From contig JAQVEM010000001.1 in assembly GCA_028697935.1 (NCBI GenBank), positions 2,475 to 42,417 of the forward strand: a stretch of DNA of 39,943 bases, in the 5' to 3' direction. Under the pieces are notes generated by a model, which made no database searches, was not told the origin of the DNA, and was given only the letters and a program-made list of their open reading frames with translations. This document shows positions 1 through 39,943 of the stretch, in pieces. A program made the translations under genes and the position numbers. Within the stretch, counting starts at the first letter, position 1, and every line of letters begins with the position of its first letter. This DNA comes from Actinomycetota bacterium (lineage in GTDB: Bacteria; Actinomycetota; Humimicrobiia; Humimicrobiales; Humimicrobiaceae).

Positions 1-110
1 AGTTTAAAGTACTTTAATATAAATTAGATCCTCTTACCTTTTTAATTAATCTATGAATTTTAGGGTAGGTATAATATAACAAATTTATATTATTTTGAAT
101 ATTCTTATTA
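1..110 (+). repeat. AT-rich core module M1, copy 1 (left side cut by window edge)
   Basis: By eye about 95% identical to 10397-10506 (same orientation) and to the reverse complement of 27991-28103. It is followed by an ATCTGCG-type array, as in the other copies. Confidence 0.85.
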
Positions 111-119
111 AAGTAAAAA

Positions 120-149
120 ATCTGCGTAATCAGCGAAATCTGCGTGAAA
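120..149 (+). repeat. Phased 7-mer array, ATCTGCG dialect (atctgcgtaatcagcgaaatctgcgtgaaa)
   Basis: Three 7-mers (ATCTGCG / ATCAGCG / ATCTGCG) spaced about 9-10 bp apart, ending in GTGAAA. The same unit recurs more than 15 times in the window in both orientations. Confidence 0.9.
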
Positions 150-240
150 TAACTTGAGCTAATTAATTAATTTAAAAGTTATAAAATTTAGCTAAAAACA
201 TTAATGCATAGTAAAAGAACATATCTTTAATTATAAATTT
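150..240 (+). repeat. AT-rich core module M2, copy 1
   Basis: By eye about 90% identical to the reverse complement of 25285-25376, including the flanking array types. Confidence 0.8.
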
Positions 241-242
241 TT

Positions 243-420
243 ATCTGTGATATCTGTGCTATCTGTGAGAGGTTAACAAAAAATCTGTGATATCTGTGCT
301 ATCTGTGAGAGACCTTATCTGTGTAATCTGTGTAATCTGTGAGAGGTTAACAAAAAATCTGTGATATCTGTGCTATCTGTGAGAGACCTTATCTGTGATA
401 TCTGTGCAATCTGTGAGAGG
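243..420 (+). repeat. Tandem array of five ATCTGTG-dialect triplet units (higher-order period 74 bp, about 2.4 copies)
   Basis: Five units of (t)atctgtg x3 plus agag, with alternating spacers gttaacaaaaa and acct. Odd-numbered units start at 243, 317 and 391, giving a 74-bp period. All units have the same orientation. Confidence 0.9.
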
Positions 421-450
421 TTAAAAAATTATAATTAAAAGATATTAACA

Positions 451-1404
451 TTAGTATTGCGAATAATTTGGTTGATTATTTATAATAAGCTCCCTAACTT
501 CTTCCCGATAATCCTTGGCTTGTTTGCCTAGAACTATCCGCTTAATCTTATCCGCCTTACTTTCCAATAATAATTTACTTACAATATATGTTAAACTACC
601 GTTGGTTTCAATTACCATACGCGGAATGCTTAAAGGATTATTCTCCTTGGTAAATGACTTATTTTTTATAGAAAAAGCAAGTTTAATATCCATTGTTTTT
701 AATACATCCATCTCCCTTTCCCCAAAATCAAGTGATGGTATTCCGTTTGGGTAAGCAAAATACTTGACCTGCGTACCTAGCATATCACTTAGTTCTAATA
801 TTGATGATTGGATTTCGTATCGGCTAGTTTGTTCTGTTTCATTTGCTAATATAGGATGGTTTTGAGTATGAGCACCAATTGCTACTAAACCGGAATCGTA
901 CACTTCTTTTAATTCACTTTCACTCATATATGCACCCTGCTCTTCACCTATATGCATAAATAATCGGTATTCATTAATCAGTTCCCAAATTTGCTCCAGT
1001 GTTAAAGAGTTCAATATGGTAATCAATGGTATCTTGGGATTTAGTTGCTTTAAATAGGGATATTTTTTATAAATAATAAATCGGAAAACTTCTTGGTTAT
1101 AATGGCTTCTTTCTTGAAACCAAAAATTTTTACCTGATTTAATGATTTGAGGCGAAACATAGATAGAAACCGGAATTTGATGTTTTTTTATTAAAGGAAA
1201 GGCAATAGTATAAAAGCTTCTATCTCCATCATCAAAAGTAATATGACAGCAAATATGCAATTCTTTTCCCTTATAATAATAATCTTCTATATCTTCAAGA
1301 GAAACTATATTATAGATATTTTTGAGTAAAAGAAAAACCCTTTCCATCCACTTGCTATCCCAAACTTTATGGAAATTAATAATCATATTAGGAAATAGTT
1401 TCAT
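451..1404 (-). CDS. Polysaccharide deacetylase (NodB / CE4 family)
   Basis: 317-aa ORF with the NodB signature ITFDDGDRSFY (TFDDG motif) and a downstream GAHTQNHP histidine motif. It sits in a polysaccharide locus. Confidence 0.8.
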   Translation of the reverse strand: MKLFPNMIINFHKVWDSKWMERVFLLLKNIYNIVSLEDIEDYYYKGKELHICCHITFDDGDRSFYTIAFPLIKKHQIPVSIYVSPQIIKSGKNFWFQERSHYNQEVFRFIIYKKYPYLKQLNPKIPLITILNSLTLEQIWELINEYRLFMHIGEEQGAYMSESELKEVYDSGLVAIGAHTQNHPILANETEQTSRYEIQSSILELSDMLGTQVKYFAYPNGIPSLDFGEREMDVLKTMDIKLAFSIKNKSFTKENNPLSIPRMVIETNGSLTYIVSKLLLESKADKIKRIVLGKQAKDYREEVRELIINNQPNYSQY

Positions 1405-1656
1405 TTCGTTGGCTTCAATTTATATTATGTAATTATAACTCTGTAAAACAAATAATAATTAGGAATAAATTATATAGAGATTGACTTTATTATTATATAT
1501 TAGCAATATGGTTTTTTTACGCCTTTCCCATTAATCAGATAAATTCAAAAGAAACAAATGATTTTTTTTATATTCCCCCTTTTTCTGTTATAATCAGAGA
1601 TACCCAGAAAAAAGTAGAATTACTCTGCAAGTAAATAACACTTTTATAAATAAAAG

Positions 1657-2976
1657 TCAAATAAGGTTGTTAATAACAGGTCTATATTTTCCAGATTTTG
1701 AATTTGGAATATCTTTTTCTTGAATAAACTCAATATTAACATTTCCAATGCGATTTCTTATATTATCTCCAATGATATTCTTTTCATCAGAAGACAATTC
1801 ATCAGCAACATAATGGAATTCAATAGTATCACGAGAATTTTGAATTACTTGAAATTTTCGTAAATCGCGTCTTTCTGCTATATTACTATCAAATATTAAA
1901 TGCCAAAAATAAGCCCAATGCAAATATTCTCCATTTAAACCAATAATATAATCGCATTCTCTACCCAATATTTTTCCAATTAATCGGTGAGCTCTGCCAC
2001 AACTACATTTTTCTGACTTTATGATGAGTTGATCGGCATTATAATATCTGATAAAAGGCATAGAATAATTATTAAGATCCGTACATATCAGATTATTATT
2101 TTCATCAGTCTCAACAATAACATTCTCTTCAGTAATATGCAATCCTTCATGACTACTACATTCAAATGCTATTCCTTCAATTTCTCCACAACCATATTGA
2201 TCATAAGATTCTGAACCTAAAACTTTTTTAAATAATTTTCTATGCTCTTCCAATATGGGCTCAGCAGTTGTCATTATAATTGGTACTTTACATCTAATGC
2301 CTCTTCTTTCCATAATACAGCATAAATTATACAAATATTGAGGATAGCCCCTTATAAGTTTGATATCCTGTTTAATTAAGGTAGATATTATTTTATTCAC
2401 TACATCTTCTTCAGTATCGTAAGGGTTAAAAACAATTGAATTTTCTAGATAATAAATAACCTTATATTTTAAATCGTTAATTTTAGATTTAAGATTATGT
2501 TTATGGATTACATGACCACCCATTAATCTTAATAATTTCTCACCTGTTTTAAATCCCATCCAATCTTCAAATCTTTTATATGCTCCCCATGTATGACTTC
2601 TTGAATTTGCATCATTCCTTTTCATTAATATGTTACCTGTTGTACCTCCAGTCTGACTAATTTTTACACCTTTTATTTTCTTCAAGTTGACAGGAGTGAA
2701 GTCATTATAATTAACTTTAATAATTTCTTTTGTAATAATTGGAAATTCCTTTAATATATCAAGAGATTTAATATCGGATGGAATCATATCTATTTTCTTC
2801 ATATAATTTCTATAATAAGGAACATTTTCATAACAATGATATATTAGACTTCTTAACTTATTAAGTTGAATTTCCTTTAATTCTGACTGAGAAAACCATT
2901 GACTTTCTTTAAATTCTAAATATCTTTTGTATACATTTTTACCTGACAGAATGTCTGCGATTTTTGTAGTATCCAT
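1657..2976 (-). CDS. CapK-like / phenylacetate-CoA ligase (coenzyme F390 synthetase) family adenylate-forming enzyme
   Basis: 439-aa ORF with the adenylation motif SQTGGTTGN. Size and layout are typical of PaaK/CapK-like proteins of capsule loci. It is a paralogue of 3158..4501. Confidence 0.7.
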   Translation of the reverse strand: MDTTKIADILSGKNVYKRYLEFKESQWFSQSELKEIQLNKLRSLIYHCYENVPYYRNYMKKIDMIPSDIKSLDILKEFPIITKEIIKVNYNDFTPVNLKKIKGVKISQTGGTTGNILMKRNDANSRSHTWGAYKRFEDWMGFKTGEKLLRLMGGHVIHKHNLKSKINDLKYKVIYYLENSIVFNPYDTEEDVVNKIISTLIKQDIKLIRGYPQYLYNLCCIMERRGIRCKVPIIMTTAEPILEEHRKLFKKVLGSESYDQYGCGEIEGIAFECSSHEGLHITEENVIVETDENNNLICTDLNNYSMPFIRYYNADQLIIKSEKCSCGRAHRLIGKILGRECDYIIGLNGEYLHWAYFWHLIFDSNIAERRDLRKFQVIQNSRDTIEFHYVADELSSDEKNIIGDNIRNRIGNVNIEFIQEKDIPNSKSGKYRPVINNLI

Positions 2977-3157
2977 AATCTACTCCTTAATTATGTTAAA
3001 TAATAAATTATTATATAGTTACAAGACCTATAAAATAGCTATTTAATGTAGTTAGGCTTAAACGGAATTTAATTTGTTATTGTAATCATTAATTTATGAT
3101 CAATATCGTAATAATACGAAATAAATAGGGGAGGAATTCAACACAATGGGCAAACTA

Positions 3158-4501
3158 TTAGATAGAATTTGAATTAAGAGTAGAGTCAATAAAATATTTT
3201 CTTTTGCCCGATTTTGCAAGGTAGGGAGATTCTGTCTCTTTTATAGTTATTTTAATGTCAGGACCAGCTTGTTTATTTAAGGTACTCAAAATTAAATCAT
3301 CATAAAATGAATTATAATTATTTAATTTAATTAACCAACATACAAGTTCATAATCACTTATCTTTTCTAGGCAATAATACTCTACAGGAATATCTTTAAA
3401 AAGGATAGTAAAACCTGGACCTGTTAATACTCTCCTATTTCCTAAAGTAATTATATCTGAAGTTCTACCTAACACACTATTAATTATTTGTCCATTATAT
3501 TGATAGGATTTATTTATATCATCATCTATGATTATATTGTCACCGACTTGATAATTAATTAAAGGTGTAGCTATATTAAATAAGTCAGTTAACAATGCCT
3601 CCCCTGAATTATTATCACCCTTTTCTTTTAATCTTACAATACTGTTATAACCCACTTCATAAAAACCAGGCACATCAGAAAATGCACATATTCCTCCATC
3701 ATTAGCACCATAACAATCCATAATATTACAATTAAAAGCCTCCTGAATAGTCTTACGATAATTATCAGTCAGTACTTCTGAAGTAGGAAAGCAACATTTA
3801 ATTTTTAAATTTATATTATTTTTTATTACATATTTGGCTAATAGATAAAGTGATGAAGCATAACCATATAAAAAATGAATATGCTTTTTCTTTATCAAGT
3901 CTACATATGATGCACAAGTTTCATCTGACATATTTATACCGTTTACAGCAATTTTCCCCTTTAATCTATAATAAATTATATGCTTAAATGAAGATTTGTG
4001 TTCTACATATAAAGAACTACTTCCTAATGCTAAAAATGGATCTGAATATCTATACCCCATTTTCTCCCAATTATACCAAGTATCAGCATTAATAAAACTC
4101 CAGGAATCATAACTTTGATAATAAGCTGATGGATTTCCAGTTGAACCCCCTGTATGACCTTTTATATGAGGAATATTATTAATCTGTTTAGAGATAAATT
4201 GGGGGAATTTATCCCGAAGCGTATTCTTTGTTAAAATAGGTATATATTTAAGGTCATTAATGTTTTTAATATCTGATGGCACTATATTATTTTCAGCAAA
4301 TAAATTTTTATAATAATCTGTATTTCTATAAGCATATTCAATTAGCTGAGTTAATTTTTTATTCTGCCATTCAGCTATTTCTGATTTACTCCAACAATTC
4401 ATATCTTTTATTTGATTGTAAAATTTTTTTAAAGATGTGTGCATTAATAAATCTGCAAGTGGAATAAATATATTCTTAATAACATACTTATTATCTATCA
4501 T
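3158..4501 (-). CDS. CapK-like / F390-synthetase-family adenylate-forming enzyme (second paralogue)
   Basis: 447-aa ORF with the motif KGHTGGSTGNP and the same architecture as 1657..2976. Its first ~130 codons are duplicated in decayed form at 5891-6278. Confidence 0.7.
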   Translation of the reverse strand: MIDNKYVIKNIFIPLADLLMHTSLKKFYNQIKDMNCWSKSEIAEWQNKKLTQLIEYAYRNTDYYKNLFAENNIVPSDIKNINDLKYIPILTKNTLRDKFPQFISKQINNIPHIKGHTGGSTGNPSAYYQSYDSWSFINADTWYNWEKMGYRYSDPFLALGSSSLYVEHKSSFKHIIYYRLKGKIAVNGINMSDETCASYVDLIKKKHIHFLYGYASSLYLLAKYVIKNNINLKIKCCFPTSEVLTDNYRKTIQEAFNCNIMDCYGANDGGICAFSDVPGFYEVGYNSIVRLKEKGDNNSGEALLTDLFNIATPLINYQVGDNIIIDDDINKSYQYNGQIINSVLGRTSDIITLGNRRVLTGPGFTILFKDIPVEYYCLEKISDYELVCWLIKLNNYNSFYDDLILSTLNKQAGPDIKITIKETESPYLAKSGKRKYFIDSTLNSNSI

Positions 4502-4542
4502 TATTTTAAACCTCCATATAACTATATATATATATATTTAAT

Positions 4543-5601
4543 TTATTTTAATATATTTAATTTATTATTGATAATATTATTAACATCCTTCATTGTAATA
4601 TTCTTTATATTATTAATTAAATCTTTTTTCATAATAATTCTTTGAATTAACCTATTCTTTTTTAATATGAATTTATATTTTTTTTCATAGTCATTTTTAG
4701 ATAATCCCAAAAAAATATAAAACATCTTTTCATATTTTTTATATATATTATTAAAAATATTTATATCTATTAATGATGGCGTATAATCATCCTTTATGTA
4801 TATTCCTTTTATCTCATATTTTGGTTTCTTGCCCTTTATTATAATAAATTGTATGACCATTCCAATTCTAACATTGTTTTTATATATCATATCAAATATG
4901 AAATTTCCTAAAGAATAACATATTATACCTTGTTTATATTCCATAACTGGTTGAATAACATGAGGATGATGTCCTATTATAATATCTGCACCCGCATCAA
5001 TGAATTCTTTTGTATTTTCAATTTGTTTATAGGAAGGAATATTTATATATTCATTACCCCAATGAAAAACAAGTATTTTACAATCTGCGTTTCCCATCTT
5101 ATTAATACAATTTAGTATTGCTTCACGATTATAATCTTGATATAATTTAGTATTATAAATATCATGAATATCATTAAATGCAGCAATAGATATTTTCATA
5201 TTGTTTTTGTAATAATCATAGATAGTATTTTGATATCTACCTATAATATTAAGTCCATTATTTTGAAGAATATTAATAGTACTATTAAAACCCTCTGGAC
5301 CATATTCTAAAATATGATTATTAGCTATATTAATAACATTTATTCCACAATTTTTGAGAAATTGTATGAAATTTTCATTACCTGCAAATGTCATAGAATC
5401 CTTAAATTCAGAATTCGGTAATATTGGAGCTTCAAGATTAATTAAACCAATATCTGAATTAGCAAATATTTTTAAAAAACTTTCTTGCCAGGGAACACCA
5501 TTATGTTTATTAAAATTGCTAATTATACCCTTCCCTTTATGATATGAAAGATTTGCTGGAAAAACATCTCCTGTTGCAGTTAAAATTACTTTATTTTCCA
5601 T
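4543..5601 (-). CDS. CapA-family (PGA_cap, metallophosphoesterase-like) protein
   Basis: 352-aa ORF with the motifs ANNHILEYG, HWGNEY, GADIIIGHHPHVIQP and YSLGNFIFD, which are characteristic of the CapA family. Confidence 0.8.
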   Translation of the reverse strand: MENKVILTATGDVFPANLSYHKGKGIISNFNKHNGVPWQESFLKIFANSDIGLINLEAPILPNSEFKDSMTFAGNENFIQFLKNCGINVINIANNHILEYGPEGFNSTINILQNNGLNIIGRYQNTIYDYYKNNMKISIAAFNDIHDIYNTKLYQDYNREAILNCINKMGNADCKILVFHWGNEYINIPSYKQIENTKEFIDAGADIIIGHHPHVIQPVMEYKQGIICYSLGNFIFDMIYKNNVRIGMVIQFIIIKGKKPKYEIKGIYIKDDYTPSLIDINIFNNIYKKYEKMFYIFLGLSKNDYEKKYKFILKKNRLIQRIIMKKDLINNIKNITMKDVNNIINNKLNILK

Positions 5602-5602
5602 T

Positions 5603-5890
5603 TTATAATTTTTTACTTATTAAATTATGATATATTTCTGATAGTTTATAGATTTGTCTATCTAAATTGAATTCTTTTTTTAGATATTCTCTGCTCCTTA
5701 ACCCTAAGTTAATTCTTTTTTCTTTATTATTTATAAGTTCTTCCATTTTATTAGCTATTTGCTCTATGCCTCTTTGCCTAACCAAAATGCCCCTTCTACC
5801 AAAATTTAGTACCTCTGGAATACCAGCATGATCAGTTGCAATACAAGGTAATTGCATAGCTTGTGCCTCCGTTAAAACCTCAGCAATCAC
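5603..5890 (-). pseudogene. C-terminal fragment of a GT-B (GT4-like) glycosyltransferase
   Basis: The 95-aa ORF begins with a GTG in the middle of the C-terminal domain (TEAQAMQLPCIATDHAGIPEV, the EX7E region). The N-terminal domain is absent. Its stop abuts the start of the CapA-like gene as an operon junction would. Confidence 0.75.
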
Positions 5891-6278
5891 GACTTTGATA
5901 ATAAGGAGATGGATTTCAAGTTGAATTTCCTGTATGACTTTTTCTATGTGAAATATTATTAATTTGTTTGGAAATAAATTCGGGATATCTATGACGGAGA
6001 ATATTCTTTGTTAAAATAGGTATAAATTTAAAGGCAATAATGTTATTTTAAAATATCTGATGACATTATTTTATTATAATCAAATAAATTTTATAATAAT
6101 CTATATTTCTATAAGCTAATCAATCAGCTGAGTTAATTTTTTTCAGCTATTCAGCTATTTAAGATTTACTCCAGCTAAGCATATCTTTGATTTGATTATA
6201 ATTTTTTAAAAAAGTTTGTATTAACAAATCTGTAGCAGGTAATAATAAATTCTTTACGATATTATATCCTATATTCAT
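5891..6278 (-). pseudogene. Decayed duplicate of the 5' ~130 codons of the CapK-like gene 3158..4501
   Basis: Aligns by eye with 4112-4501, including the ATG (cat at 6276-6278 versus 4499-4501). There are many substitutions and indels, and no ORF of 60 aa or more survives. Confidence 0.8.
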
Positions 6279-6327
6279 AATACGCCTTTATTAATTCTTA
6301 TAAGAAATAGTTGAGTAATAACTATGG

Positions 6328-7470
6328 CTAATTTTCTATATTCAATATAACTTTCTTTTTCTTATTTGAATATGATTTATTTAATGTATTTGAGATAATA
6401 TTAGAGTATATCTCTGCTTGTGCATGAGAAGAATATTTTCGCTCAATGAACTTTTGACAGCGAGTTGACATTGTATTCAATTGATTTGGATTCGTTAATA
6501 AATATTTAATATAATAAACATATTTTTCTATATCTTGATAGTTTTCAACTAAAAATCCGTTATATCTATGTTTAACAGCCTCATTTTGACATCCAACATT
6601 AGATACAATAGGTACACAACCACAAGCCATTGCTTCCAGCATAGCAGTTGATAATCCTTCATTTTGAGAAGGCATTATTATTATTTTCGTCTGTTGATAA
6701 TAATTATAAGTATCTTCTACATAACCTTTTAAAACAATATTATGTTCTAATCCAACATTGTTGATAAGAGATAATGTTGATTTATAAAGATCTCCATCTC
6801 CTAACATAATTGCTTTAATGTCAGGATACAAACGAGATAATGCTTTTACAATCATAACAAATCTGTTAGGACCTTTTAACTCCCTAAAAGTCCCCACAAA
6901 TATTAGATCGATATTTCTATTTTGCTCAATTTTTGAATTGTAAATATTTGTATTTATAGATCCATTAAATGTTGAAATATTAGATGTATCAATTCCATGC
7001 TTAATGATATACTCAGTTACCGTTATACCTTTAGTAGTTACAAAATCAGAATGCCTTAATACATATAAATTGATTTTTTTGCCTAACTTTTTAAATTTTA
7101 AATAAGTTTCTAATTCAGGAAAACCACCTATCATTGAAGTAATACAAATCGATTTTGATATCTTTGCTGCAAGAAAGCCATTCCACCCTTTAGGTACAAG
7201 TTGATAGGCATTAATAACATCTGGATGTAAATAGATTGAATAATAAATTATTTGTAGCAGCTCATATAATCTCCTTAATAATCTAGGGCGAAATATAGTA
7301 CGTGTTAATAAATTGTCTGGAATTGTTATATATTTTACACCTTCAATAGGATCTCCTCTTTTTTCTTTAAAAACATATATTTTGTCAAACAATTTGGTTT
7401 CAATTATCGGAATAAGTTTTGATGTTGTGAGTGTTTTTCCTAAGCGTCCGACTATAACGAATAATATCAC
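6328..7470 (-). CDS. Glycosyltransferase, GT-B fold (family 4-like)
   Basis: 380-aa ORF with the C-terminal signature NEGLSTAMLEAMACGCVPIVSNVG. Confidence 0.8.
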   Translation of the reverse strand: MILFVIVGRLGKTLTTSKLIPIIETKLFDKIYVFKEKRGDPIEGVKYITIPDNLLTRTIFRPRLLRRLYELLQIIYYSIYLHPDVINAYQLVPKGWNGFLAAKISKSICITSMIGGFPELETYLKFKKLGKKINLYVLRHSDFVTTKGITVTEYIIKHGIDTSNISTFNGSINTNIYNSKIEQNRNIDLIFVGTFRELKGPNRFVMIVKALSRLYPDIKAIMLGDGDLYKSTLSLINNVGLEHNIVLKGYVEDTYNYYQQTKIIIMPSQNEGLSTAMLEAMACGCVPIVSNVGCQNEAVKHRYNGFLVENYQDIEKYVYYIKYLLTNPNQLNTMSTRCQKFIERKYSSHAQAEIYSNIISNTLNKSYSNKKKKVILNIEN

Positions 7471-7633
7471 GATAATTCCCTTTTGCGTATATGTAATAAA
7501 TTGATCTGCTCAATATAATCTAAATATTTTTAATATCTCATTTATCATCATAACTCACTAAATTTTTTGATTTTATCCCACCATTATAGGTAAAAATCTA
7601 ACTCTTTGTTAAAGACAATAATTAAAAACATTT

Positions 7634-7792
7634 TTAGACCTCTTGGACTATAATTTCGTTATTTAAAACTATCTTATTCAACCGTTTGTTCTCCATCTCC
7701 AAATTATGCTTTCCACTGGCATCACTAGGCATTTTCCCTCTGATTTTCTTCTTCCATCTTATAAGTTGTGTTCCGATTAATTCCTTTATGAT
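7634..7792 (-). mobile_element. Possible relic of an IS3-family OrfA (HTH / leucine-zipper part)
   Basis: A stop-bounded minus-strand frame reads IIKELIGTQLIRWKKKIRGKMPSDASGKHNLEMENKRLNKIVLNNEIIVQEV. It resembles the ..YRWxKK.. / ..ENxRLKK.. region of IS3 OrfA proteins. It lies in a 560-bp ORF-free gap with no catalytic ORF and no terminal repeats identified. Confidence 0.3.
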
Positions 7793-8033
7793 TTATATAT
7801 GTACATAACTTCGTCACCCAGATCTGATAAATCTAAATATGGGTAAATCTGCTACAAATTTGAAAATAAATCTCTGTAATAAATATTCACAACAGAAAAC
7901 TATGCCAACTAGCTCATGCTGTAAGCAAGAACTTCGTTATTAGAAAAAAGTGCTGTATATTAATATATCACAATTCTGCTTATTTGTCTTGCTGCAAAAA
8001 GGTGAGTTATATAATAGTGTAAGACTATTTTTC

Positions 8034-9110
8034 TTAGCCTCTCTGCTTTTTTAATCCCAAATTATGTAAGATTTTCTTTAATTTTATATTCTTAACTTGA
8101 CTAATAGGTGATTTTCCTCTAAAAAATAAAAAACTAATTATTGAATATATCTTCCTTTCATAAAAGAGATAGGGAGCCCACAATTTATTTAAAAGTGGAT
8201 TATTACTTAATTTGCTTGGTTTAATATTATCATTCAAGGGAACAATTCTATTATTAATTACGGAAATTTTATTGGGATTAATAAAAATAGAATTCTGTGA
8301 AAATTGGGCACAAATAATCAGTCCCTCGTAATTCCTTCTTCTATCTAGATATATTTGTCTATTTTCAAATGTAAGGTCGGAAAAACAAAAATTCCCTAAA
8401 CTATAGAAAATATATTTTCCTCGGTAAATTTCATAAGGCTGGATTGTATGAGAATGATGACCAATAATAATATCAGCTCCAGCATCAATTATTTTATGAG
8501 CAATAGGAATTAATTCTTTATCAGGTAATAAAGCTCCTTCCATTTTACCGCCCCAATGTGGATAGACTATTATATAATCAACTTTGTTTCTAAGATTTGC
8601 AATATCCTGCTCTACTTTTTTTAAATAAAACCAATTTGGTTTAACTTTGGCATCTTCTGGAAGATGAGGATTTGTATCGGGGGTTACATAATTAAGAATA
8701 GCTACACTTATCCCATCTTTTACAAAAATAAATGGAATTTCTTCCATTCCTGTCATTGAAGCGCCAATGTAATTTATATTATTATTTGTCAGAAAATCAA
8801 TAGTTTTTTGAAATCCTTCTTCCAGGTTATCATAAAAATGATTATTCGCCAGACAAGCTAATCCAAGATTAATATCTTTTAAATAGTTTAATGTTTCCAG
8901 TTTAGTTTTAAGCCGTGGTTTCTTTAGTAGATTCTCACCTTGCTTGCTTTCAGCAAAACATTCCAGATTGCCAACAACTAAATCACTATCAGCTAAAACA
9001 TTCCCAATTTCATCAAATGGTTTCTCTCCTTTTTCATACAGTTCATTATATTTAGCATTTAAACTAATGTCTCCGAGAAAAGTTATAAAAATTGTTTTTT
9101 CGCCCATCAT
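8034..9110 (-). CDS. CapA-family (PGA_cap) protein, second paralogue
   Basis: 358-aa ORF with the motifs ANNHFYDNLEEGF, HWGGKMEG, GADIIIGHHSHTIQP and YSLGNFCFSD. Confidence 0.8.
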   Translation of the reverse strand: MMGEKTIFITFLGDISLNAKYNELYEKGEKPFDEIGNVLADSDLVVGNLECFAESKQGENLLKKPRLKTKLETLNYLKDINLGLACLANNHFYDNLEEGFQKTIDFLTNNNINYIGASMTGMEEIPFIFVKDGISVAILNYVTPDTNPHLPEDAKVKPNWFYLKKVEQDIANLRNKVDYIIVYPHWGGKMEGALLPDKELIPIAHKIIDAGADIIIGHHSHTIQPYEIYRGKYIFYSLGNFCFSDLTFENRQIYLDRRRNYEGLIICAQFSQNSIFINPNKISVINNRIVPLNDNIKPSKLSNNPLLNKLWAPYLFYERKIYSIISFLFFRGKSPISQVKNIKLKKILHNLGLKKQRG

Positions 9111-9167
9111 AAATATATTAACCTCGTTCTCTACTCATTGTCTGTACAAAAATTATGTTAGTTTTCA

Positions 9168-9802
9168 TTACATAGCACGCATAATATTCTTAGTAACTTC
9201 CTTATAATTGAATTCGTTGTAAACAAGTTCTTTACCCCTCATACCGATAAGTTTTGCCAGCTTCTTTCTATTAACTAGCGTTTCATTTTTCTTCTCTCTT
9301 AAAACCGGTATCTCTTGCAGATCCGGCTCCGGAAAATAACTCGCCGTCTGTGATTCCTCCAGTGCTTCTGAATGTGTCACCAGAAGTGCCTTCGCAAAAT
9401 ATCGGTTCTCGCGCCGAAATTTGAAAGCATAAAATAACCCTACAAAAATAAATAATTCCAGCACAACTGACCCTAAAATCGTTCCCAGCACTATCATCCG
9501 AGAATAATGTAACTGATTGAATATATACATTAGCCCGAAAATAACCACTATCGCATATATATCGCACTTAATTATCTGACTCGCCAACTTAGATGCCTTT
9601 CCCACTTTTTGTAAAGAATACTTCCCACCTAATATACCCACTACTATCCATATCCCGGTAAAGGCAAAGAGAAAACGCCACCACTGAAAATCTGATAGTA
9701 TCCTCCTTGTTCACTCTTTTACCTTTGCCGCAAAAAGAAAGGCAATGACTACAAGAAGGATGTCTAAAAGAAGATAATAAATGGTAGTTTGATTTTTTTC
9801 AT
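9168..9802 (-). pseudogene. Chimeric remnant: disrupted N-terminal membrane domain (polyprenyl-phosphate sugar-phosphate transferase-like) fused to a glycosyltransferase-type C-terminal tail
   Basis: An ATG at 9802 opens MKKIKLPFIIFF and hits a stop. A shifted frame continues LDILLVVIAFLFAAKVKE(stop)TRRILSDFQWWRFLFAFTGIWIVGILGGKY into the 157-aa ORF 9168..9641. That ORF has TM helices and ends in KKLAKLIGMRGKELVYNEFNYKEVTKNIMRAM, a typical GT4 C-terminus. The 9280-9420 segment is locally GC-richer and also carries an overlapping alternative-frame ORF. Confidence 0.5.
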
Positions 9803-9812
9803 ATATTTTTAA

Positions 9813-10555
9813 TCTCACGCAGATTGCGCTGATTCCGCAGATAAGTGCTCTCACAGATAACACAGATTTTAGTTTACCTCTCACAGATTACACGGATAAC
9901 ACAGATAAAAATTTATAATAATAAGATGTTAATATTAGAAGAATTACCGCACGCAGATTGCGCTGATTACGCAGATTTCTTTATTTATGTTAAGAATATT
10001 AAGCACAATCTAAAATTCTGAATTTATCATAGTATATATTATTAAAACCAAAACTGGGCTTAGACATTTCCTTTGCGATTTCAAGAGAGTTAAAATTATA
10101 ATATATTATCAATCATCCATCTGCGTTATCTGCAAAATCTAAGTACTGTATATTTTCATCTCACGCAGATTAAAGAATTTATAATTATAACATTAATAAT
10201 CATCTAACACTTCAAGTATTTATCGCAGTTTATAGTCATTGAAATAAATCATTTGGCTCAGATATTTTTTATTAGATTCCAATATAGTTAAAATTATAAT
10301 GTTTAATAATCATCCATCTGCGTTATCTGCGATATCTGCGTGAAATATAAATAATTATGTTACAGATAACACAGATTATTGTTTTGTAATAAAAAGAGTT
10401 TAAAGTACTTTACTATAAATTAGATCCTCTTACCTTTTTAATTAAGCTATGAATTTTAGGGTAGGTAAAATATAACAAATTTAGATTATTTTGAATTCTT
10501 ATTATAATTAAATCCAATCTGCGGAATCCGCGTTTTTATCTGCTTAATCCGCGGG
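9813..10555. repeat. Composite repeat region: phased 7-mer arrays alternating with core modules M5, M3, M4 and M1
   Basis: Plus-strand order (R = array as CRCAGAT, F = array as ATCTGYG; c = C/G-type, t = T/A-type). R-c 9813-9842, R-t 9848-9867, R-t 9878-9906, M5 9907-9947, R-c 9948-9976, M3 9977-10118, F-c 10119-10140. Then R-c 10159-10170, M4 10171-10315, F-c 10316-10345, R-t 10363-10376, M1 10397-10506, and a degenerate F-c 10517-10555. No ORF of 60 aa or more. Confidence 0.9.
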
Positions 10556-10561
10556 AAAAAA

Positions 10562-11731
10562 TCATACAGGTTCATAGTAAGTATCCGGATCACCTGGATC
10601 ATAAAATTCATTAGTCCAGAACATTGTCAACAACTCCGTATCCCCTATATTAGTAATATTATGTGTAAACCATATCGGCATATCTACATAAGCAGGTTCA
10701 TTCCCATCCAAGATATATTCAATAACTTCAGTAGTTCCATATTTTCGTAATTTAATTGAAGCATTACCTTCAATAACGGCAAAGCGCTCAACTTTTCTAA
10801 GGTGGAAATGATTCCCTCTAATAATTTGTGGTTTAGTGGTTGAATAAGAACTTTGTCCCTTAGACACTGATTTTGCCCATTCTACATAAATACCTCTCTC
10901 ATCTGCATTGATTTTAAACAAACGAGGATAATTATCTAGTGGTATATAGGACCTAAAAGTATTAAAGAGACATAAATCAAAGTAATCACTTAATTCTGGA
11001 AATATGCTATTTTGGTAATACATCTCTTTAAATTCTTGAAGTTTCTCCAAAAGTTCTGAAACTTTATAACTAGCCTGAGATTTTATTTTTAATATCCTGG
11101 GTGGATAATTAAGATTATCTTCTCTAGATTTTCTATTATTTATTGTCTGTGCTAAACTACCATACTTTTCAATTAATTCTATAATAAAATTAACTAATTC
11201 ATTTACATAAATTAAATTCATTTGATTATCTATTTCAATCTTTGGTTCAAGATTATTAACAAGTTGATAGGAAAAGGTAGAAATCACAGAATTGTAGAAA
11301 GGAACTCCAAATGGTCCAAAAACATTAGGTATTATCAATCCTGTAAACATTGCATTGGTTTTATCAGCCCATTTATTTAATAGTTCTCTACCTTCTCGTT
11401 TTGATTTACCATAAGGATTATCAAGAAATTCTTGAAGAGAAGAACTCATAATTACATAAGGTCTTGAAGAAGTTCTTTCAAAAGCAGATATTAACTTTTG
11501 AACCAATTCTATATTCGTTTGATAAAGTACTTCTGGGTTAGAATGTCTATTCATTGCAGCGAGATGAACAATTACATCGCATTCCTTTATGAAAGATTCA
11601 AGCTTACTGGTTTCATTAAAATAATTATCTTCAAAGGGAATAAGAATAAATTTATCCTTAGATAAACTAAGGGTATTAAAGAGGTGAGTACCTATAAATC
11701 CAGATTTGCCTGTAATTCCGATTTTAATCAT
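10562..11731 (-). CDS. fnlB: CapF/FnlB-like bifunctional enzyme (N-terminal SDR domain plus C-terminal cupin domain)
   Basis: 389-aa ORF with an N-terminal Rossmann motif GITGKSGFIGTHL and a C-terminal cupin-like region (GNHFHLRKVERFAVIEGNASIKL). It lies directly downstream of an FnlA/CapE-like gene, as in UDP-L-FucNAc clusters. Confidence 0.65.
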   Translation of the reverse strand: MIKIGITGKSGFIGTHLFNTLSLSKDKFILIPFEDNYFNETSKLESFIKECDVIVHLAAMNRHSNPEVLYQTNIELVQKLISAFERTSSRPYVIMSSSLQEFLDNPYGKSKREGRELLNKWADKTNAMFTGLIIPNVFGPFGVPFYNSVISTFSYQLVNNLEPKIEIDNQMNLIYVNELVNFIIELIEKYGSLAQTINNRKSREDNLNYPPRILKIKSQASYKVSELLEKLQEFKEMYYQNSIFPELSDYFDLCLFNTFRSYIPLDNYPRLFKINADERGIYVEWAKSVSKGQSSYSTTKPQIIRGNHFHLRKVERFAVIEGNASIKLRKYGTTEVIEYILDGNEPAYVDMPIWFTHNITNIGDTELLTMFWTNEFYDPGDPDTYYEPV

Positions 11732-11756
11732 TAAAACCTAGTTTAGTAATACAACA

Positions 11757-12791
11757 TTAATCATAAAAAGGATGTTTATCTCCTAATCCTAACTCCGCTC
11801 TTACATAATCTACTGTTAACAATTTTTCTTTTATTTCAGGTATTGTTAGTCTTTGAGTATTTTCGGAAGTATAATCTTGCACCTTGCTTACCTTTTGTTG
11901 TCCTTTTTCAAAATATATATCATAGTTTAAATCTCTTGTATCTGCAGGTATTCTATAATAACCTGGTAGTTCTATAGCTTTTGCCATCTCTTCTCTATTA
12001 ACCAGAGTTTCATGTTTCTTCTCTCCATGCCTGGTACCTATTATTTTTATTGTCGTTTTTGTTTCGAAGAGTTCTATCAACGCTTGAGCAAGATCTTGAA
12101 TAATACAAGCGGGAGATTTTTGTACAAAAATATCTCCTTGTTGTCCATTTTGATAAGCATAAATAACTAATTCAACTGCTTCTTCTAAGGACATTAGATA
12201 ACGAGTCATTTCAGGATCAGTAATAGTAATTGGTTTCCCTGATTTAATTTGCTCTATAAACAGAGGAATTACCGAACCTCGTGAAGCCATCACATTTCCG
12301 TAACGAGTTCCACAAAGAACTGTTCCGTTTTCAAGTTGCTGTCTGGAATAGGCAATCATAACTTTTTCCATCAGTGCCTTAGACATCCCCATAGCATTTA
12401 TAGGATACACTGCTTTATCCGTAGAGAGTACAATTAGCTTTTTAGCATTATTAGCAATAGCAGCCTTAATTACATTCTCTGCACCCAAAATATTGGTTTT
12501 AACAGCCTGAATAGGAAAAAATTCACAGGAAGGAACCTGTTTTAAAGCTGCAGCATGGAAAACATAATCAACGCCTAACATCGTATTATCAACGCTATCA
12601 TAATCTCTTACATCTCCTATATGAAACTTTATTTTAGAATTATCATAAAATTTCCGCATATCTTCCTGCTTTTTTTCATCCCGACTGAAAATTCTAATTT
12701 CTTTTATATCCGTATTCAGGAAACGATGAAGTACTGTATTGCCAAAGGAACCTGTTCCACCAGTAATCATTATTGTTTTATTTTCAAACAT
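11757..12791 (-). CDS. fnlA: UDP-N-acetylglucosamine 4,6-dehydratase/5-epimerase (FnlA / CapE family)
   Basis: 344-aa ORF with MITGGTGSFGN, IRIFSRDEKKQEDMRK, HAAALKQVPSCEF, LSTDKAVYPINAMGMSKALMEK, GTRYGNVMASRGSVIPLF and GTRHGEK. These blocks match my recollection of CapE/FnlA proteins closely. Confidence 0.85.
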   Translation of the reverse strand: MFENKTIMITGGTGSFGNTVLHRFLNTDIKEIRIFSRDEKKQEDMRKFYDNSKIKFHIGDVRDYDSVDNTMLGVDYVFHAAALKQVPSCEFFPIQAVKTNILGAENVIKAAIANNAKKLIVLSTDKAVYPINAMGMSKALMEKVMIAYSRQQLENGTVLCGTRYGNVMASRGSVIPLFIEQIKSGKPITITDPEMTRYLMSLEEAVELVIYAYQNGQQGDIFVQKSPACIIQDLAQALIELFETKTTIKIIGTRHGEKKHETLVNREEMAKAIELPGYYRIPADTRDLNYDIYFEKGQQKVSKVQDYTSENTQRLTIPEIKEKLLTVDYVRAELGLGDKHPFYD

Positions 12792-14091
12792 TATTATTTA
12801 CCCTCATTATATAATTATTATTTGATATATCATTATAATTATTAGTGTAAATAAAATTTGCTCCTGGAACAATTAGAAACCAAAAAATCCAGGTATGATC
12901 AGAACCAGTATTTTTTAAAAGTCCCATAGCTACAAAAGCTATAATGCTAAGCATATAATAAGGAATATACTTCTTATTCAGAATTTTCAAATTCCTTTTA
13001 TAATTATCCACAATTAGCCATACCCAAGGCACAAAACCTAATAGTCCAAAAGCAGATAACATATCAAACCACTGAGCATGATTAGTGTGTAATCCACCAC
13101 CACTAATCGGATTACTTAAAAAAGACTCTAAAAGCAAAGGAATTCTCCCTAAACGCCTACCTGCATGATAAGGACTTGCATAATAATCTAGATAGGGATT
13201 TTCTATGGTTAAACCAGCATCAAATAATCTATCACCAAGAACAGAGTGAGGAAAGAATTCAGAGCTTCTATAAAAAATCTGAGCAATTGCAGAAGATGGT
13301 ATTACTAAAACAACTATTAATAATGCTATAACTAAGTATATAATATCTTTTTTGTAATTTTCTCTTAAAAAAATAGCAGTAATTCCGAAAATAGCGGAAA
13401 AGAGCAGAAATGCAGTAATTTTAGCATAGATTATTGAAGAGAAAGATAATAATATAAATAGGATCCATCCTATTTTTTTATAACTTTCTATTTGCAATTT
13501 AATTACCATATATACTAATATAGGAAATATTGAACATAAAGCATTAAAAAAACCATAATCCAATAGTCCTAAATATTTATAATATTCACTTAAGTAAAAT
13601 GTTCCTAAATATATATGAGCTTCTCTTATCGCCTCAGGGTAATTTAAAAAGACCAATAAAGAATTAATTACTCCTAAAAAAGTAAAAATAAAAGCTCTTT
13701 TGCATATTCTTCCCAGCGTAATAAAATCATTTTTATGGATATAGTGATTATATACTAAAAGAGCGATAAAAAGAGGAAAATAATCAATAATAACAGATTT
13801 AATATTCAAATATTGCCCTCTTTCCCAAATAATTATGCTTTTTTCCCATATTAACGGAGTAAATATTATATGAATAGCAAAAAAAACATAAAACGGGATC
13901 AGTGACTTTAAAAAGTATGATTTAGGATATAATATGGCAAACGCTGCAAATACTAATGCACTATAAAAATAGTTTGCATGAAATGGAGACGGTAATTGCA
14001 GAAAAGGTAAAGGGAATAATAATCGGGCTAAATACAGAGTGATGACTATTTCAAGTATAGTATGTCTGGTTATATCAGTTTGAACTTTCAC
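12784..14091 (-). CDS. Multi-pass membrane protein, O-antigen polymerase / ligase-like (Wzy_C type)
   Basis: 435-aa highly hydrophobic ORF with about 10 or more predicted TM segments. It has a loop GGGLHTNHAQWFDMLSAFGLLG resembling the Wzy_C/O-antigen-ligase motif, and sits in a polysaccharide locus. Confidence 0.55.
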   Translation of the reverse strand: MKVQTDITRHTILEIVITLYLARLLFPLPFLQLPSPFHANYFYSALVFAAFAILYPKSYFLKSLIPFYVFFAIHIIFTPLIWEKSIIIWERGQYLNIKSVIIDYFPLFIALLVYNHYIHKNDFITLGRICKRAFIFTFLGVINSLLVFLNYPEAIREAHIYLGTFYLSEYYKYLGLLDYGFFNALCSIFPILVYMVIKLQIESYKKIGWILFILLSFSSIIYAKITAFLLFSAIFGITAIFLRENYKKDIIYLVIALLIVVLVIPSSAIAQIFYRSSEFFPHSVLGDRLFDAGLTIENPYLDYYASPYHAGRRLGRIPLLLESFLSNPISGGGLHTNHAQWFDMLSAFGLLGFVPWVWLIVDNYKRNLKILNKKYIPYYMLSIIAFVAMGLLKNTGSDHTWIFWFLIVPGANFIYTNNYNDISNNNYIMRVNNNV

Positions 14092-15152
14092 TTAGAATTT
14101 ATCCTCGCTTGTCTTAAGAATTCATCCCAATTACCCATATCTTTCCAGCTTTTTTCACTAACTGGGAATATACCTACTTTTCTTTTTTCATTGATCAGCT
14201 TTTGCGCCAAATCTGTAATATCAAATGGTTCATTATCAGGAATATCTTCCAATACCCTGGGCTCTAATAGGTATAAACCCGTGTTAATTTTAAAGAACAA
14301 ATCTGGTTTTTCTATTATACTAACCAGCAGACCATTATTATTTGTTTCTAAAACGCCATAGGGTATTTTAATATTCATCATTGCTGATACAACGGTTATA
14401 TCATTTTTATTGGATTTATGAAACTTAAGAATATCACTTAAATCTTGATCAACCAGAATATCACAATTACTAACGAAGAAAGTGGTATGAATTTTATTTT
14501 TTAATAAACCCAAACTTCCAGCTGTGCCAAGAAATTTATCTTCTTCAATAAATTCTATATTGTAGGTATCTTGTTTTAAATTTTTAATATAATACTTTAT
14601 CATATCTGATTTATGATTAATAGATAAATAAAAATTATTACATCCTTGTTCCATAAAGAAATCCATTATCTGTTCAAGAATAGTTTTATCTCCAATAGGT
14701 ATTAAGGCTTTGGGTAAAACATTTGTTATAGGTTTAAGTCTTGAGCCAATACCACCAGCCATTATGACTACAGGTAGATTTACAATATTTCCCCGTAATT
14801 TTTCCTCCTTTTTAAAAATATCTTCCCAGTAAATAACATTTTTTATTTCTCCATTTTTATCTACTATAGGCATATATTCATTTCTTCCCTGTAACATATG
14901 TTGTTTAATCTTATCCATATCATCTGTTTCTGAAGCCACAACTACATCTTCTCTAAGTATTTTTCCCACTGAAGTATTTAAATCAATCCCTTTTATTATA
15001 GCTCTCTGAATATCTCCAATACTTAGCATACTATAATATTTTCCATTTTCTACGACTATTAGCAGTTTTTTATTAATTTGATCCATCTGTTTTAAAGCAG
15101 AAGCAATAGATTCAGTTAAATTGATGGTTAGTTCTATAATGTTATTATTCAT
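14088..15152 (-). CDS. Sugar-phosphate nucleotidyltransferase with N-terminal CBS pair
   Basis: 354-aa ORF. The N-terminal ~120 aa are CBS-like and are followed by the NTP-transferase motif VIMAGGIGSRLKPITNVLPKALIPIG. Confidence 0.75.
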   Translation of the reverse strand: MNNNIIELTINLTESIASALKQMDQINKKLLIVVENGKYYSMLSIGDIQRAIIKGIDLNTSVGKILREDVVVASETDDMDKIKQHMLQGRNEYMPIVDKNGEIKNVIYWEDIFKKEEKLRGNIVNLPVVIMAGGIGSRLKPITNVLPKALIPIGDKTILEQIMDFFMEQGCNNFYLSINHKSDMIKYYIKNLKQDTYNIEFIEEDKFLGTAGSLGLLKNKIHTTFFVSNCDILVDQDLSDILKFHKSNKNDITVVSAMMNIKIPYGVLETNNNGLLVSIIEKPDLFFKINTGLYLLEPRVLEDIPDNEPFDITDLAQKLINEKRKVGIFPVSEKSWKDMGNWDEFLRQARINSK

Positions 15153-16056
15153 TTTTTCTTAAAAACCTAGCGGGATTACCAACCCAAACTTCATTAGAAG
15201 GAATATCGCCTAATACGACCGCACCTGCACCAATTAATACATTATCACCAATTATTTGATGCCCTTTTAGTGTTGAATTTGGTCCTATCCATACATTACT
15301 ACCTATAATAGTAGATCCTGATACATTAACAAGGGCTGTTATAATAACTTGATTACCAATTCCAACATTATGAGCAATATGACATAAGTTATTTATCTTA
15401 GAACCTGAACCAATTATTGTATCAGAAAATGCTCCTCTATCAATACAGGTGTTAGAACCTATTTCCACATAATTTTCAATTATAACTTCACCAATTTGAG
15501 GAAATTTAAATAACTTGCCATCTTCATCTTTAACAAATCCAAAACCAGGATTTCCAATTATAGCTCCAGATTTAATAAGGACATTGTTACCTATTTTCAC
15601 ACAATCACGGATTATCACATTTTCTTGTATTATAGAATTATCTCCAATTACACAAGCATCTATCACGGAATAAGCTCCTATATACACATCTTTACCAATT
15701 TTTGCACCCTGATCAATGATAGCTGTTGGATGGATAATAGGTTTTTCTTTTCTTACAAAAAATTCATTACCGATTTTTGCTATTATTAAATAAGGATTTT
15801 TAACTTGGATGAGCACCTTACCATTTAGTTTCATTTTTTCACTGTAATTGACACCTGGATTTGCAATAATTACTTTTGATATAGAGTTTTCTGCTTTTTC
15901 TTGGGGTTGCTTAGTATTTTGATGAATCCAATCTATATATCTTGAATCACTATTTCTCAATCCTGCTATACCTTCTATCTCAATTCCTTTATATGGTCCT
16001 TGTATTTGGATTACTTGATCTTGAATAAACTTAATTATTTCTTCTAATCTAATCAT
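15145..16056 (-). CDS. LpxD-like hexapeptide-repeat (left-handed beta-helix) N-acyltransferase
   Basis: Long run of hexapeptide repeats (IGDNSIIQENVIIRDCVKIGNNVLIKSGAIIG...) after an LpxD-like N-terminal domain. I place the start at Met26 of the tracked ORF (ATG 16056), which overlaps the upstream stop by 8 bp. The longer form would overlap the upstream gene by 83 bp. Confidence 0.7.
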   Translation of the reverse strand: MIRLEEIIKFIQDQVIQIQGPYKGIEIEGIAGLRNSDSRYIDWIHQNTKQPQEKAENSISKVIIANPGVNYSEKMKLNGKVLIQVKNPYLIIAKIGNEFFVRKEKPIIHPTAIIDQGAKIGKDVYIGAYSVIDACVIGDNSIIQENVIIRDCVKIGNNVLIKSGAIIGNPGFGFVKDEDGKLFKFPQIGEVIIENYVEIGSNTCIDRGAFSDTIIGSGSKINNLCHIAHNVGIGNQVIITALVNVSGSTIIGSNVWIGPNSTLKGHQIIGDNVLIGAGAVVLGDIPSNEVWVGNPARFLRKNE

Positions 16057-17386
16057 AGTAGTTAACTTTTTTATATTCAGGAAATTCTTCTGGATTAAAT
16101 AACAATTCTTTAGGAATTGGTTCATTTTCATAATAATGCTTATATACGGCTTTATAAATATTTACGAGTTTATCCATATTAGCTTTATTATCATATTCTC
16201 TTTCAATAAAAATCTTTGAATTGGTTAACATTTTTTCAACAAGTTCAGGTTCTTTGATCACCCTAAGCATATTATTTGCTAATGAATTAACATCGTCAAT
16301 ATCACTAATTAAAACTGCTTCACCATATTTATTAAGATAAGGAGTTCCTGTTGTCTTATAAGTAATAACCGGAAACCCAAGTATCATTGCTTCTATTATG
16401 GTACCAGATATAACATCAAGTTTAACAGGTAATACCGCATATTTTGCCTGTTGAATATGTTTATGCATATCTGATTGTTTGGGGAAATAGTCAGTAAATT
16501 CAATATTTTCTTTTAACTCTAATTCTTCTATCTTTTTTTCAAGATATTTCTTATAATCAATATCACATTTACCCACAATATTCAAGGTAACTTTTGGATA
16601 TTCTTTTTTTACTAGAGCTAACGCTTGAATTGTATCTTCTATACCTTTTTTCTTTGCCACACCGGCAGCAAAGAAAACAAAATCATATTTCTTTATTACA
16701 TTATTGATCTTTTGTATAGGTATATATGAGGAAGGACAGTAAAAAATAATTGCATTTTGATTATTTCGTAAAATCAAATCTCTATGAATAAGCCCTTCAC
16801 TACAAAAATATTTTATTTTTTGGTGTAACTTTAGTTCTAAATCCCATGTAAATTGATCTACTTCTCCACTGAACTTTTTCCTCAGAGGATTTGTATACAC
16901 CGTTTGAGCAGTAAGTATTAATGGTAAATTTGTAATATCCAAACCTGCGATGGAATAATATGGATTTTCAGAACCTATTAAATTAACAACATCTGGTTTT
17001 ATATCTTTTACAAAACCTTTTATTAAATATCTATTATAATAATATTTTGGTCTTTTTATTCTGAAAAGCTTTCTGAATAGTTTAATAACCATAATATCAT
17101 CATCAGGTCTAAAAAAGTGATAAAATATATTATTATATTTAAAACTATATTTGTTTTTTTTGAGATTCCTGTGAGGAGATATAATATGAATTTCTATTTC
17201 ATTGCGTTTCTCTAATTCGGAGATCAAATTAGTTATCCAGGGGGCAAAATCAAATACTTGTTTTTTTGGTTTGTTTAAAATTCTCCTAATATAATACTCA
17301 AAAGTTTTTTGGGATAAGGGTAACTTATCTCTAACCTCTGGATTAGAAAAATGACAGATTAAAGCTATTCTTAGTAGTCTTGCCAT
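16049..17386 (-). CDS. Glycosyltransferase, GT-B fold (family 4-like)
   Basis: 445-aa ORF with the C-terminal domain motif SGTIIEAMILGFPVITYKTTGTPYL and a typical two-domain length. Confidence 0.7.
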   Translation of the reverse strand: MARLLRIALICHFSNPEVRDKLPLSQKTFEYYIRRILNKPKKQVFDFAPWITNLISELEKRNEIEIHIISPHRNLKKNKYSFKYNNIFYHFFRPDDDIMVIKLFRKLFRIKRPKYYYNRYLIKGFVKDIKPDVVNLIGSENPYYSIAGLDITNLPLILTAQTVYTNPLRKKFSGEVDQFTWDLELKLHQKIKYFCSEGLIHRDLILRNNQNAIIFYCPSSYIPIQKINNVIKKYDFVFFAAGVAKKKGIEDTIQALALVKKEYPKVTLNIVGKCDIDYKKYLEKKIEELELKENIEFTDYFPKQSDMHKHIQQAKYAVLPVKLDVISGTIIEAMILGFPVITYKTTGTPYLNKYGEAVLISDIDDVNSLANNMLRVIKEPELVEKMLTNSKIFIEREYDNKANMDKLVNIYKAVYKHYYENEPIPKELLFNPEEFPEYKKVNYYD

Positions 17387-18063
17387 TAATACCTCCTAAA
17401 AAGTGACATAAAAGCTTCTGCATACATAACCCCAATTCTTGAACCCCGAAAAGCGGCTAAACCTTTTATCGCATAGACACTTCTGGGTAATGGGTCAGGC
17501 ATAATTTCAGTTTCATATAATTTTATAATTTCAATTTTTTTATCTATATAATCAGAAATATCTACAAATGTATTAGGTATAAAAGCATTTTCTAATAAAG
17601 CGGGAGCAAATTCGGTCTCTGAGAGTGTTTCATACATTAATATACTTTTTATAAAGGGATATCTATAATTTTTTGTGCAAGGATAAATTGCTTGAAATGA
17701 TATTCTATGATCAGACTGAACATCACTTCTATTAGGTATATATAAAATATCAGGTTTAATATTATATATAACTTCACTTATTTTACTTATTAATTCTGAC
17801 AGAGAAATAGTATCTATAATCCTTTCATAAAATTTTAAGTTTATAAAATTATTAAATTCATATGAGCTGACAACTTTACCTATAATCTTCTGAACTTTCT
17901 CTACGATTTCAGGACTAAAATCAAAAGGATGATTATTATCCATATCAGTAATATTTAACCAGTTGATTGTATCGCCGTTCGCTTTATGTTTGAGAATAGT
18001 TCCCCCACATCCTAAAGTTTCATCATCAGGATGTACCGAAATAAATAATACATTTCTTTTCAT
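17386..18063 (-). CDS. PIG-L / LmbE-family de-N-acetylase
   Basis: 225-aa ORF with the N-terminal signature LFISVHPDDETLGCGGT. Confidence 0.85.
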   Translation of the reverse strand: MKRNVLFISVHPDDETLGCGGTILKHKANGDTINWLNITDMDNNHPFDFSPEIVEKVQKIIGKVVSSYEFNNFINLKFYERIIDTISLSELISKISEVIYNIKPDILYIPNRSDVQSDHRISFQAIYPCTKNYRYPFIKSILMYETLSETEFAPALLENAFIPNTFVDISDYIDKKIEIIKLYETEIMPDPLPRSVYAIKGLAAFRGSRIGVMYAEAFMSLFRRY

Positions 18064-18293
18064 ATATTACTTAACCTCCATATAACTTATATAAAATTTA
18101 ATTTAATGCACATATTACTAATATGTTATAACCTTATCCTTCCTCCAAATACTATGCATTAATAAAGTTATGTTTTTATACATATAGTATATTTCTTTCT
18201 ATTGCCCCCAAAAGAATGGGAAAGTAAAGGTAATGTATCTTTATTTGGATAGAGGGAACGGATGAAATCAATGATTGGTTGGTATTCCATAGT

Positions 18294-18362
18294 CTACAAA
18301 TTAGTCCACCAATTTACACAAATTAAGGAGAATCCACAAATTTACACAAATTAACACGAATT
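18294..18362 (+). repeat. Phased 8-mer arrays, CACAAATT/CACGAATT dialect (two triplets), left flank of GxxExxY gene 1
   Basis: The sequence is ctacaaatta GTCCACCAATTTACACAAATT aaggagaa TCCACAAATTTACACAAATTAACACGAATT. The period is about 10 bp, and the array runs into the stop codon of 18362..18739. Confidence 0.85.
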
Positions 18363-18739
18363 TATAAGATGAGGCGTTTATATACTAAACTTGAGGATCC
18401 AAAGTTGACTAATAAGCCAACTCTAAGTTTGGTAGCCTTTAGGTAGTTTAATAATTGAGAGATATGATCGTTAGAGATTTCTGCAAGAGCTTTTACTTCA
18501 ACAATTATATTATCAAAGCATAAAAAATCGGCTTTATAACATTTATCTAGGGTTTTCCCTTTATATACTATACGAATATCCTTTTCTTTTTCAAAAGGTA
18601 TTCCTTGCTCTAAAAATTCAAGCATTAAAGATTCTTGATATACAGCTTCAAGAAATCCCGGTCCCAATTCCTTATGAACATTCATACACGCTCCAATTAT
18701 CTTGTAGCATTCTTCTTTATACATAATATCATTATTCAT
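18362..18739 (-). CDS. GxxExxY protein (PD-(D/E)XK nuclease-fold, PDDEXK_3-like), copy 1
   Basis: 125-aa ORF with the family motif GPGFLEAVYQ (G-x-x-E-x-x-Y) and a downstream D...EVK (ADFLCFDNIIVEVKA) typical of PD-(D/E)XK cores. Confidence 0.85.
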   Translation of the reverse strand: MNNDIMYKEECYKIIGACMNVHKELGPGFLEAVYQESLMLEFLEQGIPFEKEKDIRIVYKGKTLDKCYKADFLCFDNIIVEVKALAEISNDHISQLLNYLKATKLRVGLLVNFGSSSLVYKRLIL

Positions 18740-18750
18740 AATTCAAGTAA

Positions 18751-18770
18751 AATTGTGCAAATTGGTGGAC
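18751..18770 (+). repeat. Inverted partner of the 18304-18321 motif (aattgtgcaaattggtggac)
   Basis: Its reverse complement gtccaccaatttgcacaa matches gtccaccaatttacacaa (18304-18321) at 17 of 18 positions. It lies between the GxxExxY start and the stop of the upstream gene. Confidence 0.85.
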
Positions 18771-19747
18771 TATAAATTATATATTCCCGGTTTATATTTG
18801 GCTAAGTTTCGTGGATCGCTGAACCACTCTACTGTTTTTTCAAGACCTTCTCTTAAAGGATATTGAGGTTCATAACCAGTTAGTTCTTTTATTTTGGTGT
18901 TATCACATCTTAATCTGAAGACTTCAGAATGTTCGGGTCTTAACCTTTGTTCTTCAACTATAAGATTTGCATCACTGTGCATTATATCTTTAATCAATGC
19001 AAATAATTCTTTTATAGAAATCTCATCATTTGAACCGATATTTACGGTTTCACCAATTGCTTTATCGCATTTAGCTAATAAAATAAAGCCATTACAAATA
19101 TCTTTCACATAATTGAAATCACGAGTTGGAGTAGTATCACCAATCTTAATTTCTTTATTTCCACTAGCAATTTGAGTGATAATTGTCGGAATCACCGCCC
19201 TGGCAGATTGACGAGGACCATAAGTATTAAATGGACGAACTATAGTAACAGGAAGTTGATAAGCATAATAAAAGCTCGTAGCAATCGCATCAGCACCAAT
19301 TTTACTGGCACTATATGGTGATTGAGGTTGCAATGGATGTTTTTCATCTATGGGAACATATTGTGCGGTACCATAAACTTCGCTGGTAGAAGTTACTAAT
19401 ATTCTTTTGACCTTACAATCTTTAGCTGCTTGACAAATATTCAAAGTGCCTTTGATATTAGTATCTATAAAGCTTTGTGGAGCAATATATGAATAGGGAA
19501 TAGCAATCAATGCAGCTAAGTGGAATATAACATCTATCCCCTTACAAATTTCTCTACAATATGCTGGATCTCTTACATCTCCACAAACAATCTCTAAATT
19601 AGAAGTTTGTTGAATATCTTCCAGCCATCCCCAGTAATTAAAAGAATTATATTGAGCTAAAGCTCTAACATCATATCCTTCCGCTAATAAAGATTCTGTT
19701 AGATGTGACCCAATAAATCCATCAGCTCCCGTAACTAAAACTTTCAT
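18770..19747 (-). CDS. NAD-dependent sugar-nucleotide dehydratase/epimerase (extended SDR, LegB-like 4,6-dehydratase type)
   Basis: Rossmann motif [12 protein letters not shown], then [11 protein letters not shown], and a catalytic YSASK. I use the ATG at 19747, which is preceded by AAGGAAG. The tracked GTG extension (VDRRKED) reads into the repeat motif. Confidence 0.75.
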   Translation of the reverse strand: MKVLVTGADGFIGSHLTESLLAEGYDVRALAQYNSFNYWGWLEDIQQTSNLEIVCGDVRDPAYCREICKGIDVIFHLAALIAIPYSYIAPQSFIDTNIKGTLNICQAAKDCKVKRILVTSTSEVYGTAQYVPIDEKHPLQPQSPYSASKIGADAIATSFYYAYQLPVTIVRPFNTYGPRQSARAVIPTIITQIASGNKEIKIGDTTPTRDFNYVKDICNGFILLAKCDKAIGETVNIGSNDEISIKELFALIKDIMHSDANLIVEEQRLRPEHSEVFRLRCDNTKIKELTGYEPQYPLREGLEKTVEWFSDPRNLAKYKPGIYNL

Positions 19748-19762
19748 ATCTTCCTTTCTTCT

Positions 19763-20073
19763 GTCCACGAATTTTCACAAATTAGCACGAATTATTATAA
19801 TTATCTAAATTTATTATAATCCAATTTTGCTATTTAATTAATTCAACTTTGCCAAATCTCTCAAAACCCTTATTCCCCTTGACTTACATTGAGGACAGGT
19901 AACGACGAGTATGTCGTTTATTCTGGAAAGTATCCATCCGCTCTCTGTCCTTACCCTCTCAACATTCTCAATACATGTAAAGCTTCAGCACGCTCCGACT
20001 ACACAAATTTTTCAATCCTCTAATCCCCTTTCAACCTTCTCTATTTCGTGTTAATTTGTGCAAATTCGTGGAC
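19763..20073. repeat. 311-bp non-coding element bounded by ~31-bp terminal inverted repeats of the CACGAATT dialect (MITE-like)
   Basis: The left end is GTCCACGAATTTTCACAAATTAGCACGAATT (19763-19793). The reverse complement of the right end (20041-20073) is GTCCACGAATTTGCACAAATTAACACGAAATAG, with about 28 of 31 identical. The 247-bp core has no ORF and contains a GC-richer hairpin segment. Confidence 0.7.
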
Positions 20074-20226
20074 TAAGTTAGAGGTTTGTTGAATATCTTC
20101 CAGCCATCCCCAATAATTAAAAGAATTATATTGAGCTAAAGCCCTAACATCATATCCTTCTGCTAATAAAGATTCTGTTAGATGAGACCCAATAAAACCA
20201 TCAGCACCCGTAACTAAAACTTTCAT
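20074..20226 (-). pseudogene. Duplicated 5' fragment (codons 1-51) of the SDR gene 18770..19747
   Basis: 153 bp align with 19595-19747 with 8 mismatches by my count, and the encoded 51 aa are identical. The reading frame then runs into the repeat (tail [10 protein letters not shown], tracked ORF 20041..20226). Confidence 0.9.
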
Positions 20227-20336
20227 TTATTCAATCCTTTATATTATTCCATAAAAAAAATAGTGGTTAATTTATAAAGTATTTATTAAGTTTTTTTGTA
20301 TCAATTAATAAATCTTTTACTGTTCATAATGTAAGC

Positions 20337-21152
20337 CTATTTGGTATTATTAAACATAGTTTTAATTTGTTTTTGGATATCCGCTTTCAACTGCAATCTA
20401 TTTTGTTCCAGCTCATATTCCCCTGCATCTATTAAACTTTCTAAATAACTATTTATTTTATTAATTTCTTCTTTCATATCAATTTCTTTAATTACTTCTT
20501 CATATGTATCTTTATATTTTCTAAAATCCCTATTTATTATTACCATTTTGGAACCAAGTCTAAAATGTTCAGATAAAATTAATTTCCCTTTTTCTAACCT
20601 TGAGACACCACCAAAACCATATTTTATCTTTTTATGGGCAATTTTTTGGCACAAATATTCAATAATACTACCTATTAATGGTTCATATAAAAAATCCAAT
20701 CCCATCCCTATAGATAAATCGTTTAATCCAATATGAACAGCATCAATTCCATCTACATCAAGAATATCATCTACCCTTACTAGTGCTTGTGGAGTTTCAA
20801 GCAATAGGTATTTCATTGCTCTTTCACCAACAAGCTCAACAAAAATCTCCACTTCCTTCACTGTTTTAAACATAGGTAACATTATAATGTCAGCTTTTCT
20901 AGCAATTGATTCTTCTATTTCATTTTCTGTGCCTTCATAAATCGGATTAATTCTGACTAAACATTTTGATTTAGTAAGACATTTTTTTATTTTATCAATA
21001 TCTTCAATACTATGAGCAGAAATAACAGTATTTAACCCATTTTGTCTTTCTTTTTTTCCAATAATTTCAAGATCGACCATAATATCATCTATGCCACAAT
21101 ATTCAAAATATTGTGCTAATTTCACCTCGTTTGTTATAGATATATATTCCAT
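20337..21152 (-). CDS. HpcH/HpaI aldolase / citrate-lyase-beta-like family protein
   Basis: 271-aa ORF with LLLETPQALVRVDDILDVDGIDAVHIGLNDLSIGMGL, resembling the conserved E...D-x-(I/V)-x-IG-x-(N/D)-DL block of this TIM-barrel family. Confidence 0.6.
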   Translation of the reverse strand: MEYISITNEVKLAQYFEYCGIDDIMVDLEIIGKKERQNGLNTVISAHSIEDIDKIKKCLTKSKCLVRINPIYEGTENEIEESIARKADIIMLPMFKTVKEVEIFVELVGERAMKYLLLETPQALVRVDDILDVDGIDAVHIGLNDLSIGMGLDFLYEPLIGSIIEYLCQKIAHKKIKYGFGGVSRLEKGKLILSEHFRLGSKMVIINRDFRKYKDTYEEVIKEIDMKEEINKINSYLESLIDAGEYELEQNRLQLKADIQKQIKTMFNNTK

Positions 21153-21164
21153 ATTTAATTACCT

Positions 21165-22088
21165 CTATATTTTTATTAACCAATCATTATATTTAGGTTT
21201 TATTCCTCTAACTATTTCAAAATACAACTCTTTCAATGCTTTGGTAATACTCCCAACTTCGCCATTATTAACTAGATATTGATCTACACTTAATATGGGA
21301 AGAATTTCCACTGAAGTTCCAACAAAAAATATTTCGTCTGCAATATATAATTCAGTTCTATCAATCTCTCTTTCTTCTACTTCAATATCAAGCTCATATT
21401 TAGCAATTTTAATTAATGTATCCCTTGTAATACTTTCTAAGATAGAAGCTGTGATAGGTGGTGTAATTAATTTATGATTTCTTAGACAGAATAAACAGGC
21501 ACCTGGTCCTTCGGCAACTTTTCCATCTCTATTCAGAAAGATAGAAGAATCATAACCGTTCATTGTTGCTTCCAATAAGGCAAATCTACTATTTATATAA
21601 TTAGCTCCTGCCTTAATCCTGGGTGGAATATCAAATTCGCTAATTCTTTCCCAAGAAGAAATGCAACAGTTTATACCAGTTTTGTCTGAATATACTCTTC
21701 CTTTGGGATAAGGATATATTACAATTCCTATAGGGCTTAAAGAGCTCCAACTACCTTCTTCATCCAAAAACATACATATTTTCACATATAAATCTTCATT
21801 ATATTTATTTGCTTTAATAACATTTCTTAAATTATATATTATATATTCTTTACTAATCTTGTTGTCAATTTGAAATTTTATTAATTTTGATGATTGGAAC
21901 AATCTATTTATATGATCATTTAACCTGAAAGCATATAAGGAATTTTCCTCTTCATTATTATAACATCTAATTCCTTCAAAAACATTTATTCCATATTGCG
22001 CACTGGTATTCATAATATTAATTTTAGCTTCCTTATAAGGAATTATATCTCCTTTAAACCAAATTAACCTATTATTTGTGTTATTCAT
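21165..22088 (-). CDS. Class IV (branched-chain / D-amino-acid type) PLP aminotransferase
   Basis: 307-aa ORF. The N-terminus FKGDIIPYKEAKINIMNTSAQYGINVFEGIRCY and later GKVAEGPGACLFCLRNHKLITPP are typical of fold-type IV aminotransferases. Confidence 0.7.
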   Translation of the reverse strand: MNNTNNRLIWFKGDIIPYKEAKINIMNTSAQYGINVFEGIRCYNNEEENSLYAFRLNDHINRLFQSSKLIKFQIDNKISKEYIIYNLRNVIKANKYNEDLYVKICMFLDEEGSWSSLSPIGIVIYPYPKGRVYSDKTGINCCISSWERISEFDIPPRIKAGANYINSRFALLEATMNGYDSSIFLNRDGKVAEGPGACLFCLRNHKLITPPITASILESITRDTLIKIAKYELDIEVEEREIDRTELYIADEIFFVGTSVEILPILSVDQYLVNNGEVGSITKALKELYFEIVRGIKPKYNDWLIKI

Positions 22089-22102
22089 ATTTATACTCCT
22101 AT

Positions 22103-23338
22103 TTATTCAAAATTATAGGTTTGGAAAATGTATTCAAATGTTTCAGCCTCTTTCAAAATATCAAATCCATCATTTCTTAAAGCAATGATGGGAACATTAG
22201 GAAAAATAAAAGGTGGTTTAAACACAATAGAATAGGACCCCACATTGTCAAAAACAAGATAATCACCTATACAAAGCTCTCCAGAATAATTTTTATAAAG
22301 ATAATCATCTTCTATGCAAGTATATCCCGATATGTCAATAGCATCATAATAATTTCTTTTTGTTTTATTTGTATCTATACTATATACAGATAGAGGCAAA
22401 TTTAGTTTAGTTGTTAACCGATGATAATTAATCTTTGATCCAGAGGTAATTGCAATATGTTTATCTTTAATAGTTTTAATCTCAATTACTTTACATACAT
22501 ATTGCATCGTGTTGGCTACTAAAGCTGTGCCTGGTTCTAATATTAATATTGGTTTATAATAACTTTGTGAAAAGTTATCCTGAAATTTTGTTGCTATTAT
22601 ATTGGCATAATCTTGATAATCAGCAACAGTATAGCCAAGTTGTTGTTTTATTTTGTCGTCTAATTTACCGCCTAATCCACCTCCTAAATCTATATAAAAT
22701 GGCTCATTATAATCAACAACCCTTTCATATATATCAAGCATTCTATTAACTTTTTCTTCATATACTTTTAAATCTCTATAAGGGAAATGACAATGTATCA
22801 TATTAAATCTGATATTTTTTATATTTTTTAACTCTTCTACTATTTGGAAAAATGACTCTTTGCTAGTATCAAATCCAAATCTGGAAAGTGGTGTATCATT
22901 TAACTCAAAATTACACCTCACTCCTAAATTAAAAACTTTACCCGGATATTTACTCGCAATCTTTTTTAGTAGAATAAATTCTGAATAATTATCTAAATTA
23001 ACTATACTCCCTTTAGTTAAATACTTTTCTAAAGATTTCTCTGGTTTATAAGGTCCATTTACAATGATATTTTCAGGATTAACTCCTACTTTAATAGCCA
23101 AATCATATTCCATTTCTGACACAACCTCTGCATATCCTCCCTCGTTATTAATTATCTTACATAATGCTGGAATATAATTAGTTTTATATGAATATGCGAT
23201 TTTTATCTTAGGGTAAATCAAAGTAAAAGCATCATAAAATTCATAAAAATTTGTTCTAAATTTTTCTATATCTATAATGTACCAGGAATCCCCTATTAAT
23301 TTTTCAATTTTATTTAATAAATTATAGTTTAATTTCAT
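22103..23338 (-). CDS. PLP-dependent decarboxylase, Orn/DAP/Arg decarboxylase family (fold type III)
   Basis: 411-aa ORF with the PLP-lysine block IAYSYKTNY, the glycine loop DLGGGLGG, EPGTALVA, and C-terminal CIEDD. Confidence 0.75.
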   Translation of the reverse strand: MKLNYNLLNKIEKLIGDSWYIIDIEKFRTNFYEFYDAFTLIYPKIKIAYSYKTNYIPALCKIINNEGGYAEVVSEMEYDLAIKVGVNPENIIVNGPYKPEKSLEKYLTKGSIVNLDNYSEFILLKKIASKYPGKVFNLGVRCNFELNDTPLSRFGFDTSKESFFQIVEELKNIKNIRFNMIHCHFPYRDLKVYEEKVNRMLDIYERVVDYNEPFYIDLGGGLGGKLDDKIKQQLGYTVADYQDYANIIATKFQDNFSQSYYKPILILEPGTALVANTMQYVCKVIEIKTIKDKHIAITSGSKINYHRLTTKLNLPLSVYSIDTNKTKRNYYDAIDISGYTCIEDDYLYKNYSGELCIGDYLVFDNVGSYSIVFKPPFIFPNVPIIALRNDGFDILKEAETFEYIFQTYNFE

Positions 23339-23405
23339 ATATTATTTTTACTTCTATTATTAGGCTGATTAAAAGAGCAGTATTTTATAATTATTATTGT
23401 GTAAA

Positions 23406-23489
23406 AGATGTGACCCAATAAATCCATCGGCTCCCGTGACTAAAACTTTCATATCTTCGTTTCTTCTGTCCACGAATTTTCACAAATTT
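23406..23489 (-). pseudogene. Third copy of the SDR gene 5' end (about 15 codons plus 37 bp of upstream leader including the GTCCACGAATTTTCACAAATT motif)
   Basis: About 81 bp match 19703-19783 with 3 mismatches. Two are synonymous, and one is in the Shine-Dalgarno region (aaggaag to aacgaag). Confidence 0.85.
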
Positions 23490-23501
23490 CCTAATTAAAC
23501 T

Positions 23502-23528
23502 TTCTCAACCTTCTCAACCTTTACAATA
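23502..23528 (+). repeat. Short phased array, TTCTCAACC dialect (period 9)
   Basis: The sequence is ttctcaacc ttctcaacc tttacaata. Related tctcaac/tctcaat pairs lie at 19957-19972, and a tttcaacct lies at 20029-20037. Confidence 0.6.
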
Positions 23529-23565
23529 ACATTCAAATACTATGAACATTTAAATAATCTCTTAA

Positions 23566-25110
23566 TTAAGGTGCTACCGGTGTTGAAGAATGTCGTATTT
23601 GAAGTTTACGAATCCCTTGAATTATATAGCGCTTAATAGATTGACGCTCATAAAGGTCCATACCCAGATAATATATTGAAATAAAAAGAATTATTTCAGA
23701 GACAAGACTGATTAGAATAAAACGTAACCATCCATAAGAAAAGAAATTTTTAATTATAAAAAACGGAACAACGGATAAACTTACAAGTATTATTTTAAAA
23801 GTAGAATTTTTTAAAAATTCCATAACATCATAATTTAATATAGCTTTTAAAAGAATTAGATCTGTTATAAAGGTCAATGTTGCAGTAAGAAGATAAATAT
23901 AGCCAATAATATAAGGAGGATAACCTGCTTTAAATGCAAAATATGCTAAAGGTAGACCTAAAAGAGTAATGCTACTATATGTTATTTTAAATAGAGCTAT
24001 ATTTCCAGAGGCGTGAATGAAGGGACCAATGCCGTATTGACTAGCAAAAATAACAGATTTTAAAAGCATAGCTTGAACAAATATTGTAGTATACTCGGGA
24101 ACTTCTTTTAACCAAATATTAAGGATGAAATCCGTTTCTAAAAGGATGGGAAGCATAGGGATTGCCATTAAAAAGAAAGAATATTTAGATGCTAAAATTA
24201 CTAAATTACTGGCTCGTTTGTGTTCACCAGCGCTATAACTTTTTGTTATCTGGGGAACAACTGCTTGCCCTAAACTCTGAGCAAAAGATCTCACTATAGA
24301 ATTAACTTGATTAGCTATACCGAAACTGGCATTTAATATGGTTCCAAAAAAACGATTAATAATAATAGCTGCACCTTGATGTTCTCCAACTACGGCTGCA
24401 ACTTCAATTGAATTCAAACCTGTAAAACCCAGCATTTCTTTATACTTTTTCCAGTCTTTAGAAAAATTCCATTTAACCTCATTAAAATATGTTCTGAAAC
24501 AATAAATTATGTAAAGTATAAGTCTTAAAGCATGTATTATAGTTAGAAATATTACATATAATCTTAAATGATTATAAGGAAGATAAATTAGAGCTATAGA
24601 TAATAATAAAATCAGTATCTTATTTAATATTTCAATGGGAACGGTTATTGAAAATTTCTCTTTGGCTACCAATAAACCTTGAAATGGGGTCTCAATAATA
24701 ATGCAGATAGTAATGAGTGTGGAAAAAAGGAAAGTAAAGACTGCGTCATTCAATTTGCCTTCAGGAACATTAAGATAATTATAAATATAATATAATCCAA
24801 CGGTTAAGGAGAGAAAAAGAAATATTATACATAAAAGTAAGTGTATGGATAAACTTATATTAAATATATTATTTACATTACCATCAGGTTTCCCTTCTTC
24901 AAAGGCAATAAACCTATAAGTTGTTGTTATCATTATAGTATTTACAAATGCCATTAAAGAAACCACACCACCAACAACATTATATAGCCCATAATCAGAT
25001 ACCCCCAAAGCCATAAGTAAAAATCTGGAGGTAAAAAAACCAGCTACCATTGACACTACAAGACGAATGTAAAGATAAATACTGTTCTTTATTATAAGTT
25101 TATTGGACAT
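23566..25110 (-). CDS. wzx: Oligosaccharide flippase (Wzx-type, MOP superfamily polysaccharide biosynthesis protein)
   Basis: 514-aa ORF with about 12-14 hydrophobic segments. The N-terminus IKNSIYLYIRLVVSMVAGFFTSRFLLMALGVSDYGLYNVVGGVV is typical of Wzx/RfbX-like proteins. Confidence 0.75.
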   Translation of the reverse strand: MSNKLIIKNSIYLYIRLVVSMVAGFFTSRFLLMALGVSDYGLYNVVGGVVSLMAFVNTIMITTTYRFIAFEEGKPDGNVNNIFNISLSIHLLLCIIFLFLSLTVGLYYIYNYLNVPEGKLNDAVFTFLFSTLITICIIIETPFQGLLVAKEKFSITVPIEILNKILILLLSIALIYLPYNHLRLYVIFLTIIHALRLILYIIYCFRTYFNEVKWNFSKDWKKYKEMLGFTGLNSIEVAAVVGEHQGAAIIINRFFGTILNASFGIANQVNSIVRSFAQSLGQAVVPQITKSYSAGEHKRASNLVILASKYSFFLMAIPMLPILLETDFILNIWLKEVPEYTTIFVQAMLLKSVIFASQYGIGPFIHASGNIALFKITYSSITLLGLPLAYFAFKAGYPPYIIGYIYLLTATLTFITDLILLKAILNYDVMEFLKNSTFKIILVSLSVVPFFIIKNFFSYGWLRFILISLVSEIILFISIYYLGMDLYERQSIKRYIIQGIRKLQIRHSSTPVAP

Positions 25111-25126
25111 AAGTTCTTCTTATATA

Positions 25127-26120
25127 CTCTCACAGATTGCACAGATGACACAGATAAGGTCTCTCACAGATTACACAGATAACACAGATAAAAATTTATA
25201 ATAATAGGTTGTAAACATTAGCAGGATTACCTCACGCAGATTACGCTGATTTCGCAGATAAGTTCTCTCACAGATAGCACAGATATAATTTATAATTAAA
25301 AATATGTTCATTTACAATGCATTAATGTTTGTAGCTAAATTTTATAGCTTTTAAATTGATCAATTAGCTCAATTTATCTCACGCAGATTACGCTGATTCC
25401 GCAGATATGGTCTCTCACAGATTACACAGATATCACAGATTATAATTATAATAAGATTGTTAAAACTGTATCAATTAATTAAAATTGCGTCTTATCGGCA
25501 TATATTAACATTCCCCTTGAATTAATTTTTAAAATCAGAATAAGTTCTTAGAGCATTACCATTCTCTATTCTAAAAAACTAATAAGGGCTTTTTTAAATA
25601 ACCGTTAGTATAAACCATGTTTCTATTCCAGATAAAATTATCATATCCATCAATTTCATTATAAGTGTTTTTAAAGTAATTCTGAAGTTAATTCATTATG
25701 ACGGTAAGAAATAGCACAATTTACATTATACATTAATTCTTTTAATTTCACTATAAATCCTTATCTGTGATATCTGTGATATCTGTGTTATCTGTGTTAT
25801 CTGTAACATAATTTTTTATATTTCACGCAGATATCGCAGATAACGCAGATGGATGATTATAAATACATTATAATTTTAACTATATTGAATCTATTAAAAA
25901 ATATCTGAGCCAAATGATTTATTTCAATGACTATAAACTGCGATAAATACTTGAAGTGTTAGATGATTATTAATGTTATAATTATAAATTCTTTAATCTG
26001 CGGAATCAGCGTAATCTGCGTGCAGTAATTCTTCTAATATTAACATCTTATTATTATAAATTTATATCTGTGTTATCTGTGCTATCTGTGAGAGACCTCA
26101 TCTGCGATATCTGCGTGAAA
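25127..26120. repeat. 1-kb ORF-free composite repeat region between wzx start and the next gene's stop
   Basis: Left half, all R orientation: R-t 25127-25155, R-t 25161-25189, M5-like 25190-25229, R-c 25230-25259, R-t 25265-25284, inverted M2 25285-25376, R-c 25377-25406, R-t 25411-25440. A unique 322-bp centre spans 25441-25762. Right half: F-t x5 25763-25805, R-c 25821-25850, inverted M4 25851-25994, F-c 25996-26023, inverted M5 about 26024-26065, F-t 26066-26096, F-c 26100-26120. Confidence 0.9.
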
Positions 26121-26128
26121 CATTAAAC

Positions 26129-27058
26129 TTATTTATAAAAATCAATTGTACGAGCTAGTCCTTCTTTAAAATCCACTTTCACTTCATAATCTAAGATTTC
26201 TTTGGCTTTGTCTATACTTGCCCAAGAATGTTTAACATCACCTGGTCTTTCAGGTGCAAACTGAGGTTCTATGTTCTTTCCCAGGATATCATTTATCATC
26301 TTTACTAAATCCAGAAGAGTATAGGATTCACCACAGGCAATATTTATTACTTCACCTGGAGCTTTTTCTGCGGTACAGGCTAAAATATTAGCCAGAACAT
26401 TGTTTTCAACATAGGTAAAATCACGCGATTGAGTGCCATCACCACAGATTATTGGTTCTTTATCTTCACTTATAAGTTTAATAAATTTAGGAATAACAGC
26501 ACTATATTGAGAGGTAGGATCTTGATTAGGACCAAATACATTGAAATAGCGAAGTGATGCGGTCTCCAACCCATATAAATTATAGTATATCTGACAATAT
26601 CTTTCCTGAGCATATTTGGTTAAAGCATAAGGAGACATTGGATTAACTGGCATAGTTTCTATCTTAGGAAGTGTTTCACTATTTCCATAAATAGAAGAAG
26701 AGGAAGCACAGATTACTCTTTTTACTCTAAATTCTTTTGCCGCCTCCAGGATATTAAGAGCACCCAGGATATTCACATCATTGGTTGTAATAGGGTCGTT
26801 AATAGAACGAGGCACCGAAGGAAGTGCTCCTTGATGCAGGATAAAATCAACTCCTTTAACGGCAGCTCTAACAATATGAAAACTTCTTAAATCCCCTTCT
26901 ATAACTGTTAAATGTGGATTGGTTATCAAAGGAAGAATATTATCACGTTTACCGGTGGCAAAATTATCCAACACCCGAACTTCCTGACCCTGCTTTAATA
27001 ACTCTTTCACTATATTGGAACCGATAAACCCTGCTCCACCTGTCACTAAATATTTCAT
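26129..27058 (-). CDS. NAD-dependent sugar-nucleotide 4-epimerase (extended SDR, WbpP/TviC/GalE-like)
   Basis: 309-aa ORF with VTGGAGFIGSN, VLDNFATGKRDNI, catalytic YALTK, and RYFNVFGPNQDP. Confidence 0.8.
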   Translation of the reverse strand: MKYLVTGGAGFIGSNIVKELLKQGQEVRVLDNFATGKRDNILPLITNPHLTVIEGDLRSFHIVRAAVKGVDFILHQGALPSVPRSINDPITTNDVNILGALNILEAAKEFRVKRVICASSSSIYGNSETLPKIETMPVNPMSPYALTKYAQERYCQIYYNLYGLETASLRYFNVFGPNQDPTSQYSAVIPKFIKLISEDKEPIICGDGTQSRDFTYVENNVLANILACTAEKAPGEVINIACGESYTLLDLVKMINDILGKNIEPQFAPERPGDVKHSWASIDKAKEILDYEVKVDFKEGLARTIDFYK

Positions 27059-27078
27059 TATTTATTCCTCAATTTATA

Positions 27079-27501
27079 CCTCACGCAGATTACGCTGATT
27101 ACGCAGATTTCTTTATTTATAATTTGAGTGTCAAACATAATCTAAAGTTCTGAATTTATCTATGAATATTGCCAATAATATCAATTAATAGTTGGTTTGG
27201 AGATTTCTTTAACGAATTCAAGAGAGCTAAAATTATAAAGCATTATCATTCATTTATCTGCGTTATCTGCGATATCTAAGCACAGTATATTGTCATCTCA
27301 CGCAGATTACGCTGATTTCGCAGATTAAAGAATTTATAATAAGAATTATAATCATAATCTAAAATCCCAAAGTATTTTCTTATAATTTTGTAACTATACT
27401 CAATTATATGGCCTAAAGCTTTTTAAAGATTTCACTACAGTTAGATTAAATTATTAAACATAAAAACATCCATCTGCGTTATCTGCGCTATCTGCGTGAA
27501 A
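27079..27501. repeat. Composite repeat region (R-c, M3 copy 2, F-c, R-c, diverged M4-like core, F-c)
   Basis: R-c 27079-27107, M3 27108-27255 (alignable to 9977-10118), F-c 27256-27277, R-c 27296-27325, a core 27326-27471 whose ends resemble M4, and F-c 27472-27501 (atctgcgttatctgcgctatctgcgtgaaa). Confidence 0.85.
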
Positions 27502-27511
27502 CATAACTAAT

Positions 27512-27907
27512 TTATTGAAGATCTGGATGATGAATATCATTTGCTACTCTTATTATATTGTCTTTGATTGAATCAGTATTGAAATTGATCAGAAAACCTA
27601 AAGGTTTCTTTGCTATTTTTAGATAAGTTATCAATTGCTTATAATGAACTGGTAATAATGTATCAACAGATTTCAATTCGAGGATTACTTGATCATTTAT
27701 TAAAAAATCAAGTCTGTACTGAATTCCAAGGTTAACACCTTTGTATAGAACTTCTATGGGAACCTGATTTTCTACTTTCAGACCTCTATTATTTAATTCA
27801 ATTAAAAGAGCTTGCGCATAAATATTTTCAAGCAAACCCGGACCTAATATATTGTAAACCTCAAAAACTGAACCTCTGATTTGATAACTTATATCATTCA
27901 AATTCAT
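27512..27907 (-). CDS. GxxExxY protein (PD-(D/E)XK nuclease-fold), copy 2
   Basis: 131-aa ORF with the motif GPGLLENIYAQ and a downstream LDFLINDQVILELKS (D...ELK). Confidence 0.85.
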   Translation of the reverse strand: MNLNDISYQIRGSVFEVYNILGPGLLENIYAQALLIELNNRGLKVENQVPIEVLYKGVNLGIQYRLDFLINDQVILELKSVDTLLPVHYKQLITYLKIAKKPLGFLINFNTDSIKDNIIRVANDIHHPDLQ

Positions 27908-27915
27908 TGTATTTT

Positions 27916-28225
27916 TCTCACGCTGATTACGATAATTCTATTTTTCATTTTATTTCACGCAGATTACGCTGATTTCGCTGATTTTTTTACTTATAATAAG
28001 AATATTCAAAATAATCTAAATTTGTTATATTTTACCTACCCTAAAATTAATAGATTAATTAAAAAGGTAAGAGGAGCTAATTTATAGTAAAGTACTTTAA
28101 ACTCTTTTTATTACAAAACATTAATCTGTGATATCTGTGCAATCTGTGAGAGGTGAAAAAAATCTGTGTTATCTGTGCAATCTGTGAGAGACCTTATCTG
28201 CGTTATCTGCGAAATCTGCGTGAGA
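27916..28225. repeat. Composite repeat region (degenerate R, R-c, inverted M1, two F-t units, F-c)
   Basis: Degenerate tctcacgctgattacgat 27916-27933, R-c 27953-27982 (tttcacgcagattacgctgatttcgctgat), inverted M1 27991-28103, F-t 28122-28153, F-t 28162-28193, F-c 28194-28225. The tracked plus-strand ORF 27881..28087 simply reads through these repeats. Confidence 0.9.
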
Positions 28226-28230
28226 TATCA

Positions 28231-28677
28231 CTAAATTAGGGCAGAAAGTTTTCGCCAATCACGAACCTTTTCTAGATATCCTGCTTGTATTGCTGATGCT
28301 ATAGAACGACAGGGTAGATTTTGTTCAACTATATCTTCTTTGCTTAAGGTTTTCAAATCCAGATCAGGATAATCTTTCAAGGTAGCTCGCATAATCTTCA
28401 AAAATACATTGGGCCAGGTGCTCATTGGTTTCCCTTGAGAATGATATTCACGATTATATCTCTGTATATATATTCTACAATCTTCTTTGTATTCTTCACT
28501 TATAATAATTCTTTTGGCAAAATCAAATATTTTTTTCATAATTGCATTAGAGACACTTGGTTTAGGAATCACTGTTCTTCTTGAAATATACTTATCTAAA
28601 TGAGAATTATAATATGTAACATACTTTTCTTCATTCCCATCAAGTCTTGGAATATTCATTTTTACTTTTGGCTTCAT
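28231..28677 (-). CDS. Hypothetical protein (no family recognised)
   Basis: 148-aa ORF with a good GAGGAG Shine-Dalgarno 6-7 nt upstream of the ATG. It is basic and hydrophilic, and I see no recognisable motifs. Confidence 0.5.
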   Translation of the reverse strand: MKPKVKMNIPRLDGNEEKYVTYYNSHLDKYISRRTVIPKPSVSNAIMKKIFDFAKRIIISEEYKEDCRIYIQRYNREYHSQGKPMSTWPNVFLKIMRATLKDYPDLDLKTLSKEDIVEQNLPCRSIASAIQAGYLEKVRDWRKLSALI

Positions 28678-28717
28678 CTAATGCTCCTCATAATTTAAAG
28701 AATTAAAGGTCATAATA

Positions 28718-29518
28718 TCAAGTTATTGTTAAATAACTATTATTTATAACTGATTTATTTGTTTGTTTAACAATTATTTTCTTTATCTGATTTTTAACAT
28801 TCTGGGCTAATAATTCTCTTGTCCAGTAAAATATATTATCATTCCAGCGTTGTGGATGAGTATTAATCATAATCTGTTCGGGTAATTTATTCTCCTGGAT
28901 TAAATTGATTAGTTGATTAGTATTTTTTATTTGAAAATTATGGGCTGAATGCACTTTATCTCGTATACTAACATCTTCACTATTCCATCTTCTACCGGTA
29001 TCGGTTAAATATAGCACTTTATTAAAATCTATATCAAGATAAGGTTCACATATTATATCTTCGTCTCTGTAATCATATTTTCCCCATAACTTTCTATTAT
29101 CAAATCTTGATAAGGGGCTACCATGCATACAGATTGTTTTTACTGGAGCTATTTTTCTCAATTTCCCAAGGTTTACCTTAAAAGAAAGATATGCTTTATC
29201 AATATCCCCCTTACACAAATCAACATCCTCATAATGATAACCTATATTATGACCCAATGCTGAGATTTCTCTGATTATAGATTGGATAAAAGAGTCTGTA
29301 ACTATTCTAAAATAATAAGTGGCATAAATATCTTTACTCTTTTCTAGTTTAACGAATTTTAAAGCATTAAGGGGCATTTTATCTATATCGTGCCTCATAA
29401 TTATTACCTTAGATAAGGGTGAGCCTATAAAATCTTCTACAGTTTGAAAATTATAGCCAGCTTTTTTAAAAGCATCCAACAATTCATTATACTTTTTTAA
29501 TGTAAAATCCCTATTCAA
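28718..29518 (-). CDS. Polysaccharide-deacetylase-like protein (CE4-superfamily-like, O-antigen-cluster type)
   Basis: 266-aa ORF. The N-terminal pattern YNELLDAFKKAGYNFQTVEDF....IIMRHDIDKMPLNALKFVKLEKSKDIYATYYF resembles a family of deacetylase-like proteins that I recall from O-antigen loci. Recognised by pattern only. Confidence 0.45.
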   Translation of the reverse strand: MNRDFTLKKYNELLDAFKKAGYNFQTVEDFIGSPLSKVIIMRHDIDKMPLNALKFVKLEKSKDIYATYYFRIVTDSFIQSIIREISALGHNIGYHYEDVDLCKGDIDKAYLSFKVNLGKLRKIAPVKTICMHGSPLSRFDNRKLWGKYDYRDEDIICEPYLDIDFNKVLYLTDTGRRWNSEDVSIRDKVHSAHNFQIKNTNQLINLIQENKLPEQIMINTHPQRWNDNIFYWTRELLAQNVKNQIKKIIVKQTNKSVINNSYLTIT

Positions 29519-29548
29519 AAAAAGCCACCTAAATTCCCGAAAAATAGT

Positions 29549-29917
29549 TTAATGGGCAATTCTCTGGAATTCTAATTTTGCCACATTGCCAAAGTTTAAG
29601 ATATATCCTACTTTGAGCCCTGTTGCACTTAGATAATTTATTATTTGTGCGCAATGCATTGAATGAATTATATTACAAGCTTTGAGCTCCAGTATAATTT
29701 TACCTTCTACAATAATATCAGCAATATAATCTCCAACAATTTGATCTCTATAAAAAACTGGTATAGGAACCTGATAAACATAACTAATACCTTGATATTT
29801 AAATTCTACACATAAAGCTCGTTCATATACTTTTCCCAAATATCCGGCACCCAGCTCTTTGTGAACAGCAATTGCACAACCAATAATTCTATCACTCAGC
29901 TCCTTCTCATATATCAT
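29549..29917 (-). CDS. GxxExxY-family protein (PD-(D/E)XK fold), copy 3, with the signature Glu replaced by Gly
   Basis: 122-aa ORF that aligns with copies 1 and 2. Its motif reads GAGYLGKVYE (G-x-x-G-x-x-Y), while the D...ELK block (ADIIVEGKIILELKA) is retained. Confidence 0.8.
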   Translation of the reverse strand: MIYEKELSDRIIGCAIAVHKELGAGYLGKVYERALCVEFKYQGISYVYQVPIPVFYRDQIVGDYIADIIVEGKIILELKACNIIHSMHCAQIINYLSATGLKVGYILNFGNVAKLEFQRIAH

Positions 29918-29950
29918 AAATTTTGGGCTTTCCCTTTCTTATTTTAAAAA

Positions 29951-30424
29951 TTATATAACCTTTTCGGTGTCTTCGGTGCTATCGGTGGCTAATATTTTTG
30001 TATTGTAAATTACCTTTCGGTGCTCTAGGTGTTTTCGGTGGCTAATAAAAATAAACAGCAGAGTCAATATTGCTCCAAAGAGATTCGCTATCATATCCAT
30101 AGGATTAAAGGTTCTATAAGGCAAGAGATATTGTAAACATTCACTGATTATAGCAGAACCGCCTACAATTAGTATATATTTCAAAACAGATTTATGATTA
30201 AAAATTGGATTGCCTTGCCTTTCCGCTATCAAATATAAAGGGATAAAGACAAGAAAAGATACAAAATGAATAAGATAATCCAATCTAAATTCAAATATAG
30301 ATTTGTGAATGATACGATTTAAATCATCTCCCAAGGGAATAACATTCATTGCTAAAACTATAATCAGCCATCCCCAAAATAACCATCTTGCCCCATTTGC
30401 CATCCTTTTATCTTGTATCATCAT
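29951..30424 (-). CDS. VanZ-like family membrane protein
   Basis: 157-aa ORF with 4 TM-like segments. It has DYLIHFVSFLVF and SECLQYLLPYRTFNPMDMIANLFGAI, resembling VanZ-family blocks. The last ~30 codons are encoded by the TTCGGTG arrays. Confidence 0.6.
   Translation of the reverse strand: MMIQDKRMANGARWLFWGWLIIVLAMNVIPLGDDLNRIIHKSIFEFRLDYLIHFVSFLVFIPLYLIAERQGNPIFNHKSVLKYILIVGGSAIISECLQYLLPYRTFNPMDMIANLFGAILTLLFIFISHRKHLEHRKVIYNTKILATDSTEDTEKVI
29961..30043 (+). repeat. Two phased triplet arrays, TTCGGTG dialect, separated by a 22-bp spacer
   Basis: 7-mers ttcggtg / ttcggtg / atcggtg start at 29963, 29972 and 29981. 7-mers ttcggtg / ctaggtg / ttcggtg start at 30016, 30025 and 30034. The period is exactly 9, and each triplet ends in GGCTAAT. 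Confidence 0.9.
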
Positions 30425-30434
30425 TATATTTTTT

Positions 30435-30542
30435 TCTCTGTGCTCTCAGTGGTTAAATTTTTGTCGGTGTATTCGGTGTTCTCGGTGGCTAATATTTTTG
30501 TATTGTAAATTACTTTTCGGTGCTCTTGGTGTCTTCGGTGGC
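30435..30542 (+). repeat. Second copy of the TTCGGTG double-array module plus a ctctgtg/ctcagtg pair
   Basis: 7-mers start at 30435 and 30444, at 30462, 30471 and 30480, and at 30515, 30524 and 30533 (period 9). The internal spacer gctaatatttttgtattgtaaattac is the same as at 29988-30013. Confidence 0.9.
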
Positions 30543-31658
30543 TTCTTCTTTTTTCTCAAACCATTCATCAAGTACTTTTACAATTCTGCTGGCTGTCTTT
30601 CCATCCCAATATTTAGGTATTTTCCCCTGTTTTACATTCCCTTCAATAATTTCCCTGGCACTATTAACGATACTTTCCACATTCAAGTCAACAAGATGAT
30701 TGGTACCTTCTGTAACGGTTATCGGTCTTTCCGTATTTTCTCGTAAGGTTAAACAAGGAACACCAAAATAGGTTGATTCCTCTTGAATACCTCCCGAATC
30801 TGTTAGGATAAATTTTGCATTCATCTCTAACTTGAGAAAATCTAAATATCCTAATGGCTCAGTAATAATAAGATTTGAACTAGTATTTAAAATAGATGAT
30901 AAACCAAGTTCATAAATATTTTTCCTCGTTCGGGGATGCATAGGAAAGATAATCTTTATTTTTCTCCCTATGATTTCCAAAGAGGTTAGCAACATTTTTA
31001 AACCTTCATACTCATCAACATTAGATGGTCTATGTAATGTTACTAAGGCATATTTTTCATTAGGTACCATATTTAATTGGTGAAAAATATTAGAATTTTC
31101 AGCTTTATCTTTATGTGCGACCAGAGAATCAATCATAATATTTCCCACAAAATAAATTTTACCTGGCTCTATACCCTCTTTTTCCAAATTTTTATTTGCA
31201 TCCAGCGAAGGTGTTAATAAAATATCGGATATTCTATCTGTTAGAACTCTATTTATCTCTTCAGGCATTCTATCATCATAACTTCTTAGACCCGATTCAA
31301 GATGAGCTACAGGAATATATAATTTCTTAGCCACTAAAGCACAAGCAATTGTAGAATTAACATCACCTGCAACAATAACTAAATCAGGTTTATCCTCTGA
31401 TAGAATCAAATCTTCATATCGTTCTATTATCCTGGCTGTCTGTTTCCCCTGTGTGCCTGAACCTACATTTAAATAGGCAGATGGCTCAGGCATAGCCAAA
31501 TCATTAAAAAAGAGTTTGGACATTTGTTCATCATAGTGCTGTCCTGTATGTATTATCTGGGGTTCATATCTATTACTATACAACGATAATTTTCTATAAA
31601 GAGGTGCCATTTTCATAAAATTAGGTCTTGCACCCACTATCAAATGAATTAATCTCAT
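30510..31658 (-). CDS. wecB: UDP-N-acetylglucosamine 2-epimerase (non-hydrolysing, WecB family)
   Basis: 382-aa ORF with VGARPNFMKMAPL, HTGQHYDEQMS, GDVNSTIA and HLESGLRSYDDRMPEEINR. The last ~11 codons (EEATEDTKSTEK) are encoded by the repeat array. Confidence 0.85.
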   Translation of the reverse strand: MRLIHLIVGARPNFMKMAPLYRKLSLYSNRYEPQIIHTGQHYDEQMSKLFFNDLAMPEPSAYLNVGSGTQGKQTARIIERYEDLILSEDKPDLVIVAGDVNSTIACALVAKKLYIPVAHLESGLRSYDDRMPEEINRVLTDRISDILLTPSLDANKNLEKEGIEPGKIYFVGNIMIDSLVAHKDKAENSNIFHQLNMVPNEKYALVTLHRPSNVDEYEGLKMLLTSLEIIGRKIKIIFPMHPRTRKNIYELGLSSILNTSSNLIITEPLGYLDFLKLEMNAKFILTDSGGIQEESTYFGVPCLTLRENTERPITVTEGTNHLVDLNVESIVNSAREIIEGNVKQGKIPKYWDGKTASRIVKVLDEWFEKKEEATEDTKSTEK

Positions 31659-31732
31659 AACGCTTTGTCAAATTCCTTAACTCTTATTTTCATATTCATT
31701 CTAATTTTATACCTTTTTCTCTTTATATTTCT

Positions 31733-31766
31733 TCGTTTGTCTCGTTTGTCTCGGTGGCTTCGGTGG
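31733..31766 (+). repeat. Phased array, TCGTTTG/TCGGTGG dialect (4 units, period 9)
   Basis: Units tcgtttg, tcgtttg, tcggtgg and tcggtgg start at 31733, 31742, 31751 and 31760. The array lies between the DUF354-like stop and the wecB start. Confidence 0.85.
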
Positions 31767-31768
31767 CT

Positions 31769-32851
31769 TCATTTAAATATACCAAAATCAAAATCCTTTG
31801 CCTTAACCTCTTTTACCGATTCAGGATAATTTTCTATAAACCAAACCCAGAATGCTGTTACATCAATTTTATCTTGAAGAAGTTTCTCTCTCTTTTTTTG
31901 CCATTCTTCTTTTAAATTAGGAAGTTCCAGAAATTCTTTTATTCTATAAAGCATCCAATCAAATTGAGAAGGATGATAACCAATGGTTAAACCGTATTTC
32001 AATTCTAATTCCTCCAAAACTGCCAATCTATTAGCAAAAGTATTACAACGAAATGAAGGGACTCCTAATACAGCTGCTTCTATAGTCATAGTTTGCGAAT
32101 CAGATATTAGCATTTGAGCATAATATAAAAAAGTATGTATTTCATCAGCTGCTATTGGCATTCTGAATTCAGCAAATTCTGGCTCTAATTCTGTTTCCGT
32201 CGTTATAAATACTTTCCCATATTTAGAAAGAGTATCTATCAAAATATGTTTTTGTTCTTTATTTAAGCCATATTCGTGAATATCATGATGAGCTTTAAAA
32301 GCATTAAACCTTAATATAAAATATTTATTCTCTTCATTTAATCCATATTTTGTCAGGATACTGGGATCAGGTGTAAAATTATTAGGATGTAAATAAGCAA
32401 GTTCATGATAACCAGGATAATATATAGCATTTTTGAGATTTTCATAACTTAGAACATCTGGTGATAGAATATGATCTACATAAGGAGAAACAAACTTTGC
32501 TGTAAATGGTTGAACTGCCTGGTCATCTTCATCCAATAATATTGATTTAGCCTTAGTTACCTTTGAGGCAAAAACTAATAATGAAGCGCCAATTACTATA
32601 TCTATTTCTTTCTCTTTTATAATATTCTTTACCTTACGATTAAAACTAAATTGTTTAATAATTTTCTCTCTAATATTTTTGCCCTTCTCGCCAATTTCAA
32701 TATAGGGTATCTGATAGGTATTTAATAGATTTCTTACTATTGGAATAGATTGACAAACTACGGTTAAATTATGATTATCCTTTAATCTATAATACAAATT
32801 TTTAATGTTATGAAAATGGGCAGGATGAGCTATACCAATTAATATGTTCAT
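31769..32851 (-). CDS. DUF354-family protein (predicted glycosyltransferase-like)
   Basis: MNILIGIAHPAHFHNIKNLYYRL matches the DUF354 N-terminal block (I-x-I-x-HPAH-x-H-x-F-K). I start at the ATG at 32851. The tracked 15-codon extension uses TTG and overlaps the preceding pseudogene tail. Confidence 0.6.
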   Translation of the reverse strand: MNILIGIAHPAHFHNIKNLYYRLKDNHNLTVVCQSIPIVRNLLNTYQIPYIEIGEKGKNIREKIIKQFSFNRKVKNIIKEKEIDIVIGASLLVFASKVTKAKSILLDEDDQAVQPFTAKFVSPYVDHILSPDVLSYENLKNAIYYPGYHELAYLHPNNFTPDPSILTKYGLNEENKYFILRFNAFKAHHDIHEYGLNKEQKHILIDTLSKYGKVFITTETELEPEFAEFRMPIAADEIHTFLYYAQMLISDSQTMTIEAAVLGVPSFRCNTFANRLAVLEELELKYGLTIGYHPSQFDWMLYRIKEFLELPNLKEEWQKKREKLLQDKIDVTAFWVWFIENYPESVKEVKAKDFDFGIFK

Positions 32852-32930
32852 AATTACTTCCCTATCTGGTATTTTTTTGAAACCTGTTACAGCCAATTTC
32901 TTTTTAAAGGATTGTGAACCATTGTGTACT

Positions 32931-33861
32931 TACCATAAGTTGACTAATTTTTCACCAAATTTCTTATTATAATCCCTAATACTATAAGGGATAATAGGTT
33001 TTCCAGCGCTACCGAAATCAAATATAGTTTTCCCTTCCTTTTTACAAAATTTAAATGCTTCCTAAGGTAAGATATCATTTGGGTGATTATCACAATATTC
33101 GGATATATTACCTGAAAACAAAGAAAAAACAGTATCCTTGTATTGAAGAGTAAACATTATACCTATAAGCTTATCATTTAAAAAAAGCACCATATATAAA
33201 CATTCCTAATATTTACAGTACTTTTTTGTAATGCATTTTCAAAGAATAAGATTGAGGGTAAAGATAATTTAGCTCTATTATATACTTCCTTAATAATAGA
33301 ATAACTCTCCATCAAATATTCATTAGTTAATTGACTTACAAATACACCCTCTTAATTGCTTTTTTTTATTTCATTTTTTCTTTTAGAATGTATTTGTTCC
33401 TATAAAATATTCTCGCTTTGAGATAAATCAACAATAATATTTAAATGATCTTCATAATTAAAACCTAATTCTTCATAAATATGTCTCTGGCTTGAATTAT
33501 CGTAATTATTTCTTATTTCGGTATACACAGCCTTTATTTTCATAAAATTTATATAATGTTTTAATAAGGTAGAGAGAGCTTCATCATCAAGAGCAACAGG
33601 AGCTTGCATTAATACTGCCCGGGTAGATATTTTACTGAGAATACCAGGTGAAACTGTTTCTAAGCAGCCGGATAATATGCCCTTGATTTCCTCATTTCTG
33701 TCAATAGCAAAGAAGGCAAAAGAACTGTAGCCTGGCGTTGCATTCCAGACATCATACATATAGGGAGTTGAGAAAATATTACAATTTTCATTATTATCCG
33801 TAAAATCCTGCCATTTTTCTCTGGATATTTGAGAAGCATCAATAACTTTGTATTCACTCAT
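32931..33861 (-). pseudogene. FemAB / BioF2-like GNAT acyltransferase, disrupted
   Basis: The N-terminal 153 aa are intact (33400..33861). The frame continues as ENIL(TAG)EQIHSKRKNEIKKSN(TAA)EGVFV..., then has a frameshift near 33190-33200, then ...NHPNDILP(TAG)EAFKFCKKEGKTIFDFGSAGKPIIPYSIRDYNKKFGEKLVNLW(stop). These are typical family blocks (RxxIrKa, FDFGG, FKxxFG). Confidence 0.75.
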
Positions 33862-34328
33862 CTATTTTGATAAAATCTCTTGATAAAGCTGAATAAGTTT
33901 ATCTGCAATAGATTCCGAATTTAATTTTAAATCAATGATTCTCTGACGACCTTCAGGTTTGAGTTTAATACCTAAGATATAATTGATTTTCTCCGCTAAT
34001 CTATCCGGGAGAGGATTTGTATAATAATATCCTTCAGAATCACCGAAAAGATACTCAATATCACCTACTTTAGTTGCAACAACCGGAATATTACAAGCCA
34101 TAGCTTCTTTTACTATATTAAGAGAACCTTCCTATTTAGATGTTAATAAAAAAACATCTGGGGCATTTAAATAAATGGGCATTAATTTATGATCTACATC
34201 ATATACGATTTTTGATTCTATCTTTTCATTATTTAAATTCTTAACGGTCTGTTTTGCTAAAGCAAAGTTTTTTTAGGACGAGCCGGATTATAAGCAAATA
34301 ATATATATTTTTTTGTCCAATTCCCCAT
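33862..34328 (-). pseudogene. Glycosyltransferase (GT4-like) C-terminal half, disrupted
   Basis: The 79-aa ORF starts inside the EX7E block (MACNIPVVATKVGDIE). Upstream in frame is ...PIYLNAPDVFLLTSK(TAG)EGSLNIVKEA, with a further frameshift after MGNWTKKYILFAYNPARPKK. No N-terminal GT domain is present. Confidence 0.75.
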
Positions 34329-34494
34329 TCTAATTTATTCCTACACTCTTTTTTTATTTAAAGGTCGAAATAGATTTAAGTCAACTCCATTAGGTAGAAT
34401 TATTGCATTATTAAGACCTAATCTTATTTTTATATTTACAAATAAAATTTATTCTCTTTAACTATCAGCATTAAAAAAACCATTATCCTTCTTC

Positions 34495-35637
34495 CTATTT
34501 CTTTAATATATTTTCTAATTTTATGCGCATTTTGTCCCAGGTATAAGGTGTATAATTAAAATAAGGATTATCATATTCACCTTTTATAATTTTGATAATC
34601 CCTTCTTTTATTTCTTGTACAGAATTTTTTACCCATACTACTCCTTTTGCTTCCTTAACATATTTAATTGTAGGCGAATTTTCATTATTATAAATAAAAA
34701 GAACGGGTTTCCCAGAAGCGAGTGTTTCCAGGGTTTTCCCTGGTACCTGATATCCATATTCATTATCAAAAAGAATTAATGCATTAGTTTGTGCAGTGAT
34801 GTAACTTAGTTTTTCCCTATTTATAGCTTTATGGTAAACAATCTTAGGAGATGGTTTGGGTCTGTTACTTCTTTTGAAATTTCCATAAATTTCTAGTTTA
34901 CAGTCACATTCAGTTAATTCAAACGCTTGATATAAATTAATAGGATTGCGCGCCCTTGAATAAAATATACCAGCATACAGAAAAGTAAAATGATTTTTAC
35001 TTGTATTAGATAATTCTTTTACTTTATTGATAAAATCTTTATCCACACCCTGTTCAATTACTTGAAATTTCTCACTAAATTCTGGATATATTTGTCGGTA
35101 GCGAATTTGGATTCCTTCATCTAAAACAATAATGTGGTCAAAGTATGGAAATGCCTTATTTTCAATATATTTAGCTAGCCTGGTTCGGTATGGTCTGTTC
35201 CTATATATCATATTAAAGGAAAAGGGATCTGACATATCAGCAATCAGTTGTAAGGAAGGATAGTTTGTTTTTATCCATCTCCCAAGAAGTAACAATGAAA
35301 AAGGCGTAACACCAATTATTATATTTTTAACATTGTTAACAGATAAAATGTCTCTTAACTTTCTTTTATATTGATTTAATCTAAATATATAAACATCTGG
35401 AAATACAATTCTTCTCATTATCCCATTATAAACATAATAAAACAGTGGATTAATTTTTTGCTTAACAGTGTAAGTTTCCCAACTCTCCAATTTATCGCTC
35501 ATTGGAGAATAAAATAAACTAATATTCTTATGCTGTATTTCAGAAGATTGCGAAATAAAAAGACCAGCATATCTTGCCCCCAGCGCAGAAGAAAGTAAAA
35601 TATCACAGCTTATAAACAAAATTTCATAATTTTCCAT
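34495..35637 (-). CDS. Glycosyltransferase (GT-B fold, family 4-like)
   Basis: 380-aa ORF of two-domain size. It has a C-terminal nucleotide-sugar domain block QVPGKTLETLASGKPVLFIY. Confidence 0.55.
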   Translation of the reverse strand: MENYEILFISCDILLSSALGARYAGLFISQSSEIQHKNISLFYSPMSDKLESWETYTVKQKINPLFYYVYNGIMRRIVFPDVYIFRLNQYKRKLRDILSVNNVKNIIIGVTPFSLLLLGRWIKTNYPSLQLIADMSDPFSFNMIYRNRPYRTRLAKYIENKAFPYFDHIIVLDEGIQIRYRQIYPEFSEKFQVIEQGVDKDFINKVKELSNTSKNHFTFLYAGIFYSRARNPINLYQAFELTECDCKLEIYGNFKRSNRPKPSPKIVYHKAINREKLSYITAQTNALILFDNEYGYQVPGKTLETLASGKPVLFIYNNENSPTIKYVKEAKGVVWVKNSVQEIKEGIIKIIKGEYDNPYFNYTPYTWDKMRIKLENILKK

Positions 35638-35826
35638 TATATATCTCCTTACAATATTATCAGAGTTTTAAGGTAAATTTACAATAAAATAAAATATTAC
35701 TGGTTTTACAAAAATAGATATCAGACATATTAAGTAACCGATTATGCCATCATAATCACAAGAACGCTAAAAGAAAATATAGCAAGATAATAGGTAAATA
35801 GAATCTCCTCTTATAATATTTTCCCG

Positions 35827-37326
35827 TCATTGTATTCCCGCTTCTCTAACCTGATTTTCATGTTTTGGTAAATATAAGATATGATAGGGACATCTTGGAT
35901 CATCTTCTGCATCAGCAAGATATTGATCAACTTCCGCGACTGCCCAGTAATTATTGGTTGCATTAACATCGGCATAAACCATAGAAAAAGGATTTACAGA
36001 TCGCAAAATATAAATAAAGTAGTCGGTTGGTCCATAAAAATTATTATTAGTAATATTGTTTATTTCACCCGTTAAAAAAATACTCTTATTATAAGATTTA
36101 TAAAAATTGTTATAATGGATTTCATTATGTAAACTGGTATGAATTTTTGAATAATATAGATCATAATAATTATTACTAAATTCATTATATTCAATAATTC
36201 CACTACAATATTTATTGCTTATAGCAAAATAATTATCTTGGAAATAACAATTATTTATATAAAGGTTTTTAGCTTTTTCTGCCGAGACTGCTCTTTGAAT
36301 AATATCAATAGCTATACTCTTTGTAATATAAACACTTGTATCACTTCCATCTATATTGGAAATATAGACAATACCAGAGTTATTACAATTGTAAATAACT
36401 AAATATCTAACATCAACATTTCCTTGATTTATAGTAAAAGCTGTTCCACAATCTCTAAAGACCATATAATTCATCTCGCTTGAACTTACATTTATAGAAT
36501 TCAACGCATTATCTCCATAGCTTACAAACCCTGATTTTATGTTCACTTGTTCTCCATAGAAATTCACGGTAGAATAATAGTTATCAAAATCCATTGTAAT
36601 TTGAGCAGTGGAGTATATATCTTTACCTGAAGTTATCTTCCACATATCTTGGGAAGAGGTAAATTCTGGAGTAATAACAGCTCCAAAGAATTTTAGCATA
36701 CAGGCAGGATTGATAAAAATTTGAGTTCTGGGTTGGAATTCTACCGAAGACATAAAATTGACATCGGTAAGGACAAAATAGGAATGGTCGGATTTGAAGA
36801 TAGTGGGTTCACTTACAATGGTAGAGTTATAAGAAGTGGCAGGATAAAGCTCTATAGTGCCAAGATTATTATTTTCTTTTTCTTCTGCTCTAACGGAACA
36901 CAGGTATCTTATTCCCCAATCAGTTTTCCAGAGAACTAGATTATAGTTACCAGCTGTTAATGAGGGAAAGCTAAATTTTCCTTCTGCATCGGTGCTTACA
37001 ACTTTTAAGGGGTTAAAGTTACGATGGTCAAATTCAGTTTCTTGTGTTATCTGCACTCCAATTTGAGGATATTGTTGATTGATTCTCACCAGAGTAGTAT
37101 CTAAAACTGCAGTTTTATATAATGCTACAGTAACTCCAGCATAGTCAACTGGATTTAAGGAAGGATTATCGCTATCATTAACCAGCATCACGGTTCCAGA
37201 AATAGTTCCTTTATCTGCGTTTGTAGAGCAGGAATTACAAAGGAAGGCAAAAATGAGAACAATAAGGCTTATTAAAATGTAGGAATGAGGTTTTAAAATC
37301 GCCCTTGAGAAGTTTTTAATTTTCAT
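35827..37326 (-). CDS. Secreted or lipoprotein with a carboxypeptidase-regulatory-like domain and a right-handed beta-helix region
   Basis: Start chosen at MKIKNF (ATG 37326, preceded by AAGGAGGAAGG). The signal peptide ends in FAFLCNSCS (candidate lipobox Cys). GTISGTVMLV...TDAEGKFSFPSLTAGNYNLVLWK resembles a CarboxypepD_reg-like fold. The C-terminal half is rich in N/Y/I repeats typical of parallel beta-helix proteins. Confidence 0.5.
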   Translation of the reverse strand: MKIKNFSRAILKPHSYILISLIVLIFAFLCNSCSTNADKGTISGTVMLVNDSDNPSLNPVDYAGVTVALYKTAVLDTTLVRINQQYPQIGVQITQETEFDHRNFNPLKVVSTDAEGKFSFPSLTAGNYNLVLWKTDWGIRYLCSVRAEEKENNNLGTIELYPATSYNSTIVSEPTIFKSDHSYFVLTDVNFMSSVEFQPRTQIFINPACMLKFFGAVITPEFTSSQDMWKITSGKDIYSTAQITMDFDNYYSTVNFYGEQVNIKSGFVSYGDNALNSINVSSSEMNYMVFRDCGTAFTINQGNVDVRYLVIYNCNNSGIVYISNIDGSDTSVYITKSIAIDIIQRAVSAEKAKNLYINNCYFQDNYFAISNKYCSGIIEYNEFSNNYYDLYYSKIHTSLHNEIHYNNFYKSYNKSIFLTGEINNITNNNFYGPTDYFIYILRSVNPFSMVYADVNATNNYWAVAEVDQYLADAEDDPRCPYHILYLPKHENQVREAGIQ

Positions 37327-37859
37327 TATTCCTTCCTCCTTTTCCTTTTTTAGCATTATATCGTCAACCTACAGCTTCGCCTCCTCACTTATGCATTTCA
37401 TAGTGAGAAGTATATCTTATATATAGTTTTAGCTAATAATTCAACTCAAAATTAAATAAAAAAAGAGGATAAAGGAGGTAGATACAGGGAAAAATAGTTC
37501 GCAAGCAACTCAGATGGTAAGTTTGAGGATGGTAAATACAAAAAATAAACGGATACAAAATTCCGCTCGTGGTATTGCTGATAAGAAGTTCGTTCCTCCA
37601 TTAGCCTTGCATTCCTTTATTTAATTTTATTGTTGAGCATAATATAAACCTCTACTTTATCTGTCAATAATTTTTTAGCCTTTCTCCTGCCTTAAGAAGC
37701 AAACATATTGACAATAAGAGAGATATATTTATTAAATTAGTTCTCATTTATAATTTTTTATCATTTAATGGAGACACGAAAAACTTATCCAGAGCAACTA
37801 ATATCAAGTTCTGAAAATAACAAAAGGTCATAAGGAATCTTTCCTTTTTCAATTTAGGC

Positions 37860-39821
37860 TCAAACAATTACCTCTCCTTTCACCCAGCCCTCTTCTGGAT
37901 TAACTTCGGATATGATTAATTTAACTGAGTTATGCAGTGGTAAAATCTCCTCTGATTGGAGGAAGATATGTTTATCCCAATTAGTTATTTCAACTAGATA
38001 GCCATCTGTCATAGAACGGATAAGGATGGCATTAAGGGGTTGCTGAAGATATTTTCTCTGAAGAAAGCAAAGAAACCAATATTGTTCACTACGAGCAGCT
38101 ACAGTATGCAAATATAAAACTCGTTCTTCTATTACAGGTATTATAGTTCTCAATTCATCAGCAGAAAAAGGCGGTTTTCCCTTTTTTAGCAAAGCTTCAA
38201 ACTGAACTTGATTGATGATATCAGTAACCCTTCGGATCGGAGAAGTACTATGCAGATAGGCTTTTGAGCCAATTCCAGGGTGAAATCCTGCCTCAGTAGA
38301 AAGAAAAACCTGGTAATAATTATTAGAATCCTCATTCCAACCTTCTTCGTATTGAGCAATATTCCGGTAAATGCAGGGAAGTCCACTCGCAGAAGCGTAT
38401 TCAGCCAGAAAGCGATTATAAAGCACCATCAGTTCTTCAATCAATAAGCGGGAAGGACTATAAAAATCAATACATTCCATCATCAGTTCGCCATTTTTAC
38501 AGACCACATTCCATTCATATCTATTTTTCCCATTACTCTCAAATATCTTATGTCCTTGATTAATATTCCGCACTAACTGAAATAAAGATGAATGCTGGTT
38601 GTTACTTAAATAGCTATCCATATCTTTATAACTGAGGTTTTGTTTCACGCAGATATATTCTGATTTAAATTCCTCTTTTTGAATTTTGAATTGGTTATCC
38701 AAAAACAGATATAAAGACAGCACCTTTCTATTTTCTCCTGCTTTTAGACTGAAAACATCACTGGAAAAGGATGGCGGAAGCAAAGGAATAGTTTCGCAAG
38801 GAAGATATAAAGAGCTAACTCTTTCGCAAGCTTCGTTAAATACAGGAGAATTTAGAGGAAGTTGACCTCCTACATCACTGATATGAATACCCAAAATCCA
38901 TCCCTGCTTAAACTCTTGAAGTGAAATGGCATCATCATAATCGGGAGAATCTGCTGCATCTATAGTAAAGGCATCCAGATTTGCTATATTTTGTCTGCTG
39001 GATTTCTGCTTCAATTCAGCTTGCAATTTCCTCGCTTCTTCCAGCACTTCAGCACTGAAATTTATCGGAATGCCACTATCAGCAGCTATCTTGTCCGTAT
39101 TAGGAGATATATCACCCAGAAGCAAACGAATATTTCTGATTAATGTTCTCAATTTCTGATCGTTACTAAATTTACGGAGAATTTTTGCCAGGTCTTTAGG
39201 TGTGTTCCAACGAAGTAATTCTCTTAGTTCAGCAAGGAATCTTGTTCTGGATTCAGGTGCAAGTGAGGGAGAAATTTGATATTTTATGGTTGAAAAAGAA
39301 TACAGAGAAAGCAAAATATCCAGGTTAGCTTGCAGAAACCTTTCCACTTCTTGTAGAAAAATAGCTCTTTCTTTTGTTTCTGCTTCTTTTTTAAGGTATT
39401 TTAGGCGTTCTTCTTCATTGCGAAAAGAAAAGACCCCCTTTTTGTATTTAAGAAGGTCTTTTCTTTGCAAAATAAGCAAATAAAGGGCAAATCGTTCTAA
39501 ATCATCCTTATCTCCAAGATAGGAGTTTGCCTCATCAAAAGTGAAAGATTCCTTTCTTTCTTGCAATTGCTGAAGCCAAATTTCGCCTTGTTCTTCCATT
39601 TTAAATCTTATTTTATCCTTCAAATCCTTCAAAGTGTTAGAGGATAAAGGTTCATAGCATTTATCCGAAACAAGGATAAATCGTGCAGAAGGTAAAATAT
39701 AGCTTTCGCCCTCTTCACTTAGCACCTTCCAGTGTTTATTCTCTATCCCAGTTATTATGCCAAAATGGAGGTTCCCGTCCTGATAGAAGAGAACTATTTT
39801 CCCTATTTTAAGATTGACCAT
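37860..39821 (-). CDS. RNase II / RNase R family 3'-5' exoribonuclease (RNB domain)
   Basis: RNB motifs DAFTIDAADSPDYDDAISL and HSTSPIRRVTDIINQ. The start is set at Met18 (ATG 39821, AAGGA 5 nt upstream), because the tracked TTG extension is the tRNA gene read in frame. Confidence 0.85.
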   Translation of the reverse strand: MVNLKIGKIVLFYQDGNLHFGIITGIENKHWKVLSEEGESYILPSARFILVSDKCYEPLSSNTLKDLKDKIRFKMEEQGEIWLQQLQERKESFTFDEANSYLGDKDDLERFALYLLILQRKDLLKYKKGVFSFRNEEERLKYLKKEAETKERAIFLQEVERFLQANLDILLSLYSFSTIKYQISPSLAPESRTRFLAELRELLRWNTPKDLAKILRKFSNDQKLRTLIRNIRLLLGDISPNTDKIAADSGIPINFSAEVLEEARKLQAELKQKSSRQNIANLDAFTIDAADSPDYDDAISLQEFKQGWILGIHISDVGGQLPLNSPVFNEACERVSSLYLPCETIPLLPPSFSSDVFSLKAGENRKVLSLYLFLDNQFKIQKEEFKSEYICVKQNLSYKDMDSYLSNNQHSSLFQLVRNINQGHKIFESNGKNRYEWNVVCKNGELMMECIDFYSPSRLLIEELMVLYNRFLAEYASASGLPCIYRNIAQYEEGWNEDSNNYYQVFLSTEAGFHPGIGSKAYLHSTSPIRRVTDIINQVQFEALLKKGKPPFSADELRTIIPVIEERVLYLHTVAARSEQYWFLCFLQRKYLQQPLNAILIRSMTDGYLVEITNWDKHIFLQSEEILPLHNSVKLIISEVNPEEGWVKGEVIV

Positions 39822-39838
39822 ATAATCCTTTATATCTA

Positions 39839-39914
39839 TGGCGCCCCAGAGATGATTTGAACATCCGACCAACGGTTTAGGAAACCGCTGCTCTATCCTC
39901 TGAGCTACTGGGGC
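39839..39914 (-). tRNA. tRNA-Arg (anticodon CCT/CCU), CCA encoded
   Basis: The minus-strand 76-nt sequence is GCCCCAG TA GCTC AGAGGATA GAGC A GCGGT TTCCTAA ACCGT TGGTC GGATG TTCAAAT CATCT CTGGGGC G CCA. It folds into a canonical cloverleaf with a 7-bp acceptor, 4-bp D stem, 5-bp anticodon stem and 5-bp T stem with a TTCAAAT loop. Confidence 0.9.
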
Positions 39915-39943
39915 GTCTTTTCTTCTCCTATCCTTTGAAAATC

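Follow-up and report, generated by a model that had tools for sequence, protein, structure and literature searches.

In the REP/RAYT systems, a small enzyme gene is flanked by an inverted short repeat that is also dispersed between genes as hairpin doublets, and several pairs of enzyme and repeat dialect are found per genome, the clade of the enzyme tracking the type of repeat. The 23S rRNA intervening sequences (IVSs) of the Leptospira and Coxiella type hold ORFs of about 120 aa, of the four-helix-bundle type (PF05635), inside terminal inverted repeats. In the RecB family of nucleases, the conserved residues come in the order helix Glu, D, ExK and QxxxY. In PD-(D/E)XK active sites, it is common for the first core helix to contribute a Glu that completes the site, and the function of the GxxExxY family was given as unknown (PMC3424549). 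This family comprises more than 15,000 sequence clusters (36,244 clusters at 50% identity with E <= 1e-3). In the searchable literature we found neither a functional study under the names GxxExxY, PDDEXK_3, PF13366 or TIGR04256 nor a description of the heptamer arms that flank its genes.

The window, that is, the whole 39,943-nucleotide stretch of DNA analysed, contains three GxxExxY genes. The third, copy 3, is located at 29549..29917 on the minus strand as an ORF and encodes a protein of 122 aa; its syntenic position (epimerase, VanZ, GxxExxY) is conserved in many contigs. The HMM searches showed that copy 3 matches PF13366 (E = 3.6e-40, 137.4 bits for a cut-off of 22) and TIGR04256 (E = 3.3e-39, 133.9 bits for a curated cut-off of 35) over its full length and no other Pfam or NCBIfam family. 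Its size and the residues D67, E77-L-K79 (the E-x-K motif) and Q91-xxx-Y95, all kept in the alignment within a single domain of the ~120-130-aa type, are those of PDDEXK_3 proteins, while the eponymous Glu is a Gly in this allele. Residues 23-31 are GAGYLGKVY, and the signature reads G25-Y-L-G28-K-V-Y31 instead of G-x-x-E-x-x-Y, with Gly28 where Glu is expected; the sequence-only reading had reported both this motif and the retention of D...ELK, and the alignment agrees with it on the two points. Copy 3 is, as judged from these matches, a GxxExxY protein by descent whose signature residue is mutated.

The AF2 model of copy 3 (pLDDT 95.6) has helices and strands in the order H28-41, E46-56, E59-70, E74-79, H86-99 and E103-108, which gives the predicted protein the restriction-endonuclease-like alpha-beta-beta-beta-alpha-beta core of the PD-(D/E)XK superfamily. 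The Foldseek matches of this model were nearly all PD-(D/E)XK nucleases, including Hjc, and those to Cas4 SSO0001 (4ic1, TMq 0.61), lambda exonuclease (3sm4) and LHK-Exo (3syy) suggest a likeness to the RecB/Cas4/lambda-exonuclease branch, whose motif order is also that of the copy 3 family. Copy 3 differs from this branch by consisting of the core alone, with no Fe-S cysteine cluster and with no helicase or CRISPR partner, and its PD-(D/E)XK catalytic set is incomplete, the acidic residue of the first core helix (E28) being replaced by Gly. A phmmer search of copy 3 against PDB chains gave no sequence-level match to a solved structure, and the sole match of a profile search against the PDB, to 2f8l, was N-terminal and doubtful (E = 0.055). 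The PADLOC defence models gave no match for copy 3, and PADLOC and PHROGs gave no real defence or phage family match for the GxxExxY copies. Copy 1 showed a weak partial PADLOC match to PDC-M36A.

On the right of the gene, the plus strand carries two triplets of heptamers, at 29963-29993 (TTCGGTG tc TTCGGTG ct ATCGGTG GCTAAT) and at 30016-30046 (TTCGGTG ct CTAGGTG tt TTCGGTG GCTAAT). The sequence-only reading had called them perfect triplets of period 9; the spacing is indeed strict, yet some heptamers differ, with one deviating base in the first triplet and two in the second, so that "perfect" was overstated. Read on the gene strand (minus), they correspond to a proximal upstream (U) arm at 29960..29993, made of three heptamers of period 9 with the outer end TTAGCC (ATTAGCCACCGAtaGCACCGAAgaCACCGAAAAGG), and to a distal U arm at 30013..30046 (ATTAGCCACCGAAAACACCTAGAGCACCGAAAGG), which runs into the listed VanZ ORF at its 3' end. 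The left flank at 29524-29543 (GCCACCTAAATTCCCGAAAA) holds the degenerate inverted remnant that had been noticed there, a two-unit one reading TTCGGGAatTTAGGTGGC on the minus strand. It is the downstream (D) arm (29524..29543, minus strand), with two heptamers and GGC on the gene strand (TTTTCGGGAATTTAGGTGGC), and is two bases off the orthologue consensus TTTTCGGTAATTTCGGTGGC.

The TTCGGTG dialect, CACCGAA on the gene strand, is real as a third dialect and is shared with the nearest relative of copy 3 from another genome (L011, CACCGA dialect, 60% identity). Allowing up to 3 mismatches, a search with TTCGGTGNNTTCGGTG gave 12 matches for 0.66 expected, a number reached in none of 100 shuffles, so these repeats are not due to chance. 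This dialect is not private to copy 3: a second copy of the ~80-bp double-U-arm module is located at 30460..30543 (minus strand), between the epimerase gene and VanZ, where it shares bases with the final codons of the epimerase ORF (..ATEDTKSTEK and stop), and a partial arm (TCGTTTG / CTCGGTGGCTTCGGTGGC) is located at 31733..31774 (minus strand), between two glycan genes. A two-unit arm with a fifth dialect (CTCTGTGctCTCAGTGGTTAAA; 30436..30457, minus strand) stands alone, its end 11 nt before the start codon of VanZ. It belongs to one of two further dialects of the window that have no adjoining gene, ATCTGTG and CTCTGTG/CTCAGTG (30436-30457). The repeated module at 30460-30543 and 31733-31774, the dialects without a gene and the intergenic bias of the arrays had gone unmentioned in the sequence-only reading.

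Triple heptamers of period 9 form 35 clusters in the window, compared with 0-2 at periods 7, 8 and 10-13, and all but 2 of the 41 arms or arrays are intergenic. The three paralogues of this one genome use three dialects. The cassette of copy 1 (18296..18775, minus strand; gene at 18362..18739) has the canonical U-gene-D order, with period-10 arms of the dialect AATT(T/C/G)GTG...GGAC at 18296-18355 and 18750-18775. Copy 2 (27472..27985, minus strand; gene at 27512..27907) has arms of the ATCTGCG dialect on both sides, but these are turned with their outer ends towards the gene (D-gene-U), which places the gene between two arm-bounded elements of ~200 bp and not inside one; its paralogue in L001 has the canonical arrangement. 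Several stretches carry arms with no GxxExxY gene (all unstranded): an ORF-less array mixing ATCTGCG and ATCTGTG arms at 119..420; arm-bounded AT-rich elements with no ORF at 9818..10376; a mosaic of ATCTGTG and ATCTGCG arms and ~150-bp loops with no GxxExxY remnant at 25131..26115; two tandem elements of the ATCTGCG dialect (U arm, ~150 bp, D arm) downstream of copy 2 at 27084..27496; and, upstream of it, one element (U arm, ~140 bp, D arm) with two further arms at 27958..28220. One arm-bounded element of 214 bp is found at two sites, 10164-10376 and, inverted, 25790-26002, with 97.7% identity. In public sequencing runs, the k-mer depth of the arms was 4-13 times that of the gene, which indicates that the arms are multi-copy. 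A six-frame HMM search of the ~150-bp loops for decayed GxxExxY sequences found no fragments beyond the three genes, and an Rfam scan of the window at gathering thresholds found a tRNA alone, with no rRNA and no RNA family at the arms.

We then compared 80 GTDB loci picked by their similarity to copy 3, of which 76 entered the counts; these results apply to that sample. The 76 loci come from many bacterial phyla and some archaea, and their GxxExxY ORFs are found between inverted arms of 2-3 tandem heptamers. A triple-heptamer array was present within 150 nt upstream in 45 of the 76 loci (16 of 375 control positions) and within 150 nt downstream in 48 (13 of 375 controls), while matching inverted cores were present in 24 loci and in none of the 375 controls. 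The distance from U to D peaks at 350-500 nt. The arms, 30-37 nt long and with a sharp outer boundary, are terminal inverted repeats, and between the two arms of a cassette the heptamer cores are 88% identical and the spacers 59%. GxxExxY accounts for 49 of 65 arm-flanked ORFs in this sample chosen for the family; the others include VanZ, a 227-aa ORF in L035 and a 174-aa ORF in L053. The nearest protein neighbour has the same dialect in 30 of 43 cases, compared with 7.1 expected (permutation p < 0.0005), and the dialect classes cross phyla, following the GxxExxY clade and not the host. Short-loop hairpins near a cassette have its dialect in 9 of 11 cases.

No direct repeat that could be a target-site duplication was found outside the arms in about 45 pairs, no filled-versus-empty allele pair was found among the sampled strains, and a length difference in L097 that could have been such a polymorphism proved to be a scaffold gap of Ns. 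All three copies occupy the same place in each of the strains sampled, which gives no direct sign that the gene-bearing unit is mobile today. The loops between conserved arms, for their part, vary among strains.

Compared with the REP/RAYT systems, the GxxExxY gene likewise has inverted cognate repeats that also occur as intergenic hairpin doublets, a single genome has several pairs of enzyme and dialect, and the GxxExxY clade tracks the repeat. However, GxxExxY is a PD-(D/E)XK nuclease where REP/RAYT has an HUH Y1 (IS200/IS605-like) transposase, and its arms are tandem heptamer arrays with a period of 9-10 bp, whereas a REP is a single imperfect palindrome. The GxxExxY cassette would at most work like REP/RAYT and is no member of it. 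It shares with the 23S rRNA IVSs a small ORF within inverted repeats able to form a long stem in the transcript (L043), but copy 3 belongs to PF13366 and not to PF05635, the window has no rRNA, the cassettes lie between protein-coding genes and not in rRNA helices (helix 25 or 45), and their arms lack the wobble signature of selection at the RNA level. Four-helix-bundle (PF05635) genes may have similar arms; by look alone, none of the ORFs between arms resembled a four-helix-bundle protein.

The homing endonucleases I-Ssp6803I and I-Bth0305I are also small selfish PD-(D/E)XK nucleases, the copy 3 model has a weak predicted structural match to 3r3p, and insertion of a gene between the halves of a palindromic site would give the U-gene-D layout; the copy 3 gene, however, is outside any intron or intein. 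The ORF-less elements resemble the Correia MITEs of Neisseria (~200-bp ORF-less elements with ~28-bp terminal inverted repeats, intergenic, multi-copy and in some cases near-identical). They differ from MITEs in that their terminal repeats are internally repetitive heptamer arrays and that a candidate cognate gene is found between identical arms, and from MITEs and IS elements in the lack of a target-site duplication in about 45 arm pairs and of any transposase family match for copy 3.

Codon 28 of copy 3 (29834..29836, minus strand; read from the codon table) is GGA (Gly), while the orthologues have GAA (Glu). E28G is thus one base change, an A-to-G transition, and the variable base is plus-strand position 29835, where C gives Gly and T gives Glu. 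Among 12 public runs, C was found in three (X1, X4 and X14) and T in nine (X2, X3, X5, X7, X8, X10, X13, X15 and X18). The depth of the Gly base was ~58x in X1 and 48x in X4, on a contig with 13 other differences, and it was also at full depth in X14. The exact Gly28 protein is recorded on 2 contigs, and Gly28 is found on at least two haplotypes, those of the window and of X4, which differ by one non-synonymous and three synonymous changes in a hand count. The alignment confirmed that Gly28 falls in the column of the family Glu, near-invariant with E in 119 of the 123 aligned homologues. Against the possibility that Gly is widespread among orthologues, Glu is present at position 28 in all 10 closest orthologue clusters and in all 13 other members read from the 90% cluster of copy 3. 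A second, independent Gly at this position is found in P0018, and some tolerance is possible; each of the two Gly proteins is a private tip, with Glu in its nearest relatives.

Among the representative domains, all 147 whose D67/E77/K79 triad is intact carry E28, while just 9 of the 45 with a broken triad do. The E of VYERAL (E32), which could have supplied the missing Glu, is present in 101 of the 147 intact-triad domains and is otherwise Q, H, K or R; since it varies freely, it is no substitute for Glu28. This co-conservation across family domains points to a catalytic role of Glu28 and, because Glu28 always accompanies the intact triad, the Gly28 allele is most likely non-cutting or a poor cutter; it is probably catalytically impaired. 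As Gly28 aligns with the Glu, E32 is no stand-in and Gly is not widespread, impaired catalysis is a reasonable inference, and to that extent the earlier proposal of an inactivated or domesticated copy holds. Its other part, long-term decay or long domestication, is not supported: the ORF is intact, synteny is conserved, and dN/dS of copy 3 with and among its orthologues is 0.29, 0.22 and 0.16, values which point to a gene under purifying selection and not to the relaxed selection that had been put forward for checking, nor to pseudogenisation. The Gly lineage itself has too few substitutions for an estimate of selection. Nor does the decayed left arm indicate inactivation, as had been suggested, since it is two-unit in all orthologues (TTTCGGTAATTTCGGTGGC) and its shortness is therefore ancestral; window-specific changes affect 2 of its 20 bases and 13 of the 369 of the gene, which is no significant excess (Fisher p = 0.18). 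E28G is a recent, rare allele and most likely a loss of function.

Two other readings of Gly28 were weighed against this one. A sequencing or assembly error would be compatible with the single base that separates the Gly codon from every database orthologue, but is hardly credible and was ruled out by the three full-depth runs, the two haplotypes and the 2 contigs; found in 3 of 12 runs, Gly28 is therefore a real minority allele. Alternatively, Gly28 could be tolerated or functionally shifted, the protein being a weak nuclease or a non-cutting DNA binder, which is what "domesticated" had implied. The intact ORF, the presence of the allele on at least two haplotypes and the independent Gly of P0018 are in keeping with this, as is the retention of a catalytically dead domain in fusion proteins: the two-domain fusions combine one intact and one degenerate domain, which suggests a dimeric working unit. 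We nevertheless hold it to be improbable, because none of the 147 intact-triad domains lacks E28, both Gly cases are private tips among Glu relatives, the allele is in just 3 of 12 runs and the substitutions of the Gly lineage are too few to gauge selection.

For the arms, one alternative is that U and D pair into a long stem of the polycistronic transcript around the ORF, acting as a processing site (for RNase III, as in 23S rRNA IVSs), a stabiliser or a terminator, with GxxExxY as cargo that has an unrelated job. ORFs bounded by inverted repeats inside 23S rRNA IVSs are an established precedent for this. The arms are intergenic in a one-directional gene cluster and often directly follow stop codons, A/T runs are present beside some of them, the region is found in metatranscriptome contigs, and the arms of L043 fold into a ~36-bp stem enclosing the ORF (z = -4.5), whereas the copy 3 region folds no better than shuffled sequences (z = -1.0). 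A stem would need no threefold identical heptamer in each arm, nor a dialect that tracks the protein clade, and the cores are kept far better than the spacers (88% and 59%). The inter-arm mismatches are of the G-U type in 25 cases and of the A-C type in 30 (p = 0.59), so there is no sign of selection for RNA pairing in the sense strand, and some arm pairs have T-runs before and A-runs after them (L045), the opposite of a terminator. We therefore consider this explanation unlikely. The same grade is given to the view that the arms are the ends of MITE-like elements moved by an unlinked transposase or recombinase, GxxExxY being a passenger, for example a defence or housekeeping nuclease, captured many times. 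The 41 arms of the window far outnumber its 3 genes, one pair of ORF-less elements is 97.7% identical, copy 2 is between elements and not inside one, a few other ORFs are found between arms (VanZ, the 227-aa ORF of L035 and the 174-aa ORF of L053), and the loops between conserved arms are strain-variable, all of which a passenger would explain. It would explain less well the predominance of GxxExxY among the arm-flanked ORFs (49 of 65, although in a sample chosen for the family), an association spanning many bacterial phyla and some archaea that need share no other enzyme, a dialect that follows the GxxExxY clade and not the host, and the lack of matches to known defence families.

The explanation that we favour, by a modest degree of confidence, is that copy 3 is the ORF of a selfish or semi-domesticated cassette of a nuclease and its cognate repeat, acting on its own arms, in which Gly28 is a young loss of function. 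The GxxExxY cassette is a widespread unit of ~450-520 bp, with a minimal PD-(D/E)XK nuclease of ~122 aa and RecB/Cas4-like motifs between two arms. Each arm consists of 2-3 tandem copies of one heptamer with a period of 9-10 bp and a sharp outer end of the TTA(G/A)CC type, and each protein clade travels with its own heptamer dialect; ORF-less arms, as short hairpins and ~200-bp MITE-resembling elements, fill intergenic DNA, as they do in the window. A dimer or higher multimer of the protein may bind the heptamer arrays of its own dialect and cut there, and such cuts would favour copying or recombination, both of the whole cassette and of the derivatives that lack an ORF, by a logic akin to that of REP/RAYT or of a free-standing homing nuclease. 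Action of the nuclease on these arms is something we infer; the link between protein and dialect could also reflect common descent of whole cassettes and not recognition. Mutual information, calculated to find residues that determine specificity, was strongly confounded by such descent. A protein of 122 aa has little room for a separate DNA-recognition module, and copy 2 is outside any arm pair, two points that count against this explanation. In Candidatus Cloacimonas, the three cassettes are old residents of a polysaccharide locus, kept by purifying selection, and the Gly28 allele of copy 3 has most likely retained binding and lost all or much of its cutting.

More broadly, and only tentatively, GxxExxY cassettes may be an unrecognised class of mobile or homing elements of bacteria and archaea, in which a core-only nuclease of ~120 aa recognises the tandem heptamer arrays of its own dialect and, by cutting at hairpins or inverted repeats, spreads copies of itself and of the elements without an ORF through intergenic DNA. 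If true, this would give a function to the large GxxExxY family and provide a natural collection of small nucleases, each clade with a 7-base specificity of its own. If recognition is real, these proteins would be among the smallest known sequence-specific nucleases, with naturally varying specificity, and the arms would be a new REP-like repeat system shaping variable loci such as polysaccharide clusters. E28G alone is a minor population variant, yet a useful natural active-site mutant. The main import of these results is that members of a huge family, in many bacterial phyla and some archaea, sit in a stereotyped inverted-repeat cassette whose repeat word co-varies with the protein, which is a possible explanation for the dense period-9 intergenic repeats in genomes such as Cloacimonas.

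Copy 3 (29549..29917, minus strand) encodes a protein of 122 aa. Over its whole length this protein matches PF13366 (E 3.6e-40) and TIGR04256 'GxxExxY protein' (E 3.3e-39), as do the products of copy 1 (18362..18739) and copy 2 (27512..27907); pairwise identity among the three is only 31-40%. The window is a polysaccharide-biosynthesis cluster of 29.6% G+C with genes nearly all on the minus strand, and the closest database proteins come from Candidatus Cloacimonas. The AF2 model of copy 3 (pLDDT 95.6) has a PD-(D/E)XK core, in which position 28 opens the first core helix (H28-41), and its structure matches were Cas4 SSO0001, lambda exonuclease, Hjc and similar nucleases. The motif reads GAGYLGKVY, with D67, E77-L-K79, Q91 and Y95 all kept. 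Alignment of 123 family members, 119 of which have Glu at position 28, bore out the sequence-only reading that the signature glutamate had become glycine while D...ELK was retained. Copy 3 is a TIGR04256/PF13366 member with a mutated signature residue, within the PD-(D/E)XK superfamily.

To the right of copy 3 lie two arrays of three heptamers each, ending in GGCTAAT. Their 9-base period is exact, as first described, but not all the heptamers are the same, with one deviating base in the first array and two in the second. The inverted two-unit remnant reported on the left was found at 29524-29543. The array pattern gave 12 matches against 0.66 expected, and period-9 clusters in the window numbered 35 against 0-2 at neighbouring periods; the arrays are far beyond chance. 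TTCGGTG also forms a second double array of ~80 bp (30460-30543) and a partial array (31733-31774), and other dialects, as we call the heptamer words (ATCTGTG..AGAG, ATCTGCG..TGAG, AATTTGTG..GGAC at period 10, and CTCTGTG..GTTAA), take up the intergenic DNA of 119-420, 9818-10376, 25131-26115 and 27084-28220. Thirty-nine of the 41 arrays are intergenic, and many are paired as inverted arms enclosing ~150 bp of AT-rich sequence.

Eighty loci encoding relatives of copy 3 were taken, with flank counts over 76 of them; the set drew on many phyla of bacteria, among them Planctomycetota, Acidobacteriota, Chloroflexota, Pseudomonadota, Fusobacteriota, Spirochaetota, Bacteroidota and Nitrospirota, and on Methanoperedens and Methanosarcinales among the archaea. 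Almost everywhere the flank plan was the same, an upstream (U) arm, the GxxExxY ORF and a downstream (D) arm, together referred to here as a cassette; in locus L043, TTAGCCACGAAAGAGCACGAAAAAGCACGAAAA lies ~15 nt before the start codon and TTTTCGTGTTCTTTTCGTGTCCTTTCGTGGCTAA directly after the stop codon. Triple arrays occurred within 150 nt upstream in 45/76 loci and downstream in 48/76, compared with 16/375 and 13/375 control positions of these loci, while matching inverted cores on both sides were present in 24/76 loci and 0/375 controls. Measured from each U arm to the first matching D arm after it, distances peaked at 350-500 nt; a second group was shorter than 100 nt. GxxExxY accounted for 49 of the 65 ORFs (60-260 aa) with arms on both sides, the remainder being mostly antisense shadows or ORFs through the repeats themselves. 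Arm pairs form genuine inverted repeats, 30-37 nt long. The outer boundary is sharp, often TTA(G/A)CC, and in many cases it provides the stop codon of the preceding gene or directly adjoins it; no target-site duplication was found outside the arms. Two loci from Leptospira / Spirochaetota (L017:4850-5600, L038) carry, to either side of the gene, long runs of at least 10 AACAGGATA-type units that all share one orientation, with no simple inverted pair. At L025:4423-4927 an arm pair surrounds a 63-aa ORF that is not GxxExxY and which, from its appearance, we take to be a candidate HicB-type antitoxin.

Arms also occur without the gene. An ORF-less, arm-bounded, AT-rich element of 214 bp at 10164-10376 was 97.7% identical to 25790-26002, 16 kb away in opposite orientation, which suggests that it was recently duplicated or moved. 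No GxxExxY remnants were detected in the arm-bounded loops of the window. The k-mer depth of the arm module in other metagenomes was 4-13 times that of the gene, so the arms are multi-copy. Copy 2 lies between two arm-bounded elements whose outer arm ends point toward the gene; its counterpart in locus L001 has the canonical layout, the start codon following the U arm by 11 nt, and is followed (L001:5680-6830) by GxxExxY gene fragments, each with its own CACAGAT-type U arm 5', in what appears to be a small cluster of cassette remains. In the region downstream of copy 2, conserved ATCTGCG-type arms enclose a first ~150-bp loop that differs among strains (L091:1896-2341, L097:794-1250, window 27059-27511) and whose L091 version is a repeat of the second loop; the arms seem to be sites of exchange. 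The VanZ and UDP-GlcNAc 2-epimerase ORFs as listed run through arm sequence (29951-30046 and 30510-30543), ending in repeat-encoded tails (..ISHRKHLEHRK..ATDSTEDTEKVI and ..EEATEDTKSTEK, respectively), and it appears that arms became inserted at gene 3' ends or within them. VanZ is flanked by both ~80-bp modules as direct repeats. Elsewhere, the TTG start region listed for the 670-aa ORF 37860..39872 overlaps a tRNA (39842-39914, minus strand; Rfam 65.5 bits); this ORF probably starts further downstream.

A clear dialect call was obtained for 43 cassettes in seven dialects. The nearest protein neighbour had the same dialect in 30 of the 43 (7.1 expected), and mean identity was 56.6% within dialect classes against 47.1% between them, a difference reached by none of 2,000 permutations. 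L011, the nearest relative of copy 3 in the set, has the same CACCGA word. The ATCCTG class spans Chloroflexota, Spirosoma, a Bordetella-labelled bin, Nitrospirota and Lentisphaerota, while the single family Pyrinomonadaceae has two classes. The three paralogues of the window's genome have three dialects; TTCGGTG was rightly called a third dialect, and its arrays are not private to copy 3. Since dialect tracks the protein and the classes cross phyla, the ORF and its arms pass together, by inheritance and by transfer. This agrees with a protein that recognises its own arms, but the pattern would be the same under common descent of entire cassettes.

The arms of L043 can fold into a strong stem around the ORF (z = -4.5), but that of copy 3 is not notable (z = -1.0). 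When the two arms of each cassette were compared, identity was 88% in the heptamer cores, 59% in the spacers and 37% in the inner flanks, which argues that the repeated word is under stronger selection than uninterrupted pairing, and there was no excess of sense-transcript G-U-type mismatches between arms (25, against 30 in reverse). Of 11 short-loop hairpins near a cassette, 9 had the dialect of that cassette. Together, these comparisons favour arms that would serve on DNA as repeated sites for protein binding, rather than solely as RNA structure. As an explanation of the observed architecture, its breadth, the link between protein and dialect and the multi-copy ORF-less derivatives, we propose that the nuclease may bind and cut its own arms, and that this would underlie the spread of cassettes and of elements resembling miniature inverted-repeat transposable elements (MITEs).

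Active sites of PD-(D/E)XK enzymes are commonly completed by a Glu from the first core helix (PMC3424549). Among 192 domains, drawn from the 149 best representatives of the family as a whole, the D67, E77, K79 triad was intact in 147, all of which have Glu28, whereas Glu32 was found in only 101 of these and was Q, H, K or R elsewhere. Glu28 was retained in only 9 of the 45 broken-triad domains, most of those domains being the degenerate half of two-domain fusions, and no domain of this sample combined Gly28 with an intact triad. This co-conservation, the strongest evidence, argues that Glu28 is part of the catalytic set and that Glu32, the E of VYERAL once considered as its substitute, is no stand-in; Gly28 would abolish cutting. 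About 43 of these 149 representatives (P0135-P0283) are two-domain fusions of ~260 aa, and in the dozen combinations printed one domain typically has G-E-Y-E-D-E-K-Q-Y and the other lacks most catalytic residues, which suggests that the protein works as a dimer with a single active site.

Codon 28 is GGA in the window and GAA in the orthologues. Each of the ten nearest orthologue clusters (79-96% identity) has Glu28, as do 13/13 other members read from the 90% cluster of copy 3, contrary to the possibility that Gly is widespread in orthologues, and E28G was the sole amino-acid change found in none of the relatives read. The Gly base (C at 29835, plus strand) was found at full depth in the public sequencing runs X1, X4 and X14, and the Glu base in X2, X3, X5, X7, X8, X10, X13, X15 and X18. 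The X4 contig differed from the window at 13 further places, so the Gly allele is on at least two haplotypes; this and the full depth in three runs rule out a sequencing or assembly error. Gly28 is a young, rare and real allele at a catalytic position. RNA-derived contigs of the metatranscriptome X2, which carries the Glu form, showed that the gene is at least transcribed; over 29400-30400 the assembler depth was ~330 for the gene against ~105-116 for its neighbours, contig depth being a poor measure of expression.

The order epimerase, VanZ, GxxExxY was kept across many contigs, even with different downstream genes, and the positions of copies 1 and 2 were equally fixed. No filled/empty allele pair was found. 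The dN/dS ratio was 0.29 between the window and L001, 0.22 between the window and L006, and 0.16 between L001 and L006; copy 3 is under purifying selection, and relaxed selection, for which a check had been suggested, is not supported. The left arm, read from the sequence as a decayed partner, has two units in every orthologue (TTTCGGTAATTTCGGTGGC), and its two extra substitutions in the window (2/20 bases, against 13/369 in the gene; p = 0.18) are in line with the divergence of the gene itself. The proposal of an inactivated or domesticated copy thus stands for the loss of an unreplaced, putatively catalytic Glu but not for the gene: with synteny kept and such dN/dS values, copy 3 is a conserved gene with a recent minority allele rather than a decayed or long-domesticated one. 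The copy 3 orthologue in L006 (4370-5165), as in L008, L009 and L010, is followed by about seven tandem copies of a ~123-bp unit made of the gene's last ~30 codons and the D arm; L007 (4370-4400) is without this array, and raised k-mer depth at window 29519-29651 in X8, X15 and X18 agrees with it.

The nearest analogue by behaviour is REP/RAYT, in which copies of a repeat flank their enzyme and are scattered as hairpin doublets, and one genome has several enzyme-repeat pairs; however, the HUH Y1 transposase that defines that system is absent from GxxExxY cassettes. The ORFs of 23S rRNA intervening sequences are likewise bounded by inverted repeats but differ in other respects, and PD-(D/E)XK homing endonucleases and MITEs also resemble the cassettes, yet differ. 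Under the family's names, the searchable literature held no prior description of the arms, only two incidental mentions and one table entry giving the function as 'Unknown' (PMC3424549). The Gly28 allele alone is of modest interest; the notable result is the cassette architecture, which explains the dialects.
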